Assembly: GCA_025055975.1 (NCBI GenBank)
Contig: JANWWM010000084.1
Location: 309 to 64,308 of the forward strand
Length of the DNA: 64,000 nucleotides
From: Chloroherpetonaceae bacterium
Lineage (GTDB): Bacteria > Bacteroidota > Chlorobiia > Chlorobiales > Thermochlorobacteraceae
Reading direction: 5' to 3'
A program made the translations under genes and the position numbers. Shown here one piece after another: positions 1 through 64,000 of the stretch. The notes under the pieces are model-generated. The model was not told the DNA's origin, searched no databases, and worked only from the letters and a program-made list of their open reading frames with translations. Every line of letters starts with the position of its first letter. Positions within the stretch are counted from its first letter, which is position 1.

Positions 1-1064
1 GGCTCGATGGCTTCGGCTTGAATGAGAAAATCCGCGCCGCTTTGCCCAGGCATTCGCAAGTCCGCCACGATGCAGGCGAAAAACGATTTTCCCTCCAAAA
101 GCTCCATTGCCGATTCCGCCGATAGGCACGTGAAGACGTCGTATTCCTTCTTGAAGGTTTCCGACAAGAGATAGAGCACGTCGGAATCGTCGTCGACGAA
201 CAAGACGCGCGGGTTGCCGCTTTTGCCGCAGAAGCGTTTTTCGAAGCTCGTCAAATCGTCGGTGGCGATGAGGTCGAGGTCGTTGGCTTCGTTGAGTCGG
301 GCGAAAAATTCCTCTTCGAAGCTGGCGTAGCGCTTGAGTTCCTCGACGATGTCGTCGGTGAAGTAGGCTTGAAACTCGGCTTGGAGGTTTTCTATGGGTT
401 TGATTTCCTCTTCCTGAATGGGCTGAACGGGCAACGCATCGAGCGTTTTTTCGAGATCGGCTAAAAACTCGGTTTCGGCGATTTCGCTCGTCGGCGTTTG
501 AGCGAGAGCCGACGGTTCGACGGGAAGCGGCTTTTGCGGTTGGAGTTCCTCGGCGCGTTTTGGCGGTTCGGCGGAAAGCGGCGCGGGCAGTTGAGGTTCG
601 GGCTTTGGCGGCAAGGCTTTAAGCGCCTCGACGAGAGACGGCGCTTTCGAAGACGCCGGGGCGGCTTTCTTTTCGCGTTGACCGCGCAGCATGTAGGTCG
701 CCGCCGCAAGCGCCACGATGGATTTGAGCGTGTCGGGTTGCCAAGGCTTGCGCACGTAGCGAAACACCTCGCCGACATTGACCGACTCCAAAACCGATTC
801 CAAGTCGGAATAGCCCGTCAGCAAAATGCGCATCGAGTCGGGAATGATTTGCTTGACGTGCCGAAGCAAATCCACGCCGCGCATGCCGCTCATGCGCTGG
901 TCGCTGATGACGATGGCGGTGTCGCGGTGCGAGTTCAAGAGCGACAGCGCCGCTTCGCCGCTCGTGGCGGTCAGCACTTTGTAGTCGTAGTCGAACAGTT
1001 GCGTCAAGCTTTCCAACATTTCAGGCTCGTCGTCAACCAAGAGCAATTTGAGCTTTCTGTTCAT
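1..1064 (-). CDS. Tandem receiver-domain (REC-REC) response regulator, 3' end truncated by window edge
   Basis: Manual translation (absent from ORF track): ATG at 1064 gives MNRKLKLLLVDDEPE...ISDQRM...ILLTGYSD, a Pro-rich linker, then FEKRFCGKSGNPRVLFVDDD...IVADLRMP. Paralog of 2841..3947. Confidence 0.85.
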   Translation of the reverse strand, partial: MNRKLKLLLVDDEPEMLESLTQLFDYDYKVLTATSGEAALSLLNSHRDTAIVISDQRMSGMRGVDLLRHVKQIIPDSMRILLTGYSDLESVLESVNVGEVFRYVRKPWQPDTLKSIVALAAATYMLRGQREKKAAPASSKAPSLVEALKALPPKPEPQLPAPLSAEPPKRAEELQPQKPLPVEPSALAQTPTSEIAETEFLADLEKTLDALPVQPIQEEEIKPIENLQAEFQAYFTDDIVEELKRYASFEEEFFARLNEANDLDLIATDDLTSFEKRFCGKSGNPRVLFVDDDSDVLYLLSETFKKEYDVFTCLSAESAMELLEGKSFFACIVADLRMPGQSGADFLIQAEAIE

Positions 1065-1085
1065 GGTCGGCGCGTCTTGGCTTGT

Positions 1086-2810
1086 TTATTTCGTCGTTTG
1101 CAGAAAGTCCGTCGCGGGAATTTTCACGATGAAGGTCGTGCCTTTTCCTTCCTCGGTCTCGAAGGCGATGGAGCCATTGTGCTTCTTGACGATGTCGAAG
1201 GAAATCGATAATCCCAATCCCGTGCCTTTGCCGACGGGCTTCGTGGTGAAAAAAGGATCGAAGATTTTGGACTGAATGTTCTTTGGAATGCCCGTGCCGT
1301 TGTCTTGAACGCGCACGACGACGTAGCCTTGTTCCAGACCTGTCGAGACGCGCACTTTTGGGTCGGGCTTGCCCTCGACGGCGTGAATGGCGTTTTGAAT
1401 GAGGTTCAAAAACACCTGATTGAGTTGCGCGGGGAAGCACTCGACCATTGGCAACGCGCCGTATTCGGTCGTCAGCTCGATGTCTTTGTCTTTGAGCAAG
1501 TGCCCAATCATCAAGACGCAATTTTTGATTCCCTCGTTGATGTCGGCTCTTTTCATTTGCGCTTCGTCGAGGCGCGCGAAGTTGCGCATTGAGCGCACGA
1601 GGTTCGCCATCTGCTCGAAGCCCGACGCGATGCCGATGAATAGGCGCTCGGTTCGGCGAATCGTCTCTTCGAGTTCGGCGACCGTTCCGTTTTGAGAGGC
1701 GCGAATTTCTTGCATCATCGAGAGCGCTTTTTCCAATTCGCCCGCGTAGACCGCGTCCTGCGCTTGCAAGGCTTTGAGGAGAAGTTTGGAGATGGCGGCA
1801 AAGCGTTCCCGAATCAGCGCGACGTTGTTGGACGCATAGCCGATGGGCGTGTTGAGTTCGTGCGCGATGCCCGCGACCATCTGCCCCAGAGCCGACATTT
1901 TTTCCGTTTGAACCAAGTGCGCCTGCGTGTCCTGAATTTGCTTGATGCGCGCCGCCAGCTCGGCTTCCAGCTCCTTCTGTTTCGTGATGTCGATGCGCAC
2001 GCCGTAGAAGCGCAAGCCGCCGTCGGTCTCCAGTTCGGGCATGGAGTGAATGCGAAGCCACTTGATTTTTCCGTCGGGCAACGCGATGCGACACTCCATA
2101 TCAAGCGGCTTCAAGGTGCGGCGACACTCTTCGACGCGACGCATATACTCGCCCACGTCGTCGGGGTGCCACATCTTCGTGATGATGGAGGCATCGAGCA
2201 TAATGCGCTCCGGTTCGATGCCGTAAATGGCTTTGCTTCCGTCGCTCACGAAGGGATAGACAATCGTGCCGTCGGGGCGAAAGAGGATTTGGTAAATCAT
2301 GCTCGGCACGCTGTTGACGGTCTTGCGGAAGGTTTCTTGGTTTTTGACCAGTTCTTCCTCGATGAGCTTTCTCGTCGTGATGTCGCGCCCGATGCCGAAC
2401 AAGCCAACGGCGACGCCGTGTTCGTTGCGATAAACGACCTTCGTCGTGGAAATCCATCGCGTCTCGCCCGTGAGTTTGTTGAACATCGGCTCTTCGGCGT
2501 TGATGGATTCTTGACTGCTGTTGAGCAGGACGATTTCGTCTTGACGATGCTTTTCGGCGATGGGCGCGTCGTAGAAATCAAAGTCCGTTTTGCCGATGAC
2601 TTCGAGCGAATGATGCTTGCCCAAAAACTCGGCGTGTTTTTGGTTGGAGACGATGATTCTGCCGTCCGCGTCTTTGGCGTAGATGATGTCGGGCAGGCTA
2701 TCAATGAGTTGCAAGAGCAGGTTGCGCTCTTTGAGCACGCGCTCGTATTCTTCTTTCGGGACGCTCTCTTTGGCGAAATAATCTTTGGAGCGACGAAATC
2801 CTTGCAGCAT
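1086..2810 (-). CDS. Cytoplasmic PAS-PAS sensor histidine kinase (NtrB-like HisKA + HATPase)
   Basis: Two PAS/PAC segments, H-box EKMSALGQMVAGIAHELNTP, N-box QVFLNLIQNA, G1 DNGTGI, F/G2 FDPFFTTKPVGKGTGLGL; no TM segment seen. Confidence 0.93.
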   Translation of the reverse strand: MLQGFRRSKDYFAKESVPKEEYERVLKERNLLLQLIDSLPDIIYAKDADGRIIVSNQKHAEFLGKHHSLEVIGKTDFDFYDAPIAEKHRQDEIVLLNSSQESINAEEPMFNKLTGETRWISTTKVVYRNEHGVAVGLFGIGRDITTRKLIEEELVKNQETFRKTVNSVPSMIYQILFRPDGTIVYPFVSDGSKAIYGIEPERIMLDASIITKMWHPDDVGEYMRRVEECRRTLKPLDMECRIALPDGKIKWLRIHSMPELETDGGLRFYGVRIDITKQKELEAELAARIKQIQDTQAHLVQTEKMSALGQMVAGIAHELNTPIGYASNNVALIRERFAAISKLLLKALQAQDAVYAGELEKALSMMQEIRASQNGTVAELEETIRRTERLFIGIASGFEQMANLVRSMRNFARLDEAQMKRADINEGIKNCVLMIGHLLKDKDIELTTEYGALPMVECFPAQLNQVFLNLIQNAIHAVEGKPDPKVRVSTGLEQGYVVVRVQDNGTGIPKNIQSKIFDPFFTTKPVGKGTGLGLSISFDIVKKHNGSIAFETEEGKGTTFIVKIPATDFLQTTK

Positions 2811-2840
2811 CGATCGTTTCCTTTGAGCAATGAACCTTGA

Positions 2841-3947
2841 CTACGATGTCTTCTTGACCAGTTCGCTCAAGGCTTTGAGCTTGGCGAGCGCGTCGCTAGG
2901 CGAGGTTGGCGAAGCGTCGCGTTTCGCGGTCTGTTCGCTTCCCCCGTCGGTTTTTTGCGCGCCTTCCTTGCGCGAGGCGAGTTGCGACATGATTTGACTT
3001 TTGTAGAGCATCACCGCTTCGGCGACGGTTTCGCGCAGTTTGTCGGGATGCCACGGCTTTTGAATGTAGCGGAAAATTTGCCCTTCGTTGATGAGGCGAA
3101 TGACGTCTTCGACGTCGGTATAAGCCGTGATGAGAATTTTCGGCACGAGCGGCGCCAGTTCGCGCGATTCGACGAGCAAATCCGCGCCGCTTTTCTTCGG
3201 CATGCGTTGGTCGGTGAGCAAGAGCGTTACGAAAGAATCTTGTCGCAACAGTTTGAGCGCCTCGTCGGCGGATTGACAAGCGATGACTTCGTAATCGTCG
3301 GACAGCAGTTGCCAGAGCGCTTCGAGCGTGCCTTGTTCGTCGTCGACGACCAAAATTTTCGGCTTGCCCGATTTGCCCAAAAACGCGCGTTCGAAAATCT
3401 CGTCAATCGCGTCGGCGCGATGCGCGTCGGAAAGTTTGGCGAAGAAATTTTCCTCGATGGCTTTCTGCTTCAACAGCTGCTCCATCGCCAGCGAGAGAGA
3501 GTCGTGGGGCAAACATGAGACGGACGGCTCGGCGGGCTTTTGCGCGACGACTTCTTTGGCTTTCTTGCGCGTCGAGTAGGTCATCGCCGCCAGCGAGATC
3601 ACTTCGCGCAACTGCTCCGCGTTCCAAGGCTTTTTCACGTAGCGAAAGACTTCGCCCACGTTCACCGAATCCAAAATCGCGTCCGCGTCGGCGTAGCCCG
3701 TCAGCAAGATGCGAATCGCGTCGGGGCGAATCTCTTTGATGGCTTTGAGCACGTCGATGCCTTTCATCTGCGGCATCCGCTGGTCGCTGACGACGATGGC
3801 AAGGTCGGGATTGCGCTTGGCGAACTCGATCGCTTCCGCGCCGCCATTGGCGCCATGCGCGTCGTAGCGATCGTCGAAAAGTTGCAGCAGCGCCTCCAAG
3901 ACATGAGGCTCGTCGTCCACGAACAAGATTTTCAACTTTTGGCTCAT
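2841..3947 (-). CDS. Tandem receiver-domain response regulator without output domain
   Basis: ILFVDDE...SDQRMP...KPW and ILVVDDE...TDQRMP...KPW. Confidence 0.9.
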   Translation of the reverse strand: MSQKLKILFVDDEPHVLEALLQLFDDRYDAHGANGGAEAIEFAKRNPDLAIVVSDQRMPQMKGIDVLKAIKEIRPDAIRILLTGYADADAILDSVNVGEVFRYVKKPWNAEQLREVISLAAMTYSTRKKAKEVVAQKPAEPSVSCLPHDSLSLAMEQLLKQKAIEENFFAKLSDAHRADAIDEIFERAFLGKSGKPKILVVDDEQGTLEALWQLLSDDYEVIACQSADEALKLLRQDSFVTLLLTDQRMPKKSGADLLVESRELAPLVPKILITAYTDVEDVIRLINEGQIFRYIQKPWHPDKLRETVAEAVMLYKSQIMSQLASRKEGAQKTDGGSEQTAKRDASPTSPSDALAKLKALSELVKKTS

Positions 3948-4033
3948 CTTTGTTTCGTTTTGGTTCGCCGCGCTTGAAACTTTTGGGAAGTTAAAACTTT
4001 TGCGCGTTTGCGCAACGCTTTTCGGCGGAAACG

Positions 4034-4059
4034 AAAAAAGCCGCGAAACCGCGGCTTTT
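4034..4059 (-). terminator. Intrinsic terminator downstream of tRNA-Phe
   Basis: aaaaaagccgcg-aaac-cgcggctttt hairpin; U-tract on minus strand. Confidence 0.75.
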
Positions 4060-4061
4060 CG

Positions 4062-4133
4062 TGGTCAGGGAGGGAATTGAACCCCCGACGCAAGGATTTT
4101 CAGTCCTTCGCTCTACCACTGAGCTACCTGACC
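4062..4133 (-). tRNA. tRNA-Phe (GAA)
   Basis: Reverse complement GGTCAGGTAGCTCAGTGGTAGAGCGAAGGACTGAAAATCCTTGCGTCGGGGGTTCAATTCCCTCCCTGACCA; cloverleaf, anticodon GAA, CCA not fully encoded. Confidence 0.96.
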
Positions 4134-4207
4134 CCTTTGCAAAAAGGAGCGCAAATATACGAGAGGCAATTTCAAAATCCAACGCGATTTTGGCGCGTCG
4201 CGCTTCG

Positions 4208-4654
4208 TCAAACCCGATGCATCGCCTTGAAGATGTCCTCATGCTGCGCGTGAACGGACACGCCGAGCCGTTCTCCCGCGCCAATCAAGGCTTCGCGGAT
4301 TCGCATGAAGTTCGACGGGGATTTGGAGATGTCGACGATCATAATCAGCGTGAAAAATTCCTGCATGATTTTTTGCGAGACGTCCTGCAAGTCGCATTGA
4401 TGCTCGGCGAGAACGGTCGTGAGCGCGCTCATGATGCCGACGCGATTTTTGCCAAACGCCGTTACCAAAATCCTGCCCGTCTCTTGGGTCGAGGGTTGCG
4501 GCGGTTTCGGGTTCGAGAGCGTCAGCGACGGCGCGCCCTTCTCGTATTCTTTGATGACTTCGGCGACGACGGCTTCCACGTTTTCTTTCGTGGCTTTCTC
4601 GCCCAGCTCCTCTATGGCAAGATCGATGATGCGACGAAGTTCCGTTTCGGTCAT
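4208..4654 (-). CDS. ACT-domain protein (UPF0237-like) with N-terminal amphipathic-helix extension
   Basis: C-terminal ACT fold (ILVTAFGKNRVGI...DVSQKIMQEFFTLIMIVD...QHEDIFKAMHRV); about 55-aa N-terminal extension ending in a Pro-rich linker. Confidence 0.85.
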   Translation of the reverse strand: MTETELRRIIDLAIEELGEKATKENVEAVVAEVIKEYEKGAPSLTLSNPKPPQPSTQETGRILVTAFGKNRVGIMSALTTVLAEHQCDLQDVSQKIMQEFFTLIMIVDISKSPSNFMRIREALIGAGERLGVSVHAQHEDIFKAMHRV

Positions 4655-4660
4655 TGGTTT

Positions 4661-6490
4661 TTATTTGACGATGATTTCAAACGGCATCAAGGCTTGCGGT
4701 TGCAACGGGGTTCCGCTCGATAAGCGTCGCAACGCTTGAACGGCGCTTTTGAACTCGCTTGGCAACTCCGATTCGCCCGCGATCGCTCGCGTCAGTTCCG
4801 ATTTGACCGTTTCCATGATGACTTGACCCATCGCCATCGTGAGCGACGCGCCTCCGAAATTTTCAAAAAAATCTTCCCAAAAATCCTTTGGCTTCGGGTA
4901 ACTGACCAACTCGACGCTCGCCGTTTCGTCGATGCCCGCGAGATTTTTGGCGACTTGAATCGCCTTTCGGAATCCGCCCAGTTCATCGACGAGTCCGATG
5001 TTTTTCGCCGCTCCGCCGAGCCACACGTGTCCTTGCGCGATGGAATGAACCTGCTCGATCGTCATGTTTCTGCCTTCGGCGACTTTGCGCAAAAATTCTT
5101 GGTAGAGATACTCAATCAGCGCGTCGGCTTTTTGATAGGCTTCTGGGGAGACTTTGTCGAAGAGATTGAACGCATCGGCGAATTTGGTTTTGGAGATGAC
5201 GACGCGCTTCAAGCCGATTTTGTCGGCAAGTTCGCGCATTGCGGGCTTCGTGGCGATAACGCCAATCGAACCCGTGATGGTCGTGGGGTTTGCGACGATT
5301 TTTTGAGCCTGCATCGATACCCAGTAGCCGCCCGAAGCGGCAACGCCCGACATCGACGCGACGACGGGCTTTTCGGCTTTGGCTCGATTGAGCGCGCGCA
5401 GAATTTTGTCGGAAGCGATCGCCGAACCGCCAGGGCTATCGACGCGCAGCACGATGGCTTTGACGGATTTGTCCTTGCGCGCTTCTTCGATTGCGGGCGC
5501 GATGGTTTCGTCGCCGCTGTTGGCTTCGCCGCTGGGCGATGGATCGCTCTTCCCATCAACGAGCGCGCCCATAACGTTGACGACGGCGATTTTGTCGGAA
5601 GATTTTTTTCCGAGCGACGAGTAAGAGACGTCTTTGTATTTGCTCGCCGAAATGAAGAGCGTCTCGTCGTCTTCTTCCTTGACGTTGAAACGCTTGCGAA
5701 TCGCGTCTTCCAGTTCGCTGAAATAGCAGATGGAATCGACGAGGTTCTGCGCGAGCGCGTCTTTGTCGGAAAGGTAGGCTTGTTCGTTGAGAATGCGTCG
5801 GAACTTTTCTTCGCTGATTTTGCGCGACTCCGTTACGCCCTTGACGTAGGCGCTATCGAACCCCGTGAGCAGCGCGTTGAGTTGCTCGTAGTTCGGGGCG
5901 GAAATCGTGTCGCTCAAGAAGCTTTCCGCCGCCGACTTGTATTTGCCGCGTCGGGCGACTTCGAACTCAATGCCGACCTTTGCGAGCATCGATTTGAAGT
6001 AAAGAATTTCCGTCTTCAAGCCGTCCAAGACGAGCACGCCGTAGCGTTCGAAGAAGATTTTGTCGCATGCGGACGCGAGGTAGTATTCCGCGTCGCCCGA
6101 CAGTTGCGGCAAAAACGCCCAAATTTCCTTGCCCGACGCTCGATAGTCGGCGATGGCGTCGCGCAACTCGGCGAGCTTGGATTGTTGCGTCGAGAGATCT
6201 TCGATCGTGGCGACGATGAGTTTGACGCGCTCGTCGAGCTTGGCTTTGTCCAAAACTTCCAACAGTCCTTGCAACGTGGGCGGCGTTTTCGGCGCAAGTC
6301 CTGGAAGCCCGCCGCTCAACGCGACTTCGGGAAGCGAGCCGCGAATCGAGAGCGTCAAAACGGCTTCCTTCGGAACGCTCACCTTCGGCGACGAGGCGCG
6401 ATAAACGCCAATGGCGAAAAGAATGGCGAGCAACGCCAAAATGACGAGCCAAATTTTTCTCGACCCCGTTCGTCTTTGAGTTTGAGCCAT
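4661..6490 (-). CDS. sppA: Signal peptide peptidase SppA (67K type, protease IV)
   Basis: N-terminal TM, RGKYKSAAE, LRVDSPGGS, AASGGYW, TITGSIGV; start taken at MAQTQ. Confidence 0.93.
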   Translation of the reverse strand: MAQTQRRTGSRKIWLVILALLAILFAIGVYRASSPKVSVPKEAVLTLSIRGSLPEVALSGGLPGLAPKTPPTLQGLLEVLDKAKLDERVKLIVATIEDLSTQQSKLAELRDAIADYRASGKEIWAFLPQLSGDAEYYLASACDKIFFERYGVLVLDGLKTEILYFKSMLAKVGIEFEVARRGKYKSAAESFLSDTISAPNYEQLNALLTGFDSAYVKGVTESRKISEEKFRRILNEQAYLSDKDALAQNLVDSICYFSELEDAIRKRFNVKEEDDETLFISASKYKDVSYSSLGKKSSDKIAVVNVMGALVDGKSDPSPSGEANSGDETIAPAIEEARKDKSVKAIVLRVDSPGGSAIASDKILRALNRAKAEKPVVASMSGVAASGGYWVSMQAQKIVANPTTITGSIGVIATKPAMRELADKIGLKRVVISKTKFADAFNLFDKVSPEAYQKADALIEYLYQEFLRKVAEGRNMTIEQVHSIAQGHVWLGGAAKNIGLVDELGGFRKAIQVAKNLAGIDETASVELVSYPKPKDFWEDFFENFGGASLTMAMGQVIMETVKSELTRAIAGESELPSEFKSAVQALRRLSSGTPLQPQALMPFEIIVK

Positions 6491-6560
6491 ATCGATTGCG
6501 TTTAAGGTGGTTGAGCGAATATCGCTTGCCCAACGTTCTTTTGCAATCGCGCCTTCGCCG

Positions 6561-7892
6561 TCAGTCCGTTGGCTTTTCGGCTTCGCGCCATTGGAAGTTC
6601 GGCAGGTTCGGAACGCGCTCAATCAAGCGTTCAGGATACTGCGCGCCTTCGATGGCGCCGCGAAACGTGATGGATTGAACTTGATTGTTCGAGAACTCAA
6701 TCGTGATTTCGTCGCCGCTGGCGAGGTTTGCGCCTTTGGGCTTGCCGTCGTCGTAGGCGTAGTAGAGACTGCGCGATTGGCGACGCACGTCGACGCGCCG
6801 AATGCGCGCCTTTTCGTCAAACGCGATCGTCATCTGCTCGCCCGAAATTTGATTGAACTTTCTGCCCGAAGCGTCGAGCGAATCCTTCGAAGCCAAGAAA
6901 GCGCGCCGATAAACGAACATTGAGTCGATTCGATTGCGCCGACCGTCTTCGCGGAGTTTGACCACGATGGAATCGCCCGTGAGTTGATGGTTGTCGTGCC
7001 ATGCGATTGGGTTTTCGTAGAGCGAGATGATTTTTTCGCGGAGCAAGTAACGCGCCTTGTTGGAGCGAGCGCGGAGCGCGCCACGCTTGATGCGGACGCT
7101 ATCCGTGATGTCGATGCGCGGCAGCGCGTCCGCGTCGTTTCGGAACGCTTCCATTCGTTTGGCGCGAATGACGAGCGTGTCGATCTCGCCCGTCGATGCC
7201 GTATCGATTTTCGTGAGCGCGGGATTTCCTTCAATGAAACTGCGCTTTTCGTTGGCGAAATGCTCGCCGTAACCGCCCGTGATGACGACGTTGTCGCTCG
7301 GATTCCTCACGACGACGTTGCCCAACGCGATGGCGCGCGCTTCGTCGCGGAAATACACGAGGCTATCCGAGAAGATGAGATTCGTCGCGTCTTTTAGCGA
7401 CACCTTCTCGCTGAAATGCGCTCGTCGGACGTCGGAGAGATATAGCCCTCTCTGGCTGCGGAGCGTAACGGTTTGGTCGGTGAGGCTGACGTTTCTTTCG
7501 AGGACGGATTTGCGCTCGTCGGGAAAGTAGAAGCCCTCTTCGCCGCGAATGATCGCCGTGTCGCGCGCGATGACGATGTTGCCCGCCAAGCGAATTTTTC
7601 GGGATTGAAGAAACTGCACGGCGGTGTCGCAATCGACGGTCGTCGTCGATTCCACGAAACGCACGTTGCCGCTGGCGATGCGGACTTCTTCAATGACGGC
7701 GGGCGACGTTTTCGTTTTTGGCAGAAGCGCCGTTCCGCTTGAAATTTCGTTGGCGCGCTCCAAAATCACGACGCGAGCGGCAGTGTCGGGCGCGGATTGC
7801 GCGCGCAGTTCGAACAAGCCAAAAAAGAAAAAGCCGCCCAAGAACAGAGCGGCTCGCCAGGCGCGTCGCGTCGCGTCAGAACGGCAAATCAT
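6561..7892 (-). CDS. OstA/LptA-like beta-jellyroll protein (LPS transport family)
   Basis: Signal peptide, then repeated beta-strand units (GNVRF, GNIVI, GNVVV, GDSI); start approximate. Confidence 0.75.
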
Positions 7893-8358
7893 CGTCTTTC
7901 GGCGCGGCGGAAGATTCAGGCGCGGGTTGCGGCTTTGGCGCGGAGGCTTTCGGCGTTGCGCTCGGCGCATTCGCTTCGCCATAAGCGATTGGTTCAGGAG
8001 GCGACGGCGGCGACGAGGCGACTTTGCTATCGAGCATCGTCATGTCGGTGGCGACGATTTCCGTAATGTAATTCTTCTTGCCCGTCTCCTTGTCTTCCCA
8101 ACTGCGCGTCGTAAGCCTGCCTTCGATGTAGACCAACTTGCCTTTGGTGAGATACTGCTTGCAAATCTCCGCCAGCTTGTCCCAAACGACGATGCGATGC
8201 CATTCCGTGCGCTCGACCTTTTGACCGTTCTTGTCCTTGTAACTCTCGTCGGTCGCCAGATTGAAATTCACGACTTGGTTGCCGTTTGGCGTGGTCCGAA
8301 GTTCGGGGTCTGCGCCCAAGCGTCCGATGAGCATCACTTTGTTCAAACTTCCTGCCAT
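7876..8358 (-). CDS. ssb: Single-stranded DNA-binding protein
   Basis: [23 protein letters not shown]-terminal DDDLPF. Confidence 0.97.
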
Positions 8359-8510
8359 GGTGGGAAAAGTTTAAGCGTTAAAGGAATCTTGGAAATTTAG
8401 GAAATGTCCGCGCATTTGCAAGGCTCGCAGGCGTCGACGTTCTGGCGAAACCCTCCCGTCGTTCCGAATGTGGGGCGAAGGGTTGACTTTTGAAAACGCG
8501 ACGCGCGATC

Positions 8511-9269
8511 TCAATCGGGCGATTTCGGGCGAAAAATCTTGAACGAGCCAATCCCCAAACGCTTCTGCAAAAAGTATTGAAGCGAAACGCGCAACACGCC
8601 GAACCCATACTTGACGCTTCGCGCGAAGTTGATGGACGAGGCTTCCTTGAAATACTTGGTCGGGCAAGTGATTTCGGCGATTTCGAAGCCCGCGTAAAAA
8701 ATTTGCGCGAGCATTTCGTTGTCGAACACGAAGTCGTCGGAATTGGCGCGATAGTTCACCGCCTCCAACACCTCTCTGGAAAAGGCGCGATAGCCCGTGT
8801 GATACTCGGAGAGTTTTTGTCCCATCAAAAGATTTTGAATGAACGTAAGCGCGCGATTGGAGACATACTTGTAGAGCGGCATTCCGCCCTTGCGCGCGCC
8901 GCCGCCCAAGATGCGCGACCCCAACACGCACGGATACGCGCCGCTGGCGATGACGCTCGCCATCGCAGGAAGCAGTTTCGGCGTGTATTGATAATCGGGG
9001 TGAAGCATCACGACGATGTCCGCGCCAAGCGCGAGCGCCGCGTCGTAGCACGTTTTTTGATTGCCTCCGTAGCCTTTGTTGCGCTCGTGGCGAATGACAT
9101 GCCTGACGCCGATGCGCTTGGCGAGTTCGACCGTCTCGTCTCGGCTCGCGTCGTCGACGAGCACGACCTCATCGACGATGTCGAAGGGAATTTCGGCGTA
9201 AGTTCTTTCCAACGTTTTTTCCGCGTTGTAGGCGGGAAGCACCACGACGAGCTTTTTGCCGAAAATCAT
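8511..9269 (-). CDS. Glycosyltransferase family 2 (DPM/polyprenol-phosphate glycosyltransferase-like)
   Basis: VVVLPAYNAE, LVDDASRDET, NKGYGGNQK, LHPDYQY, GSRILG; start at MIFGKK. Confidence 0.9.
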   Translation of the reverse strand: MIFGKKLVVVLPAYNAEKTLERTYAEIPFDIVDEVVLVDDASRDETVELAKRIGVRHVIRHERNKGYGGNQKTCYDAALALGADIVVMLHPDYQYTPKLLPAMASVIASGAYPCVLGSRILGGGARKGGMPLYKYVSNRALTFIQNLLMGQKLSEYHTGYRAFSREVLEAVNYRANSDDFVFDNEMLAQIFYAGFEIAEITCPTKYFKEASSINFARSVKYGFGVLRVSLQYFLQKRLGIGSFKIFRPKSPD

Positions 9270-10120
9270 CGTTGTTGCGCGTTCAAGATGCGAGCGATTT
9301 CGGAAGCCAAGAGCCGCAAATCCTCGTCGAGAAAGTGCGACGAGCGCAATCGCGCGCGCTTGACTTCGTCGAGATCGATGACGGCATCGATCGCGTCGGG
9401 TTCGAAACGTTTGGCTTGGGCGACGAGCGCGCCGCTCGGAGCGACGATTTCCGAGCCGCCCCAATACGACAGCCCGTCTTCGTTGCCCACGCGGTTCGCC
9501 ATCACGACATAGACGCTGAACAGATTGGCGTAGGTGCGCGTCATCATTTGCCAAGTCTCCGCGATTTTCAGTTCGCCCGTTTCGGCATCGACGCGCAACG
9601 GACTTGCGACGAGCGAAAACACGACCTTCGCGCCCTGCATCGCCAGCAAATACGGCAGCGTTACGTGCCAATTGTCCTCGCATATCGCCACGCCAATCAA
9701 GCCGAGCCTGCGCGAATGAAACGGCGCGATGCGTTGCCCCGCCGAAAAGTAGCGCAGTTCCTCGAACATTCCGTAGGTGGGCAAAAAAACCTTGCGATGC
9801 GCCACGATCGCTTTGCCGTCCTCGAAGAAAAACGCCGCGTTGTAGACCCCGTAGTCGTCGGACAGTTCAACGCCGCCGCAAAGAATCGAAATGCGTTTGG
9901 AAAGGTCTCGAAGCGGCTGAAATCGAACGTCGCCAATCGGCAACGCGATGTCTTGCGCCGCGTCTTGCAGGTTGTAGCCCGACAGCGAGAGTTCGGGAAA
10001 CACGATGAACTCGATGCCGTCTCGAATCGCTTGCTCGGCGAGGGCGACGTGTTGATTGAGATTTTCGTCGAAGTTGGCAAGGGCGCTATCGATTTGGGCG
10101 ACGCGCAGTTTGACTTTCAT
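9266..10120 (-). CDS. Carbon-nitrogen hydrolase (nitrilase family; resembles stand-alone glutaminase domain of NAD synthetase)
   Basis: Glu-Lys-Cys triad motifs FPEL, HRKVFLPTYGMFEE, ICEDNWH; NRVGNEDG. Confidence 0.88.
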   Translation of the reverse strand: MKVKLRVAQIDSALANFDENLNQHVALAEQAIRDGIEFIVFPELSLSGYNLQDAAQDIALPIGDVRFQPLRDLSKRISILCGGVELSDDYGVYNAAFFFEDGKAIVAHRKVFLPTYGMFEELRYFSAGQRIAPFHSRRLGLIGVAICEDNWHVTLPYLLAMQGAKVVFSLVASPLRVDAETGELKIAETWQMMTRTYANLFSVYVVMANRVGNEDGLSYWGGSEIVAPSGALVAQAKRFEPDAIDAVIDLDEVKRARLRSSHFLDEDLRLLASEIARILNAQQR

Positions 10121-10890
10121 CGGCGAGGATTGGTTGAGATTCCAAACTTGGCTCGAAGCTCGTCGAACCAACGATTGACCGACGGCGCGCCTTCGACGAT
10201 TGTTTCAAACGAGCCGAACTCGCGCGCCATCACGAGCGATTTGAGTTCGTCCAGATGCGTTTCGGTTTCGCGTTCCATTTCGCTCGTTAGCGATTTCGGA
10301 TTCGGAAAGGTCTCTTTCGTTAGTCGGCGCGGCTCTCGAAACGAGATGAACAGTTCGGGCTTTTGCTCTTCGATGTGGTCGATGCGCGTAACGGCGGAGC
10401 AAAGATAAATCGCGGGCGCGCGTCGCAAAACTTTTTCGGCGATTTTCGCCGCGCCCGAAAAAAATTTGAGCGGTCGCTTGTCGACATGCTCAATGACGCC
10501 TTGCGGAAAAATCCAAAGCGCGTTTTGCTTCTCGGACGGTTCGGCAAGCTTCTCGGCGGCGTAATCGAGGCTGCGCATCGCTTCGCGCGGATTTTCGCGC
10601 TCGATGGAAAAGGCTCCCAAGCGCGTGAAAAATCGGTAGCGAACCAATTGCTTGTATTCGATGACGATGTAGAGGTTCTGTTTGAAGTAGGTTTCCGAGA
10701 GCAATTGCGACCAAAAGCCGTCCCACCAATACGAATGATTGAGGTAGAAAATGATGGGCGTTTTCAAGTCCATTGACGCGAGCGCCCTTGCGCCCCTGAC
10801 GCGCACTTTGTCGAAGTGCTTTTCAAACGCGCGGCGCGCATACCAACGAAACCACGCTTCGTAGAGCGCGCTACGACGAACCGTCAGCAT
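10117..10890 (-). CDS. Lysophospholipid/PlsC-family acyltransferase (possibly CruD-like)
   Basis: NHSYWWDG (HX4D) and IFPQG motifs. Confidence 0.85.
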   Translation of the reverse strand: MLTVRRSALYEAWFRWYARRAFEKHFDKVRVRGARALASMDLKTPIIFYLNHSYWWDGFWSQLLSETYFKQNLYIVIEYKQLVRYRFFTRLGAFSIERENPREAMRSLDYAAEKLAEPSEKQNALWIFPQGVIEHVDKRPLKFFSGAAKIAEKVLRRAPAIYLCSAVTRIDHIEEQKPELFISFREPRRLTKETFPNPKSLTSEMERETETHLDELKSLVMAREFGSFETIVEGAPSVNRWFDELRAKFGISTNPRR

Positions 10891-10936
10891 TCCGTCTTGA
10901 CGAGGTTTTGGAATTGCGGCGACGCTTGACGCGCCC

Positions 10937-12526
10937 TCAATTCAGAACCAAAATTTTGCCGTAAATCGTCTCTTGCCCCTTGACCTCGATGGCGTAGAAA
11001 TACGCGCCGTTGGGGACTTTGCCGCCCGCGTCGGTTTTGCCGTTCCAAGAGTCCTCTTCTTCTCGGTCGCCTCGTCGGAACTGCGATTTGACGGGCGTTG
11101 CGACGACATTCATCGCAAAGTCCAAAATGCGAATCGTAACCGCTCCGTCCGCCGCGAGTTTGTAGCGAATGCGGACTTGCCCATCAAGGTTTGGCGCGAA
11201 GGGATTGGGATAAGCGTAGGCGCGGCTTTCGCTCGGAACGGGCTTGTTGGCGCGAAGGATCGTCCAATCGCTCCCGCCGTTGTCGGAAATCGCCGTGCCA
11301 TCCGCCGTGCCGACCCACAAGCGTTTGCCGCCCGTTGAAAGCGCCTGAACGAAACCGCCGTAGAACTCCGCCGATGCGCCGATGAAACGGCGCGGATTGC
11401 TTTTGTCGATGAGATTGCGCTTGTTGAGCCAAGTTCTGCCGTTGTCGGCGGAGACGAAGAGACCGTTTGAGCCAACGGCATAGACCGTGTCGCCGTTGAA
11501 GGCAAAGTCGTAGATGCGCTCGTTTTCCAGAGCGGTTTGCCAAGTTCTGCCGTTGTCGCTCGTGAAGGAAACGCCGAAGCGTTCCGCGTTGTCTTCGGCG
11601 CGCCACGACGCGAGCCAAATCGTCGTGTCGTTTGAGGTCAGTTGTTCGCGGATGGCGATGATCCAATTTCCCGTCAGCCCGCTGAATCGGCGATTGAACT
11701 TCGTCCAAGAGGGATAGAGCGAATCGGCTTCGGTGGTTCGGCAAACGCCGTCGACCGTGCCGCACCAAACCGAGCCATCGGACGCGGCAAGAACGGAAAA
11801 GCCAAGAAACGTGAGTTCGCCCCTTGCGCCGCGTCGCGGTTCGAGAGCGAAGCGGAGCGTATCGGTTGGCTTGATGCTTCGAACGTTGTCGGGCGGCAGC
11901 GCGATGCGTTGCCACGACGCGCCGTTGTTGGTCGTGCGCCGAATGCCGCCTGACCACGTGGCGACCCAAACGCTTCCTTGCGGTTGCGTTGGCGATGGCT
12001 TGCGAATCGAGAGGCTATAAATCACGTTTTGTTGCGGCACGATGATGGGCAAGGCTTTGAGCGCGTTGATGCCGTAGATTTCGATCGTGTCGGTCGGGCG
12101 GTCGAGCGGTTGCGCGCGTTCCGTCCAAGTTCTGCCGCCGTCGAGCGAGAAAATCAGCCCGTCGCCCGTTGGCTGTCCGTCGCGCCGCGTAGATGTCGCC
12201 GCCCAAATCACGTCGCCCAGAACCGCAAGGCTCTGAACCCCCTGCCTGTTGAAGCGCGGAAACTCCGCGACGGCGCGAAATTGAAGCGACGTGTCCGAAA
12301 CCACGTTCAAGCCGCCGAGCGTGCCGAGCCACAGTTCGCCTCGCGCCTCGTTGAAGCCAAAGTAACTGACGATGTTCGAACTTGGGTTCGAGGACGGCGC
12401 AGAGAGCGTCAGCGATTGCGCGCCTCGCTTTTCGTATTTGGGCGCAACCAAAGGCTGCGCCATCGCCATCGGCGAGACCAAGAGAAAAATCCAACAATGT
12501 CTCCAAAGCATTTTGGCGGCGCTCAC
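10937..12526 (-). CDS. Secreted beta-propeller protein with BNR/Asp-box repeats and C-terminal FlgD-Ig/T9SS-type domain
   Basis: Signal peptide; SLDGGRTW, TSDNGRTW, SADNGRTW, SDNGGSDW repeats; C-terminal YPNPF...WNGK...NGAYFY...KILVLN. Confidence 0.8.
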   Translation of the reverse strand: MSAAKMLWRHCWIFLLVSPMAMAQPLVAPKYEKRGAQSLTLSAPSSNPSSNIVSYFGFNEARGELWLGTLGGLNVVSDTSLQFRAVAEFPRFNRQGVQSLAVLGDVIWAATSTRRDGQPTGDGLIFSLDGGRTWTERAQPLDRPTDTIEIYGINALKALPIIVPQQNVIYSLSIRKPSPTQPQGSVWVATWSGGIRRTTNNGASWQRIALPPDNVRSIKPTDTLRFALEPRRGARGELTFLGFSVLAASDGSVWCGTVDGVCRTTEADSLYPSWTKFNRRFSGLTGNWIIAIREQLTSNDTTIWLASWRAEDNAERFGVSFTSDNGRTWQTALENERIYDFAFNGDTVYAVGSNGLFVSADNGRTWLNKRNLIDKSNPRRFIGASAEFYGGFVQALSTGGKRLWVGTADGTAISDNGGSDWTILRANKPVPSESRAYAYPNPFAPNLDGQVRIRYKLAADGAVTIRILDFAMNVVATPVKSQFRRGDREEEDSWNGKTDAGGKVPNGAYFYAIEVKGQETIYGKILVLN

Positions 12527-12834
12527 TCGAATTTTTTGGGCTTTGGCGCGTAAGGCTTCGCGGGGGGTCGCTCCTCGAACTTCTTCTGCTCGAACTTCCT
12601 TTTGCGGTCGGTTACGATGATGGTTACCTCGATTTCGTCTTCGTCATAGCCCGACGCTTTGGCGGCGTTGATGACGGCTTGATACGCGCTCTCGCTGAGC
12701 AAAGGCTTGAGCGTGCCCGTCGTTTTGAAGAAGAACGATTCGGCTTTGAAGACTTTGGCGGAATCTTGCGCGAAAGCCCAGAACGCCGCGCCAAGACAAG
12801 CGAAAAGCGAGCCAAAAAACAATCCGCGACGCAT
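12523..12834 (-). CDS. Small exported hypothetical protein
   Basis: Signal peptide (AWA/AFA-type cleavage); 4-nt overlap with downstream gene. Confidence 0.6.
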   Translation of the reverse strand: MRRGLFFGSLFACLGAAFWAFAQDSAKVFKAESFFFKTTGTLKPLLSESAYQAVINAAKASGYDEDEIEVTIIVTDRKRKFEQKKFEERPPAKPYAPKPKKFE

Positions 12835-12851
12835 CGTTGGAGGGGTTTTGA

Positions 12852-13730
12852 TTATCCAAGAACTTGCCGCGAAAAGTAAGCAATCGCCGCAAATGAGGCA
12901 AACAAGAGCAGCGCCAGCACGATGGTCATGTCGCTAATCCACCGCGCCGCTTCGGGTCGGTCGTCTTGATACGAACTGGCGATGAACATCACGGCGAGAT
13001 TGTTCGAGAGCAGAAAGTACGTGCATTGCGGCAAAACGCCGTTGAAGGTAACGAGAAACAGCGCCATGCCCGATAGCGCGCTGCTGACGACGAGAAAAAC
13101 CTTCGTGCGCCACAGCGAAAACGTGTTGGCGATGGTTTTGATGCCCGCCACCAAATCGCCCTTTCGGTCCCGAATGTCCCACATCACCTCGATGAAAAAC
13201 GCGCAGATGAAAATGTAGCCCCAACAAATCCACGCTTTGAGCGATGGCGTTTCGCCCGCGAAGAGAAGCGGCAAAACGACCATCGCCGTCGCCCAATCCA
13301 CTGGCGGCGCGAGATTTTTGACGACATACATATCCTTCAACCTGCGCGCGCCGCCAAGCCGCTTGGCGAGAAAATCGGGAAAGCATTTTTGATTGTAGAG
13401 AAATCCAACGAGCGCGATGAACAGCGTCGCCCCAAACGCCACCCCGCCGAAAAACAGCGAAATGAAGAGCGCCAAAACCGTCAGCGCGTAAAAAAACACG
13501 TTCTCGATCAAAAACGACGCTTGCCTTGCGCAATTCAGCCCGTCGGGATTGTTAATCGCGTCTTCCACATCGTCGGTTAGACGGTTGTATTGGTATATCG
13601 AGAAGGTTAGCAGAAACACGACCAAGACGCACCATGCATTTACCTCGATGCCGAAATACAGCGACCACATCGCCGCTCCAAGCGCGGAAAGCAGGGAAAG
13701 GTGAATTTTATTTCGGAAAAGATAGTTCAT
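12852..13730 (-). CDS. UbiA-family prenyltransferase
   Basis: Multi-TM protein with Asp-rich motifs [10 protein letters not shown] and WDIRDRKGD; start at MNYLF. Confidence 0.85.
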
Positions 13731-13848
13731 TCGAAGCGCGGGTTTTTTTGGACTGCGGCGAAACGTAGCGCCCGCGCCGCGCATTTACAACTCGCGCAAA
13801 TGGCGTATATTCGCCTCGATTTTCAATCGAAACCAATTTGACGCAAGC

Positions 13849-14154
13849 ATGAACAAGCTCTATCCGACTTCCGCGACATCGATTTTCACGCAGGAAAAAG
13901 AGAGCGACATCGACACCATCACCGACGAGCCGTTCAAGGTCGTTCTCTTCAACGACGATTATCACACCTTCGAGGAAGTCATCAACCAAATCATCAAGGC
14001 GACGCGCTGCAGCCGCTCAAAAGCCGAAGCGCTCACGTGGGAAGTGCACAACAAGGGCAAATCCATCGTCTTCGATGGTTCAATGGAAGAGTGCCTGCGC
14101 GTCAGCTCCATCTTGGAAGAAATCCGCTTGAAGACGGAAATCCAAACTTGTTAG
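13849..14154 (+). CDS. clpS: ATP-dependent Clp protease adaptor ClpS
   Basis: [15 protein letters not shown]...EVHNKG. Confidence 0.92.
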
Positions 14155-14255
14155 AGCGCGTCGGCAAGACTGCGCGGCATCCGTTCCAACGCTCCCCGCA
14201 ACGTCTAACAAGCGGAGCGCAAAATCCGCCTTCGCGGAAAAGAGCGCGGTCCATT

Positions 14256-14312
14256 ATTCGCAATTGACGGTTCGCAATTCGCAATCTCTTCGCCTCGCCG
14301 CGCTCGGAACGA
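14256..14312. repeat. Degenerate REP-like repeat copy with tandem ttcgcaat units
   Basis: attcgcaattgacggttcgcaattcgcaatct...cgcgctcggaacga; shares gcgctcggaacga with the copy at 59601-59626. Confidence 0.5.
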
Positions 14313-14393
14313 TGGGCAAGAGGACTTGGAACGACGAGCGAAGGCTTGAAATGGCGAGCGATGTCGCCCTCGATGCGTCTCGTTTGAGGCTTT

Positions 14394-15485
14394 CTACTTC
14401 AAACGCGCTTTCAAGGCGGCAATGCGCCGATAGGCTTCTTCGACGCGCTCCCGTTTGACTTCTCCGCGCTCAATGAGCCTTTTGACGATGGCGATGGCTT
14501 TCGCGGCGATTTGCTCGTCGTAGTCGAGATTGTTTCCGAAAATGAACATATCCACGCCCGCGTTCAAGGCGAGTTTGAGCGCTTGTTCCAAGCCGTAGCG
14601 CGCCGCAATGGCTTTCATCTGCATATCGTCGGAGCATACCACGCCGTCGAAGCCCATTTCGTTTCGGAGCATGTCTTGAATCGCCTTGCGCGAAAGCGTC
14701 GCGGGAAGCGTGTCCCATTTCGCGTTGAGAATGTGCGCCGTCATCACCATATCGGCTCTGCCTTGGGAAATCAAGGCTTGAAACGGCTTCAGCTCGATGG
14801 GGCGCCACGCGTCCGTAACGTCCGCGAACTCCCAATGCGGATCGTTTTTGAGAGAGCCGTAACTTGGAAAATGCTTGACGCACGTGAGCACGTTCTTGGC
14901 GCGGTGCGCGTTGATGACTTCGGTTGCGAACAAGACGACGCTATCGGGGTTCGAAGAAAAACTGCGCTCAACCTTGCCGATGGCGGGATTTTGCGGATTG
15001 ACATTCACGTCGCACACGGGCGCAAGGTTCAAGTTGACGCCGAGATCCGAAAGCAAACTTGCCGTTTGAGTCGCGTAGAAGCGCGCCGAATCGAGCGAGC
15101 CGAGCTGACCAAGATAGCCCGCCGAAACCGTCGGCGGAAACCCGTATTTGGGCTTCAAGCGATTGACCTTGCCACCCTCTTCGTCGATTGAGATGAGCAG
15201 TTTCGTTTTGGCGTAGGATTGAAGCGCGGCGCAAAGCGACTTGACCTGCGTGGGCGATTGAACGTTTCTGCCCGATTGTTTGAGAACGACGTCGTATTCG
15301 AAGAGAATCACGCCGCCCAGATGCCGTCGCTGAATGTCTTGAACGATGGGACTTTGCTCGGAAACGGCAACGCCGCGAAAGCCTACGATGAACAGTTGCC
15401 CGATTTTGAAGTCGAGGCTGTCAATCGGCTTCGCGGCGAGCGGCAAGCAAATGAAGAGCGCAAGCCCTATTGGCAGGCGTTTCAT
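14394..15485 (-). CDS. Glycoside hydrolase family 3, NagZ-like beta-N-acetylhexosaminidase
   Basis: IDEEGGKVNRL, NLAPVCD, KHFPSYG...DPH, SDDMQM; signal peptide. Confidence 0.88.
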   Translation of the reverse strand: MKRLPIGLALFICLPLAAKPIDSLDFKIGQLFIVGFRGVAVSEQSPIVQDIQRRHLGGVILFEYDVVLKQSGRNVQSPTQVKSLCAALQSYAKTKLLISIDEEGGKVNRLKPKYGFPPTVSAGYLGQLGSLDSARFYATQTASLLSDLGVNLNLAPVCDVNVNPQNPAIGKVERSFSSNPDSVVLFATEVINAHRAKNVLTCVKHFPSYGSLKNDPHWEFADVTDAWRPIELKPFQALISQGRADMVMTAHILNAKWDTLPATLSRKAIQDMLRNEMGFDGVVCSDDMQMKAIAARYGLEQALKLALNAGVDMFIFGNNLDYDEQIAAKAIAIVKRLIERGEVKRERVEEAYRRIAALKARLK

Positions 15486-15490
15486 CGCGG

Positions 15491-16468
15491 TTAGTAAGTT
15501 TTTCTCGCGGCGAGCAGTTCGCGCACGCGGGCAAGGGCTTCATCGAGCGAAGCCGCAGGCTTGTCTCGAATCGCATCGACCACGCCCATATAGCGTTTGG
15601 GATTGACATCGGCGCGTCCTGCGATTTCGTCGTGCCGCGAAATCGCCAGTTCTATGGCGCTTTTGAGCAATTGGCGTTGGAACGGCTTGATGAGATAGCG
15701 GAAAATTTGCACCTCATTGATGAGACGAATCGCTATCGAAGCGTCGCGGCTATCGGAAAGCAAGATGGAGACCACGTCGGGATATGAAGCGCTCACGGCG
15801 GCAAGAAAATCCACCGCGCTCGTCGCGCCCAAATTCACTTCCGTAATCAGCACGTCAATCGGTCTGATTTTCAAGATCGCGAAAGCGTCTTGGGCGTTGA
15901 GCGCCGTGTGAACCGCGTAGCTTGACGCGAGCAAATCTTTGTAGGCTTGAAGATTGGCGGGATTCGGGTCGACGAAAAGCAAGTGATGCTCGCTCGCGCC
16001 CGTCGCGCTGGTCGGCACGCCAAGCGCCGAAAGCACCCCTGCCGACGGAGGCGCGGAGGCGATTTTGCTCGCGGGCGATGGCGGCGGCGCGTTCTTCAAT
16101 CGGTCGGAAAATTGACATGCCAGCGCGACCGTGTCTTTGAGTTTGGCGCTGTTCCAAGGCTTGTTGATGTAGCGGAAAATTTCGCCCGCGTTTACGGAAT
16201 CGATAATCGCGTCAAGATCGCTGTATCCCGTAAGCAAAATGCGCACCGTGTTCGGCGAAAGTTCCTTGACCTTCTGCAACAGCTCCACGCCCGTCATCAT
16301 CGGCATCCGTTGGTCGCTCACGATGACGTCGGGAACGTTTCCGTTTCGGAAGTATTTCAACGCCTCCTCGCCGCTCGTCGCCGTGAGCACGTCGTAGTCG
16401 TCAAACAGAAGGCTCAGCGATTGAACGATATTGGGTTCGTCATCGACGAATAAAACTTTGTGTGGCAT
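15491..16468 (-). CDS. Response regulator with REC plus pseudo-REC domains
   Basis: First domain VDDE...SDQRMP...KPW; second domain LFVDPNP...ITEVNL...IKPF. Confidence 0.88.
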   Translation of the reverse strand: MPHKVLFVDDEPNIVQSLSLLFDDYDVLTATSGEEALKYFRNGNVPDVIVSDQRMPMMTGVELLQKVKELSPNTVRILLTGYSDLDAIIDSVNAGEIFRYINKPWNSAKLKDTVALACQFSDRLKNAPPPSPASKIASAPPSAGVLSALGVPTSATGASEHHLLFVDPNPANLQAYKDLLASSYAVHTALNAQDAFAILKIRPIDVLITEVNLGATSAVDFLAAVSASYPDVVSILLSDSRDASIAIRLINEVQIFRYLIKPFQRQLLKSAIELAISRHDEIAGRADVNPKRYMGVVDAIRDKPAASLDEALARVRELLAARKTY

Positions 16469-16535
16469 CGTTTTCAGCGGTTTTAACGTTTCTGAAAGCA
16501 GATTCGCCGTTGCGATTTGGTCGGAAAAGAGCGGG

Positions 16536-16550
16536 GCAAATTTAATGCCA
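16536..16550 (-). promoter_or_regulatory. Putative sigma54 (-24/-12) promoter
   Basis: Minus strand TGGCATTAAATTTGC matches TGGCA-N6-TTGC with correct GG/GC spacing, 67 nt upstream of the 16468 start. Confidence 0.6.
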
Positions 16551-16565
16551 ATTGCGAGAAAAAAA

Positions 16566-17672
16566 TCACTTCACGACGCTTTGAATGAATCCGCCGCCCA
16601 GAACTTCGTCGCCATCGTAAAAAACGACCGCTTGACCGGGCGTGATGGCGCGCTTGGGCTGGTCGAATTTCACCAAGACTGTTCCATTTTTTTCACGGCT
16701 CACGACGCACGGCTCGGGCTTATCCTTGTAGCGAATCTTCGCTTCGCACCGAATCGGCTCTGAAAGTTCCGCGAAGCGAATCCAATTGACCTCTTCGGCG
16801 ATGAGCGCGTCGTGAAGCAAGTCTTCGTCCCTGCCGACGACGATCGTGTTCGTTTCGTAGCGAATCTCCGTTACATAAACGGGTTCGGGCGCGCTGATGC
16901 CAAGCCCCTTGCGTTGTCCGATCGTGTAGAAGGGATAGCCACGATGACGCCCCAGCACGTTGCCGTCTTTGTCGATCACGACGCCGCCTGAGACTCGTTC
17001 TTCCAAGTTTGGAATGGTCTCTTTGAGGAATCGCTCGTAGTCGTTGTCGGGAATGAAGCAAATTTCGTAGCTCTCGCTTTTGTCGGCGACCTTCAAGCCG
17101 AATTGGCGCGCCAACTCGCGCACTTCGGGCTTGGTGAGTTCGGCGAGCGGGAAAATCGTATGCGCGAGCGCTTCCTGCGAAATGCCCCACAGCACGTAGC
17201 TTTGGTCTTTGTTGGAATCTTTGCCTTTGAAGAGCCGATAGCGACCGTCGATGTGGCGGACGCGGGCGTAGTGTCCCGTGGCGATGTAGTCCGCGCCCAA
17301 GAGCCTTGCGCGTCGCAAAAGCGAATCCCACTTGACCTTCGTGTTGCACATCACGCACGGATTGGGCGTTCTGCCGCGCAGGTATTCCGCTTTGAAGTAA
17401 TCGATGACGGCTTCGCCGAAGTCGTCGCGGAAGTCGATCGTGTAGTGCGGGAAGCCTTTGGCGACGGCGACGCTGCGCGCGTCGTTGATGGATTCCAACG
17501 AGCAACACCCCGTTTCTTTTTTGGACGATTTGCCCAAGCCCGCCATGTCGTAGTCCCACGTCTTCATCGTGATGCCGATGACCTCGTAGCCTTGCTCGGC
17601 GAGCAAGCATGCCGCCACGCTCGAATCCACGCCGCCCGACATTCCGACGACGACTTTCTTTTTTTCCGTCAT
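16566..17672 (-). CDS. mnmA: tRNA 2-thiouridylase MnmA
   Basis: GMSGGVDSS, TPNPCVMCN, ATGHYA, KDQSY, TPGQAVVFY. Confidence 0.97.
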   Translation of the reverse strand: MTEKKKVVVGMSGGVDSSVAACLLAEQGYEVIGITMKTWDYDMAGLGKSSKKETGCCSLESINDARSVAVAKGFPHYTIDFRDDFGEAVIDYFKAEYLRGRTPNPCVMCNTKVKWDSLLRRARLLGADYIATGHYARVRHIDGRYRLFKGKDSNKDQSYVLWGISQEALAHTIFPLAELTKPEVRELARQFGLKVADKSESYEICFIPDNDYERFLKETIPNLEERVSGGVVIDKDGNVLGRHRGYPFYTIGQRKGLGISAPEPVYVTEIRYETNTIVVGRDEDLLHDALIAEEVNWIRFAELSEPIRCEAKIRYKDKPEPCVVSREKNGTVLVKFDQPKRAITPGQAVVFYDGDEVLGGGFIQSVVK

Positions 17673-17755
17673 TGTTGGCGCCAGTTCGTTTTGGCGACGC
17701 TAACGCTATGAACCCATTGAGCGTTTTCTCGTCGCTTTGATTTGAGCGCGTTTGG

Positions 17756-18514
17756 TTAGGCTTCTTCAAGCAGTTTGCGCGGCGCTTTGATGAGAATCGC
17801 CAAAATCATCACGAAAATCGAAAGCCACGCCGTCCGAGACACGAATTCGCTCGCGTCTTGTTTGAGCGCGATTCCGAGAAACCCCCAAACGACCGCGCCG
17901 ATGAAAAACAAGTCCCAAAATCGCAAGCAGAACCATAACGAGAACAGCGCGAGCGCCGCCAGCATTAACGCCGCCCACGCTTCGGGCGAAAGCCATTGAA
18001 GTTTCCATTTGAGCGACCGAAACAAGGTTGCCCAATTGACGACGGCGAGCGTCGTCGACCATCCGAAAAAGAGCGCGACGGGGGCGCGCGCGAGCCAAAC
18101 CTCGCTGGGCGGGACGGCGACGCGCAATTCCATCGCCATCGCGGCTTTCGCAAACGCCGCCACCATCAGCGTCATCGCCACGGCGCTGGCGAACAGCGCG
18201 CCGTAGCACCATGCCATCGCCCACGCCCCGAAGAGTAGCATCGCCGTCGTCAGATAAAAACGCGACCTGGCAAGACGCTTGTTGACGCGCTGTTTCGGAA
18301 AAAATTGGAACGCGCTCAACGCCGCCATTCCCGCCAAGAGCGGCGCGACCGCGTAGAGCGACCACGGAATCGGCGAAAGATGCGTCGGATAACGTTCGAG
18401 CGGCTCAAACGGCGAACCGCCAAATCTCTCCTCGATCGCAAAGAACGCGACGGCGACCGCGAAACAAACCGAAAGCAATAGAAAAATCTTCGGAAGTTGC
18501 TTTGACGCGCTCAT
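17756..18514 (-). CDS. Trp-rich polytopic membrane protein (TspO-like?)
   Basis: About 7 hydrophobic segments with APVALFFGW and VVWGFLGI motifs; start at MSASK approximate. Confidence 0.55.
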   Translation of the reverse strand: MSASKQLPKIFLLLSVCFAVAVAFFAIEERFGGSPFEPLERYPTHLSPIPWSLYAVAPLLAGMAALSAFQFFPKQRVNKRLARSRFYLTTAMLLFGAWAMAWCYGALFASAVAMTLMVAAFAKAAMAMELRVAVPPSEVWLARAPVALFFGWSTTLAVVNWATLFRSLKWKLQWLSPEAWAALMLAALALFSLWFCLRFWDLFFIGAVVWGFLGIALKQDASEFVSRTAWLSIFVMILAILIKAPRKLLEEA

Positions 18515-18624
18515 TGGGCGACGACGAAACGATGATTCCCCGCAAAGATACGCACAAATGTTTGGGCGATTTTTTATCTTCGTTAAAGATTTCGAACATT
18601 CGCCCATTCAAACTTCATCGCGCC

Positions 18625-19179
18625 TTGAACGCCGACCATCAGCCCGTTTTCGTCGATAACGAAAAATTCGTCGTCGCCATCACGGAATCCGAAATTCAAC
18701 GGCGCGTTCAAGAACTCGGACGCGACATTGAGCGCGACTACGCGGGCAAAACGCCCATTCTCATCGGCTTGCTCAACGGCGCGTTCATCTTCATCGCCGA
18801 CCTCTGCCGCGCCATCGCCGCCATCGATGTCGAAGTCGACTTCTACAAGCTTTCCAGTTATGGCGACGCGAAAATCTCGTCGGGCGACGTCAAACTCCTC
18901 AAAGGCATCGATGCCGACATCAAAGGCAGGCACGTCATCGTCGTCGACGACGTCGTGGATTCGGGTCTTTCGATGAAATTCATCCGCGACGCTCTGCTTC
19001 AACGCGAACCCGCCTCGCTCAAATTCTGCGCGCTTCTGTTCAAGGAAGGCGTTTCCGAACTTGACTTCAAGATCGACTACGTGGGCTTTGCGATTCCGAA
19101 ACATTTTGTCATCGGCTACGGTTTAGATTACAAGCAAAAGAAACGTAACTTGAAATGCGTCTATCGCCTTTCGGCGTAA
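18625..19179 (+). CDS. hpt: Hypoxanthine phosphoribosyltransferase
   Basis: LSSYG, PRPP motif VIVVDDVVDSGLS, FVIGYGLDY; start (TTG) uncertain. Confidence 0.93.
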   Translation: MNADHQPVFVDNEKFVVAITESEIQRRVQELGRDIERDYAGKTPILIGLLNGAFIFIADLCRAIAAIDVEVDFYKLSSYGDAKISSGDVKLLKGIDADIKGRHVIVVDDVVDSGLSMKFIRDALLQREPASLKFCALLFKEGVSELDFKIDYVGFAIPKHFVIGYGLDYKQKKRNLKCVYRLSA

Positions 19180-19219
19180 CTTCACGGCGGCAGTCACGGC
19201 AACCAACTGGCAGTAAACA

Positions 19220-21217
19220 ATGGCTGACAACGAATTCGTGAAAAATCGCGCCTCGCAGTCGAGAAAGGATAGCGTCCGCAATCGTTTCAAGCCCGTGCGC
19301 GAAGACGATCCCTTCTTCGGCGGCAACAACGATGGCGAAGAAGATGGAGCCAAACGCCTCTTTCGTTTCCTCGTTTATGGCGCGCTCGTTTTCGGCGCGT
19401 TTCTTCTTCTGCAAAAACTTTTCTCTCCCTCTCAACCGCAAGAGCCAGAGGTTTCTTACAACGAGTATGTTCGCTTGCTCGACAAGGGTTTGATTCGAGA
19501 ATGCGTCGTCGAAAAACTCGACGCGAGCGGCACGGCTCTGCTCAAAGGCGTTCTCAAAAGCTACGAGACGATTTCCACCATCGACCGCGTCGAGAAGCGA
19601 ACCGACCGTTTTTCGGTGAAGTTGCCCTCGTTTTCCAACGACGACGCGAAAGCTCTGATTGAAAAAGACGTCAAGTTTCGCGTCGAGGTCGAGGACAATG
19701 GCGGCTCGCAACTCTTGCTTTATCTGGCTCCGTGGATTCTCATCGCGTTCATTTACTTCGTCTTGATTCGCCGAATGTCGATGCAGAACGGCATGGCGCG
19801 CAACGTGTTCAACTTTGGTCGAAGTCGCGCCAAAATGATCACGGAATTCGACGTCAAGACCACCTTTGCCGACGTCGCAGGATGCGAGGAAGCCAAAGAG
19901 GAACTCAAAGAGATCGTTGACTTCCTGAAAAACCCCGAAAAGTATCAAGCCTTGGGCGGCAAGATCCCGAAAGGCGTGCTGTTGCTCGGTCCGCCAGGCA
20001 CGGGCAAGACGCTTCTCGCCAAAGCCGTCGCGGGCGAGGCGGGCGTGCCGTTCTTCTCGATGTCGGGCGCGGACTTCGTCGAGATGTTCGTGGGCGTGGG
20101 CGCGAGCCGCGTGCGCGATTTGTTCGATCAAGCCAAACGCAACGCGCCTTGCATCGTCTTCATCGATGAAATCGATGCCGTCGGGCGACAGCGCGGCGCG
20201 GGGCTTGGCGGCGGACACGACGAGCGCGAACAAACGCTCAACCAATTGCTCGTCGAAATGGACGGCTTCAACACGAACGACAACATCATTCTGCTTGCGG
20301 CGACCAATCGCCCCGACGTCTTGGATTCCGCTTTGCTTCGCCCTGGACGCTTCGACCGACAAGTCGTCGTCGATAAGCCCGACGTGCGCGGCAGAGAAGC
20401 CATCCTCAAAATTCACACGCGCAAAATTCCGCTCGCCAAAGATGTCGACCTTTCCGTCATCGCCAAAGGCACGCCGGGTTTTGCGGGCGCGGATTTAGCC
20501 AATCTCTGCAACGAAGCCGCGCTCATCGCCGCGCGCGCCAACCGAACCGAAGTCACCAAGGCGGACATGGACGAAGCGCGCGACAAGGTCTTGATGGGTC
20601 CTGAACGCAAGAGCGTCTTGATTTCGCCGCGCGACAAAGAAGTTACCGCCTATCACGAATCGGGGCACGTGCTCGTCGCCAAATTCACCAAAGGCTCCGA
20701 CCCCGTGCACAAGGTAACCATCATTCCGCGCGGCAGAGCGCTCGGACTGACGTCGTATCTGCCCCTCGAGGACAAATACACCTACACGAAGGAATACTTG
20801 ATTGCGATGATCACCTACGCGCTCGGCGGACGCGCCGCCGAAGACATCGTCTTTCACGAAATCTCGACGGGCGCGGGCAACGATATCGAGCGCGCCACCG
20901 AACTTGCGCGCAAAATGGTCTGCGAATGGGGAATGAGCGAAAAACTCGGTCCGCTCAATTACGGCTCGAAGCATCAGGAAGTCTTCTTGGGGCGCGACTT
21001 CGGGCGCGTGCGCGATTACAGCGAGGAAACCGCCGTCGCCATCGACACCGAAGTGCGCCACATCGTAATGTCGTGCATGCAAGAAGCCAAGCGCATTTTG
21101 ACCGAGAACATCGATGCTTTGCATCGCCTCGCCAAAACGCTGATGGAGCGCGAAACGCTCGACGGCGCGGAAATCGATAAAGTCATCGCGGGCGAAACGC
21201 TCGCGCCCGTTCAGTGA
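19220..21217 (+). CDS. ftsH: ATP-dependent zinc metalloprotease FtsH
   Basis: Two TMs, [22 protein letters not shown]. Confidence 0.98.
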
Positions 21218-21585
21218 TGATTTGGATTGCGCTTTTGGCGATCGGGCTTGTCGCGGGCGTCTTGTCGGGAATGTTCGGCATCGGCGGCGGAATCGTCGTC
21301 GTGCCAATGCTCGCGCTCCTGCTTGGCTTTTCGCAACACGCGGCGACGGGCACGTCGCTTCTCGTGTTCATGCTCCCCATCGGAATCTTGGGAGCGTTGG
21401 AATACTACAAAGCGGGAAAAATCACGACCGAAAATCTCAAATACGCCATCGCCATCGCGTTGGGTTTGCTCGTTGGCTCGCTGCTTGGTTCCAAACTCGC
21501 CTTGTCGGTTTCAGAGGAGTGGTTGCGCAAGGGTTTCGCGTTGCTCTTGGTCGCCGTTGCGATTCGCCTTTGGTTCAAGGCGTAG
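21217..21585 (+). CDS. Half-size TSUP (TauE/SafE) family membrane protein
   Basis: GVLSGMFGIGGGIVVVP...A.GTSL; about 4 TMs. Confidence 0.85.
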   Translation: MIWIALLAIGLVAGVLSGMFGIGGGIVVVPMLALLLGFSQHAATGTSLLVFMLPIGILGALEYYKAGKITTENLKYAIAIALGLLVGSLLGSKLALSVSEEWLRKGFALLLVAVAIRLWFKA

Positions 21586-21632
21586 CGTCGGAAATTTTGA
21601 TTCGCAAAACACTAAACTTCGCAGTAGCAACC

Positions 21633-21932
21633 GTGACAAAAGCAGACATCGTCGGCATTATCGCGGCTCGAACAGGGCTTACCAAACAAGAGACCGAAAC
21701 CGTCGTCGATGGTTTCATAGAAACGATTATCGAATCGCTCAAATCGGGCGAGCGCATTGAAATCAGAGGATTCGGCACGTTCAACGTGCGCAAGAAGAAC
21801 AAACGCATCGCTCACAATCCCCGCACGGGCGAAAAAGTCCTCATCAAGGAGAAGTATGTGCCGACGTTCAAAATCTCCAAAGAGTTCAAAAACGTCGTGA
21901 GCGAAAAGTTGAAGAAAGGATTGCAGTCGTAA
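21633..21932 (+). CDS. HU/IHF family DNA-binding protein
   Basis: GTG start, TKADIV...IEIRGFGTF...NPRTGE...PTFK. Confidence 0.93.
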   Translation: MTKADIVGIIAARTGLTKQETETVVDGFIETIIESLKSGERIEIRGFGTFNVRKKNKRIAHNPRTGEKVLIKEKYVPTFKISKEFKNVVSEKLKKGLQS

Positions 21933-21934
21933 CG

Positions 21935-22843
21935 ATGAGCGAGTCGAGGCGGGCGTTTTGCCTCTCGTGCGGCGTTGCCGTTTCGCCCAGCGACGCGCGT
22001 TGCCACAACTGCGGCAGCGATTTGACCAAACCCGACGAAGAAATTTCGCCGCTCCCCGACGCGCCGAAGCCCAAACGCGAGGCGAATCTTGCGTCGGTCA
22101 AGAAAGAACAACTCGCGCTTTTGGTCGTTGGAGTCGTCGCGCTCATCGGGTTAAGCGTTCTTGGCTATCAAGCCTCCGTTTCGGGCAAGAAGGGCTTTGC
22201 GCTGTCGGGCGCGGCGGGCGCGGGCGCGCAACCCGAATCCCAAAACTCTTCCGTCGATTCTCGCGCGATTCAACCCGCGCCTCCTCCGCCAAAGGTCATC
22301 ACCGACAAAGCCACTTTGGAGCGCATCGAAGTTTTGAAGGCGCAATACGACAAGGAAACCGACAGCCGCAAAAAACGTCTTGCCGCGCTCGCGCTTTCGG
22401 AAATCTTCATCGAGAACGAGCGATTGGATTTGGGCGGCGAATGGAGCCTTGCCGCCTTCGAAGCCACCGACCGCAAAGAACTCAAATTGCTCCTGCGCGC
22501 CGCCAATCTTTACGACGACGCGCAACAATACGCCATCGCTTCGCAACTTTACGCGCGTTACTTGGAACTCGATTCCGCCAACGCCGACGCGAGAGTCGAT
22601 TACGCCATTTCGCTTCTCAATCAAGGCTTGCAACGCGAGGGCGTAACCCAAATGCGCCGCGTGGTCGATGAATGCCCCAACCACCAAAAAGCCAATCTGA
22701 ACTTGGGCATTCTCTACGCGCAAATCGAGCGATGGGAAGAAGCGAGAAAGTTGTGGCAAAAGGCGCGCGATCTCGACCCCCAAAGCGACGCGGGCAAGCG
22801 CGCCGCCGAATTGCTCTCGCGCTACGCCTCGCAAGGACGCTGA
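21935..22843 (+). CDS. Zinc-ribbon + TM + TPR protein
   Basis: CLSCG...CHNCG, TM segment, TPR-like C-terminus (ANLNLGILY...ARDLDP). Confidence 0.78.
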   Translation: MSESRRAFCLSCGVAVSPSDARCHNCGSDLTKPDEEISPLPDAPKPKREANLASVKKEQLALLVVGVVALIGLSVLGYQASVSGKKGFALSGAAGAGAQPESQNSSVDSRAIQPAPPPPKVITDKATLERIEVLKAQYDKETDSRKKRLAALALSEIFIENERLDLGGEWSLAAFEATDRKELKLLLRAANLYDDAQQYAIASQLYARYLELDSANADARVDYAISLLNQGLQREGVTQMRRVVDECPNHQKANLNLGILYAQIERWEEARKLWQKARDLDPQSDAGKRAAELLSRYASQGR

Positions 22844-22852
22844 CCGCCTCGC

Positions 22853-25033
22853 TCAAAGGCGAGCGCGCCGCTTTTCGTCTTGACGCCAGTCGCGTTCTTT
22901 TTCGTCGCTTCTCGGCGGAAATTTCGGCTCTACGCCAAGATTGCGCATTAGAAACGCGAAGACATCGGCGGTTTCCTCGATCGCCTTTTCCGTCGAGCTT
23001 GCGCCGTGCCCCGATTTCGTGGCGACGCGAATCAAGACGGGGTTTTCGCCGCGATGCTTTTCTTGCAACGCCGCCGCGAACTTGAACGAGTGCGCGGGCA
23101 CGACGCGATCGTCGTGGTCGGCGGTCGTAATGAGCGTCGCGGGATACGACACGCCTTCCTTCAAATTGTGAAGCGGCGAGTATTTGTAGAGATTTTCAAA
23201 CTCCTCTTTGCTCGCTTCGCTCGAACCGTATTCGGCGATCCAGTTCCACCCAATCGTGAATTTGTGAAAGCGAAGCATATCCATCACGCCCACGGCGGGC
23301 AGGGCGACTTTGAAGAGTTCGGGACGCTGACACATCACCGCGCCGACGAGCAAGCCGCCATTCGAGCCGCCTCTCATCGCCAATTTTTCCGAGCATGTGT
23401 AGCCTTCTTTGATGAGGTATTCCGCGCCCGCGATGAAATCGTCAAAGACGTTCTGCTTGTTGAACTTCATTCCCGCCTTGTGCCACGCCTCGCCGTATTC
23501 GTTGCCGCCGCGCAAATTGACCTGCGCGTAAATGAAGCCTTGCTCCAAGAGCGCGATGTTAAAAGGATTGAACGAGGGCAATAGGCTCACATTGAACCCG
23601 CCATAACCGTACATCAGCGTCGGGTTTTTGCCGTCGCGCGGAATGCCTTTTTTATGCACGAGAAACATCGGGATTTTCGCGCCGTCCTTGCTCGGAAAGA
23701 AAACTTGTTTCGTCTCGTAATCGTCGGGCTTGAACTTCAAATCGGGCTTGTGAAAGACGGTCGATTTTCTCGTCTCGATGTCGTAGCGATAAATCGTGGG
23801 CGGGAAGGTGAATGAAGTGAAAGCGTAGAAAACAAACTTGTCGTCGGGCGCGCCGCCGAACCCGCTCGCCGTGCCGAGCGCGGGCAGTTCGACCTCGTTT
23901 TCAAACGCGCCATCGAGCGAATGAACATAGACGCGCGTCGAGACGTCTTTCATATACAGCGCGAAGAGTTTGCCGCCGCCCGTCGTGGCGTATTGCAAGG
24001 CTTCGGGCTTTTCGGGGACGATGGTTTTCCAATTCTTCATATCGGGATTCTGGGCGGAGCAACGGACGATTTTTTCGTTGGGCGCGTCGTGATTGGTAAC
24101 GATGAGAAAATCGTCGCCGACGTTATCGATCACGTTGTAGGAAAATTCGCCGATTTCCGCCACGATGGGCTTGAAGGTTTTTTCGCCGCGCCGCTTGAAG
24201 AAGAGCGCGTTGCCTTGTTTGCCCGACCCCCTGTCGGAGACGCTCAAAAACGCGAATCGCTCGTCTTCGCTCGTGAAGACGACGTGAAAGCGTTGGGGGT
24301 TGGCTCGGTCTTCGTAGACGAGCGCGTCTTGCGATTGCGGCGTGCCGATTTTGTGGTAATAGACCTGATGAAATTCGTTCTTCGCGGAAAGTTCCTTCTT
24401 GTCGGAGGGTTCGGGATAGCGGCTGTAATAAAAACCGTCGCCTTCCCAAGCGACGCCCGACACTTTCACCCAGTTGAGCGTGTCGGGAAGTTTCTTTTTC
24501 GTTTCGAGTTCCATCACGAAGTAGGTTTGCCAATCCGAGCCTGCTTTTGAAACGCCATAGACGGCGTATTTGGCGTCTTTCGAAACGGCAAACGCGCTAA
24601 GTTTCGTCGTGCCGTCTTCGGAGAACGTGTTGGGATCCAAGAGAACTTCGGGCGCGCCGTCAAGTCCTTTCTGCACGTAGAGCACGCTTTGATTCTGCAA
24701 GCCATCGTTCTTGTAAAAGAAGAAGAGGTCTCCTTTGCGAAACGGCGCGGAGTATTTCGGATAGTTGTAGATTTCGGCAAGGCGGGCTTTGAGCGCCGAG
24801 CGAAACGGGATTTGCTCCAAATAAGCGAAGGTGAATTTGTTTTGTTCCTCGACCCATTTTGCCGTGGCGGCGGAAGTGTCGTCTTCGAGCCATCGATACT
24901 CGTCGCGCACTTCCACGCCGAAGTAGTTATCGACTTGATCGACCTTCGCGGTTTTCGGGTATTTCAATTTTTGCGACGCGCAGTTAAGGGCAAACGCTGA
25001 TAGCGAGACGAAAATAAAGATTCGAGTTCGCAT
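22853..25033 (-). CDS. Prolyl oligopeptidase (S9A), probable lipoprotein
   Basis: GGSNGGLL, DHDDRVVP, SGHGA catalytic motifs; N-terminal signal ending ALNC. Confidence 0.95.
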   Translation of the reverse strand: MRTRIFIFVSLSAFALNCASQKLKYPKTAKVDQVDNYFGVEVRDEYRWLEDDTSAATAKWVEEQNKFTFAYLEQIPFRSALKARLAEIYNYPKYSAPFRKGDLFFFYKNDGLQNQSVLYVQKGLDGAPEVLLDPNTFSEDGTTKLSAFAVSKDAKYAVYGVSKAGSDWQTYFVMELETKKKLPDTLNWVKVSGVAWEGDGFYYSRYPEPSDKKELSAKNEFHQVYYHKIGTPQSQDALVYEDRANPQRFHVVFTSEDERFAFLSVSDRGSGKQGNALFFKRRGEKTFKPIVAEIGEFSYNVIDNVGDDFLIVTNHDAPNEKIVRCSAQNPDMKNWKTIVPEKPEALQYATTGGGKLFALYMKDVSTRVYVHSLDGAFENEVELPALGTASGFGGAPDDKFVFYAFTSFTFPPTIYRYDIETRKSTVFHKPDLKFKPDDYETKQVFFPSKDGAKIPMFLVHKKGIPRDGKNPTLMYGYGGFNVSLLPSFNPFNIALLEQGFIYAQVNLRGGNEYGEAWHKAGMKFNKQNVFDDFIAGAEYLIKEGYTCSEKLAMRGGSNGGLLVGAVMCQRPELFKVALPAVGVMDMLRFHKFTIGWNWIAEYGSSEASKEEFENLYKYSPLHNLKEGVSYPATLITTADHDDRVVPAHSFKFAAALQEKHRGENPVLIRVATKSGHGASSTEKAIEETADVFAFLMRNLGVEPKFPPRSDEKERDWRQDEKRRARL

Positions 25034-25048
25034 TGCGAGACTGGACGT

Positions 25049-26605
<1,557 letters not shown>

Positions 26606-26609
<4 letters not shown>

Positions 26610-27514
26610 TCGGCGTTGGCTTGTTCTTTGGCTTGGGCTTGCGCGGTCTCGATGGCGGTTTTGAGTTTGCGTCGCGCCGCCTCGACGAAGGCTTTGCGTT
26701 CAGGGAAAGCGTCGGCGTAGCGGTTGATGTCGTATTCCGCGTCGTCCCACTTCTCTCGAATGATGAGGGTTTCGATTTTGCCGCGCAAGGCGGGTTCGGC
26801 GTATTTGGTGTCGCCGAATTTGGAGAGCACTTCCTCGTAATACATCGTCGCGGCGCGATAGGCTTGCAATTGCACGTATTGCTCGGCGGCTTCAAAGACC
26901 TTCTGCGCCAATTTCTCGCGGCAGATTCTAATGCGCTCGTCGGCGAGTCGGACGCGGTCGAGATGCTTGAGCTTGGCTTGCAAGCGCCTGATGACGTCCT
27001 CGACCTGCGATTTTTTCTCCGTTCCTTGAACGGTTTTTAGGAGCTCTTGCGCTTCGGCGATTTCTCGCGCCACGCTCGCGGAGTCGGGCGTTGGATAGGT
27101 ATCGATGTAGCCCTGATACTGCGCGATGGCTCGGCGCGTGTAGTCTTGGTCGAGTTGCGGAACGGGCGAGAGTTTGTAGTAGCACTCGGCGATTTGGAAA
27201 TATGCGTCCTGCGCGTAGGGCGAAGCGGGCACGTTGCGGAGCAAGGTCTGAAACGCATCGATCGCCAAAAGAAATTGCTCGCTCTTGAAGTAGCTCATTC
27301 CCAAGAGGAATTGCACGTCGTCCTCGTATTCGGTGGCGCGGCTGGAATAGGCGAGCTTGGAGAGTTCGAGTTGCGCGCCGTAGTAATCTTCTTCGTCGTA
27401 AAGTTTTTGCGCTTCGCGGAAGGCGACGGGAAGCGAAGTTCCCGCGTCGTCTTTGGACGAGGCGCATGCGCTCGACAGCGCGACGAGAGCGACGATGAAC
27501 GAGAAACGATGCAT
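26606..27514 (-). CDS. bamD: Outer membrane assembly lipoprotein BamD
   Basis: Lipobox SAC, TPRs, LDQDYTRRAI..Q..ID.YP pattern. Confidence 0.85.
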
Positions 27515-27518
27515 AGCG

Positions 27519-28085
27519 TCAATTGCTCCTTACGCTGAAAAAAAGATAGACGATGATTCCGAGCGAAAGCGTCGTCAAAGCCGGCGCGATCGCTCGCTCG
27601 AGCCAATCGCGGCGCGGCTCAATGGTCGTTTCGGGGTAGCGCGGATCGTTCAATCGTTCAAGTTCCGCGAGCGAGAGCGTATCGATGCGCTCCGCGCTCA
27701 ACGGCTTTGCGAGTTTGAGTTCGCCGTTTGAAACGAGCCTCAAAAAAATCGCCAGCGAAACGACGCGACGCGCTTTCGTTCCCGCTTCTTCGGCTTTGAC
27801 GCTCGCGGATTGAAGGTCGTAGCGAATTTCGAGCGCGTTTTCCGACGGCGATTCGCGCACTTGAAATCCCCGCGCCAGCAACGCCGCCTGCAAGCGCAAA
27901 TCCAGCTCGCGCTTCAAGCCCGCCGTCGAATCGGGCGCGAAGATAAGCGTCGAGGGCGCGTCGTTCAATTCCCGCAGAACGCTCTCGGCAAGACTCTCGG
28001 CGCAAAGCTCAATGGTCGGCTTGGGTTGAGCGACGAGCGACGCGGCAAGAAGCGTCAGCGCGAACCAGCAAGCGAGCGCGTTCAC
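27519..28085 (-). CDS. Exported hypothetical protein with C-terminal membrane anchor
   Basis: Signal peptide; C-terminal IVYLFFSVRSN TM; co-oriented in operon. Confidence 0.65.
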   Translation of the reverse strand: MNALACWFALTLLAASLVAQPKPTIELCAESLAESVLRELNDAPSTLIFAPDSTAGLKRELDLRLQAALLARGFQVRESPSENALEIRYDLQSASVKAEEAGTKARRVVSLAIFLRLVSNGELKLAKPLSAERIDTLSLAELERLNDPRYPETTIEPRRDWLERAIAPALTTLSLGIIVYLFFSVRSN

Positions 28086-28088
28086 GAG

Positions 28089-29789
28089 TTAGAGGAAATT
28101 GAAAACGGGCTGAATCTCGAACATCGTCCGAAAAAAAATCTGAAAGTCCGACTTGTTCAAGCCCGCGACATTGTTGGCGTTGCGCCGCCAAACCTGCGTC
28201 AGGTTAAGTTCCGCGTTGAAAGAATTGTTGGGCTGATAGAAAACCCCCACCGTCCAAGCGTATCGCCCCTCGACCTTGCGATTGCCCGTAACGAATGGAA
28301 TCGGCTCGTCGTAGCCATCGCGCAGGTTGTAGATGAAGTTTCCGTTTGCGTCCCTGTCCATCCACGGCGTTAGGAACGGTCCGTAGAGATTGCCTTCCCC
28401 TTTGGCGATGGCAAGCACGTTCGTCGAGACGCGCAAAAACTTTTTGAACCAATGCGAAACGCCAACTTCCATCGAGAGAAAGTCTGTGCCGAGCGGATGC
28501 GCGAGCGGATTGGCTCTCACGACGCCGCGTCCGGCGTTGTTGACCGTCAGGCGTTGCTCGATGAAACGATTGTGAAAGGTGCGATAGCGACAGCGCGTTA
28601 GCTCGATGAACGCATCGGTGCCGTAAATCTTGAACGCTTTGAGAACGTTTGGCGCGCGAACCCCAAGCGTCCCCGCCCACAAGTTTGGTTCGAGGTCGAC
28701 TTGCTCTTTCTTGTCGACTTGCCAATCGTCGACCGTGAGGCTGCCGTAGAAATTCACGTTGAAAGCATAAACGCTGAAATCGCCGCCGATGAGCGGATTG
28801 GTTTCCTCGAACTGCTCGCCGTAGGTGAAGATGAACGGATTGACATGGCGAAAATCAAGGTGGCGATACGTGCCCGATTTGAGCGTGCCTTGAAAAAGTC
28901 CCAAACGCACGTTGCCCGCGAAGAGATTGAAATCGGCGCGAATGGCGGCGAAAAAACGCTCGATGTTGCCATCGGCGCGCCATCCGAAGCGGTCGTCGTA
29001 TTTGTCGAGTTGCGCGAGAAAGTAAGTGAAACGCGCCGCGCGCGAGACGAACTGAAACGAGAGTTGGTCGAGCGGTCCCGCCGTGAAGTTCGTGATGAGG
29101 CTGTTGCGTCCGTATCCCCATTGCACGTAGTCTCTGCCGAATTTCAGCCGAACGCTTTTGCTATGATACGCCACGAAAGATTGCTCCGTGAAGCCCGTCA
29201 ATCCGCCCCACTTTTTCGCGGGCAGCAGCGTGAAGATGCGCTCGTTTTGGAGCATAGAGTTGTTGTAGAGAACGATGTTTTCGCCAAAGTGCAGCGTGAA
29301 TCGGAAGCGATTGCGAAAGCGCGGACCAAACGTGTTGCCTTGTTCTTGTTCGAATTGCAGTTGGGGAAAATTGCCGTTGCGCTTGTCGCCGACGAATTCG
29401 GGGCGCAAGCCGATTCGAAGCGCGCCGTCGGGGAAGGCTTCGTCGCGCAACCAATCGAGCTCTTCGGAGAGTTCCTGTTCGAGCTTGTTGAATAGCCAAA
29501 GGGTGACGCGATCTTCGATGAGCGTTTTGTCGGTTGCCAAGATGGCGCGAGCGACGTCCATTCGCTCGTAGGGCTTGGCGACGTCGTAAAGTTGGACCAG
29601 ATATCCGCGCGCGACGAGTTGGTCGATGATGTCGTATGCCCAGTGCCCCGCAGGGAAGGTTTCGCCGCCAACCGCCGCCGCGGAACGCGATGAAAACAAG
29701 AACGCAAAGAGCAGAACGAAAAGGCTTGAACGAAGCGAGAGCGTCGAGATTCGCAAGGCGGTAAAGTTTTTGCGTGAACGGTGTTTCAA
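28089..29789 (-). CDS. Outer-membrane beta-barrel, capsule assembly Wzi-like, with N-terminal HWAY motif
   Basis: GHWAYDIIDQL N-terminal motif, FGRDYVQWGYG, amphipathic strands; start uncertain. Confidence 0.65.
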   Translation of the reverse strand: MKHRSRKNFTALRISTLSLRSSLFVLLFAFLFSSRSAAAVGGETFPAGHWAYDIIDQLVARGYLVQLYDVAKPYERMDVARAILATDKTLIEDRVTLWLFNKLEQELSEELDWLRDEAFPDGALRIGLRPEFVGDKRNGNFPQLQFEQEQGNTFGPRFRNRFRFTLHFGENIVLYNNSMLQNERIFTLLPAKKWGGLTGFTEQSFVAYHSKSVRLKFGRDYVQWGYGRNSLITNFTAGPLDQLSFQFVSRAARFTYFLAQLDKYDDRFGWRADGNIERFFAAIRADFNLFAGNVRLGLFQGTLKSGTYRHLDFRHVNPFIFTYGEQFEETNPLIGGDFSVYAFNVNFYGSLTVDDWQVDKKEQVDLEPNLWAGTLGVRAPNVLKAFKIYGTDAFIELTRCRYRTFHNRFIEQRLTVNNAGRGVVRANPLAHPLGTDFLSMEVGVSHWFKKFLRVSTNVLAIAKGEGNLYGPFLTPWMDRDANGNFIYNLRDGYDEPIPFVTGNRKVEGRYAWTVGVFYQPNNSFNAELNLTQVWRRNANNVAGLNKSDFQIFFRTMFEIQPVFNFL

Positions 29790-29932
29790 ACGAAATGAAA
29801 ATTACGCAACGACGCTCAAAGCGCAAACATTCCTCCCTCGCCAAACCGCTTTGAAAACGTCGCTCCTCATCGCGTAAATTCGGAAGCGAAGCGCGGGAAC
29901 GAATTTCCGCTCAAAAATGAACGGCGGCAATT

Positions 29933-31267
29933 ATGAATCGAGACGATTTCATCGACCTTTACGCTGAATTGGGACTCACGCAAAACGCGACCGAAGCCGA
30001 AATCAAACGCGCTTATACGGAGCGCATCAAGGAAGTCCACCCCGATAGGCTTCAAAACGCTTCCGAGCAAGAACGCAAGCGCGCCGAAGAAAAATCGCAA
30101 CGCCTCAACCAAGCCAAAGAAATTTTGCTCGACCCCGACAAACGCTTCCGCTACGACAATCTCTACCGCGAAAAACTTTCCGAAGCCGTCATCGCCGCAT
30201 CGGAATACGGCTTTGACGGACGGCGATACAACGACTACGCGCAAGACATCGCCCGATTTCGCGCCGAGCGAGACGAGCGGCTCAAAGCTCGCTTTCGATA
30301 TCGCCCGCTCATCTTTCTGCTCGTCGTGATGATGGCGGGGCTTTCGCTCCTGTGGCGGCTCGTCAAACCCGAACAAATCGCCGATTTTGCCAAGCCCAAC
30401 GAAGTCATCACGCTCTCGGAGCCGATTTATTCGTTCAAAGTCGGCGCGCAAGCCTACGAACTTGCCGTCTCGGAGAACCACTGCTGGGTTGCGTCCGAAA
30501 ACAACTGCGTCAAAGCCTTTCGAAAAGAATCCCCCATGAATCCCATCCACCTGATTTCTCTTGACGCCGCGCCGCTTTCGCTCGCCCGAAAAAACGAAAC
30601 GCTTGCGATTGGCGACAAGAGCGGAACGCTCACGCTCGCCAATTTGACCGACGGGTCAAAAAAGGTTATCAAAGCCCATAGCTCCGCCATTAGCGCGGTT
30701 CAATTCAGTCCGACGGGCGGAGAACTGCTCACGGCGAGTTGGGACAAAACTCTTCGCGTCTGGAACGTCAAAACGGGCGAACAGCTTCGCACGCGAATGG
30801 GCATCGCGTTTCCGATTTATTCCGCCACCTTCGATGCGTCGGGAACGTTCATCGCCTTCACCAACGACGCGCAAGCGATGCTTTGGAATTGGCGAGACGG
30901 CGCGATGAAATCGCTCGCGCTTCACAAACGCCGCATTTTCGCCACCGCCGCTTTCGGCGAATGGTTCGCAACCGCAGGGGAAGATCGCGTCATCAAGCAA
31001 ATTCACTTCAAGACCAATGGCGCGCGCATCATCGAAGACGAAGTCGCCGTCAAAATCGCTTACCGTCCCGACGGCAAACTCATCGCCGCCGCTGGACAAG
31101 ACGGGCGCGCCCGCCTCTACGACGCGCAAACGGGCAAAAAACTTGAAGTCATCAACGCGCACCGAGCGAAAATCAACGCCGTCGCCTTCTCGCCCGACGG
31201 CAAAGAACTCTACACCGCCAGCGCCGATAGCCTCGTAAAAGTTTGGGATTTGAGGAAATACGATTAG
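29933..31267 (+). CDS. J-domain + TM + WD40-repeat protein
   Basis: HPD motif (EVHPDR), TM, WD40 repeats (HSSAISAVQFSP...TLRVW; HRAKINAVAFSPDG...VKVWD). Confidence 0.88.
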   Translation: MNRDDFIDLYAELGLTQNATEAEIKRAYTERIKEVHPDRLQNASEQERKRAEEKSQRLNQAKEILLDPDKRFRYDNLYREKLSEAVIAASEYGFDGRRYNDYAQDIARFRAERDERLKARFRYRPLIFLLVVMMAGLSLLWRLVKPEQIADFAKPNEVITLSEPIYSFKVGAQAYELAVSENHCWVASENNCVKAFRKESPMNPIHLISLDAAPLSLARKNETLAIGDKSGTLTLANLTDGSKKVIKAHSSAISAVQFSPTGGELLTASWDKTLRVWNVKTGEQLRTRMGIAFPIYSATFDASGTFIAFTNDAQAMLWNWRDGAMKSLALHKRRIFATAAFGEWFATAGEDRVIKQIHFKTNGARIIEDEVAVKIAYRPDGKLIAAAGQDGRARLYDAQTGKKLEVINAHRAKINAVAFSPDGKELYTASADSLVKVWDLRKYD

Positions 31268-31379
31268 CGCTCGCGCGGCTTGGCGACTCGCCATCGTAGA
31301 ACATTTCGCTCGCCCCTTGCGTTAGAAACCCTTGCGGTTTCCGTATATTCTCGGCAACATTTCATTTTTGGTGGAAGTT

Positions 31380-31772
31380 ATGCCTGAAACGAGGGAAAAA
31401 GTCGCGGGTCGGCGCTACTCTCGCCAGCGCGAAGAAGTCCTGCGCGTCGTGCGAAACGCGAATTCGCATCCTACGGCTGATTGGGTCTATGAGCAAGTCC
31501 GCAAAACCTTGCCCCGCGTTAGTCTCGGCACGGTCTATCGCAATCTCAACTTGCTCGCGGACGAAGGTCTGATTCAGCGCGTCATTTTGGACGATGGCGT
31601 CATGCGATACGATGGCAAAACGCGCGCGCATCATCACTTCATCTGCTCGAAAACGGGCAAAATTTACGACGTCGAGTTCAATCTTTGCGAAGACCTTTTG
31701 GAAAAATTCAACGCGCAAACGGGCTTCAAGGCGACGCGCTACAAGATCGAGTTCTACGGCTCAGAGGAGTAA
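31380..31772 (+). CDS. Fur-family regulator, PerR-like
   Basis: HPTADWVY, SLGTVYRNL, HHHFIC; upstream of dps. Confidence 0.9.
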   Translation: MPETREKVAGRRYSRQREEVLRVVRNANSHPTADWVYEQVRKTLPRVSLGTVYRNLNLLADEGLIQRVILDDGVMRYDGKTRAHHHFICSKTGKIYDVEFNLCEDLLEKFNAQTGFKATRYKIEFYGSEE

Positions 31773-31778
31773 CGAGCG

Positions 31779-32762
31779 ATGAACGCGGCAGTTTTGGAAG
31801 GCGTCAATCTCCCTCTTCAACTCAAATCCGTCGATGCGCCCTCGATTTCCGACCGCGAAGCCCTCGTCAAACTTCACGCCGCCGCGCTCAATCACCGCGA
31901 TTTGTGGATTCAGAAAGGTCAGTATGCGGGGTTGAAATTTCCCATCATTCTCGGCTCTGATGGCGCGGGCGTCGTCGTCGAGTGCGCCGATGCGTCTTGG
32001 ATTGGCAAAGACGTCGTCATCAATCCAAGCTTGGATTGGGGCGAGCGCGAAACGGCGCAACAAAAATCGTTTCGCATCTTGGGCTTGCCCGACAATGGCA
32101 CGTTCGCCGAGTTCGTCAAAGTTCCGATTCAGAATCTTTGCGAGAAGCCAAAGCATCTTTCTTGGACGGAAGCGGCGGCGTTGCCGCTTGCGGGCTTGAC
32201 CGCCTATCGCGCCCTTTTTTCTCGCGCAGGCTTGAAGCCAAAAGAAAAAGTCTTGATTACGGGCATTGGCGGCGGCGTGGCGCTGTTCGGACTTCAATTC
32301 GCGCTGGCGATTGGCGCGGACGTTTGGGTTACGTCGGGTTCGGACGATAAAATCGCAAAGGCGATCGCGCTCGGCGCAAAAGGCGGCGCAAACTACAACG
32401 ACGCGAATTGGGATTCCGAACTCAAATCCGTTGGCTTCGACGTGATTCTTGACAGCGCGGGCGGAGACGGGTTCTTGAAACTCATCGAACTTGCGGCAAT
32501 GGGCGGACGCATCGTCTTCGTCGGAGCCACCAAAGGCGCGCCATCTTCGCTCCCGATGACGCGCGTTTTTTGGAAACAACTTTCTATTTTAGGCTCGACG
32601 ATGGGTTCGCCAAAAGATTTCTCGCAAATGCTCGACCTCGTGAACGCCAAGCGGATCGTTCCCATCGTCAGCGACGTTCTTTCGCTTTCCGCCGCTGAAC
32701 AAGGGCTTCGCAAGATGGACGGCGCGGCTCAGTTCGGCAAAATCGTCTTGCAAATCATTTAA
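31779..32762 (+). CDS. MDR-family NAD(P)-dependent oxidoreductase (quinone reductase-like)
   Basis: LNHRD, GSDGAG, TGIGGGVA, GKIVL. Confidence 0.9.
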   Translation: MNAAVLEGVNLPLQLKSVDAPSISDREALVKLHAAALNHRDLWIQKGQYAGLKFPIILGSDGAGVVVECADASWIGKDVVINPSLDWGERETAQQKSFRILGLPDNGTFAEFVKVPIQNLCEKPKHLSWTEAAALPLAGLTAYRALFSRAGLKPKEKVLITGIGGGVALFGLQFALAIGADVWVTSGSDDKIAKAIALGAKGGANYNDANWDSELKSVGFDVILDSAGGDGFLKLIELAAMGGRIVFVGATKGAPSSLPMTRVFWKQLSILGSTMGSPKDFSQMLDLVNAKRIVPIVSDVLSLSAAEQGLRKMDGAAQFGKIVLQII

Positions 32763-32783
32763 CCTTAACCAAAGGAGGCAATT

Positions 32784-33272
32784 ATGTCGACCGAAGTAAG
32801 AGTCAAACACACGACGCCTGCCGTTATGGCCGCTTTGGATCAGCACATCGCTAGCGCGGCGATGCTTTCGACCAAATACAAAAAGTTTCATTGGTATGTC
32901 TCGGGACCGTTCTTCAAATCGCTCCACGAGCTTTTCGATGAACACTATAAGCAACTCATTGACATCATTGACGACCTTGCCGAACGATCGCGCGCCATTG
33001 GGGGCTATCCCGTAGGCACGATGCGCGAGTTCATCGAGCTTTCGCTCGTCAGCGACGCGGACGGCACGATGTTCTCGCCGCTCGAAATGGTCGAAACGCT
33101 CCATGCCGACACCGATAAAATCATTGACGCGCTTCACGAACACATCCAACTCGCCACGAAAGACAACGACCCTGGCACCGCCGACATTCTCACGCAAGTA
33201 ACGCAAGTCTATCAGAAGCAGGCATGGTATCTGGCGGAAACGAAGGCGAGAAAGGTCTTGGGCGAATTCTAA
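32784..33272 (+). CDS. dps: Dps family DNA-protecting mini-ferritin
   Basis: FHWYVSGPFF.SLHELFDE..., DDLAER, DPGTAD. Confidence 0.93.
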   Translation: MSTEVRVKHTTPAVMAALDQHIASAAMLSTKYKKFHWYVSGPFFKSLHELFDEHYKQLIDIIDDLAERSRAIGGYPVGTMREFIELSLVSDADGTMFSPLEMVETLHADTDKIIDALHEHIQLATKDNDPGTADILTQVTQVYQKQAWYLAETKARKVLGEF

Positions 33273-33299
33273 TCTAATCCAAGCCGCGCAAATTGCGAG

Positions 33300-33332
33300 G
33301 AAAGGCTTTCCGCTCGGAAAGCCTTTCTTTTT
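33300..33332 (+). terminator. Intrinsic terminator after dps
   Basis: gaaaggctttcc-gctc-ggaaagcctttc followed by ttttt. Confidence 0.8.
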
Positions 33333-33350
33333 ATCCTCGTTTTTGAGAAC

Positions 33351-33373
33351 AAAAAAGGCGCAAGTCTGCGCCT
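33351..33373 (-). terminator. Intrinsic terminator after tRNA-Met
   Basis: aggcgca-agtc-tgcgcct hairpin with U-tract on the minus strand. Confidence 0.6.
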
Positions 33374-33381
33374 CTGCGTCG

Positions 33382-33453
<72 letters not shown>

Positions 33454-33608
33454 ATGTTTTGCGAAAGGGACGCAAATATACGTCGTTTTCGCCTTTCGCG
33501 CAAGACCCCTGAACGACTTTTCGCAAAAAAAGTTTCACGGGAATCGGGGATATTCAGACAACGTTCGCATGGGAGCGGCGTTTCGTTCGCCACTCCGTTC
33601 AAAAACGC

Positions 33609-34931
33609 TCACCACTCTTCGCGCTTGCCGCCGCGAAAGCCCGCCGAGCGTTCAGGAATGGAGAAATTTTGCGCGACGATGCGCACCGCTTGCTCGAAGA
33701 CTTCGGCGATGGGCTTTTGATGCTTGCGCGACAACAGTTCCGCCGTGCGCTGAATTTCTTTGATGTGCGACCCCGTGAAGCGCTTGTTGTAGCAAAGCGC
33801 CTTTTGCTCTTGCGAAATGCCTTCGCCTTTGAAGTAAAGCTCAATGAGTTGGTCGATTTCCTTCGGCGTGGGCAGGTTGAACTTGTATTTTCGGTTGAAG
33901 CGCACGGGTCGCTCCGCGATGGCTTCGTCCAAATACTCAATGTGGTTCGTCGTAGCGACGAAGACGATTTTTTCGTCGTGTTCATACAGTCCCGAAATGA
34001 ACTGCAAGAAATCCGCCAAATCGGAATTGGGACGGAACTCGCGGCTTTCGCCGAAAGAATCGATGTCTTCCATCACCACGATGCAGGGCGAAAGAAACTT
34101 CGTCAGAAACTCGTTCAGAATGGCGTAGTTGACTTGCGTGGTCAGGAAGCAGGTCGAAAAGCCGCGCTTCAAGGCTTCGGCGATGATGGCTTGGCAACAA
34201 AGCGATTTGCCCGTGCCTGGCTTGCCGTGCAAAATGATGCCGTTGTTGCCTTTGATGGTCTCGAAGTGCAGAATCGTTTGGTCGAAGATGTCTTCTTTCA
34301 TCTGGGGGTCGCAGATGATTTGGTCGAGGGTGATGTCGGGCGGCTTTTTGAACAGACACTCGTATTCGCGCCGACCCGATTGCACGATTTGAATGTGCTT
34401 GTTGCGCAGCGGATTGTTCCACTTGATTTCGCGGTTGATGCGCTCGACCATTTCGGAAATGTCGCCGCTTCCCGTGAGCGTGTTCGATGGCGTGTGCGTC
34501 TCCGTGGCGACGGTGTAAACAAACACCTTGTCTCGATGCGAAAAGGCTATCGAGCCATCGGTCAAGATGGAGGTTTTCTTCTGATAGTCGTAGGTGAACT
34601 CCGCCGAGTTTTCGCGCCGCAGCACGAGCATATCGCTTTGGATTTGGCGAATGAAGCGTTGAATCACGAACGCCATGACCAAGTGCGAGTATTCCGCCAT
34701 CGCCGTCCAAGAATACGAGTTCCTTTGCAGGCGCGCGTCGTCCGCTTGCGGCGCGTCAGGCTTGCCCAAAATGTTTGCCAAGTCCATCTCGCTATCCCGA
34801 TACACGTCGGAGGACATATTGACTCGAATTTCGTCGGAATTGCGTTTCATTGCCCGATGCCAGTCTTCTGGAAACATTATCGTTTTGCGTTGGTTAAGTT
34901 GAACAAGAACGTCTTTGGGCGTTGCGCCCAT
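33609..34931 (-). CDS. AAA+ ATPase (single classical AAA domain, unrecognised N-terminus)
   Basis: Walker A HGKPGTGKS, Walker B IVVMEDID, ATTNH, ERPVRFN; start uncertain. Confidence 0.88.
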   Translation of the reverse strand: MGATPKDVLVQLNQRKTIMFPEDWHRAMKRNSDEIRVNMSSDVYRDSEMDLANILGKPDAPQADDARLQRNSYSWTAMAEYSHLVMAFVIQRFIRQIQSDMLVLRRENSAEFTYDYQKKTSILTDGSIAFSHRDKVFVYTVATETHTPSNTLTGSGDISEMVERINREIKWNNPLRNKHIQIVQSGRREYECLFKKPPDITLDQIICDPQMKEDIFDQTILHFETIKGNNGIILHGKPGTGKSLCCQAIIAEALKRGFSTCFLTTQVNYAILNEFLTKFLSPCIVVMEDIDSFGESREFRPNSDLADFLQFISGLYEHDEKIVFVATTNHIEYLDEAIAERPVRFNRKYKFNLPTPKEIDQLIELYFKGEGISQEQKALCYNKRFTGSHIKEIQRTAELLSRKHQKPIAEVFEQAVRIVAQNFSIPERSAGFRGGKREEW

Positions 34932-34986
34932 TTCTGTATACCTCGCCCACCCCGACAAAATTTGTCCGTCAGCGAAAAACGTTCGT

Positions 34987-35286
34987 TTATCTTTGCGAGC
35001 GACTGCGCGTGATGAGCCGAAGCGTGTCGGTTGAGGTCAGAACGATGTGGTTGATGCTTTGCAGGGGGACGATGAATTCCATCATTCCCTTCTTGTCCTC
35101 CGACCATTGCAGACGCAGGTAATCGCCCTTGACGGCTTTGATTTTGAAAACGCCATAGCGCGATTCCGTGCCGTCCCACGTCACCCACTTGCCTTCCTGC
35201 GTCGACAGCCATTCCTTGAAGGTCTCTTGCGCTTGAAGCGCGCTTGGCGACAGCGCTATGAACGCAACGAAGAGAAAACGGCGCAT
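34987..35286 (-). CDS. Small exported hypothetical protein
   Basis: Signal peptide ending LQA; co-oriented between gvpH-like and the AAA gene. Confidence 0.6.
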   Translation of the reverse strand: MRRFLFVAFIALSPSALQAQETFKEWLSTQEGKWVTWDGTESRYGVFKIKAVKGDYLRLQWSEDKKGMMEFIVPLQSINHIVLTSTDTLRLITRSRSQR

Positions 35287-35357
35287 CGCGTTTGTGGTTG
35301 AAAGCGATGGCGAAAGTTACGGGAAACTTCGCCCGAAACCAACGCGGATTTTCGGAG

Positions 35358-35870
35358 TCAGGTTTTTTGGATTTTCAGGCGCGCTTCGAGAATGCCGTTC
35401 TTGCAGGATTTTGCGAGGCTTTCGGGCGCGGCGGGCGCGGGAAGCAAAATTTCTTTTCGATAAAACGCGCCCTTGCCTTTGGCGCGAAGTTCGAGGATGT
35501 CGGAATGAACTTCCAACTCGATGTCGCTTTCGGCGACGCCCGCCAGTTGCGCGTAGACGATGATTTCGTCGCCCTCAATGAACACGTCGGTTTCGGGTTC
35601 GAGAATTTTCGGCGTTGCCGTCGTGGCTTGGGCTTTTGAGGGGTTGGCTTCCTTCCTGAACGGCTTGAAGTCGGATTGAGTTCGCTCGCGGCGAATGTCG
35701 GCAAGGGTTCGGACGCGGAAGGCGTAACTTGCCTTCGCGTTTTTGCCAAGACTGATTTCGCCTTCTTGGCTCAACTCTTTGGCTTCTTCGAGGCTTTCGG
35801 CGAGTTTGGCGAGTTTTTCGAGCGCGTTGAAAAAGCCGTCAAGCTTGGTTGGTTCATCGTTCTTGTTCAT
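35358..35870 (-). CDS. gvpH: Gas vesicle GvpH-like / Hsp20 alpha-crystallin domain protein
   Basis: EPETDVFIEGDEIIVYAQLAGV...NGILE; position in gvp cluster. Confidence 0.75.
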   Translation of the reverse strand: MNKNDEPTKLDGFFNALEKLAKLAESLEEAKELSQEGEISLGKNAKASYAFRVRTLADIRRERTQSDFKPFRKEANPSKAQATTATPKILEPETDVFIEGDEIIVYAQLAGVAESDIELEVHSDILELRAKGKGAFYRKEILLPAPAAPESLAKSCKNGILEARLKIQKT

Positions 35871-35889
35871 CGTCGCAAGGGCGTTTGGC

Positions 35890-36210
35890 TCAATAGTTCA
35901 TTGAAAATTTTTTCCACTGTTTCGATTCGGGGGGCAATTCGCGCGGTTCGGTTTTGAGTTCGCCCGCTTTTTTGAGCGATTCGATTTTCGCTTCGATTTC
36001 GCGCAGTTCTTTGCTGATGTCGTTGATGCGCATCAGGAGCTCGATGCGTCGGCGGTCGACGATGCGCAGTTCTTTTTCGAGGCGTTCCTTTTCGGTGGTG
36101 AGCACATACAAGTTCAGATAGTTTTGGCTCGGCTTTTGGGGCTTTGCGGTTTTGGTTCGCGGCGGACGCTTGGCGTGGCGCGAGGTGCGAATTTCGTTGA
36201 GCGATTTCAT
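35890..36210 (-). CDS. gvpV: Gas vesicle protein GvpV-like coiled coil
   Basis: YLNLYVLTTEKERLEKEL coiled coil and C-terminal WKKFSMNY resemble cyanobacterial GvpV (recalled, not searched). Confidence 0.65.
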   Translation of the reverse strand: MKSLNEIRTSRHAKRPPRTKTAKPQKPSQNYLNLYVLTTEKERLEKELRIVDRRRIELLMRINDISKELREIEAKIESLKKAGELKTEPRELPPESKQWKKFSMNY

Positions 36211-36221
36211 CGTTGTGCCTC

Positions 36222-36542
36222 CTATGGTCGTTTGGGCGATCGCAGCGCGGCGATCGCTTGTTCGAGTTCGGCGAGTTTCGTTTTGAGTTCTTGATTTTCC
36301 TTTCGCAGCTCTCGGACTTCGGCGTTTGAGGAAAGATACGCATCGTTTCGCCACCAATCGATGCCGAGTTCGACGGCTTTGTCGACGGAGCAGATGAGCA
36401 GGCGAATTTTGACGTTGAGCAGCTCGACGTCGGCGAGGTTGATTTTGATGTCGCCCGCGACGACGACGCCTTTGTCAATGACGCGCTCCAAGATGTCGGC
36501 GAGCGTCGCCGAGCTGGTCGAGTGCGCAACTTGGTTGTTCAT
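36222..36542 (-). CDS. gvpJ: Gas vesicle protein GvpJ
   Basis: TLADILERVIDKGVVVAGDI...LLICSVDKAVELGIDWW. Confidence 0.9.
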   Translation of the reverse strand: MNNQVAHSTSSATLADILERVIDKGVVVAGDIKINLADVELLNVKIRLLICSVDKAVELGIDWWRNDAYLSSNAEVRELRKENQELKTKLAELEQAIAALRSPKRP

Positions 36543-36799
36543 TCTTCCAGTTTTTCCTTTCGGGCGTAGGCGACGACTTCGAGCGCGCCGTTGAGTCGAA
36601 CTTCGTAGAGGTTTCTATCCATCACGCGACTGGGCAAGCCAAGCGACTTGATGAAGGCGCTTTCTTCGAAGACTTCGGCGTAGCCAATCCAACCGCCGCC
36701 GTCTTGCGACGTTTTTTCGAGCTTGACGAGTTTGGCGTTTGACCCCGTCATCGCGCCGACGAACTCGGTGATTTTTTTTGCGGCTTGTTCGAAGCCCAT
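36539..36799 (-). CDS. gvpO: Gas vesicle protein GvpO/GvpR
   Basis: GW...AEVFEE...LYEVRLN...VVAYAR pattern. Confidence 0.78.
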   Translation of the reverse strand: MGFEQAAKKITEFVGAMTGSNAKLVKLEKTSQDGGGWIGYAEVFEESAFIKSLGLPSRVMDRNLYEVRLNGALEVVAYARKEKLEE

Positions 36800-36806
36800 T
36801 TGGCGA

Positions 36807-37817
36807 TTAGCGTCCGTTGACTTGTTGGCGAATGAGCGTCAAGTTCTTTTGGAGCGATTCGGCGCCGTGTTTCGCGTTGGAGACGCCGCGCAACTCGTCG
36901 TGATAGATGCGCGTGCGCTCGACGAGTTTTTTGACGATTTGACGCACTTCGTCTTGGTTGGTTCGCGCGCCGAGTCGGCTCGTTTCGGAAGTTAGAACGT
37001 CTTGGCAAATCGTCATAAAGAAGTTCGGAATCGGCGTGCCTTTGGAGCGTTGGACTTGCAAGGCGCGCGCGATCATGATGCACGCTCGAATCGTGGGCGC
37101 GAATTCGCATCTGCCGCTCTCGCGCAAGGCGCGCACGATGTCGACGATTTCCGCCGCGTCGCGCTCGGAAAGTTTGGACTTGGCGACCGTGATGGCGACT
37201 TCGGTTTCGTAATCGAAGTAATCCAAGTCAATCGTAACCATTCGATCGCGCAAAGCGTCGGCGGCTTTGTGCACGCCCGCGTATTCTTCGGGATTGCTCG
37301 TGAAAAGCGCGGTAAAGAGCGGGTGAACTTTGAGATAACTTTCCTCGCCCGCGGGCGCGTTGGCGACGTCCAAGACTTTTTCTTGCAGAACGGAGAGCAA
37401 GACGTTGTTGGCTTCGGGACGCGAGCGCGTGAACTCGTCGTAGATGAGCGTGAAGCCGTATTTGCAGGCGACGGTCAGGCGATTGTCGACCCAACGCTTT
37501 GCGACGTCTTCTTCGACTTTGAGGACGCGGCTTTGGAAGCGGTCGACGACCTTTCGGCTGTGGAAGCCGTATTCGCCGCCGACGAGGTCGCTGGTTTTGT
37601 ATTCCGAGTCGCCGTGTAGCATCACGATGGGTCGACCGATTTTGCTGGCGACGTGCATGGCGAGCGTGGTTTTGCCCGTGCCGCTCGCGCCGCGAAAGTG
37701 AACGGGAAAGCCCGCTTCGATGTAGGTCAAAGCGCGGTAAGTGATGTCTCTGACGTAAGGCGTTTCGACGAAATCCGCCATGGGTTTGGCTTCAATGACC
37801 GTGCGAGCGTCGTCCAT
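36807..37817 (-). CDS. gvpN: Gas vesicle AAA+ ATPase GvpN
   Basis: PVHFRGASGTGKT, WVDNRLT.AC, IYDEFTRSRPEANN, TSNPEEYAGVH. Confidence 0.96.
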   Translation of the reverse strand: MDDARTVIEAKPMADFVETPYVRDITYRALTYIEAGFPVHFRGASGTGKTTLAMHVASKIGRPIVMLHGDSEYKTSDLVGGEYGFHSRKVVDRFQSRVLKVEEDVAKRWVDNRLTVACKYGFTLIYDEFTRSRPEANNVLLSVLQEKVLDVANAPAGEESYLKVHPLFTALFTSNPEEYAGVHKAADALRDRMVTIDLDYFDYETEVAITVAKSKLSERDAAEIVDIVRALRESGRCEFAPTIRACIMIARALQVQRSKGTPIPNFFMTICQDVLTSETSRLGARTNQDEVRQIVKKLVERTRIYHDELRGVSNAKHGAESLQKNLTLIRQQVNGR

Positions 37818-37826
37818 AGTCGTTCC

Positions 37827-38405
37827 TCACTTTCGGGATTTGGGTGGCGCGAAAGGAATGTTGATGGCGAAGGGCGTTTCGGGTTTTGGAATGGTGGCTT
37901 TCGCTTGCGCGCTTCCGAGAATGCGATTCCAAGCGTCGCGCCCGTCGCGCCTCGTTTGTTCGTGGGTTTTGAGTTGGCGTTCCACGTCGAGCGCGATTGA
38001 ACGGACGCGCTCTCGAGTGGCTTGACGTTCTTGATTGACGCGGTTCATCAAAGTTTTGTGCGCATTGAGGCGCGTTTGATTGTCGGCGGAAAGTTTCTGC
38101 CGCAAGGCGTTGGCTTCCTGCCGCAACGCTTGGGCGATGGCGTTTCGCTCGCGCTCGTAGGTTTTGAGCATTCCTTTGGCTTCGGAGCGCAAGGCGTTTG
38201 CGCGAGAGCGAATGGCGTTCAGTTCGGCGGCGCGGCGTTGCGCGTCTTGTTTGGCTTTGCGAGCGCGTTCTTCCGCGAAGCGTTCGAGCGCTTTTTGCGT
38301 AGCGGCGCGCGCGTCGGCGACGTCTTTCATTCGGCGTTGGGCGAGGGCGGCGCGTTGATCGCGCGCGGCTTTGATGGCTTCGGCGATGGCGCGTAAGTCC
38401 GACAT
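37827..38405 (-). CDS. gvpC: GvpC-like helical repeat protein
   Basis: Ala/Arg/Glu-rich helix with L-x2-[FYV]-x2-ER motif at residues 40, 80, 120; directly upstream of gvpN. Confidence 0.6.
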   Translation of the reverse strand: MSDLRAIAEAIKAARDQRAALAQRRMKDVADARAATQKALERFAEERARKAKQDAQRRAAELNAIRSRANALRSEAKGMLKTYERERNAIAQALRQEANALRQKLSADNQTRLNAHKTLMNRVNQERQATRERVRSIALDVERQLKTHEQTRRDGRDAWNRILGSAQAKATIPKPETPFAINIPFAPPKSRK

Positions 38406-38417
38406 TGGTTGAACGAG

Positions 38418-39065
38418 TTAAGGTTTTGGATTTTTGTTGAGCCGCTCTTGTCGGAATTTTTCGAGCAAGGCGGCGACTTCGGCGCGGCGTTCCCGCAAGG
38501 CGAGGCGGCGCGCTTCGGCGTCGCGCTTGAATTTTTCAAACAAGGCTTTCGCCTCGCTCAAACGAATTTCTTTGGCTTCGACGAGCATCGCGCGCAGTTC
38601 CGCTCGCCAAGTTTCCTGCGATTCTTTGAAAGCGGCGAGGGTCGATTTCAGCCACTCGCGGCGCGCGGCGTGAAGACGCGAAAACTCCGCAAGCAAGGCG
38701 GCGACCTCCCCAAGTCGCTCGGCGCGCTCGCTCCGAAGCGACGAGAGTTCGAAGACGATTCGCTCCGAGAGTTCGGATTGCTCCGCCAAGTATTCTCGCA
38801 CCGAGGCGCGCAAGTCTTCTTCGGCTTGTTCGCAGGCGACGCTCGCGCCTTGAAACCATTGGTCAAAGTCCTTGTGCCGAAGCGAATGAAAGCGCGAAAG
38901 CCTGTGGCGCAACGTTTTGTCGCATTCGGTCAAGGTTTGGCGCGAACTTGCGGCGACGTCGCTCATCTCGGCGAGAATCGCATGCGCGGTTCGAATCGCG
39001 CCTTGAAATTCCGCGAGAGCCGAATGATACAGTTCCGCCTTTGGCGCAAGCGAATCGGGCGACAT
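38418..39065 (-). CDS. Second helical gas-vesicle accessory protein (GvpC-like?)
   Basis: All-helical, repeated EVAALLAEF / EVAALLEKF, SLRHKDFD motif; lies between gvpA and gvpC-like. Confidence 0.6.
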   Translation of the reverse strand: MSPDSLAPKAELYHSALAEFQGAIRTAHAILAEMSDVAASSRQTLTECDKTLRHRLSRFHSLRHKDFDQWFQGASVACEQAEEDLRASVREYLAEQSELSERIVFELSSLRSERAERLGEVAALLAEFSRLHAARREWLKSTLAAFKESQETWRAELRAMLVEAKEIRLSEAKALFEKFKRDAEARRLALRERRAEVAALLEKFRQERLNKNPKP

Positions 39066-39165
39066 TTCTTCAAAAAACTTTTCGGATTGATTTGGCTCGC
39101 CGCGCGCTTGGTCGTTTGAGCGCCGCAAAACGACGGGCAAACGAGCAAAGCGCCAGCCAAAGCCT

Positions 39166-39372
39166 TTACGCGGCGGTTGCGGTCAAGCCAATCGCTTCGG
39201 CGTATTTGAGATACGTTTCCACCGAGGCGATGACGACGCGCGCTTCGACCGACACCAGCTCGATGCCGACGAGCGAGACGCGCGCAAACGCATCAATCAC
39301 GATGCCCTTGTCGAGAATGCGGTCGATGACTTCCGCAAGGCTCGACGACGACGTGGATTTCTCGATAGCCAT
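39166..39372 (-). CDS. gvpA: Major gas vesicle shell protein GvpA
   Basis: [53 protein letters not shown]. Confidence 0.98.
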
Positions 39373-39590
39373 CTTTCAAACGAGTTTAAGGTTAACCGCC
39401 GAAGTTGAACGCAGAAAACGCGGCGGCGACGACTTTCTGCGGCGCGCATAAAACAGGCTCAAAGGGGAAAATTCTGCCAACCTGCGCAAATTTTTCTCGC
39501 CCTTCTCGCTCAACGCGAAAAAATTGTCCAAACTTTCGGCGCGTTTTTCCGCGACGAGCGCGGGCTCCGAATATCGTCAAAAATGATGCC

Positions 39591-39628
39591 AAAAACGAAA
39601 GGGGCGACATCACGCCCCTTTCGCTTTT
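39591..39628 (-). terminator. Intrinsic terminator after the TonB-dependent receptor (possibly bidirectional)
   Basis: 11-bp stem cgaaaggggcg-acatca-cgcccctttcg with A/T tracts on both sides. Confidence 0.8.
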
Positions 39629-39659
39629 AGGCTAACGCGAATTAGCGTCAATTAAAGCG

Positions 39660-42600
39660 TCAATTAAAAATGTAACGCACGCTGAGCTGCGCCGACCACA
39701 AATCGCTCAGGGTTGCGGAGCGTTGGAAGGATTGCGAGAGCAGTTGGTTATTGACGGTTCTCATTCGGAACTGCGGCACGCCATCTGCGCCCACGCTGGC
39801 GAAGGACAGCGGGAACGCATCGACGCGCTGCCATCCCGCGCCGAACTTGTCGCTGATGAGGTTGAAGAAGTTGAACACGTCGGCGCGCACTTGAAGGGTG
39901 TTGCGTCTGCCGCCGATGTCCAAGAAGAACTCCTGCAACACGCTCAGGTCGGCGCGATAGACCCACGGAAACAGCGCGCCGTTGCGCTCGGCGTATTTGC
40001 CCCGACGGGTTCGCAGGTAAGGATCTTGTTCGATGAAAGCGTCAAACGCGGCGGCTTGCTCTTGCGGCGAGAAAGTGCGAGCGTTTGCGCCCGTGCCGAC
40101 CGTCAGCGGCAGGAAGCGCAGTTCCGACGCGCTGCGCGGCACGTAGATCAAGTCGTTGTTCGCCACGCCATCGCCGTTCATGTCGCCCGCATACACGTAA
40201 CTGAATCGCCCTTGGGGTTGCGCTTCAAAGAAGATGGAAATTTGCGTCGCCATGCTGCCCGCATACTCGATGCGGTATGTGCCGCTTGCGATGAAGCGAT
40301 GCGGAACCGCGTCCGACGAGAAAGACAGCGGCGGTTTGTTCGGATTGTTTGGAATCGCGTTGCCCGTCCAAGATCCGAGCGCGATGGAGCCAGGATTGAC
40401 CGTGCTGCGCGCGTCGGTGTATGTGTAAGCGATTTGCGCATACCAATTGCGCCCAAACGACTTTTGCGCTTGCGCCGTGAACGAGGCGGCATAATCTCTT
40501 CCCGAATTGACGAGCACGACGTTGCTCGTGACGTTCGGATTGATTCGGGCGGCGGTTCCGCCATCGTAGCGCAGGCGTTTGTCGGGTCCTGCAAACGTGC
40601 GCGTCGCGGGCTTGAGATTGGCGTTGATGTAACCGATGCCGTTGATGGTTTGGGTGTAAATCGCGTCGAGCGTTACGATGATGTCGTAAGGCAAGCGATA
40701 ATCGATGCCCAAGTTCGTGCGCCAAATTTGCGGGAAGCGGAAGTTCGGGTCGACGGTCGCCAACTCAATTGAGGTAGGCAGTTGCGGATTGGCGGGGCGA
40801 TACGCATTCGTATTCGGATTGAACGGTCGAGTCGTGGTGTTGTCGAGCTGCTCGAAGCCCGTCAGCACGCCGTTGTTGCCGATTTGATTGGAAATCCACA
40901 CAAACGCGGGTCGACCCGTGAAAATGCCCGTTCCGCCGCGCACTTGCAACTTGTCGTTGCGCAGCACGTTCCAGTTGAAGCCCAACCGCGGCGAAATCAG
41001 AAACTTCGCGTCGGGAAGTTTCTTCGTGTCGGAACGGATTATTTTTCCATCGCCGTCCCGAAATTCCAGCGTTCTGACAAGCGGGTTGTCGTAAGCGGTG
41101 TCTTCAAAGAAGGGCGCGTCCACGCGCAAGCCCGCGGTCAAGCGCAAATTGTTGCTGACCTGCCACTCGTCTTGAAGATAGACGCCCGGATACCACACGC
41201 GAAGCGGCTGAACGGGTTCTGCGCCGCCGGGCAACGCCGAGTAGCGATATTGGAAACGACGCAAAGTTACAGGCGACGTGGTGCGGTTCGGGTTCTCCAA
41301 AAACCCGCGAGCGTCCCGATACCAATCGTCCAACGAGTTGTAGACATAGACGCTCTGCGAGCCAGGGAAGAACACGTTGCGGAATCGGTAATGCTCCAAG
41401 TTCACGCCCGCCGTAATCGCATGTCCGCCCAAGAAGTAGGTCAGGTTTTCTTGGAATTGGAAGGTGCTGTAGCTCAATTGGTTTGATGGCGTGAAGGGTT
41501 CAAAGCCGAAACTGATGAGCGTCGCACCCTGCTCTTGAATCTCGACAAGCGGGAAGAGCCGCCCGCGAGAGCCGCGATCTTCGTTTTGATACGTGTAACC
41601 CGCGATGATTTGGTTGTAGAAATTTCTGCCAAACGTGGAGTTTAGTTCCGCGATGACGGATTGAATGCGATCGAACTGAATGTAGTTGGAGTTTTCGTAG
41701 CTCAACGCCGTGTTTCCTACGCGCGCGCCGAAGCCAAGCGAGGCGCTGTTGCTGATGAGCACGTCGCGTTTTGCGTCCAGACCGTTGTAGCGCAGGCTCA
41801 ACTTGTGCTCGTCGCTGATGTTGTAATTGAGCTTGATGAGCCAGTTAAGGCTTTGCGGTTGGCGGAGGTTGTAGCCTTCGAAGGGTCCCGTTTCATAGTT
41901 GAGGCTATCGCGCAGGAAGTTTCGGAGCGTTTGCATCTGCTCGAAGGTCGGGCGCGAGATGTCGCCGCCTTGTTGCTCGCCCGCTCGACGCGCTCGGAAG
42001 GTGAAAGGCGTGGAGTTTTGTTCCGTTTCGGCGGCGATGAAGAAAAAGAGCTTGTCTTTGAGAATTGGTCCGCTGACGCGAAAGCCGCCTTGCACGTTGC
42101 TAAAATCGTTTTTCGCCGCGCCGACTTCGGTTCCGAACACGGTTTTGCCGACAAACGATTTGTCGCGGAAGTTGCCGAAAACGGAGCCAGAAAACTCATT
42201 CGCGCCGCTTCGCGTGACGAGGTTGATGCCCGCGCCGATGAAGCCCGCTTGGCGCACGTCGTAGGGGGCGATCGCTACGCTAATTTGCTCGACCGCCTCC
42301 AAACTAATCGGCGACGCTTGCGCTCTTCCGCCCGGCACGCCCGACAAACCGAAGCTATTGTTCAGATACGAGCCGTCGACCGTGATGTTGTTCAGACGGT
42401 TGTCCTGACCCGCAAAGCCCGAACCGAAACCCGTGTTGATGGCTTGCGGCGTGAGGCGCGTAAAGTCGGTAAAGTTTCGCCGAATCGTCGGCAACGAGGT
42501 GATAACCTCGCGCGGAATGTTCGTTGCCGCGCCCGTGCGTTCAGGGCTGATGACGTCGCCACCGACTTCCGCCGTGATGACGATTTCCTCTACCTGCGCG

Positions 42601-42938
42601 GCTTTTTCGGGCAATCGGAACTCCAAACGCTGCGCAACGCCGAGAGCCAAAAACACGTTGTCAATCGTTTGAGATTGATAGCCCACATACTTCGCCGTTA
42701 CCTTATACGGTCCGCCAACGCGCAAACCTTGCAGAGCGAAGCGACCGTTGACTTGCGTTACGCCGCCATATTTCGTTCCCGACGGCACGTGCTCGGCAAC
42801 GACTTGCGCGCCAATCAACGCCTCCCCCTTCGCATCGGAAACGGAACCGACGATGGACGAGGTCGTAACCCCTTGCGCCCACGAGCGCGCGCTGGCGCAA
42901 AGCGTCAAAAAGAGAAACAGAAGTCGCAGATTTTTCAT
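39660..42938 (-). CDS. TonB-dependent outer membrane receptor (Oar-like, N-terminal carboxypeptidase-regulatory-like domain)
   Basis: Signal peptide, LRVGGPY, plug motif NNITVDG...GINLVTRSG.NEF.GS, YLQDEW, C-terminal RYIFN. Confidence 0.92.
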   Translation of the reverse strand: MKNLRLLFLFLTLCASARSWAQGVTTSSIVGSVSDAKGEALIGAQVVAEHVPSGTKYGGVTQVNGRFALQGLRVGGPYKVTAKYVGYQSQTIDNVFLALGVAQRLEFRLPEKAAQVEEIVITAEVGGDVISPERTGAATNIPREVITSLPTIRRNFTDFTRLTPQAINTGFGSGFAGQDNRLNNITVDGSYLNNSFGLSGVPGGRAQASPISLEAVEQISVAIAPYDVRQAGFIGAGINLVTRSGANEFSGSVFGNFRDKSFVGKTVFGTEVGAAKNDFSNVQGGFRVSGPILKDKLFFFIAAETEQNSTPFTFRARRAGEQQGGDISRPTFEQMQTLRNFLRDSLNYETGPFEGYNLRQPQSLNWLIKLNYNISDEHKLSLRYNGLDAKRDVLISNSASLGFGARVGNTALSYENSNYIQFDRIQSVIAELNSTFGRNFYNQIIAGYTYQNEDRGSRGRLFPLVEIQEQGATLISFGFEPFTPSNQLSYSTFQFQENLTYFLGGHAITAGVNLEHYRFRNVFFPGSQSVYVYNSLDDWYRDARGFLENPNRTTSPVTLRRFQYRYSALPGGAEPVQPLRVWYPGVYLQDEWQVSNNLRLTAGLRVDAPFFEDTAYDNPLVRTLEFRDGDGKIIRSDTKKLPDAKFLISPRLGFNWNVLRNDKLQVRGGTGIFTGRPAFVWISNQIGNNGVLTGFEQLDNTTTRPFNPNTNAYRPANPQLPTSIELATVDPNFRFPQIWRTNLGIDYRLPYDIIVTLDAIYTQTINGIGYINANLKPATRTFAGPDKRLRYDGGTAARINPNVTSNVVLVNSGRDYAASFTAQAQKSFGRNWYAQIAYTYTDARSTVNPGSIALGSWTGNAIPNNPNKPPLSFSSDAVPHRFIASGTYRIEYAGSMATQISIFFEAQPQGRFSYVYAGDMNGDGVANNDLIYVPRSASELRFLPLTVGTGANARTFSPQEQAAAFDAFIEQDPYLRTRRGKYAERNGALFPWVYRADLSVLQEFFLDIGGRRNTLQVRADVFNFFNLISDKFGAGWQRVDAFPLSFASVGADGVPQFRMRTVNNQLLSQSFQRSATLSDLWSAQLSVRYIFN

Positions 42939-43081
42939 ATCGCTGAACGATTAAAGGTTAGTTTTGTCGCAGATGCAAGCGAACGCTTGGAAGTTAAGCG
43001 GGAACAAAATTAAGGCGAAAAATGTATATCAGGGCGCAACAGACGACTTTTAACGAAAATTTAACCCAATAACTGACTGCC

Positions 43082-43369
43082 ATGCCGCTCTATCGTTACC
43101 GATGCTCAAACTGCAACGCCGAACTTGAAATCCAACAGCGCATCACCGAACCTGCGCTGACCGCTTGCCCGAACTGCGAAACCGATGGCTTGAAGCGCAT
43201 CATCGGGGCGGGCGGCGGCTTTATCCTCAAAGGCACGGGCTTCTACAACACCGACTACAAAAACGCGGGGCGCGCCAAGAACGGCGAAAACTCCTCTGAA
43301 ACCAAAACCGATGCCGCCGCCTCGAAGCCTGCCGCGCACGCTTGCGGCGCGGGGTGCGCTCACGATTGA
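43082..43369 (+). CDS. FmdB-family zinc-ribbon protein
   Basis: MPLYRYRCSNC...CPNC...KGTGFYNTDY. Confidence 0.88.
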   Translation: MPLYRYRCSNCNAELEIQQRITEPALTACPNCETDGLKRIIGAGGGFILKGTGFYNTDYKNAGRAKNGENSSETKTDAAASKPAAHACGAGCAHD

Positions 43370-43439
43370 GAAACGCCCGCCTTTCGCTAACTTTGCCAAC
43401 GCCTTCTCCTCGCGGAAGGCGTTTTTCGCTTCTCGCAAA

Positions 43440-43928
43440 ATGGAACGACCCAAAAAGAAAGTCTCCGAATCCAGCGTCGAGATGACGCAAGTCGTGATGC
43501 CCATCGACACGAACTACCTCGGCAATCTCGCGGGCGGGCGGTTGATGCATTGGATGGATTTAGCCGCCGCCATCGCCGCCTCGCGCCATGCCAACGCCAT
43601 TGCCGTTACCGCGTCGGTCGACTCGTTGGAGTTCAAACAGCCCATCAAGTTGGGCGAGGTCGTCATCATCAAGGCGAGCGTCAATCGCGCCTTCAACACT
43701 TCGATGGAAGTGGGCGTGAAGGTGTTTTCGGAGAATATGCTCACGGGAAGGCGCGTGGCGTGCAACAAGGCGTATTTTACCTTCGTGGCGATCGACGAGA
43801 AGGGCGAGCGCGTCGTCGTGCCTGAAATCGTCCCCGAAACGCCCGACGAAATTCGCCGCTACGAAAAAGCCGCCGACCGTCGCCGACAGCGCCTTGCCGA
43901 AAAAGCGAGCGTCGCCGAAAGCAAATAA
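43440..43928 (+). CDS. Acyl-CoA thioesterase (hotdog fold, YciA-like)
   Basis: P.DTN.LGNL.GG.LM.WMD, VTASVD, TSMEVGV. Confidence 0.92.
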   Translation: MERPKKKVSESSVEMTQVVMPIDTNYLGNLAGGRLMHWMDLAAAIAASRHANAIAVTASVDSLEFKQPIKLGEVVIIKASVNRAFNTSMEVGVKVFSENMLTGRRVACNKAYFTFVAIDEKGERVVVPEIVPETPDEIRRYEKAADRRRQRLAEKASVAESK

Positions 43929-43935
43929 ACGCGCT

Positions 43936-44286
43936 TCACTTTTTTCCCGCCTTGTATCGAATCACCTCCGCTTTTTCAAGCGTTATCAATCCGCCTGATT
44001 GCGAGTGCTCGAACAGTCGCTCGACCGTTTCGACGAAGCGCTTGATTTTTTCCTCGTCATCGACGATTTCGACGACGACGGGCAGGTCGGAAGAAAGTTC
44101 GATCAGTTTGGTCGAGCGCACGATGGAGTTCGCCCCGAAACCCATCACGCCTCTGATGACCGTCGCGCCCGAAAGCCCTTGTTTTTTGGCTTCGAACACG
44201 ATGGCTTCGTAGAGCGGCTGATGTCCGAATTTGTCGGATTCGCCAACGAAGACGCGCAGCAGTTTGGCGTTGGGATTGCGTTCCAT
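43936..44286 (-). CDS. DUF190 PII-like protein
   Basis: LLRVFVGESD, GATVIRGVMGFG, LSSDLPVVVEIVD; follows crcB. Confidence 0.9.
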   Translation of the reverse strand: MERNPNAKLLRVFVGESDKFGHQPLYEAIVFEAKKQGLSGATVIRGVMGFGANSIVRSTKLIELSSDLPVVVEIVDDEEKIKRFVETVERLFEHSQSGGLITLEKAEVIRYKAGKK

Positions 44287-44289
44287 CGT

Positions 44290-44661
44290 TCAGAGAAGTT
44301 TGATGAGCGCCGCGCCCGCGACGGTCGCCAACAGTCCAAGCGCGACGCTCGCGCCAACATAGACGGCGGCATAGACGAATTGCCCATCGCGCAACATTGC
44401 GACCGTCTCGTTTGAAAACGCCGAGAACGTCGTAAAGCCGCCCAAGAGACCCGTTGCGAGAAACAGCCGCCACTCAATCGTCAAAAAACCTTTCTCCGTG
44501 AGCGCGAAGACCGCGCCAATCAAGAAGCAACCGATGACATTGACGGCGAGCGTGCCGAAGGGAAACGCGGATAGCGCGGTCGTTTGAACCCATTGCGCCA
44601 CAAGGTAGCGCAGCGTTCCGCCGATGAAACTCCCGACTCCAATGCCAAGCAGCGTTTTCAT
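44290..44661 (-). CDS. crcB: Fluoride channel FluC/CrcB
   Basis: GG.LRY, FPFGTLAVN..G, TGLLGGFTTFSAF. Confidence 0.96.
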   Translation of the reverse strand: MKTLLGIGVGSFIGGTLRYLVAQWVQTTALSAFPFGTLAVNVIGCFLIGAVFALTEKGFLTIEWRLFLATGLLGGFTTFSAFSNETVAMLRDGQFVYAAVYVGASVALGLLATVAGAALIKLL

Positions 44662-44790
44662 TCGAGCCCGCGTTTGTTGGTCAGTTCAGCCTTGCCCAAA
44701 TGTCGCGTTTGAAACGTTCGCTTCCAAACTCGCCCTCTTTTTTGTGCGGAAGCCCTGTTATTTTGAAGAGCAAAACGCAACGCCAACTTT

Positions 44791-47067
44791 ATGTTCAAAT
44801 TCGTTCCGCTTGCGAGCCTTGCCTGTCTTTTCGCAACCTCTCTTTTGGGACAAATTTCTTGGAAGACTTACGCATCGCTTTCTTCCGCCACGTCGGTCGC
44901 CGTAGGGCGCGATGGCGCGGTTTGGGTCGCCACGAGCGGCGGGCTGTATCGTTATGACCGAGCGGCGAATCAGGCGCAAACCTTCACGAACATCGAGGGT
45001 CTTGCCGACATTCGCCTTTCGGCGATGCTCTACGACGAGCGTCGGAACGAGCTGTGGCTTGGCGCGGCAGAGGGCGCGCTTTCGAACTTCAATCTCGCAA
45101 GCGGACGATTTTCGAATTTTTATGCGATTGCGAACGTGACGCAGTTTCCGCAAAAGCGCGTCCGCGCCCTCGCGTTGAGCGGCGATTCGCTTTTGGTGGC
45201 GACGGATTTCGGGGTTTTGCTGTTTTCGCCCTCGCGCCGCGAGATTCGTGAATCGTATCTGACGCTTGGGTCGTTTCCAACGGGCGCGGCGGTTCGCGCC
45301 GTCCTTTTCGCCGACACGCTCATCGTGGCGGGCACGTCGCTGGGCGTGGCGTTTGCTTCTCGCTCCTCGCCGAATCTGCTTGCGCCGTCCGCTTGGCGCA
45401 GCGTTCCGAGCGGGAGCGTCAATGCGTTGGCGACGTTTGGCGGAAAAATTTTCGTCGGAACGAGCAACGCGCTTCTTGCCTACTCGCTGGCGACGCAGAG
45501 TTTCGAGACGATTTCCGCCGATTCCATCATCGCGCTTCGGGTCGCCAACGCTCGCCTTTACGCGCTTGCGAAAACGGGCTTGCTTGCGATTTCATCGGGC
45601 GGCGCGGTCGAGCGTTTCAACGCCGATTTTTCGACGGCGACAAGCCTCGCCCTCGCGCCCGACGAGACGGCGTTCATCGCCGATTCGCGTCAATCTCTCC
45701 TCGTCTTGCGCCATCAAACCCTCTCGACCATCTCGCTCAACGCTCCGCTTCGAAATCGTTTCGAGCAATTCGGCATCGATTCTCGCGGCAGGCTTTGGGT
45801 CAGCTCGACCATCGGCGACAGAGGCGCGGAAGGATTTTATCGGCTCGACCTTGCGAGCGAGCGTTGGACGAATTTTCCCTCGCTTTCGGCGCAGGGCTTG
45901 AACGGCGCGCTTCGGCAGTTTAATGCCTTCGCCGAACAGGGCGGCAGGGTCTATTTGAGCGGTTGGGGCAACGGCTTCGCGGAGTTCATCAGCGACGATT
46001 CGGTTCGCGGTTACTCGCGCTCAAACGTGCCGACGCTTCTGGGAATCCCCGCCAATCCGAACTTCATCGTGATTACGGATTTTGCGACCGACCAAAAGGG
46101 CGCGCTTTGGATGGCGAACTACCTTTCGGCAGGCGGCGCGCTCGTTGCGAAGTTGCCCGATGGCTCGTTCAAGACGTTTGGCGCGCCCAACGCCACGGGT
46201 TCGAATGGCTTTCCGCAAGGCGTTTACGCCTTTCGCCTCACGATAGACAACTTTGGTCGAAAGTGGGTCGCATGCAGAACGGCGGAACTCAACACGGGCG
46301 CGGGCGTGGTGATTTTCGACGACAACGGCACGCTCGATAACCTTTCCGACGACAAATACATTCGGCTCACGACGCAATCGACGCAAGGCGCGTTGCCAAG
46401 CGCGAAAATCAACGCCATCAAAACCGACTTGGACGGCGCGATTTGGTTCGCCACCGACGAAGGCGCGGCGTATTACTTCGACGCGAGCCTTGCGCAAGCG
46501 GGGGCGGCGCTTCCGCCCGTTACGCGCGTTTTCGATTTGCAAGACGAGGTCGTTACCGCGCTCGCCATCGACGCGCTCAATCGCAAGTGGTTCGGCACGA
46601 CCAACGGCGTTTGGCTTCTTTCGCCCGACGGCGCGACGGTCCTCGCGCATTACACGACGGCGAATTCGCCTCTGCTATCGAATCGCGTTTTGGCGATCGA
46701 AGCCGACAAAAAAAGCGGCAAAATTTTCATCGGCACGGAGCGCGGATTGTCGGTGATTCAAACCCCCGCCGTTCAGCCCGTTGCGAAAATGTCGACGCTG
46801 CAAGTTTTCCCGAACCCCGCTCGCTTGCCCGATCAAACCCTGATTGAGATTCGCGGACTTTCGCGCAACGCGAAAGTGAAAATCATCACGCCTGCGGGAC
46901 GGCTCGTGCGCGACCTCAAAAGCGACGGGGGCGCGGTTGCGTTTTGGGATTGCAAAGACAATCGCGGCGAATTGGTCGCAAGCGGCGTCTATGTCGCCGT
47001 CGCCGTCAGCGAAAACGGCGCGGAAAGCGCGTTTGGCAAAATCGCCGTCATTCGCGGCGGCAGATGA
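44791..47067 (+). CDS. PorZ-like double beta-propeller protein with C-terminal T9SS-type domain
   Basis: Propeller repeats (WVATSGGL, NRKWFGT, IFIGTERGL), C-terminal VFPNP...WD...SGVY...GKIAVIR. Confidence 0.78.
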   Translation: MFKFVPLASLACLFATSLLGQISWKTYASLSSATSVAVGRDGAVWVATSGGLYRYDRAANQAQTFTNIEGLADIRLSAMLYDERRNELWLGAAEGALSNFNLASGRFSNFYAIANVTQFPQKRVRALALSGDSLLVATDFGVLLFSPSRREIRESYLTLGSFPTGAAVRAVLFADTLIVAGTSLGVAFASRSSPNLLAPSAWRSVPSGSVNALATFGGKIFVGTSNALLAYSLATQSFETISADSIIALRVANARLYALAKTGLLAISSGGAVERFNADFSTATSLALAPDETAFIADSRQSLLVLRHQTLSTISLNAPLRNRFEQFGIDSRGRLWVSSTIGDRGAEGFYRLDLASERWTNFPSLSAQGLNGALRQFNAFAEQGGRVYLSGWGNGFAEFISDDSVRGYSRSNVPTLLGIPANPNFIVITDFATDQKGALWMANYLSAGGALVAKLPDGSFKTFGAPNATGSNGFPQGVYAFRLTIDNFGRKWVACRTAELNTGAGVVIFDDNGTLDNLSDDKYIRLTTQSTQGALPSAKINAIKTDLDGAIWFATDEGAAYYFDASLAQAGAALPPVTRVFDLQDEVVTALAIDALNRKWFGTTNGVWLLSPDGATVLAHYTTANSPLLSNRVLAIEADKKSGKIFIGTERGLSVIQTPAVQPVAKMSTLQVFPNPARLPDQTLIEIRGLSRNAKVKIITPAGRLVRDLKSDGGAVAFWDCKDNRGELVASGVYVAVAVSENGAESAFGKIAVIRGGR

Positions 47068-47098
47068 ACGCGCTTGCGAAACGCGCCTCGTGCCTAAT

Positions 47099-47122
47099 CC
47101 TCTCCTTTCGTTAAGGAGAGGG
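47099..47122. repeat. Palindromic hairpin cctctcctt-N5-aaggagagg
   Basis: Perfect 9-bp inverted repeat after the PorZ-like gene. Confidence 0.5.
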
Positions 47123-47160
47123 GAACAATTTTGACGCAGTCAAATCAGAGGCGAGGTTAT

Positions 47161-47285
47161 GGATTCTTCTCTTCGCTTCGCTCCGTTCAGAATGACAGGC
47201 GCGCTGCGATTGCGTTCCGAAATGCGTCGCGTCTTTTTGTCGCCGCAAGTCTTCTTGCGTCATTCCGAGCGCCAGCGAGGAATCC
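47161..47285. repeat. REP-like element pair (opposite orientations)
   Basis: ggattc...cttcgctccgttcagaatgac at 47161-47196 and gtcattccgagcgccagcgaggaatcc at 47259-47285. Confidence 0.7.
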
Positions 47286-47394
47286 ATAAGCGCTTGCGAA
47301 TTGGGCGGGCTTCTGGCTCCTTGCGCCGTTTTTCCGAGTTGCTTCGAATGTTTTATTTTCTTTTCGTTTCTAACGCTCCTTCCGAGAATCGCAA

Positions 47395-48102
47395 ATGAGG
47401 CTCACGCCGATAGACATCAAGAAACACTCGTTCAACACGGCTTTTCGAGGTTTTGCGCCCGAAGAGGTCGAGGCGTTTTTGGACGTGGTCTCGCGTCAGT
47501 GGGAAGAGGTTTTGGACGAACTCGACCGCGCCAAGCGTCGCATCGCCGAATTGGAAGGAGAAACGAAAAAATACAAGGAAGTCGAAGCGATGCTTCATCA
47601 AACGCTCGCGCAGGCGCAACAGAGCACGAATGCCGTCATCGAGAACGCCAAGCGCGAAGCCGAGCTCATTCGTCAAGAAGCCGAAATCAAAAGTCAGCAA
47701 CTCATCGAGCGCGCCAAGTTGGAAGTTTCGGCGATGGCGGACGACGTGCGCCGCCTCGAAACGCAAAAGCGCGAACTGACGAGCAAGCTTCGCCTGATGC
47801 TCTCTTCGCAACTCGAACTGCTCAATGCGTTCAGCGATGGCGAGGAAAGTTTCATCTTGCAAGAATTTGCCAACAAGAAAGCCCTCGCCGAGCAAAAGCC
47901 CCGCGAGCCGCGCTCTGCGCCCGACGCGCAACCAATGCCTGAATCTGCCCCAACCTCGTCAGTCGCCCCGTCCGAACCGCCCGCGCCCGAACCGCCCAAA
48001 TCGCAAACCATCAAGATCGAAGTGCCCGTCGAACCCAGTTACCCTCGCGCCCAAAGCAAAAAAACGGTCAATATCGACGACATCTTAAGCGGTCTTGAGT
48101 AA
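47395..48102 (+). CDS. DivIVA-domain protein
   Basis: LTPIDIKKHSF...RGF..EEVEAFLD.V, coiled coil. Confidence 0.9.
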   Translation: MRLTPIDIKKHSFNTAFRGFAPEEVEAFLDVVSRQWEEVLDELDRAKRRIAELEGETKKYKEVEAMLHQTLAQAQQSTNAVIENAKREAELIRQEAEIKSQQLIERAKLEVSAMADDVRRLETQKRELTSKLRLMLSSQLELLNAFSDGEESFILQEFANKKALAEQKPREPRSAPDAQPMPESAPTSSVAPSEPPAPEPPKSQTIKIEVPVEPSYPRAQSKKTVNIDDILSGLE

Positions 48103-48106
48103 CGTG

Positions 48107-49333
48107 ATGGCATCGTTGCTCATTCACAACGCGGCGCAAATCGCCACCTCCATCGGACGCTACCGACGCGGCGCGGAGATGAACCAACTTCGCCTCTTGC
48201 GCAACGCCTCGATTTACGTTCAGGACGGAATCATTCGCGCCATTGGCTCCGCAAGCGACGTGGAAAAAGCGATTTCCGATTCGCCCGAAGTCATTGACGC
48301 GAGCGGCTCTGCCGTCATTGCGGGGCTTGTGGATTCGCACACGCATCTCGTTTTCGCAGGAACGCGAGAGCAAGAATTCGCCATGCGCGTGGCGGGCGCG
48401 ACATATCAAGACATCGCCAAGCAAGGCGGCGGCATTCTTTCAACCGTCAAAGCCACGCGAAACGCGACGAAAGAGGAACTCAAATGCGTCGCCAAACGCT
48501 ACCTTGCGCTCGCGCTCGAACACGGCACGACCACGATGGAAATCAAAACGGGCTACGGTCTCGACGAGGAAACGGAACTCAAACTTTTGGACGTCATCGC
48601 CGAGCTTGACGCGGAGCAACCCATCACGCTCGCGCCGACCTTTCTTGGCGCGCACGCCGTTCCGCCTGAACGCTCAAAAGCCGAGTATCTCGAATCGCTC
48701 TTCGCGCTGCTGCCGCGAGCGGCGCAAAAGGCAAGGTTCATTGACGCATTCGTCGAGGAAAACTATTTCAGCGCCGAGGAAGCCGAAGCGCTGTGCGAGC
48801 GAGCGAAACGGTTTGGATTGCTTCCCCGTCTTCACGTCCATCAATTCACCGCCAACGCGGGCGTGAAAATGGGGCTTCGAGTCGGCGCCGCGTCGCTCGA
48901 CCACTTGGAGAAAATTTCCGACGAGGACATCGGTCTTCTGGCGCGCTCGGAAACGGTGGCGACTCTTCTGCCGTGCGTCTCGCTGTTTTTGGGCTATGGG
49001 TATCCGCCCGCAAGAAAACTCATCGATTCGGGCGCGATCGTCGCCATCGCGTCCAACTTCAACCCTGGCAGCGCGATGACGCTCAATATGCAACTGACGA
49101 TGTTCGTCGCTTCGGCGCAGATGCGTCTTTCGCTCGCCGAATCGCTGACGGCGGCGACGCTCAACGCGGCTTATTCGCTTCGGCTTTCGGACAAAATCGG
49201 CTCGATCGAGGTTGGCAAGGAAGCGGACTTGGTCATTTTGGACGTGCCCAGCTACGAGCAAGCGATTTATTTCTTCGGAGTCAATCACGCCAAAACCGTC
49301 ATCAAGAAAGGCGTCGTGGAATGGACACGTTAA
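48107..49333 (+). CDS. hutI: Imidazolonepropionase
   Basis: GLVDSHTHLVFAG.R..EF, GGGILSTV, EIKTGYGL, FLGAHAVP, FNPGS. Confidence 0.95.
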   Translation: MASLLIHNAAQIATSIGRYRRGAEMNQLRLLRNASIYVQDGIIRAIGSASDVEKAISDSPEVIDASGSAVIAGLVDSHTHLVFAGTREQEFAMRVAGATYQDIAKQGGGILSTVKATRNATKEELKCVAKRYLALALEHGTTTMEIKTGYGLDEETELKLLDVIAELDAEQPITLAPTFLGAHAVPPERSKAEYLESLFALLPRAAQKARFIDAFVEENYFSAEEAEALCERAKRFGLLPRLHVHQFTANAGVKMGLRVGAASLDHLEKISDEDIGLLARSETVATLLPCVSLFLGYGYPPARKLIDSGAIVAIASNFNPGSAMTLNMQLTMFVASAQMRLSLAESLTAATLNAAYSLRLSDKIGSIEVGKEADLVILDVPSYEQAIYFFGVNHAKTVIKKGVVEWTR

Positions 49334-50271
49334 CGCTCTTCGATTTGACCTATCGCCCCGACGAAACGCTCTTTTTCAAGAAGAACGACCCTAACGACGT
49401 GCGATTCGGCGAAGTGGTCAAAACGGACATCCGCTTCTACCGCAGGGCGAAGTTCGTCATTTTAGGCTCGCCGCAAGACGAAGGCGTTAGGCGCAATGGC
49501 GGGCGCGTTGGCGCGCGCAAAGCCCCCGACGAAATCCGTCGCGCCTTCTACAAACTGCCCGTTCCCGACACCATTTCCGAGGGCGACGTGCTCGACATTG
49601 GCGACACGCTCGTTCAAGGCTCGTTGGAGCAAATTCACGAGCGTCAGCGACAAGTCGTCGAGCAACTCTTGCGCGACGAAAAAATCGTCATCGTTTTGGG
49701 CGGCGGCAACGACATCGCCTATCCCGACTGCAAGGCGCTGCAAGCGGTCTTTTCCAACGTGATGGCGTTTAATCTCGACGCGCATTTCGACGTTCGCGCC
49801 GACGAGCCGCGCAACAGCGGCACGCCGTATCGGCAACTTTTGGAAGAGAACGTTCTCTTGCCGCAGTTCTTCTTTGAAATCGGCTCGCAACCATTTGCCA
49901 ACTCCGTCGCCTATCAGCGATACCTGACGCAAAAAGGCGTTGCGGTCTATCCGCTTGAAGCGACGCGCCGCTATGGCATCGACAAACGCTTCGAGGAAAT
50001 CATCCGTCGCAACGCCGCGCCAAACGCGATTTTTTGGGGCATCGATATGGATTCGGTTCGCGCCAGCGACGCGCCCGGCGTGAGCGCGCCTTCGCCGATT
50101 GGCTTCACGGCGGAAGAGATTTGCCACATCGCCAGCATCGCGGGCAAACGCAAACGCAGCAAACTGCTCGAGATCACCGAAGTCAATCCCGACTACGACA
50201 TTGATGGTCGCACGGCGAAACTTGCCGCGCTCATCGTCGCTTACTTCATTCGTGAAAAAGCAACCTTCTGA
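49321..50271 (+). CDS. hutG: Formimidoylglutamase (arginase family)
   Basis: DEGVRRNGGRVGA, GGGND, NLDAHFDVR, SGTPY, APGVSAP. Confidence 0.93.
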   Translation: MDTLTLFDLTYRPDETLFFKKNDPNDVRFGEVVKTDIRFYRRAKFVILGSPQDEGVRRNGGRVGARKAPDEIRRAFYKLPVPDTISEGDVLDIGDTLVQGSLEQIHERQRQVVEQLLRDEKIVIVLGGGNDIAYPDCKALQAVFSNVMAFNLDAHFDVRADEPRNSGTPYRQLLEENVLLPQFFFEIGSQPFANSVAYQRYLTQKGVAVYPLEATRRYGIDKRFEEIIRRNAAPNAIFWGIDMDSVRASDAPGVSAPSPIGFTAEEICHIASIAGKRKRSKLLEITEVNPDYDIDGRTAKLAALIVAYFIREKATF

Positions 50272-50278
50272 AACGCCG

Positions 50279-51049
50279 ATGCGATCCGAAACGCCCGCCG
50301 TTCTGCGCTGCGAATCGTTGCGAAAAGTCTACAAGAAGCGCGCCGTCGTCAAAAACTCCACGCTCGACGTCAAGCAGGGCGAAATCGTCGGGCTTCTCGG
50401 ACCCAATGGCGCGGGCAAAACGACGACGTTCTACATGATCGTCGGCTTCATTCAGCCCGACGCGGGCAGAGTGTTCCTGAACGAGCGCGACATCACGCGA
50501 GAGCCGATGTATCGACGCGCTCGACTTGGCATCGGTTATTTGCCGCAAGAGCGTTCCGTTTTTCAACGCCTCACGGTCGAGGAAAACATCTTGGGGATTT
50601 TGGAGTTTTCAAACCTCTCGCGCAAGGAGCAAAAGGAGCGGACGGAAAAACTGCTCGAAGAATTCAACATCGCGCACATTCGCCACTCGATGGGCTACGC
50701 GCTTTCGGGCGGCGAGCGTCGACGTTGCGAAATCGCGCGCGCGCTCGCCCTCGAACCGAAGTTCATCTTGCTCGATGAACCCTTCGCGGGAGTCGACCCC
50801 ATCGCCGTCGAGGACATTCAACGCACGGTCGCCAAGCTCAAAGAGCGCAACATCGGCATCTTGATTACCGATCACAACGTCGACGAGACGCTTTCCATCA
50901 CGAACCGCGCCTACATTATGTTCGACGGCGAAATTCTCCGTCAAGGCGCGCCCGAAGACCTTGCCAACGACCCCATCGCGCGCAAACTCTACTTGGGCGA
51001 GCGATTCCGATTGCGCGAAAGCGACGACATCGAGAGCCGAAACCCATAA
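50279..51049 (+). CDS. lptB: LPS export ABC transporter ATPase LptB
   Basis: GPNGAGKTTTFY, LSGGERRR.EIAR, LDEPFAGVDP, ITDHNV. Confidence 0.96.
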   Translation: MRSETPAVLRCESLRKVYKKRAVVKNSTLDVKQGEIVGLLGPNGAGKTTTFYMIVGFIQPDAGRVFLNERDITREPMYRRARLGIGYLPQERSVFQRLTVEENILGILEFSNLSRKEQKERTEKLLEEFNIAHIRHSMGYALSGGERRRCEIARALALEPKFILLDEPFAGVDPIAVEDIQRTVAKLKERNIGILITDHNVDETLSITNRAYIMFDGEILRQGAPEDLANDPIARKLYLGERFRLRESDDIESRNP

Positions 51050-52606
51050 CTACATCAACGCCATCGCCACGAGCGCGCCCGTTATGCCGCAAACGAAATT
51101 CACGACGTCGTTATCGATCCATCGAACGCCTTTGACGAGCTTGTTGGGAATCGCCTCGCCATCTTCGCGGATGTGGTGGGTTTTTTCGGTGATCTTGTCG
51201 CGGAACTCGTCGTAATACTGCGCCTGCGCCGTGCCGCCCAAGTAGCTATCGACCAAACTGCCAATCAGCCCCGCGACGCTCACGACGACGAGAACTTTCA
51301 AAACCCCCGCCGACTCGACGAGGTTTCTATTGGCGATCCAGCCGCTCAGGGCGATGACCAACGCGCCCAAAAGTCCGCCCGACGTGCCAATTAAGGTAAC
51401 GCCGCCCGACGTGCCCGCGGGCACGGGCTTGAAATTCACGATGGAAACGGGTTGCGGATTGCGCAGCATCGTGCCGATTTCCGTCGCCCACGTGTCCGCT
51501 TGAACCGCCGCCATCGTGCCCAAGTAGCCGAAGTAAAACAGGTCCCGCCACGACTCGCTTGGCAGAAACGGATAGGCTATCATCAAAATCCACCCCACGC
51601 CGCCATTGGCGACGACTTGTCCCATATCGCGTTGCGAGCCTTTCTCGAAAATCAAATCAAACTTTTTCTTGCGCGCCTTGCCCACCTTCGAGAGAATCGA
51701 CGAGAGAAAAAAGAACGTGAGAATCGGAATCGTCCAAACCAAGCCGCCAACGCTGAAAATCGTCGAGGCTAAAAGGAACGCGCAGACCGCGCCGCTCGCG
51801 CTCAAAAACTTCAAGCCAAACGAGAGCCGAGCGAACATAAACGAAATGCCCACGCCGAGCGCGATGCTTTGCATCATCGGCGCGCCATAACGCTCGAAGA
51901 CGGCAAGAAAGAACGCCAGCGATAGCGGCACGGCGAGATTGTCCGCTCCGCCCGACATCAGCGATTCCGACGCCGTCGCCACCAACGCGAGCGCAAAAGC
52001 CAAACTCGCAAGCGCCGCGCCGCCAAGTTCCGAGAGCGCCAGGGATTCTGGCTTGAACCAAACGAAACAGCCATACAACGCCGCGAAACTCACCCCGAAC
52101 ATCGCCAGCGAGCCTTCGAGCGACTTGACCGTGCTAAACTTGTATTGATGCGGATTTCTGACGCTCTCGCCCACGAGCGCCGCCGCCGCGTCGCCCAAGC
52201 CCAACACGAGCATCGCGGTCTGCATAATCCAAACGCTCCAATCCCAACACAGCCAAACGAGCGCGAGAAAGGCGACGGGGAAATAGACCGTCCCGTAATT
52301 GAGCGAGGTCGCTTTCTCTTCGTCGGGCGCGGCATGGAGCGACGATAGCCAACCCAATCGCGTCGCCAACACGTTGAACGGAATGAACAGCGCGGGAATC
52401 AGCGCGGGGTAGAATTTTTCCTTGAAAAAATACGGCGCGAAAAAAACGAACACGCCCGTTGCGACGTGGACAAGTTTGCGCGTATGGCTTGGCGAAACCT
52501 TCGCAAATTTTTTGAGCGATTCGCTCAGGGCAAGAAGCAAAACGAGCAAGAACAGAGCGACGAGAAAGGCGAACACGTCGGTCTCCGACGACGGCGTAAA
52601 GTTCAT
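51050..52606 (-). CDS. Fusion of phytol/dolichol kinase-like domain and DUF92 domain
   Basis: N-half RKLVH, GLGDAAAALVG, KSLEGS, DNL; C-half RDMGQVVANG, ADTWATEIG, GTSGGVT, DSYLG, NDVVN. Confidence 0.88.
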   Translation of the reverse strand: MNFTPSSETDVFAFLVALFLLVLLLALSESLKKFAKVSPSHTRKLVHVATGVFVFFAPYFFKEKFYPALIPALFIPFNVLATRLGWLSSLHAAPDEEKATSLNYGTVYFPVAFLALVWLCWDWSVWIMQTAMLVLGLGDAAAALVGESVRNPHQYKFSTVKSLEGSLAMFGVSFAALYGCFVWFKPESLALSELGGAALASLAFALALVATASESLMSGGADNLAVPLSLAFFLAVFERYGAPMMQSIALGVGISFMFARLSFGLKFLSASGAVCAFLLASTIFSVGGLVWTIPILTFFFLSSILSKVGKARKKKFDLIFEKGSQRDMGQVVANGGVGWILMIAYPFLPSESWRDLFYFGYLGTMAAVQADTWATEIGTMLRNPQPVSIVNFKPVPAGTSGGVTLIGTSGGLLGALVIALSGWIANRNLVESAGVLKVLVVVSVAGLIGSLVDSYLGGTAQAQYYDEFRDKITEKTHHIREDGEAIPNKLVKGVRWIDNDVVNFVCGITGALVAMALM

Positions 52607-52658
52607 TTTGCGCGGATAGCCTGATGGTTTTTGGCGAAGTTAAGCAATCGGGGCAAAC

Positions 52659-53420
52659 TCATCGGCGCATCTTCTTCAAGAGCGTTTCGCTTAGGGCGCG
52701 ATTGGCGCTCACAAGACCTTTGCCGAAGAGCGACGCTGGCTTGCCGTCGATGTCGAAGCACGCGCCGCCCGCTTCCGACACGATGGGCAGAAGCGCGGCG
52801 ATGTCCCAAGGGTTCATTTTCGGGTCAATCATAATCTCGGCGTTGCCCGACGCGACGAGGCAATGCCCGTAGCAATCCCCCCACGTTCGAAACAAGCCCG
52901 TCTTGCCGCGCAACTCCGCAAGCGGCATGTCGGAATCGCCAAAGACGTAATCTTCGCTCGTGGCGCAGAGCAGAGCGTCTTCCAGTTTGGAGACGTTGGA
53001 AACCGAGAGGCGTTGAAAATCGCAAAACGCGCCGCCGCCTTGTTCGGCGTAGTAGATTTGGTTCAGCGCGGGGAAATTCACCACGCCCAAAAGAACCTCG
53101 CCGCCCGCTTCAAGCCCAATCATCACGCCGTAGAGCGGAACGCCGTGAATGAACGACTTGGTGCCATCAATGGGGTCAATCACCCAACGCCGCCCTGACT
53201 TGCCCGTCTTTTCGCCCGATTCTTCGCCCAAGAACCCGTCTTTCGGAAAGGCTTTGCCAAGCGCGGAGCGAATGAGTTTCTCGGCGTTTCTGTCGGCTTC
53301 GGTTACGGGCGAGCGGTCGCGCTTGCGCTCGACTTTCAGCGAGCGTTGCCGAAAGTAGCGCAACGTCAATTTGCCCGCTTCCATCGCCACATCGAGCGCG
53401 AGTTCAAGCTCTTTGGTCAT
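52659..53420 (-). CDS. hisN: Inositol monophosphatase family, histidinol-phosphatase HisN-like
   Basis: PVTEADR, GEE, WVIDPIDGTKSF, WDIAA...EAGG. Confidence 0.8.
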   Translation of the reverse strand: MTKELELALDVAMEAGKLTLRYFRQRSLKVERKRDRSPVTEADRNAEKLIRSALGKAFPKDGFLGEESGEKTGKSGRRWVIDPIDGTKSFIHGVPLYGVMIGLEAGGEVLLGVVNFPALNQIYYAEQGGGAFCDFQRLSVSNVSKLEDALLCATSEDYVFGDSDMPLAELRGKTGLFRTWGDCYGHCLVASGNAEIMIDPKMNPWDIAALLPIVSEAGGACFDIDGKPASLFGKGLVSANRALSETLLKKMRR

Positions 53421-53588
53421 TGCGACAAAATGGATTGAACGAGAGGCGCAAAACTAACAAAATCTTTCGTCGCCTTCCGCAGATTGCTTTTGTTTCAAGC
53501 GAAACGCTCGCCCTTCCGAGCGACGACAAATTGGCGCGCCAAATGAAGCGACGCGCCAAAATGGTTTGTCGTTCCGAGTTTGATTCCC

Positions 53589-53613
53589 GTCATTCCAGCG
53601 CAGCGAGGAATCC
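53589..53613 (+). repeat. REP-like repeat copy
   Basis: gtcattccagcgcagcgaggaatcc, near-identical to 47259-47285. Confidence 0.7.
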
Positions 53614-53735
53614 GCCGTCGCCAATTGCGAATCAAACGCTCTCGTTTGCTCCCAACGCCGACGCAAGCCGTCAATTTCCTCGTCTCGAAAAAGAGCCGCT
53701 TTGTCGCCATATTTGCCGCCAAAATTTCTCAAAAG

Positions 53736-54755
53736 ATGACTCCAACGATTTTGCTCACGCAAGGCGACATCAATGGCATCGGGACGGAAATCATTTTGAA
53801 GGCGTTTGCGAAACTTCGTCGCTTGAAGGCTCGGCTTTGCGCCGTTGGTTCGATGCGCGAGTTTGAGTTTCATCGCAAGCGTCTCGACTTGCCCGTCGCC
53901 CTCGCGGAAATCGCGGCTTTGGACGAACTCGATTCCGTTCCGCGCTCCGCGCTCGCCATTTTGAACGTAAAGCACGAGGCGAAAACGAAGTTCGGACAAG
54001 TTCGCGCCGACGCGGGCGACCTTGCGATGAAGTCCGTCGAGTTGGCGGCAAGGCTTTGCTTGCGAGACGAAGCGCATGCGATCGTAACCGCGCCCATTCA
54101 TAAAGAAGCCATCGCCAAAGCGGGCTGGGCATTCGAAGGGCACACGGATTTTTTGGCGCATCTTTCGAACCGGCGCGTTCAAATGCTTTTCGCCGATGAA
54201 CGCTCGCAACTGCGCGTCGCGCTGGCGACCGTTCACGTGCCTCTCGCCAAGGTCTCGGAACGGCTCTCGACGCAAGGCATTGAGGAGAAAATCCAAACGC
54301 TTCACGACGCGCTGCGGCGCGACTTCGGGATTAAAACGCCGCGCATCGCCGTCTTGGGCTTGAACCCGCACGCTTCCGATGGCGGCATCATCGGCAGAGA
54401 AGAAGAAGAGCTCTTGAAGCCGACGCTCAAACGCCTTGCGCGTCGGTTTCGTCTCAAAGGTCCGTTTGCGGCGGACGGATTTTTCGGCGCGAAACTCTAT
54501 CGCAACTTCGACGCGACGCTGGCGATGTATCACGACCAAGCGTTGATTCCGTTCAAAATGCTCGCCTTCGAGACGGGCGTGAATCTTACGCTTGGCTTGC
54601 CTTTCGTGAGAACGTCGCCCGACCACGGCGTCGCCTTCGACATCGCGGGCAAGGGAATCGCCAACGAGTCGAGCTTCATTGAGGCGACGAAACTCGCTCT
54701 GAAACTCGCCATCGCGCGACGCGCCGCTCAAACGCGCTCGCGGGTTCTCGCTTAA
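53736..54755 (+). CDS. pdxA: 4-hydroxythreonine-4-phosphate dehydrogenase
   Basis: GDINGIG.E, TAPIHK, GHTD, LNPHA, MYHDQ, RTSPDHG. Confidence 0.95.
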   Translation: MTPTILLTQGDINGIGTEIILKAFAKLRRLKARLCAVGSMREFEFHRKRLDLPVALAEIAALDELDSVPRSALAILNVKHEAKTKFGQVRADAGDLAMKSVELAARLCLRDEAHAIVTAPIHKEAIAKAGWAFEGHTDFLAHLSNRRVQMLFADERSQLRVALATVHVPLAKVSERLSTQGIEEKIQTLHDALRRDFGIKTPRIAVLGLNPHASDGGIIGREEEELLKPTLKRLARRFRLKGPFAADGFFGAKLYRNFDATLAMYHDQALIPFKMLAFETGVNLTLGLPFVRTSPDHGVAFDIAGKGIANESSFIEATKLALKLAIARRAAQTRSRVLA

Positions 54756-54770
54756 CCAAGCCTCAGGCAA

Positions 54771-55643
54771 ATGTCGGAACGAAACAAAGGCGCGGCGTTC
54801 ATTTTGCTTGCGGCGATCTTGTGGTCGACGGGCGGCGCGATCATCAAAGCCACGTCGCTCAACGCCTTTCAAACGTCGCTATGGCGGTCGCTCTTTGCGA
54901 CTCTCGCGCTGCTGCTCGTCGCTCGCCCAAAAACGATTTTGTTGGACTCTGCGACGCTCGTCGCGTCTCTTGCTTACGCGGCGACGCTCGTTTTTTTCGC
55001 GCTTGGCACGAAACTGACGACGGCGGCAAACGCGATTCTCCTGCAATACGCCGCTCCGATTTACATTCTGCCCCTCTCGCATTGGATTTTGGGCGAGCGC
55101 ATCACGCGCGTCGGCGCGATTACCGTCGCGCTGTGCCTTTTGGGAATGACGATTTTCTTTTTGGACAAACTTTCGCCCGAAGGCTACGCGGGCAACGTCG
55201 CCGCGCTTTTGTCGGGAATTTGCTTCGCGCTGATGACCGTCTATCTGCGCAAAAACAAAGAGGGCGATCCGCTCTCCTCGATCTTGCTTGGCAACGTGTG
55301 CGTCGTTTTGACTTGCGGCGCGATGTCGCTCTTGCAGTTCGCTTCTTTCGAAGCCTTCGCGCTTTCGCCTTCGGACGCTTTGCGGACGGGCTTTTTGGGC
55401 GTTTTTCAAATTGCGATTCCCTACGCCTTGTTCGTTCATGGCATCAAGCGCGTTCCCGCGCTCGAAGCGTCGCTTCTCTCGATGTTGGAGCCGATTTTGA
55501 ATCCGATGTGGGCGGCGTTGCTCGTTGGAGAAACGCCGTCCATCAACGCGATGATGGGCGGCGCGGTCATCGTGGGCGCGGTCGCGTTTTACAACGTCGC
55601 GTCGTCAAGGCAAGCGCGCTTGAAACAAAAAAGCCTCGATTGA
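54771..55643 (+). CDS. EamA/DMT family transporter
   Basis: About 10 TMs, LWSTGG, ANAILLQY.AP, LEPILNP. Confidence 0.9.
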   Translation: MSERNKGAAFILLAAILWSTGGAIIKATSLNAFQTSLWRSLFATLALLLVARPKTILLDSATLVASLAYAATLVFFALGTKLTTAANAILLQYAAPIYILPLSHWILGERITRVGAITVALCLLGMTIFFLDKLSPEGYAGNVAALLSGICFALMTVYLRKNKEGDPLSSILLGNVCVVLTCGAMSLLQFASFEAFALSPSDALRTGFLGVFQIAIPYALFVHGIKRVPALEASLLSMLEPILNPMWAALLVGETPSINAMMGGAVIVGAVAFYNVASSRQARLKQKSLD

Positions 55644-55675
55644 AGTCGAGGCTTGCGATTTCGGTCGTCGCCGCG

Positions 55676-56836
55676 TTAGCCGCGCTCTTCGAGCGGCACG
55701 TATTTGAGGTCGATGGGACCCGTGTATTCGGCGGTCGGACGAATGAGGCGATTGTTGGCGTATTGTTCCAAGATGTGCGCCGTCCAGCCCGCCGTTCTGC
55801 TGATGGCGAAAATCGGCGTGAAGAGATCGAGCGAAATCCCCATCAAGTGATAGGTCGAGGCTGAGTAGAAATCGACGTTGGGGTAGAGTTTCTTTTCTTG
55901 GAACACGAGTTCTTCGATGCGGCGCGACATTTCATACCACTTCATAATGCCCGTGCGTTCGCCCATTCGTTTGGACATCTGACGCAAGTGCGTGGCGCGC
56001 GGGTCTTCGGTTTTGTAGACGCGATGTCCGAATCCCATAATTTTGCGCTTTTCGGCGAAGGCTTTTTGAATGTAGCCATCGACGCGGCTGGGGTCGCCGA
56101 TTTCTTGGAGCATTCGCATCACTTGCTCGTTGGCGCCGCCGTGAAGCGGTCCTTTGAGCGCGCCGATCGCGCCCGTCACGGCGGAATACATATCCGACAG
56201 CGTTGCGGCGATGACGCGCGCCGTGAAGGTCGAGGCGTTAAGTTCGTGGTCGGCGTGCAGAATCAAGCAAACATCGAACATTCGCACGATTTCGTCGTCG
56301 GGCACTTTGCCCGTGAGCATATAGAGGAAGTTCGCCGCAAAAGGCAGGCTTGGGTCGGGCTGAATCAAGTCCTTCTCTTTGCGGATTCGGTCGTCAAACG
56401 CCACGATGGTCGCCACTTGCGAAAGCAGTTGCGTCGCTTGCTGGATGTGAACTTCGCGCGTCATCAATTCGGATTCTTGGTACAGCGCCAGTTCGGAAAC
56501 CGCCGTGCGCAAGGCTTCCATGGGCGGCGCGGAGGTGGGAATGCTGTAAAGATGCGCCACGACCTCGCGCGGCAAGCGACGATGTTGCGACAGCTCGCGC
56601 CGAAACTCTTTGAGTTCTTGCTTGTTGGGAAACTTGCCGAACCACAGGAGATAAACGGTTTCCTCAAACGTTGCGCCGCCCGCAACGATGTCGTTGATGT
56701 CGTAACCGCGATAGACCAGCCGCCCTTGCTTGCCGTCAATGAAACAAATCTCCGACGAGGCGGCGACGATGTCCTCGAGACCCGCTTTCGGCTTCGCCGC
56801 TGGGGCGTTGCCGTTTCCTGTTGTGATGACTGACAT
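55676..56836 (-). CDS. gltA: Citrate synthase (or 2-methylcitrate synthase)
   Basis: LHADHELNAST, GPLHGGAN, GFGHRVYK..DPR, PNVDFY. Confidence 0.9.
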   Translation of the reverse strand: MSVITTGNGNAPAAKPKAGLEDIVAASSEICFIDGKQGRLVYRGYDINDIVAGGATFEETVYLLWFGKFPNKQELKEFRRELSQHRRLPREVVAHLYSIPTSAPPMEALRTAVSELALYQESELMTREVHIQQATQLLSQVATIVAFDDRIRKEKDLIQPDPSLPFAANFLYMLTGKVPDDEIVRMFDVCLILHADHELNASTFTARVIAATLSDMYSAVTGAIGALKGPLHGGANEQVMRMLQEIGDPSRVDGYIQKAFAEKRKIMGFGHRVYKTEDPRATHLRQMSKRMGERTGIMKWYEMSRRIEELVFQEKKLYPNVDFYSASTYHLMGISLDLFTPIFAISRTAGWTAHILEQYANNRLIRPTAEYTGPIDLKYVPLEERG

Positions 56837-57048
56837 TTGGATACTCCTTGCGATTAAGTTGTTGGAATCGATGCTTTCGAGAAAGGTAGCGGGCGACAAG
56901 CGTTCATTTTTTGTCGCGTCGTAATGTTGGGCGAATATAAGAAATTCCGCGAAGTCCGATTCTCGCTCTCGTCAAGGCGGATCGTTTGTCGACGCGCTCG
57001 CGCGTCGGTTGCGCTCGGCGCGCGAGTCTCGTTGGCTTGCGACGCGCG

Positions 57049-58575
57049 TTAGTAGGTTGGCATTGAGGGGTCGATTTCCTTTGCCCAAGCGATGATGCCG
57101 CCTACGACGTTCTTCACGTTTTTGAATCCGTTTTGACGCAGAATCTCGCACGCTTGCGCCGATCGTCCGCCCATTTTGCAATGCACGAGAATCTCCGTTT
57201 CCTCCTTGCCTCTGAGTTCGCCAAGTCGATTGGGCAATTCGGGCAACGGAATCAAGACCGTTCCGTCCAAGCGCACGATCTCCCACTCGTTTGGATTGCG
57301 AACATCGAGAATGAAAGGCTTTTCGCCCGCGTCCAGGCGCGCTTTGAGTTCGCGCACGGTGATTTCGTTTGGATTGCTCGACGTCATTGGCGTCTCCTTT
57401 TGTTTCAGCTCGGCGTTTTGATGGTGGTCGTTGGCGGGCATGCCGCAGAAGGCTTCGTAATCGATGAGCGTCGTAACGCTTGGGTGGTCGGAGCAAACGA
57501 CGCAATCGGGATTTTTCTTCAATTTGAGTTCGCGGAATTTCATTTTGAGCGCGTCGAACAAGAGCAAGCGGTTGAGCATCGGCTCGCCAATGCCCGCGAT
57601 GAGTTTGATGGTCTCGATGGCTTGCATCGTGCCCACCACGCCCGGCAACACGCCCAACACGCCGCCCTCGGCGCAACTCGGCACGAGACCGGGCGGTGGC
57701 GGTTCGGGATACAGGCAACGATAGCATGCGCCTTCGGGCAATCGACCATTCGTGGCTTCGCGGCTATTCGCCCAAAAGACCGATACCTGCCCCTCAAAGC
57801 GAAAAATGCTTCCATACACGTTTGGCTTGCCGAGCAACACGCACGCATCGTTGACGAGATATCGCGTCGGGAAATTGTCCGTGCCGTCGACGATGACGTC
57901 GTAATCCTTCATAATCTCCAAGGCATTTTGCGACGTGAGCGGCGTTTCGTAAATGACGACTTCGACGAAGGGATTGATGGCGTTGATGGTCTGTTTGGCG
58001 GATTCGGTTTTGGGCTTGCCGACGGAATCGGAGCGATGCAGAATTTGGCGTTGGAGATTGGAATAATCGACGACGTCGAAATCGACGATGCCGAGCCTGC
58101 CTATGCCCGCCGCCGCCATATACATCGCAAACGGCGAGCCAAGTCCGCCCGCGCCAATCATCAAGACGCTGGCGCGTTTCATTTTCTTCTGCCCTTCCAA
58201 GCCAAATTCGGGCAAAATCAGATGGCGGCTGTATCGCTTGATTTCTTCGTTGGAGAGAACCGCCTCGCTCTCGACGCGCGTTTCGCCGATGGTCTTCGCG
58301 GTTCCGCCCGCGATGGACGGCACGATGATGAGTTCGTCGCCAACGCGCACTTCGGTCTCAAGCCCGTTCAAATCCTTGATGTTGGAATCGCCTTTGTAGA
58401 CATTGACGAAGGAGCGCAGTTTGCCGTCGTCGGCGTAAAGATTTTTTTTGAGCGCGGGATATCGCTCGGTGAGTTGGGCGAGCGCTTCGCCAACGTTTCG
58501 AGCGCGGACCTCGACGACTTCGTTGCCGCCCGCGTACTGACGCAGCGCCGTCGGAATGATGATGCGCGTAGTCAT
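57049..58575 (-). CDS. moeB: MoaD/ThiS-MoeB(E1)-rhodanese fusion protein
   Basis: N-terminal ubiquitin-like fold ending PSIAGG; RYSRH, GAGGLG, SNLQRQ, CYRC, PSCAEGGV, CVVC; C-terminal rhodanese HCKMGGRS. Confidence 0.9.
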   Translation of the reverse strand: MTTRIIIPTALRQYAGGNEVVEVRARNVGEALAQLTERYPALKKNLYADDGKLRSFVNVYKGDSNIKDLNGLETEVRVGDELIIVPSIAGGTAKTIGETRVESEAVLSNEEIKRYSRHLILPEFGLEGQKKMKRASVLMIGAGGLGSPFAMYMAAAGIGRLGIVDFDVVDYSNLQRQILHRSDSVGKPKTESAKQTINAINPFVEVVIYETPLTSQNALEIMKDYDVIVDGTDNFPTRYLVNDACVLLGKPNVYGSIFRFEGQVSVFWANSREATNGRLPEGACYRCLYPEPPPPGLVPSCAEGGVLGVLPGVVGTMQAIETIKLIAGIGEPMLNRLLLFDALKMKFRELKLKKNPDCVVCSDHPSVTTLIDYEAFCGMPANDHHQNAELKQKETPMTSSNPNEITVRELKARLDAGEKPFILDVRNPNEWEIVRLDGTVLIPLPELPNRLGELRGKEETEILVHCKMGGRSAQACEILRQNGFKNVKNVVGGIIAWAKEIDPSMPTY

Positions 58576-58763
58576 ATCAAGCCCTTGATGGTTTAGAATT
58601 TTGGAAAATCTCGACCTGCGTAACGCAGATTCAGGGTCGAGAAGTTTTCGGGCGCAAGCGCGTTTTCTCGACGCGCAACGTTCTCGAACAATCGAGTTAG
58701 ATTTCGCCCAAAAGCGCGTAAATTTAACTTCGACAATCGCTTCCAAAACCTTGCCTGATGATT

Positions 58764-59501
58764 ATGAGCGACGACGCGCAACGCCGAGTTCTCATTGTCG
58801 ACGACGAGATGCCGAACATCAATTTTTACAAAGTCGCGCTCTCGCGTTTGCCGCTCTCCATCGACACGGCGACGAGCGGCGGCGAAGCCTTCGAGCTCAT
58901 CAAACAAAATCAATACGATTTGGTCATACTCGACCTGCTGATGCCCGGAGTTACGGGCATCGGGTTGCTTCAAAAGGCGGAGCGCGAAGGCGTGGATTTG
59001 CCCATCGTGCTCGTTTGCAGCAGCGTTACGGACAAGAGCGTCATCTCGCAAGCGCTAATGCTTGGCGCGGGCGGCTACATCACGAAACCCGTTGGCTATC
59101 AGCAACTCGTTCACACCGTTTGCGATTATCTGAACTTGCCCGTGCCGCAACATGTCAACCCAGTTGCCGCGCCGATGAAGCCCTTTCCGCAAAGCGCGCC
59201 TCGCGCCGAATTTGACCGCGCAAGCCACGATGAGCCCGCAACGCCCTCGCGCGCTTCGTCCGCCAAAAGTTCCGCGATGCAGACGGGCAGATATGAATCG
59301 CTCTCGCGCGCGATGTCGGCGATGGTTTTTCACAAACAAACGGGCACTATCGATGTGCACACGCCCAACGGGATCGGCAAACTTGAATACGAAAAAGGTC
59401 GGCTGCAAAGCGTCAGTTACTTGGGCAAAACGAGCATCGACGCGCTCGAAGTGTTGCGCGGAGCGCCGCATCGCCTCGTTCACGTCGATGTCAAAACGTA
59501 G
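58764..59501 (+). CDS. Response regulator with C-terminal DUF4388/PATAN-like domain
   Basis: VLIVDDE, LDLLMP, TKP; C-terminal KQTGTIDV...GKLEYEKGRL...ALE. Confidence 0.8.
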   Translation: MSDDAQRRVLIVDDEMPNINFYKVALSRLPLSIDTATSGGEAFELIKQNQYDLVILDLLMPGVTGIGLLQKAEREGVDLPIVLVCSSVTDKSVISQALMLGAGGYITKPVGYQQLVHTVCDYLNLPVPQHVNPVAAPMKPFPQSAPRAEFDRASHDEPATPSRASSAKSSAMQTGRYESLSRAMSAMVFHKQTGTIDVHTPNGIGKLEYEKGRLQSVSYLGKTSIDALEVLRGAPHRLVHVDVKT

Positions 59502-59508
59502 CTTCGCC

Positions 59509-59626
59509 TCGTTCTGACGGAGCGAGGCGCGGCAAGAATCCATTTCCGCAGACGCAAGCCGCGAGAAGCCACTTCAATCCGCGATTCGCAATCCTTTCGC
59601 GGATTCCTCGCTGGCGCTCGGAACGA
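59509..59626. repeat. REP-like element pair
   Basis: tcgttctgacggagcgag...aagaatcc and ggattcctcgctggcgctcggaacga (reverse complement matches 47260-47285 at 25 of 26 positions). Confidence 0.7.
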
Positions 59627-59674
59627 ACTTTTTGGCTCGCTACGCGAGTCCGAACATTATCCATTTGAATCGCT

Positions 59675-61264
59675 ATGGAACTTTCGCTCGATTTGCAATC
59701 CATTCAAGAGGCGCGGACTCTTCTTTCTCGCGCCGCGCAAGCGCAACGGATTTACAAAGACTTTTCGCAAGAGCGGGTCGATAAAATCGTCAAGGCGATG
59801 GCGGAAGCGGGCTACGACGCGCGCGAACGCCTCGCCAAACTCGCCGTCGAAGAAACGGGCTTCGGCAAGTGGCAGGACAAGGTCAAGAAAAACATCGTCG
59901 GCACGAAGATGCTCTACGACTACATCAAGGATATGAAAACGTGCGGCATCGTCAACAAAACTCACGACGGAAAGGTATGGGAAATCGCCACGCCGATGGG
60001 CGTCGTGGCGGCTCTGATTCCGACGACGAACCCGACCTCGACGATGATGTATAAAGCCATCATCGCGCTCAAATCGCGCAACGCCATCGTCGCCTCGCCG
60101 CATCCGCGCGCCGTCCGATGCACCGTCGAAGCCGCCAAAGTCGTCGCCGACGCCGCCAAGAAAGCGGGCGCGCCCGACGACTTGGTTTTGTGCATGACGA
60201 AGCCCACGCTCGAAGGCACGTCGGAACTGATGCGTCACGAACTTACGAGCGTCATTCTCGCCACGGGCAGTTCCGCGATGGTTCGCGCCGCGTATTCGTC
60301 GGGAAAGCCGGCTTATGGCGTCGGACCTGGCAACGTGCCCGCCTTCATCGAGCGCAGCGCCAACATTCCAAAAGCCGTCGCCGACATTCTTTTCGGCAAA
60401 ACCTTCGACAACGGCACGCTTTGTTCGTCGGAGCAATCCATCGTTTGCGACTTGCCCATCAAGAACAAAGTCATCGAGGAGCTTAAAAAGCGCGGCGCGC
60501 ATTTCGTTACGATGGAAGAGAAGCAGAAACTTGAACGCTATATGTTCCCTCGCGGCTTGAATCCCGAAGTGGTCGGAATGCCTGCTACGTTCATCGCGGA
60601 GCGAGCGGGCTTTTCCGTGCCGCCGCAAACGACGGTTTTGGTCGTGGAACTCGGCGCGGTGGGCAAAAAGGAAATTCTCTCGGCGGAAAAACTTTCGCCC
60701 GTGCTCGGCTTCTATGTCGAAGACGGCTGGGAAGCGGGGTGCAAACGATGCATCGAGATTTTGGAGTTCGGCGGCATCGGGCACTCGCTCGCCCTTCACA
60801 CGCAAAACCCAATGGTCATTGAGCAATTCGCTCTTCACAAGCCCGCGTTTCGCATCTTGATTAACACGGTCGCCGCCGTCGGCGCGGTCGGATACACGAC
60901 GGCTCTTCCGCCCTCGATGACGCTCGGTCCAGGCACGATTGGCGGCTCGATTACCACCGACAACATCACGCCTTTGCACCTGCTCAACATCAAGCGCGTC
61001 GCCTTCGAGACGAATCCCGTCCACGACGCAAACGGCAATCCCATCGCCGAAACGGCGACGGAAGAGCCAAAACCCGTCGCGCCATCCGCGCCGAAAAGTT
61101 TTTCCGAAATCATTGAGGAGCGCATTCGCTTGAAGGCGGGCAATCCGCCCGTCGTCCCGACAAAAGCGCCGAAAGACGAGCAAGGCAAAGGCGCAACATC
61201 GAGCGTGATTGGCAAACTTTCCGACGAAGCGATCTCGGAACTCGTCAACCGATTCAAGAAGTGA
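59675..61264 (+). CDS. CoA-acylating aldehyde dehydrogenase (EutE/PduP-like) with C-terminal extension
   Basis: [30 protein letters not shown] (catalytic Cys), [24 protein letters not shown]. Confidence 0.92.
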
Positions 61265-61392
61265 GCGCGCTGGATTGGCGCGAACGTCGGGCTACTCGCG
61301 GCTTGGCTTGACGAAACGATCGCAAGCGTTAAATTCGTCGCGTCAGCAAAACGCAAGGGAAATTTGCCCTAAACCGTCCTTGACGTTCAACG

Positions 61393-61923
61393 ATGAAACT
61401 TGCCATTAAGCTCATCTCGTCGCTCAACGAGCGCGTTGGCAAAGCCGTCTCGCTGTTGAATGTCGCTCTCGTTCTGCTCATCTGCGTCGATGTGGCGGCG
61501 CGTTACGCGGCAAAGCGTTCGAGCGCGGCGTTCTACGAGTTGGAGTGGCACTTGTTCTCGTTCATTTTCCTTTTGGGCGCGGGCTGGACGCTTCGCCATG
61601 ACAAGCATGTGCGCGTCGACATTCTTTACGCCAAAGCCTCGCCGAGACTTCAAGCGATTTTGGACATCGTCGGCACGTTGTTTTTGCTCTTTCCCTTTTG
61701 CGCCATTCTGCTTTCGACCTCGATTCCATATGCGCTCGTCGCGTTCGAGACGGGCGAAGGCTCGCCCGACGCGGGCGGCTTGCCGCATCGATGGGTCGTG
61801 AAATCGTCGATCGCGATTGGGACGGGGTTGCTTCTGTTGCAAGGCATAGCGACGCTTTTCGAGAAGATTCTCTTTCTGGCAACCGAAGCGAGCGGAAAGG
61901 AGCGCGCGGAACATGTCGCCTGA
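61393..61923 (+). CDS. dctQ: TRAP transporter small permease
   Basis: ELEWHLF...LLGAGWTL..DKHVRVD; 4 TMs. Confidence 0.9.
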   Translation: MKLAIKLISSLNERVGKAVSLLNVALVLLICVDVAARYAAKRSSAAFYELEWHLFSFIFLLGAGWTLRHDKHVRVDILYAKASPRLQAILDIVGTLFLLFPFCAILLSTSIPYALVAFETGEGSPDAGGLPHRWVVKSSIAIGTGLLLLQGIATLFEKILFLATEASGKERAEHVA

Positions 61924-63235
61924 ACTGATGGTCGCGCTTCTGTTTGCGAGTTTGATGGCGCTTCTCTTGCTCGGCTTTCCCGTCGCCTTCACGCTGGGCG
62001 GACTTTCCATCGCGTTTGGGTATTTCGCCTTCGGCGCGGAGTTTTTCAACCTGTTGCCGATGCGCGTCTTTGGCACGATGACGAACTATGTGCTCATCGC
62101 CGTTCCGCTTTTCGTGTTTATGGGAACGATGCTCGAAAAATCGGGCATCGCGGAACGCCTGCTCGATACGATGTCGCTTATGCTCGGTCGATTGAGAGGC
62201 GGGCTGGCGCTTTCGGTCATCATCGTGGGCGCGTTGCTTGGCGCGACGACGGGCGTGGTCGGCGCGACCGTAACGACGATGGGACTCATCACGCTCCCCA
62301 CGATGCTCAAACGCGGGTTCAGCAAAACGCTCTCGACGGGGACGATTGCCGCCGCGGGCACGTTGGGGCAACTCGTGCCGCCGAGCGTCGTGATGGTTTT
62401 GCTTGCCAGCGTGATGAACGTGTCGGTTGGCGATATGTTCGCCGCCGCCCTTGCGCCGAGCGCGATTTTGGTGCTGGCGTATCTGATTTACGTTTATGCC
62501 GTCGCGCTCTTCAAGCCCGAACACGCGCCGCCTATTGAGACCGAAGAGCTCGCGGATTTTTGGCGCGCGGGCGCGCTGGCGCGCATCGTTCGCGCCTTCG
62601 TTTTGCCCGGACTTTTGGTCATTGCCGTCTTGGGCTCGATTTACGCGGGCATTGCCACCCCGACCGAAGCCGCCGCCGTTGGCGCATTTGCCGCCACCTT
62701 GCTTACCGCCTTTGAAAGAAAACTCACCTGGGAAGTCTTGGTCGATGTCTGCAAGCAAACGACGTTTCTGACCTCGATGGTGTTCATCATCTTGGTTGGG
62801 GCGACGGCGTTTGGCTTGGTGTTCAGGGGCATCGGCGGCGACGACGTTCTAACGCGCCTTATCGAGCGCGCCAACTTAAGTCCGCAACTTTTTTTAGCCT
62901 TCGCGCTCGTTGGCATCTTCATTGCGGGAGCGTTTATCGATTTCATTGAAATCATTTTCATCTTCGTGCCCGTCATCGCGCCGCTTATGGCGAAATACGA
63001 CTTGAACTTGATTTGGGTCGGAATGCTCATCACGGTTTGCTTGCAAACGTCGTTTCTCACGCCGCCTTTTGGATTTACGCTGTTTTATCTCAAAGGCGTG
63101 TCGCCTCCCGAAATTGCGACGAGCGACATCTACAAAGGCGTTGCGCCGTTCATCGCTCTTCAGCTTTTGGTCGTCGCGCTTTTGCTTTTCTTTCCCGAAC
63201 TCGCGTTTCTCGTTCCGACAAGCGCTCGGCGTTGA
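61913..63235 (+). CDS. dctM: TRAP transporter large permease
   Basis: GFPVAFTLGG, AVPLFVFMG, GTLGQLVPPS, TPTEAAAVG, LTPPFG. Confidence 0.93.
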   Translation: MSPELMVALLFASLMALLLLGFPVAFTLGGLSIAFGYFAFGAEFFNLLPMRVFGTMTNYVLIAVPLFVFMGTMLEKSGIAERLLDTMSLMLGRLRGGLALSVIIVGALLGATTGVVGATVTTMGLITLPTMLKRGFSKTLSTGTIAAAGTLGQLVPPSVVMVLLASVMNVSVGDMFAAALAPSAILVLAYLIYVYAVALFKPEHAPPIETEELADFWRAGALARIVRAFVLPGLLVIAVLGSIYAGIATPTEAAAVGAFAATLLTAFERKLTWEVLVDVCKQTTFLTSMVFIILVGATAFGLVFRGIGGDDVLTRLIERANLSPQLFLAFALVGIFIAGAFIDFIEIIFIFVPVIAPLMAKYDLNLIWVGMLITVCLQTSFLTPPFGFTLFYLKGVSPPEIATSDIYKGVAPFIALQLLVVALLLFFPELAFLVPTSARR

Positions 63236-63242
63236 AAACGCT

Positions 63243-63905
63243 TCACCGCAAATACAAGCCCAGAGTCAGAAAGCCTTGCGAGTAGAAGCCGATTTTGGTT
63301 TGCGCGGGCGCGTCGACGACCGTTCCGCTCGAAAGCGAATTGGAAGCGGAACTTCTCTGAAAAACGGCGCGATATTCCGCCGCCAAGCTAACTTGTTCGA
63401 AGAGAAAGAACTCCGCTCCCGCGATTGCCGCTATGCCGAAGCCTGAACGCTTCGCCGAAACTTCAACGCCACCCTGTTTTCTTGAAAACGAGCCATTGCC
63501 GTAACCAACAAGCCCGCCGAAGTAGGGCGAGAGGCGTTTGTTGTGCAGGTGGGCTTCCGCGCCGATTTCAATTCCAACGCTCGTCGTGGTTTCGCTAAAC
63601 TCCGCAACGTTTCTCGATCGAGGTTGCGAAGCACTCTCGCGCGCGAAGGTCAAAGCGGCGCGCAGGGCGAGGTTTTCCGCCATGAAAAACTTTCCGCCAA
63701 CGCCGTTCATAACGATTACGCTCGCGCCGCTTGCGTCCTTTGGCGTTTCCACCGCGCCAAGTCCGCCCGTCGCCAAGTTGCCGAAACCGCTAAACTGAAA
63801 GAGCAGCGCCGCATCGTCGCGCTTCGTTTTGGCTGTGATGTCTTGCGCGTCGGCGCGAGAGACGAAAAAACCGACGGTAAAAAAAAGGATGCCAACAAGT
63901 TTCAT
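63243..63905 (-). CDS. Outer-membrane beta-barrel protein
   Basis: Signal peptide, SPYFGG, GAEFF...SLAAEY, C-terminal LGLYLR. Confidence 0.78.
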   Translation of the reverse strand: MKLVGILFFTVGFFVSRADAQDITAKTKRDDAALLFQFSGFGNLATGGLGAVETPKDASGASVIVMNGVGGKFFMAENLALRAALTFARESASQPRSRNVAEFSETTTSVGIEIGAEAHLHNKRLSPYFGGLVGYGNGSFSRKQGGVEVSAKRSGFGIAAIAGAEFFLFEQVSLAAEYRAVFQRSSASNSLSSGTVVDAPAQTKIGFYSQGFLTLGLYLR

Positions 63906-63929
63906 CGCGTTTTGATTTGGAGTTGAAAC

Positions 63930-63956
63930 AAAAAAGGGCGGAATGTTTCCGCCCTT
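63930..63956 (-). terminator. Intrinsic terminator
   Basis: aagggcggaa-tgt-ttccgccctt with U-tract on the minus strand, after a CDS entering from the right edge. Confidence 0.7.
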
Positions 63957-63977
63957 GAATTCGGAGACGCTATTTGC

Positions 63978-64000
63978 TTACTTCTTTTTCTTGCCGCCTT
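63978..64000 (-). CDS. 3' end of a gene entering from the right edge (...GGKKKK*)
   Basis: TAA at 63978-63980 followed by the terminator; too short to identify. Confidence 0.35.

Follow-up and report, generated by a model that had tools for sequence, protein, structure and literature searches.

The window examined here, a 64,000-nt stretch of contig C45 of a draft Chloroherpetonaceae genome (G000), very probably carries the main operon of a complete gas vesicle (gvp) gene set now split among six unlinked loci. A gas vesicle is a flotation organelle, and work on gvp genes, including their mining for acoustic-reporter engineering, ordinarily takes them to form single clusters. The genes that the operon appeared to lack lie elsewhere in the same genome, and sister lineages of the order Chlorobiales hold all of the families in one run.

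The gvp genes lie at six loci in the genome

Eight co-oriented, closely spaced genes, gvpA-X-C-N-O-J-V-H, were borne out by the ORF listing, all on the minus strand from 39372 down to 35358 (Table 1), with intergenic gaps of -4 to 19 nt except for 100 nt after gvpA. The terminator placed upstream by a preliminary description was likewise present as a terminator-like hairpin, which is the upstream boundary of the operon. The gene beyond it, described as an unrelated TonB receptor, encodes a 1092-aa outer-membrane beta-barrel protein whose OMP_b-brl_4 and CarboxypepD_reg matches give it a TonB-receptor-like architecture, but a Plug domain was without a match at 1e-5. The inverted repeat in the gvpA leader (GCAGAAA-N16-TTTCTGC) occurs only once in the whole genome, and two further species of the genus share the block that contains it, likewise ahead of gvpA. 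The folding energy of the leader was not better than that of shuffled sequences (z = +0.97), and no sigma-70-like promoter was found in this region. The inverted repeat, the sole motif searched for at the other five loci, was not present there, and no common regulatory motif was found.

Table 1 Features of the operon in the window and of the gvp loci on other contigs of the genome
Feature	Position	Strand	Details
Hsp20/GvpH-like protein, 170 aa	35358..35870	-	PF05455 20.1 bits, cut-off 22
V, coiled-coil protein, 106 aa	35890..36210	-	on-record form, from an internal ATG; listed 155-aa ORF overlaps gvpJ
GvpJ-like minor shell protein, 106 aa	36222..36542	-	PF00741 5.2e-16
GvpO-like protein, 86 aa	36539..36799	-	PF05800 13.8 bits, E 0.059, cut-off 25
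gvpN, AAA+ ATPase, 336 aa	36807..37817	-	TIGR02640 324.9 bits, cut-off 266.8
C, basic amphipathic single-helix protein (predicted), 192 aa	37827..38405	-	no family match (Pfam, NCBIfam)
X, helical protein, 215 aa	38418..39065	-	on-record form, ATG at 39065; 240 aa from longest start, 39140
gvpA, major gas-vesicle shell protein, 68 aa	39166..39372	-	PF00741 4.4e-16; NF006874 129.5 bits, cut-off 100
gvpA leader/promoter region	39373..39588	-	inverted repeat at 39411-39440
Terminator-like hairpin of upstream outer-membrane protein gene	39589..39630	-	18-pair stem, 9 G-C pairs, then T-run
GvpF/L + GvpG	C44:918-2113		GvpL_GvpF (PF06386); GvpG (PF05120, 62 bits)
Second GvpF/L	C44:8750-9556		PF06386
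GvpM-like shell paralogue + GvpK	C35:42155-42716		PF00741 gene beside GvpK (PF05121, 113 bits)
gvp-type ArsA/Get3-like ATPase	C85:46930-48015		PF02374; 47% identical to G034 cluster protein
gvp-type Cdc48-like double-AAA ATPase	C83:36036-38156		CDC48_N + two AAA; 62% identical, full-length, to G034 protein

Three PF00741 genes are present in the genome. The GvpJ-like protein has a C-terminal coiled-coil tail, and its best NCBIfam row was halo_gas_GvpJ at 47 bits, below the cut-off of that model. The earlier labels O and H gained some indirect support from orthologues, and the proteins labelled C and V matched no named family. The GvpO-like protein has orthologues in G015, G034 and G013 with 47-50% identity, its positional counterparts in G015, G034 and G028 reached 17.3-22.7 bits against PF05800 (below the cut-off of 25), and a genome-wide search gave no better GvpO candidate. 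The H gene, which is the best GvpH match in the genome, matched HSP20 weakly and the Hsp20 model NF041800 at 6e-20, below its cut-off; its orthologue in G034 passes both GvpH (24.4 bits) and HSP20 (43.7 bits).

As the preliminary description had noted, gvpF/L, gvpG and gvpK are absent from the window: no GvpL_GvpF, GvpG or GvpK match was obtained on C45, nor in a Pfam scan of the 46 other window ORFs. The whole-genome HMM search that it had proposed located two GvpF/L genes (both on C44, 215 and 181 bits), GvpG and GvpK, all above the Pfam cut-offs and confirmed on ORFs, the outcome that the description had itself named as reducing its case to a split cluster. No further PF06386 match, and no J-domain-fused GvpF/L, was found in the genome, which is 85% complete. 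The C44 and C35 loci are set among unrelated genes (GHMP kinase, IF-2B/MtnA, ComEC, Lrp, NUDIX and a thioredoxin-reductase-like gene), and the two ATPase loci have RecO, glycosyltransferase and SbtA genes as neighbours in both G000 and G002. In total, the genome holds 15 intact gvp genes at six loci on five contigs, a count that takes no two contigs to abut closely. The suggestion of a split system was therefore correct as to the split but not as to the number of loci, which had been put at two.

Contiguous clusters in sister Chlorobiales and probable break-up in the window's family

All of the families are found in a single 12-13 kb run in three sister Chlorobiales genomes (G015, G028 and G034), where the cluster comprises 17-18 genes in the order A-X-C-N-V-J-H-ArsA-Cdc48-F-F-F-G-O-F-M-F-K. 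GvpF/L is present in five copies in G015 and G028, four in G034 and two in G000. Within the window's family the genes occupy two loci in G006, three in G007, five in G008 and six in G000 and G002, and GvpN and GvpK lie on separate contigs in all 11 family genomes that have both. For every gene, dispersed or in the operon, identity falls from genus to family to order; that of GvpN, for example, drops from 88% inside the genus to 72-75% in the family and 60-63% in the sister families. The polarity of the change, with the contiguous state ancestral, is based on one sister clade and a single Nostoc locus, and the two contiguous lineages cannot count as independent cases, since the G015 cluster is nested inside the clade of another family in the GvpN tree (98/93).

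It is extremely unlikely that the dispersal is an artefact, with the GvpF/L, GvpG, GvpK and ATPase contigs coming from another organism or a contiguous cluster having been split by the assembler. The assembly is a draft of 92 contigs, and 917 bp separate the GvpG/GvpF-L locus from a contig end. The contamination estimate is nevertheless only 0.22%, and every other locus is flanked on both sides by unrelated genes within its contig; the flanks of the GvpG/GvpF-L locus were seen mid-contig in G002. That genome (100% complete; 30 contigs of 107-473 kb) has its gvp genes dispersed in the same way and next to the same flanking genes, the six loci lying on six different contigs. The identity gradient shared by dispersed and operon genes also argues against foreign contigs.

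The preliminary description regarded the set as a mosaic of cyanobacterial-type and haloarchaeal or Gram-positive-type parts, and we consider such an origin by horizontal transfer from separate sources very unlikely. In its favour, V has look-alikes in Nostoc, although these are weak (33-38% identity over 39-61 residues), its nearest clusters in the ESM Atlas are from Cyanobacteriota, and the nested position of the G015 GvpN implies that transfer of whole clusters does occur in the order. Against it, the closest homologues of all eight families lie within the same order, in single contiguous clusters of one type, and gvp genes were found within 8 kb at just one of the three Nostoc loci. Per-gene phylogenies, also suggested earlier, were run for GvpN, GvpJ and GvpK. 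In each, the window's family stood apart from the sister clade, with Nostoc far outside; the gene trees match the taxonomy, and a mosaic is thus not supported.

A further reading is that the genes are relics or have been repurposed. No vesicles would then be built, the scattering would follow from relaxed selection for co-regulation, and the survivors would be decaying or otherwise used, for example as proteostasis ATPases. Clusters usually disperse once co-expression no longer matters, three GvpF/L paralogues have been lost, X was not found in G008, and we found no paper on gvp genes or gas vesicles in the window's family. In addition, the GvpF/L and Cdc48-like matches of G010 are each in two pieces and the Cdc48-like match of G009 contains one TAG, damage that may be decay or assembly error. 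This reading is nonetheless unlikely. All 15 genes are intact in G000, with no stop codons inside the gvp matches, and dN/dS between G000 and G002 was 0.02-0.31 for 12 genes out of 13, among them the dispersed F/L, F2 and K; the ratios are rough because dS, at 0.8-1.6, is close to saturation, with dS undefined for gvpG and the figure for gvpM, taken from a wrong start, drawn from just 28 codons. Of the 12 family genomes, all retain GvpN and 11 retain GvpK, and GvpA is 95-97% identical to same-genus and same-family relatives, across genera.

The two ATPases provide a further argument against relic or repurposed genes. In a survey of 41 genomes, 20 with a strong GvpN match and 21 without, 19 had the Cdc48 type (E<=1e-100) and 18 the ArsA type (E<=1e-60). 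Every genome with either type was among the 20 with strong GvpN matches, and neither type occurred in any of the other 21. Restriction to gvp-positive genomes speaks against a general housekeeping role, and this co-occurrence, which holds even where the genes are unlinked, is independent genomic evidence that both ATPases belong to the system.

Helical proteins X, C and V

X was without a family match in Pfam and NCBIfam. Its homologues lie directly after gvpA in G002, G001, G007, G006, G013, G015, G034 and G028, and on these sequence comparisons X is a conserved gvpA-adjacent gene of Chlorobiales clusters. Its AF2 model (pLDDT 79.9, pTM 0.69) has four long helices, with the conserved motifs SLRxKDFD and IRLxDVK at the two hairpin turns.

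In the sister clusters the slot of C is taken by a protein of 325-388 aa, to which C is homologous by hhalign (probability 96.5, E 9e-10). C has a net charge of +21 and a conserved C-terminal F-A-I-x-I-P-F motif (the FAINIPF tail). AF2 modelled its residues 2-162 as a single helix, for which pLDDT averaged over 10-residue blocks was mostly 94-98, and its hydrophobicity period peaks at 3.60 residues, a peak reached by 0.4% of 500 shuffles. PF01304 (GvpC) gave no match in C, X or the sister homologues of C, or genome-wide at E<=1. No significant 33-residue repeat was found in C, the best self-similarity lag being 58 and weak, and its homologues in G034 and G015 have strong 33-residue periodicity. 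C is probably a GvpC analogue.

V belongs to no named family and matched no GvpV model in Pfam or NCBIfam. At E<=1e-3 a profile search returned 602 representative proteins, 97 of which passed <=1e-10; their lengths are almost always 95-125 aa. The gene always adjoins gvpJ, following it in the window and lying between N and J in the sister clusters.

The eight-gene operon had also been suspected of being self-sufficient, a minimal architecture in which X, C and V replace GvpF/L, GvpG and GvpK. The operon is indeed compact, has a terminator upstream and is kept as a unit in all four genera. Two GvpF/L genes, GvpG and GvpK are however encoded at other loci, where they are intact and evolve under purifying selection, which makes the system complete rather than minimal. 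Moreover, X, C and V co-exist with GvpF/L, GvpG and GvpK in the contiguous sister clusters and are therefore additions to these proteins, not substitutes for them. A self-sufficient operon is accordingly as good as impossible, and the gvp set is a complete one of a known type, scattered and slightly reduced.

Proposed assembly and comparison with known systems

We propose that the ancestor had a contiguous, chaperone-rich cluster of 17-18 genes, which sister Chlorobiales would have kept, and that in the window's family three of five GvpF/L paralogues would have been lost while the cluster was progressively dispersed. By analogy with gvp systems in general, GvpA would form the ribbed shell, and GvpJ and GvpM, together with GvpF/L, GvpG, GvpK and GvpO, would nucleate assembly. 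GvpN, the two extra ATPases and Hsp20 may drive growth and handle the hydrophobic subunits, and the C helix, perhaps with X, could lie on the outer surface in the manner of GvpC. Records of relatives bear the title Candidatus Thermochlorobacter(iaceae), and the family is hot-spring-associated.

A stronger version of this proposal, which we put forward only tentatively, is that the family builds functional vesicles with a gvp set that nature has refactored, its 15 genes spread over six unlinked loci. Such a set would make do with two GvpF/L where five are usual, have as its GvpC analogue a single helix free of repeats, and rely on trans-acting co-regulation in place of operon linkage. If so, co-transcription of gvp genes would not be needed, dispensable accessory genes of the widespread chaperone-rich type would be revealed, and moderately heat-adapted parts would be on offer. 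A thermophilic host is plausible, and a crude proteome-based temperature estimate was ~42 C. On the present evidence a lineage can scatter a full gvp set yet keep all of it under purifying selection, and surveys limited to clusters would wrongly call such genomes incomplete, as the first reading did. The series of two, three, five and six loci over four genera documents cleanly how a cluster is dismantled in nature, and the loss of three GvpF/L, plus that of X in one genus, points to accessory genes that are dispensable.

Contiguous clusters of this type are already in print for green sulfur bacteria. Chaperone-rich gvp clusters with an arsA homologue, hsp20 and several gvpL/F genes are described for Pelodictyon luteolum DSM 273 and, outside that group, Polaribacter irgensii (Castillo & Saier 2010, PMC2963123), and a gvp cluster of the chaperone-rich type is described for Prosthecochloris (PMC10158934). 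The genome shares with this type, as seen in the single runs of the sister genomes G015, G028 and G034, GvpA, X, a helical protein in the GvpC slot, GvpN, V, GvpJ, Hsp20/GvpH, the ArsA-like and Cdc48-like ATPases, GvpF/L, GvpG, GvpO, GvpM and GvpK. It differs in having six loci rather than one, two GvpF/L rather than five, none of them J-domain-fused, and gvpO moved into the front operon. Unlike the GvpC-slot protein of the sister clusters, C is shortened to 192 aa and lacks both the 33-residue repeats and the C-terminal winged-helix-like domain. Compared with cyanobacterial GvpC (PF01304, a 33-position repeat model), C likewise takes a slot after gvpA, here two genes down, and is predicted to be all-helical and amphipathic, with a modelled helix of ~161 residues, near five 33-residue units, but it has neither a PF01304 match nor a significant 33-residue repeat.

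Eight gene classes of the haloarchaeal p-vac and c-vac clusters are A, O, F, G, J, K, L and M. The genome has counterparts of all eight, namely A, an O-like gene, two F/L, G, a J-like gene, K and an M-like gene; unlike these clusters, it is without the gvpD/E regulator pair and haloarchaeal GvpC, has the extra ArsA-like and Cdc48-like ATPases, X and V, and carries its genes unlinked. The usual state of gvp genes, although not strictly a defining one, is one or two adjacent operons, whereas here they are distributed over six loci.

The front operon and the rest of the gvp set

Eight close-packed minus-strand ORFs make up the operon, which runs from 39372 down to 35358 in the ORF listing (see the table). 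The orthologue of H in G034, a sister lineage from another family of the order Chlorobiales, passes both the GvpH and the HSP20 models, and proteins in the O slot of sister clusters score 17-23 bits against the Pfam cut-off of 25; on these profile scores, the identity of H appears acceptable and that of O as GvpO probable. An 18-pair terminator-like hairpin lies upstream, and the gene before it encodes a 1092-aa outer-membrane beta-barrel protein with a CarboxypepD_reg domain. Family-model searches of the window's contig gave no matches to GvpF/L, GvpG or GvpK. The preliminary description had reported eight co-oriented gvp genes below a terminator, with none of gvpF/L, G and K in the 64 kb; the ORFs as identified, the hairpin and the absence of these families from the contig confirm that observation.

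It had also called the set apparently incomplete and proposed a whole-genome HMM search, which returned every missing family, the outcome named beforehand as counting against incompleteness. The draft genome, G000 (2.68 Mb in 92 contigs, 85% complete, 0.22% contamination), was searched whole with Pfam models. GvpL_GvpF matched twice, both times on contig C44 (215 and 181 bits), GvpG once on C44 (62 bits) and GvpK on C35 (113 bits), where a third PF00741 gene adjoins it. The two C44 loci are 6.6 kb apart with six unrelated genes between them, and both GvpF/L genes encode about 259 aa each from their likely true starts. The third PF00741 gene, GvpM-like, was read as 77 aa rather than the 110 aa of its longest ORF because a stop interrupts the apparent extension in the orthologue of G002, a genome of the same genus.

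Gas vesicle genes and neighbouring features of the genome (window positions unless a contig is named; dN/dS by the Nei-Gojobori method for G000 against G002, with dS of 0.8-1.6, near saturation)
Feature	Position	Strand	Evidence or setting	dN/dS
Inverted repeat GCAGAAA-N16-TTTCTGC	39411-39440	-	39-68 nt before gvpA start	
GvpA	39166-39372	-	NF006874, 129.5 bits (cut-off 100); confident	0.02
X	38418-39065	-	215 aa on record; no family match	0.26
C	37827-38405	-	no family match	0.31
GvpN	36807-37817	-	TIGR02640, 324.9 bits (cut-off 266.8); confident	0.07-0.08 (N, O, J)
O	36539-36799	-	13.8 bits, below Pfam cut-off of 25	0.07-0.08 (N, O, J)
GvpJ-like GvpA-family paralogue	36222-36542	-	PF00741, 5e-16; confident	0.07-0.08 (N, O, J)
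V	35890-36210	-	106 aa on record, internal ATG (longer ORF of 155 aa runs into gvpJ); no family match	0.19
H	35358-35870	-	20.1 bits, below Pfam cut-off of 22	0.23
99-aa signal-peptide ORF and 449-aa AAA ATPase	33609-35286	-	after gvpH; gaps of 71 and 28 nt	
tRNA-Met (CAT)	33381-33453	-	just 3' of the AAA ATPase	
Terminator-like hairpin	33375-33354		after the tRNA	
Fur regulator, zinc alcohol dehydrogenase, Dps/ferritin-like gene	31332-33272		few kb from DnaJ-WD40 gene	
DnaJ-WD40 gene	29933-31267	+	DnaJ domain at the N-terminus, fused with WD40 repeats	
GvpF/L-GvpG	C44:918-2113		flanked by IF-2B/MtnA-family gene and GHMP kinase	0.10 (F/L); dS undefined for gvpG
Solitary GvpF/L	C44:8750-9556		flanked by ComEC and Lrp regulator	0.25 (second F)
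GvpM-like and GvpK	C35:42155-42716		beside divergent NUDIX gene	0.13 (K); gvpM from 28 codons only

Proteins C, X and V and the borders of the operon

Profile alignment by hhalign (probability 96.5, E 9e-10) shows protein C to be homologous to a 325-388-aa protein that occupies its slot in sister clusters, over the N-terminal and central portions of the latter. The larger homologues of G034 and G015, the latter also from another family, show a strong 33-residue self-periodicity (0.27 versus a shuffle maximum of -0.34 +/- 0.05, and 0.13 versus -0.20 +/- 0.05), which was not clear in the homologue of a third such lineage, G028; the Pfam GvpC repeat model is likewise 33 long. PF01304 itself had no match in C, in the sister-cluster homologues or genome-wide. 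The larger proteins end in a winged-helix-like domain and match apolipoproteins weakly in Pfam, in agreement with the annotation quoted in PMC10158934. Both the repeats and the domain at the C-terminus are lost in C. A single unbroken helix over residues 2-162 was predicted by AlphaFold2 (block-mean pLDDT mostly 94-98), followed by a tail predicted to be disordered with an invariant F-x-I-x-I-P-F motif. The hydrophobicity of C has a period of exactly 3.60 residues, with a power matched by 0.4% of 500 shuffles, and its net charge is +21. We infer that C is a putative GvpC-like surface brace.

Protein X was predicted to form four long helices (pLDDT 79.9, pTM 0.69) whose hairpin turns carry two copies of an R-x-K/Q-D-F/V motif. 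A Foldseek search of the PDB yielded nothing but generic helical bundles, none of them at E<=0.001, and the structural neighbours in the Atlas, from clusters of Bacteroidota, Chlorobiota and Zixibacteria, were uninformative. A genome-wide profile search did not find the X family in the 99%-complete G008, of another genus (g4) of the family, where the C homologue lies directly 3' of gvpA (L023); this genus seems able to do without X. Scores between X and C were suggestive (BLASTP E 0.002; hhalign probability 87.6 for A1 and 47.7 for A2), and the X profile also hits the C-like gene (E 3.5e-5 to 9e-5); such scores may be compositional in helical proteins, and paralogy is not claimed.

Protein V is a member of a large, unnamed family whose proteins measure about 105 aa; a profile search at E<=1e-3 collected 602 representatives. 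It always adjoins gvpJ, in either order. The ten profile matches examined were all named 'hypothetical' or bore unrelated automatic names, and no gvp family was among the NCBIfam matches of 84 members. The top NCBIfam match, FlbB (20 of 84 members), was taken as coiled-coil noise. Searches of plasmids by tblastn with V, X and the GvpO-like protein of G015 returned nothing.

The inverted repeat in the gvpA leader is kept in two further species of the genus, one of which has a G.U-compatible arm change, and its predicted fold does not exceed shuffles in stability (z = +0.97). A leader hairpin and an operator are both conceivable roles. A genome-wide search found the repeat at this place only, which rules it out as an operator common to the dispersed loci. 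At the other end of the operon, no terminator was predicted between gvpH, the 99-aa ORF and the AAA ATPase. The ATPase was found in all five other species of the genus and in none of seven genomes outside it (1e-30), has a 72%-identical paralogue on contig C14 and matches IetA weakly in PADLOC (1e-13). Possible roles are that of a defence gene or of a passenger of the operon specific to this genus. Being genus-specific with weak IetA-like matches, it and the 99-aa ORF were not counted as gvp parts. G002 has a 572-aa PAS histidine kinase, a candidate local regulator, directly 3' of gvpH (L021, 10929-12647), a position where G000 lacks it.

Two ATPases and the break-up of the cluster

Clusters of the sister lineages encode two ATPases as well, one of them ArsA/Get3-like and the other a Cdc48-like double-AAA protein. 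In G000 the ArsA-type gene lies on contig C85 (47% identical to the sister-cluster protein) and the Cdc48-type gene on C83 (62% identical), both solitary, with unrelated neighbours: SbtA on C85, RecO and a glycosyltransferase on C83. The Cdc48 type was present in 19 of the 41 genomes of the order (E<=1e-100) and the ArsA type in 18 (E<=1e-60), all of them among the 20 with a strong GvpN match (E<=1e-60); neither occurred in the 21 others. Two gvp-positive genomes were exceptions: G013 (97% complete, 420 contigs) lacked both types and G003 (81% complete) the ArsA type. This co-occurrence indicates that both ATPases are gvp-specific, and with them the set of G000 amounts to 15 genes at six loci.

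We compared the loci of ten relatives by tblastn and ORF reading. G015, G028 and G034 each have one contiguous run in the order gvpA (one or two copies)-X-C-like-N-V-J-Hsp20-ArsA-Cdc48-F(J-domain)-F-F-G-O-F-M-F-K, with four GvpF/L copies in G034 and five in each of the others. In the family of G000, GvpN was found in 12 of 12 species and GvpK in 11 of 12, on separate contigs every time. Break-up within the family is graded. G006 (g2) has two loci, with ArsA and Cdc48 still 3' of the front operon, with insertions, and MtnA beside F/L-G-F-M-K elsewhere; G007 (g3) has three, namely the front operon, ArsA with Cdc48, and F/L-G-F-M-K; G008 has five, with K, ArsA and Cdc48 each solitary; and G000 and G002 (g1) have six, those of G002 on six contigs of 107-473 kb. 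Shared flanks at four dispersed loci of G000 and G002 (F/L-G, solitary F, ArsA and Cdc48) place these moves before the genus, and the unlike M-K flanks imply that rearrangement continues. The insertions in G006 (L051, 605-4499), which represent early-stage cluster erosion, are a toxin-antitoxin-like pair between gvpH and the ArsA-like gene and, between ArsA and Cdc48, a lipoprotein and an adenylate cyclase gene on the opposite strand.

Descent, host and relation to known clusters

Every gvp gene showed the same gradient of identity, genus above family above order (88, 72-75 and 60-63% for GvpN; 73, 49-51 and 48-51% for GvpK). Maximum-likelihood trees of the loci compared, restricted to matches with a query coverage of 60% or more (11 rows for GvpN, 10 for GvpJ and 8 for GvpK), recovered the sister clade (95/92, 89/96 and 93/97, respectively), that of GvpN also the family (89/95) and the genus (100/97), with a Nostoc locus far outside. 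The uniform gradient and these trees contradict the earlier view of the genes as a mosaic. GvpN of G015 (L026, family f2) grouped with that of G034 (L034, f4; 98/93) inside a clade that includes G028 (f4), and this nesting suggests transfer of the entire contiguous cluster from one family of the order to another.

Judged from these comparisons and the dN/dS values, the set appears neither mosaic nor decaying. Against the latter count split or stop-containing matches in two genomes of one related genus: the GvpF/L match (C37:5909-6639) and the Cdc48-like match (C9:20724-22765) of G010 each consist of two abutting pieces, and the Cdc48-like match of G009 (C22:165820-167919) contains one TAG. Either incipient loss of the system or faulty assembly may account for them.

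The IVYWREL fraction over 1403 long ORFs was 0.403, or about 42 C by a regression of temperature on this fraction reportedly given by Zeldovich et al. Together with the Thermochlorobacter-type kinship, this estimate makes a moderately thermophilic, warm-spring host plausible. Literature searches returned no publication dealing with gvp genes of Thermochlorobacter or of its family, and none on scattered gvp genes in Chlorobiales.

The contiguous layout of G015, G028 and G034 is the chaperone-rich one that PMC2963123 notes in Pelodictyon luteolum and Polaribacter and that PMC10158934 draws for Prosthecochloris. The finding is real but ordinary in kind: the window carries the front operon of an already described type of cluster, whose other genes lie at further sites of the same genome. 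Its unusual features are how widely the set is scattered while being kept in full, and the reduced number of GvpF/L copies.
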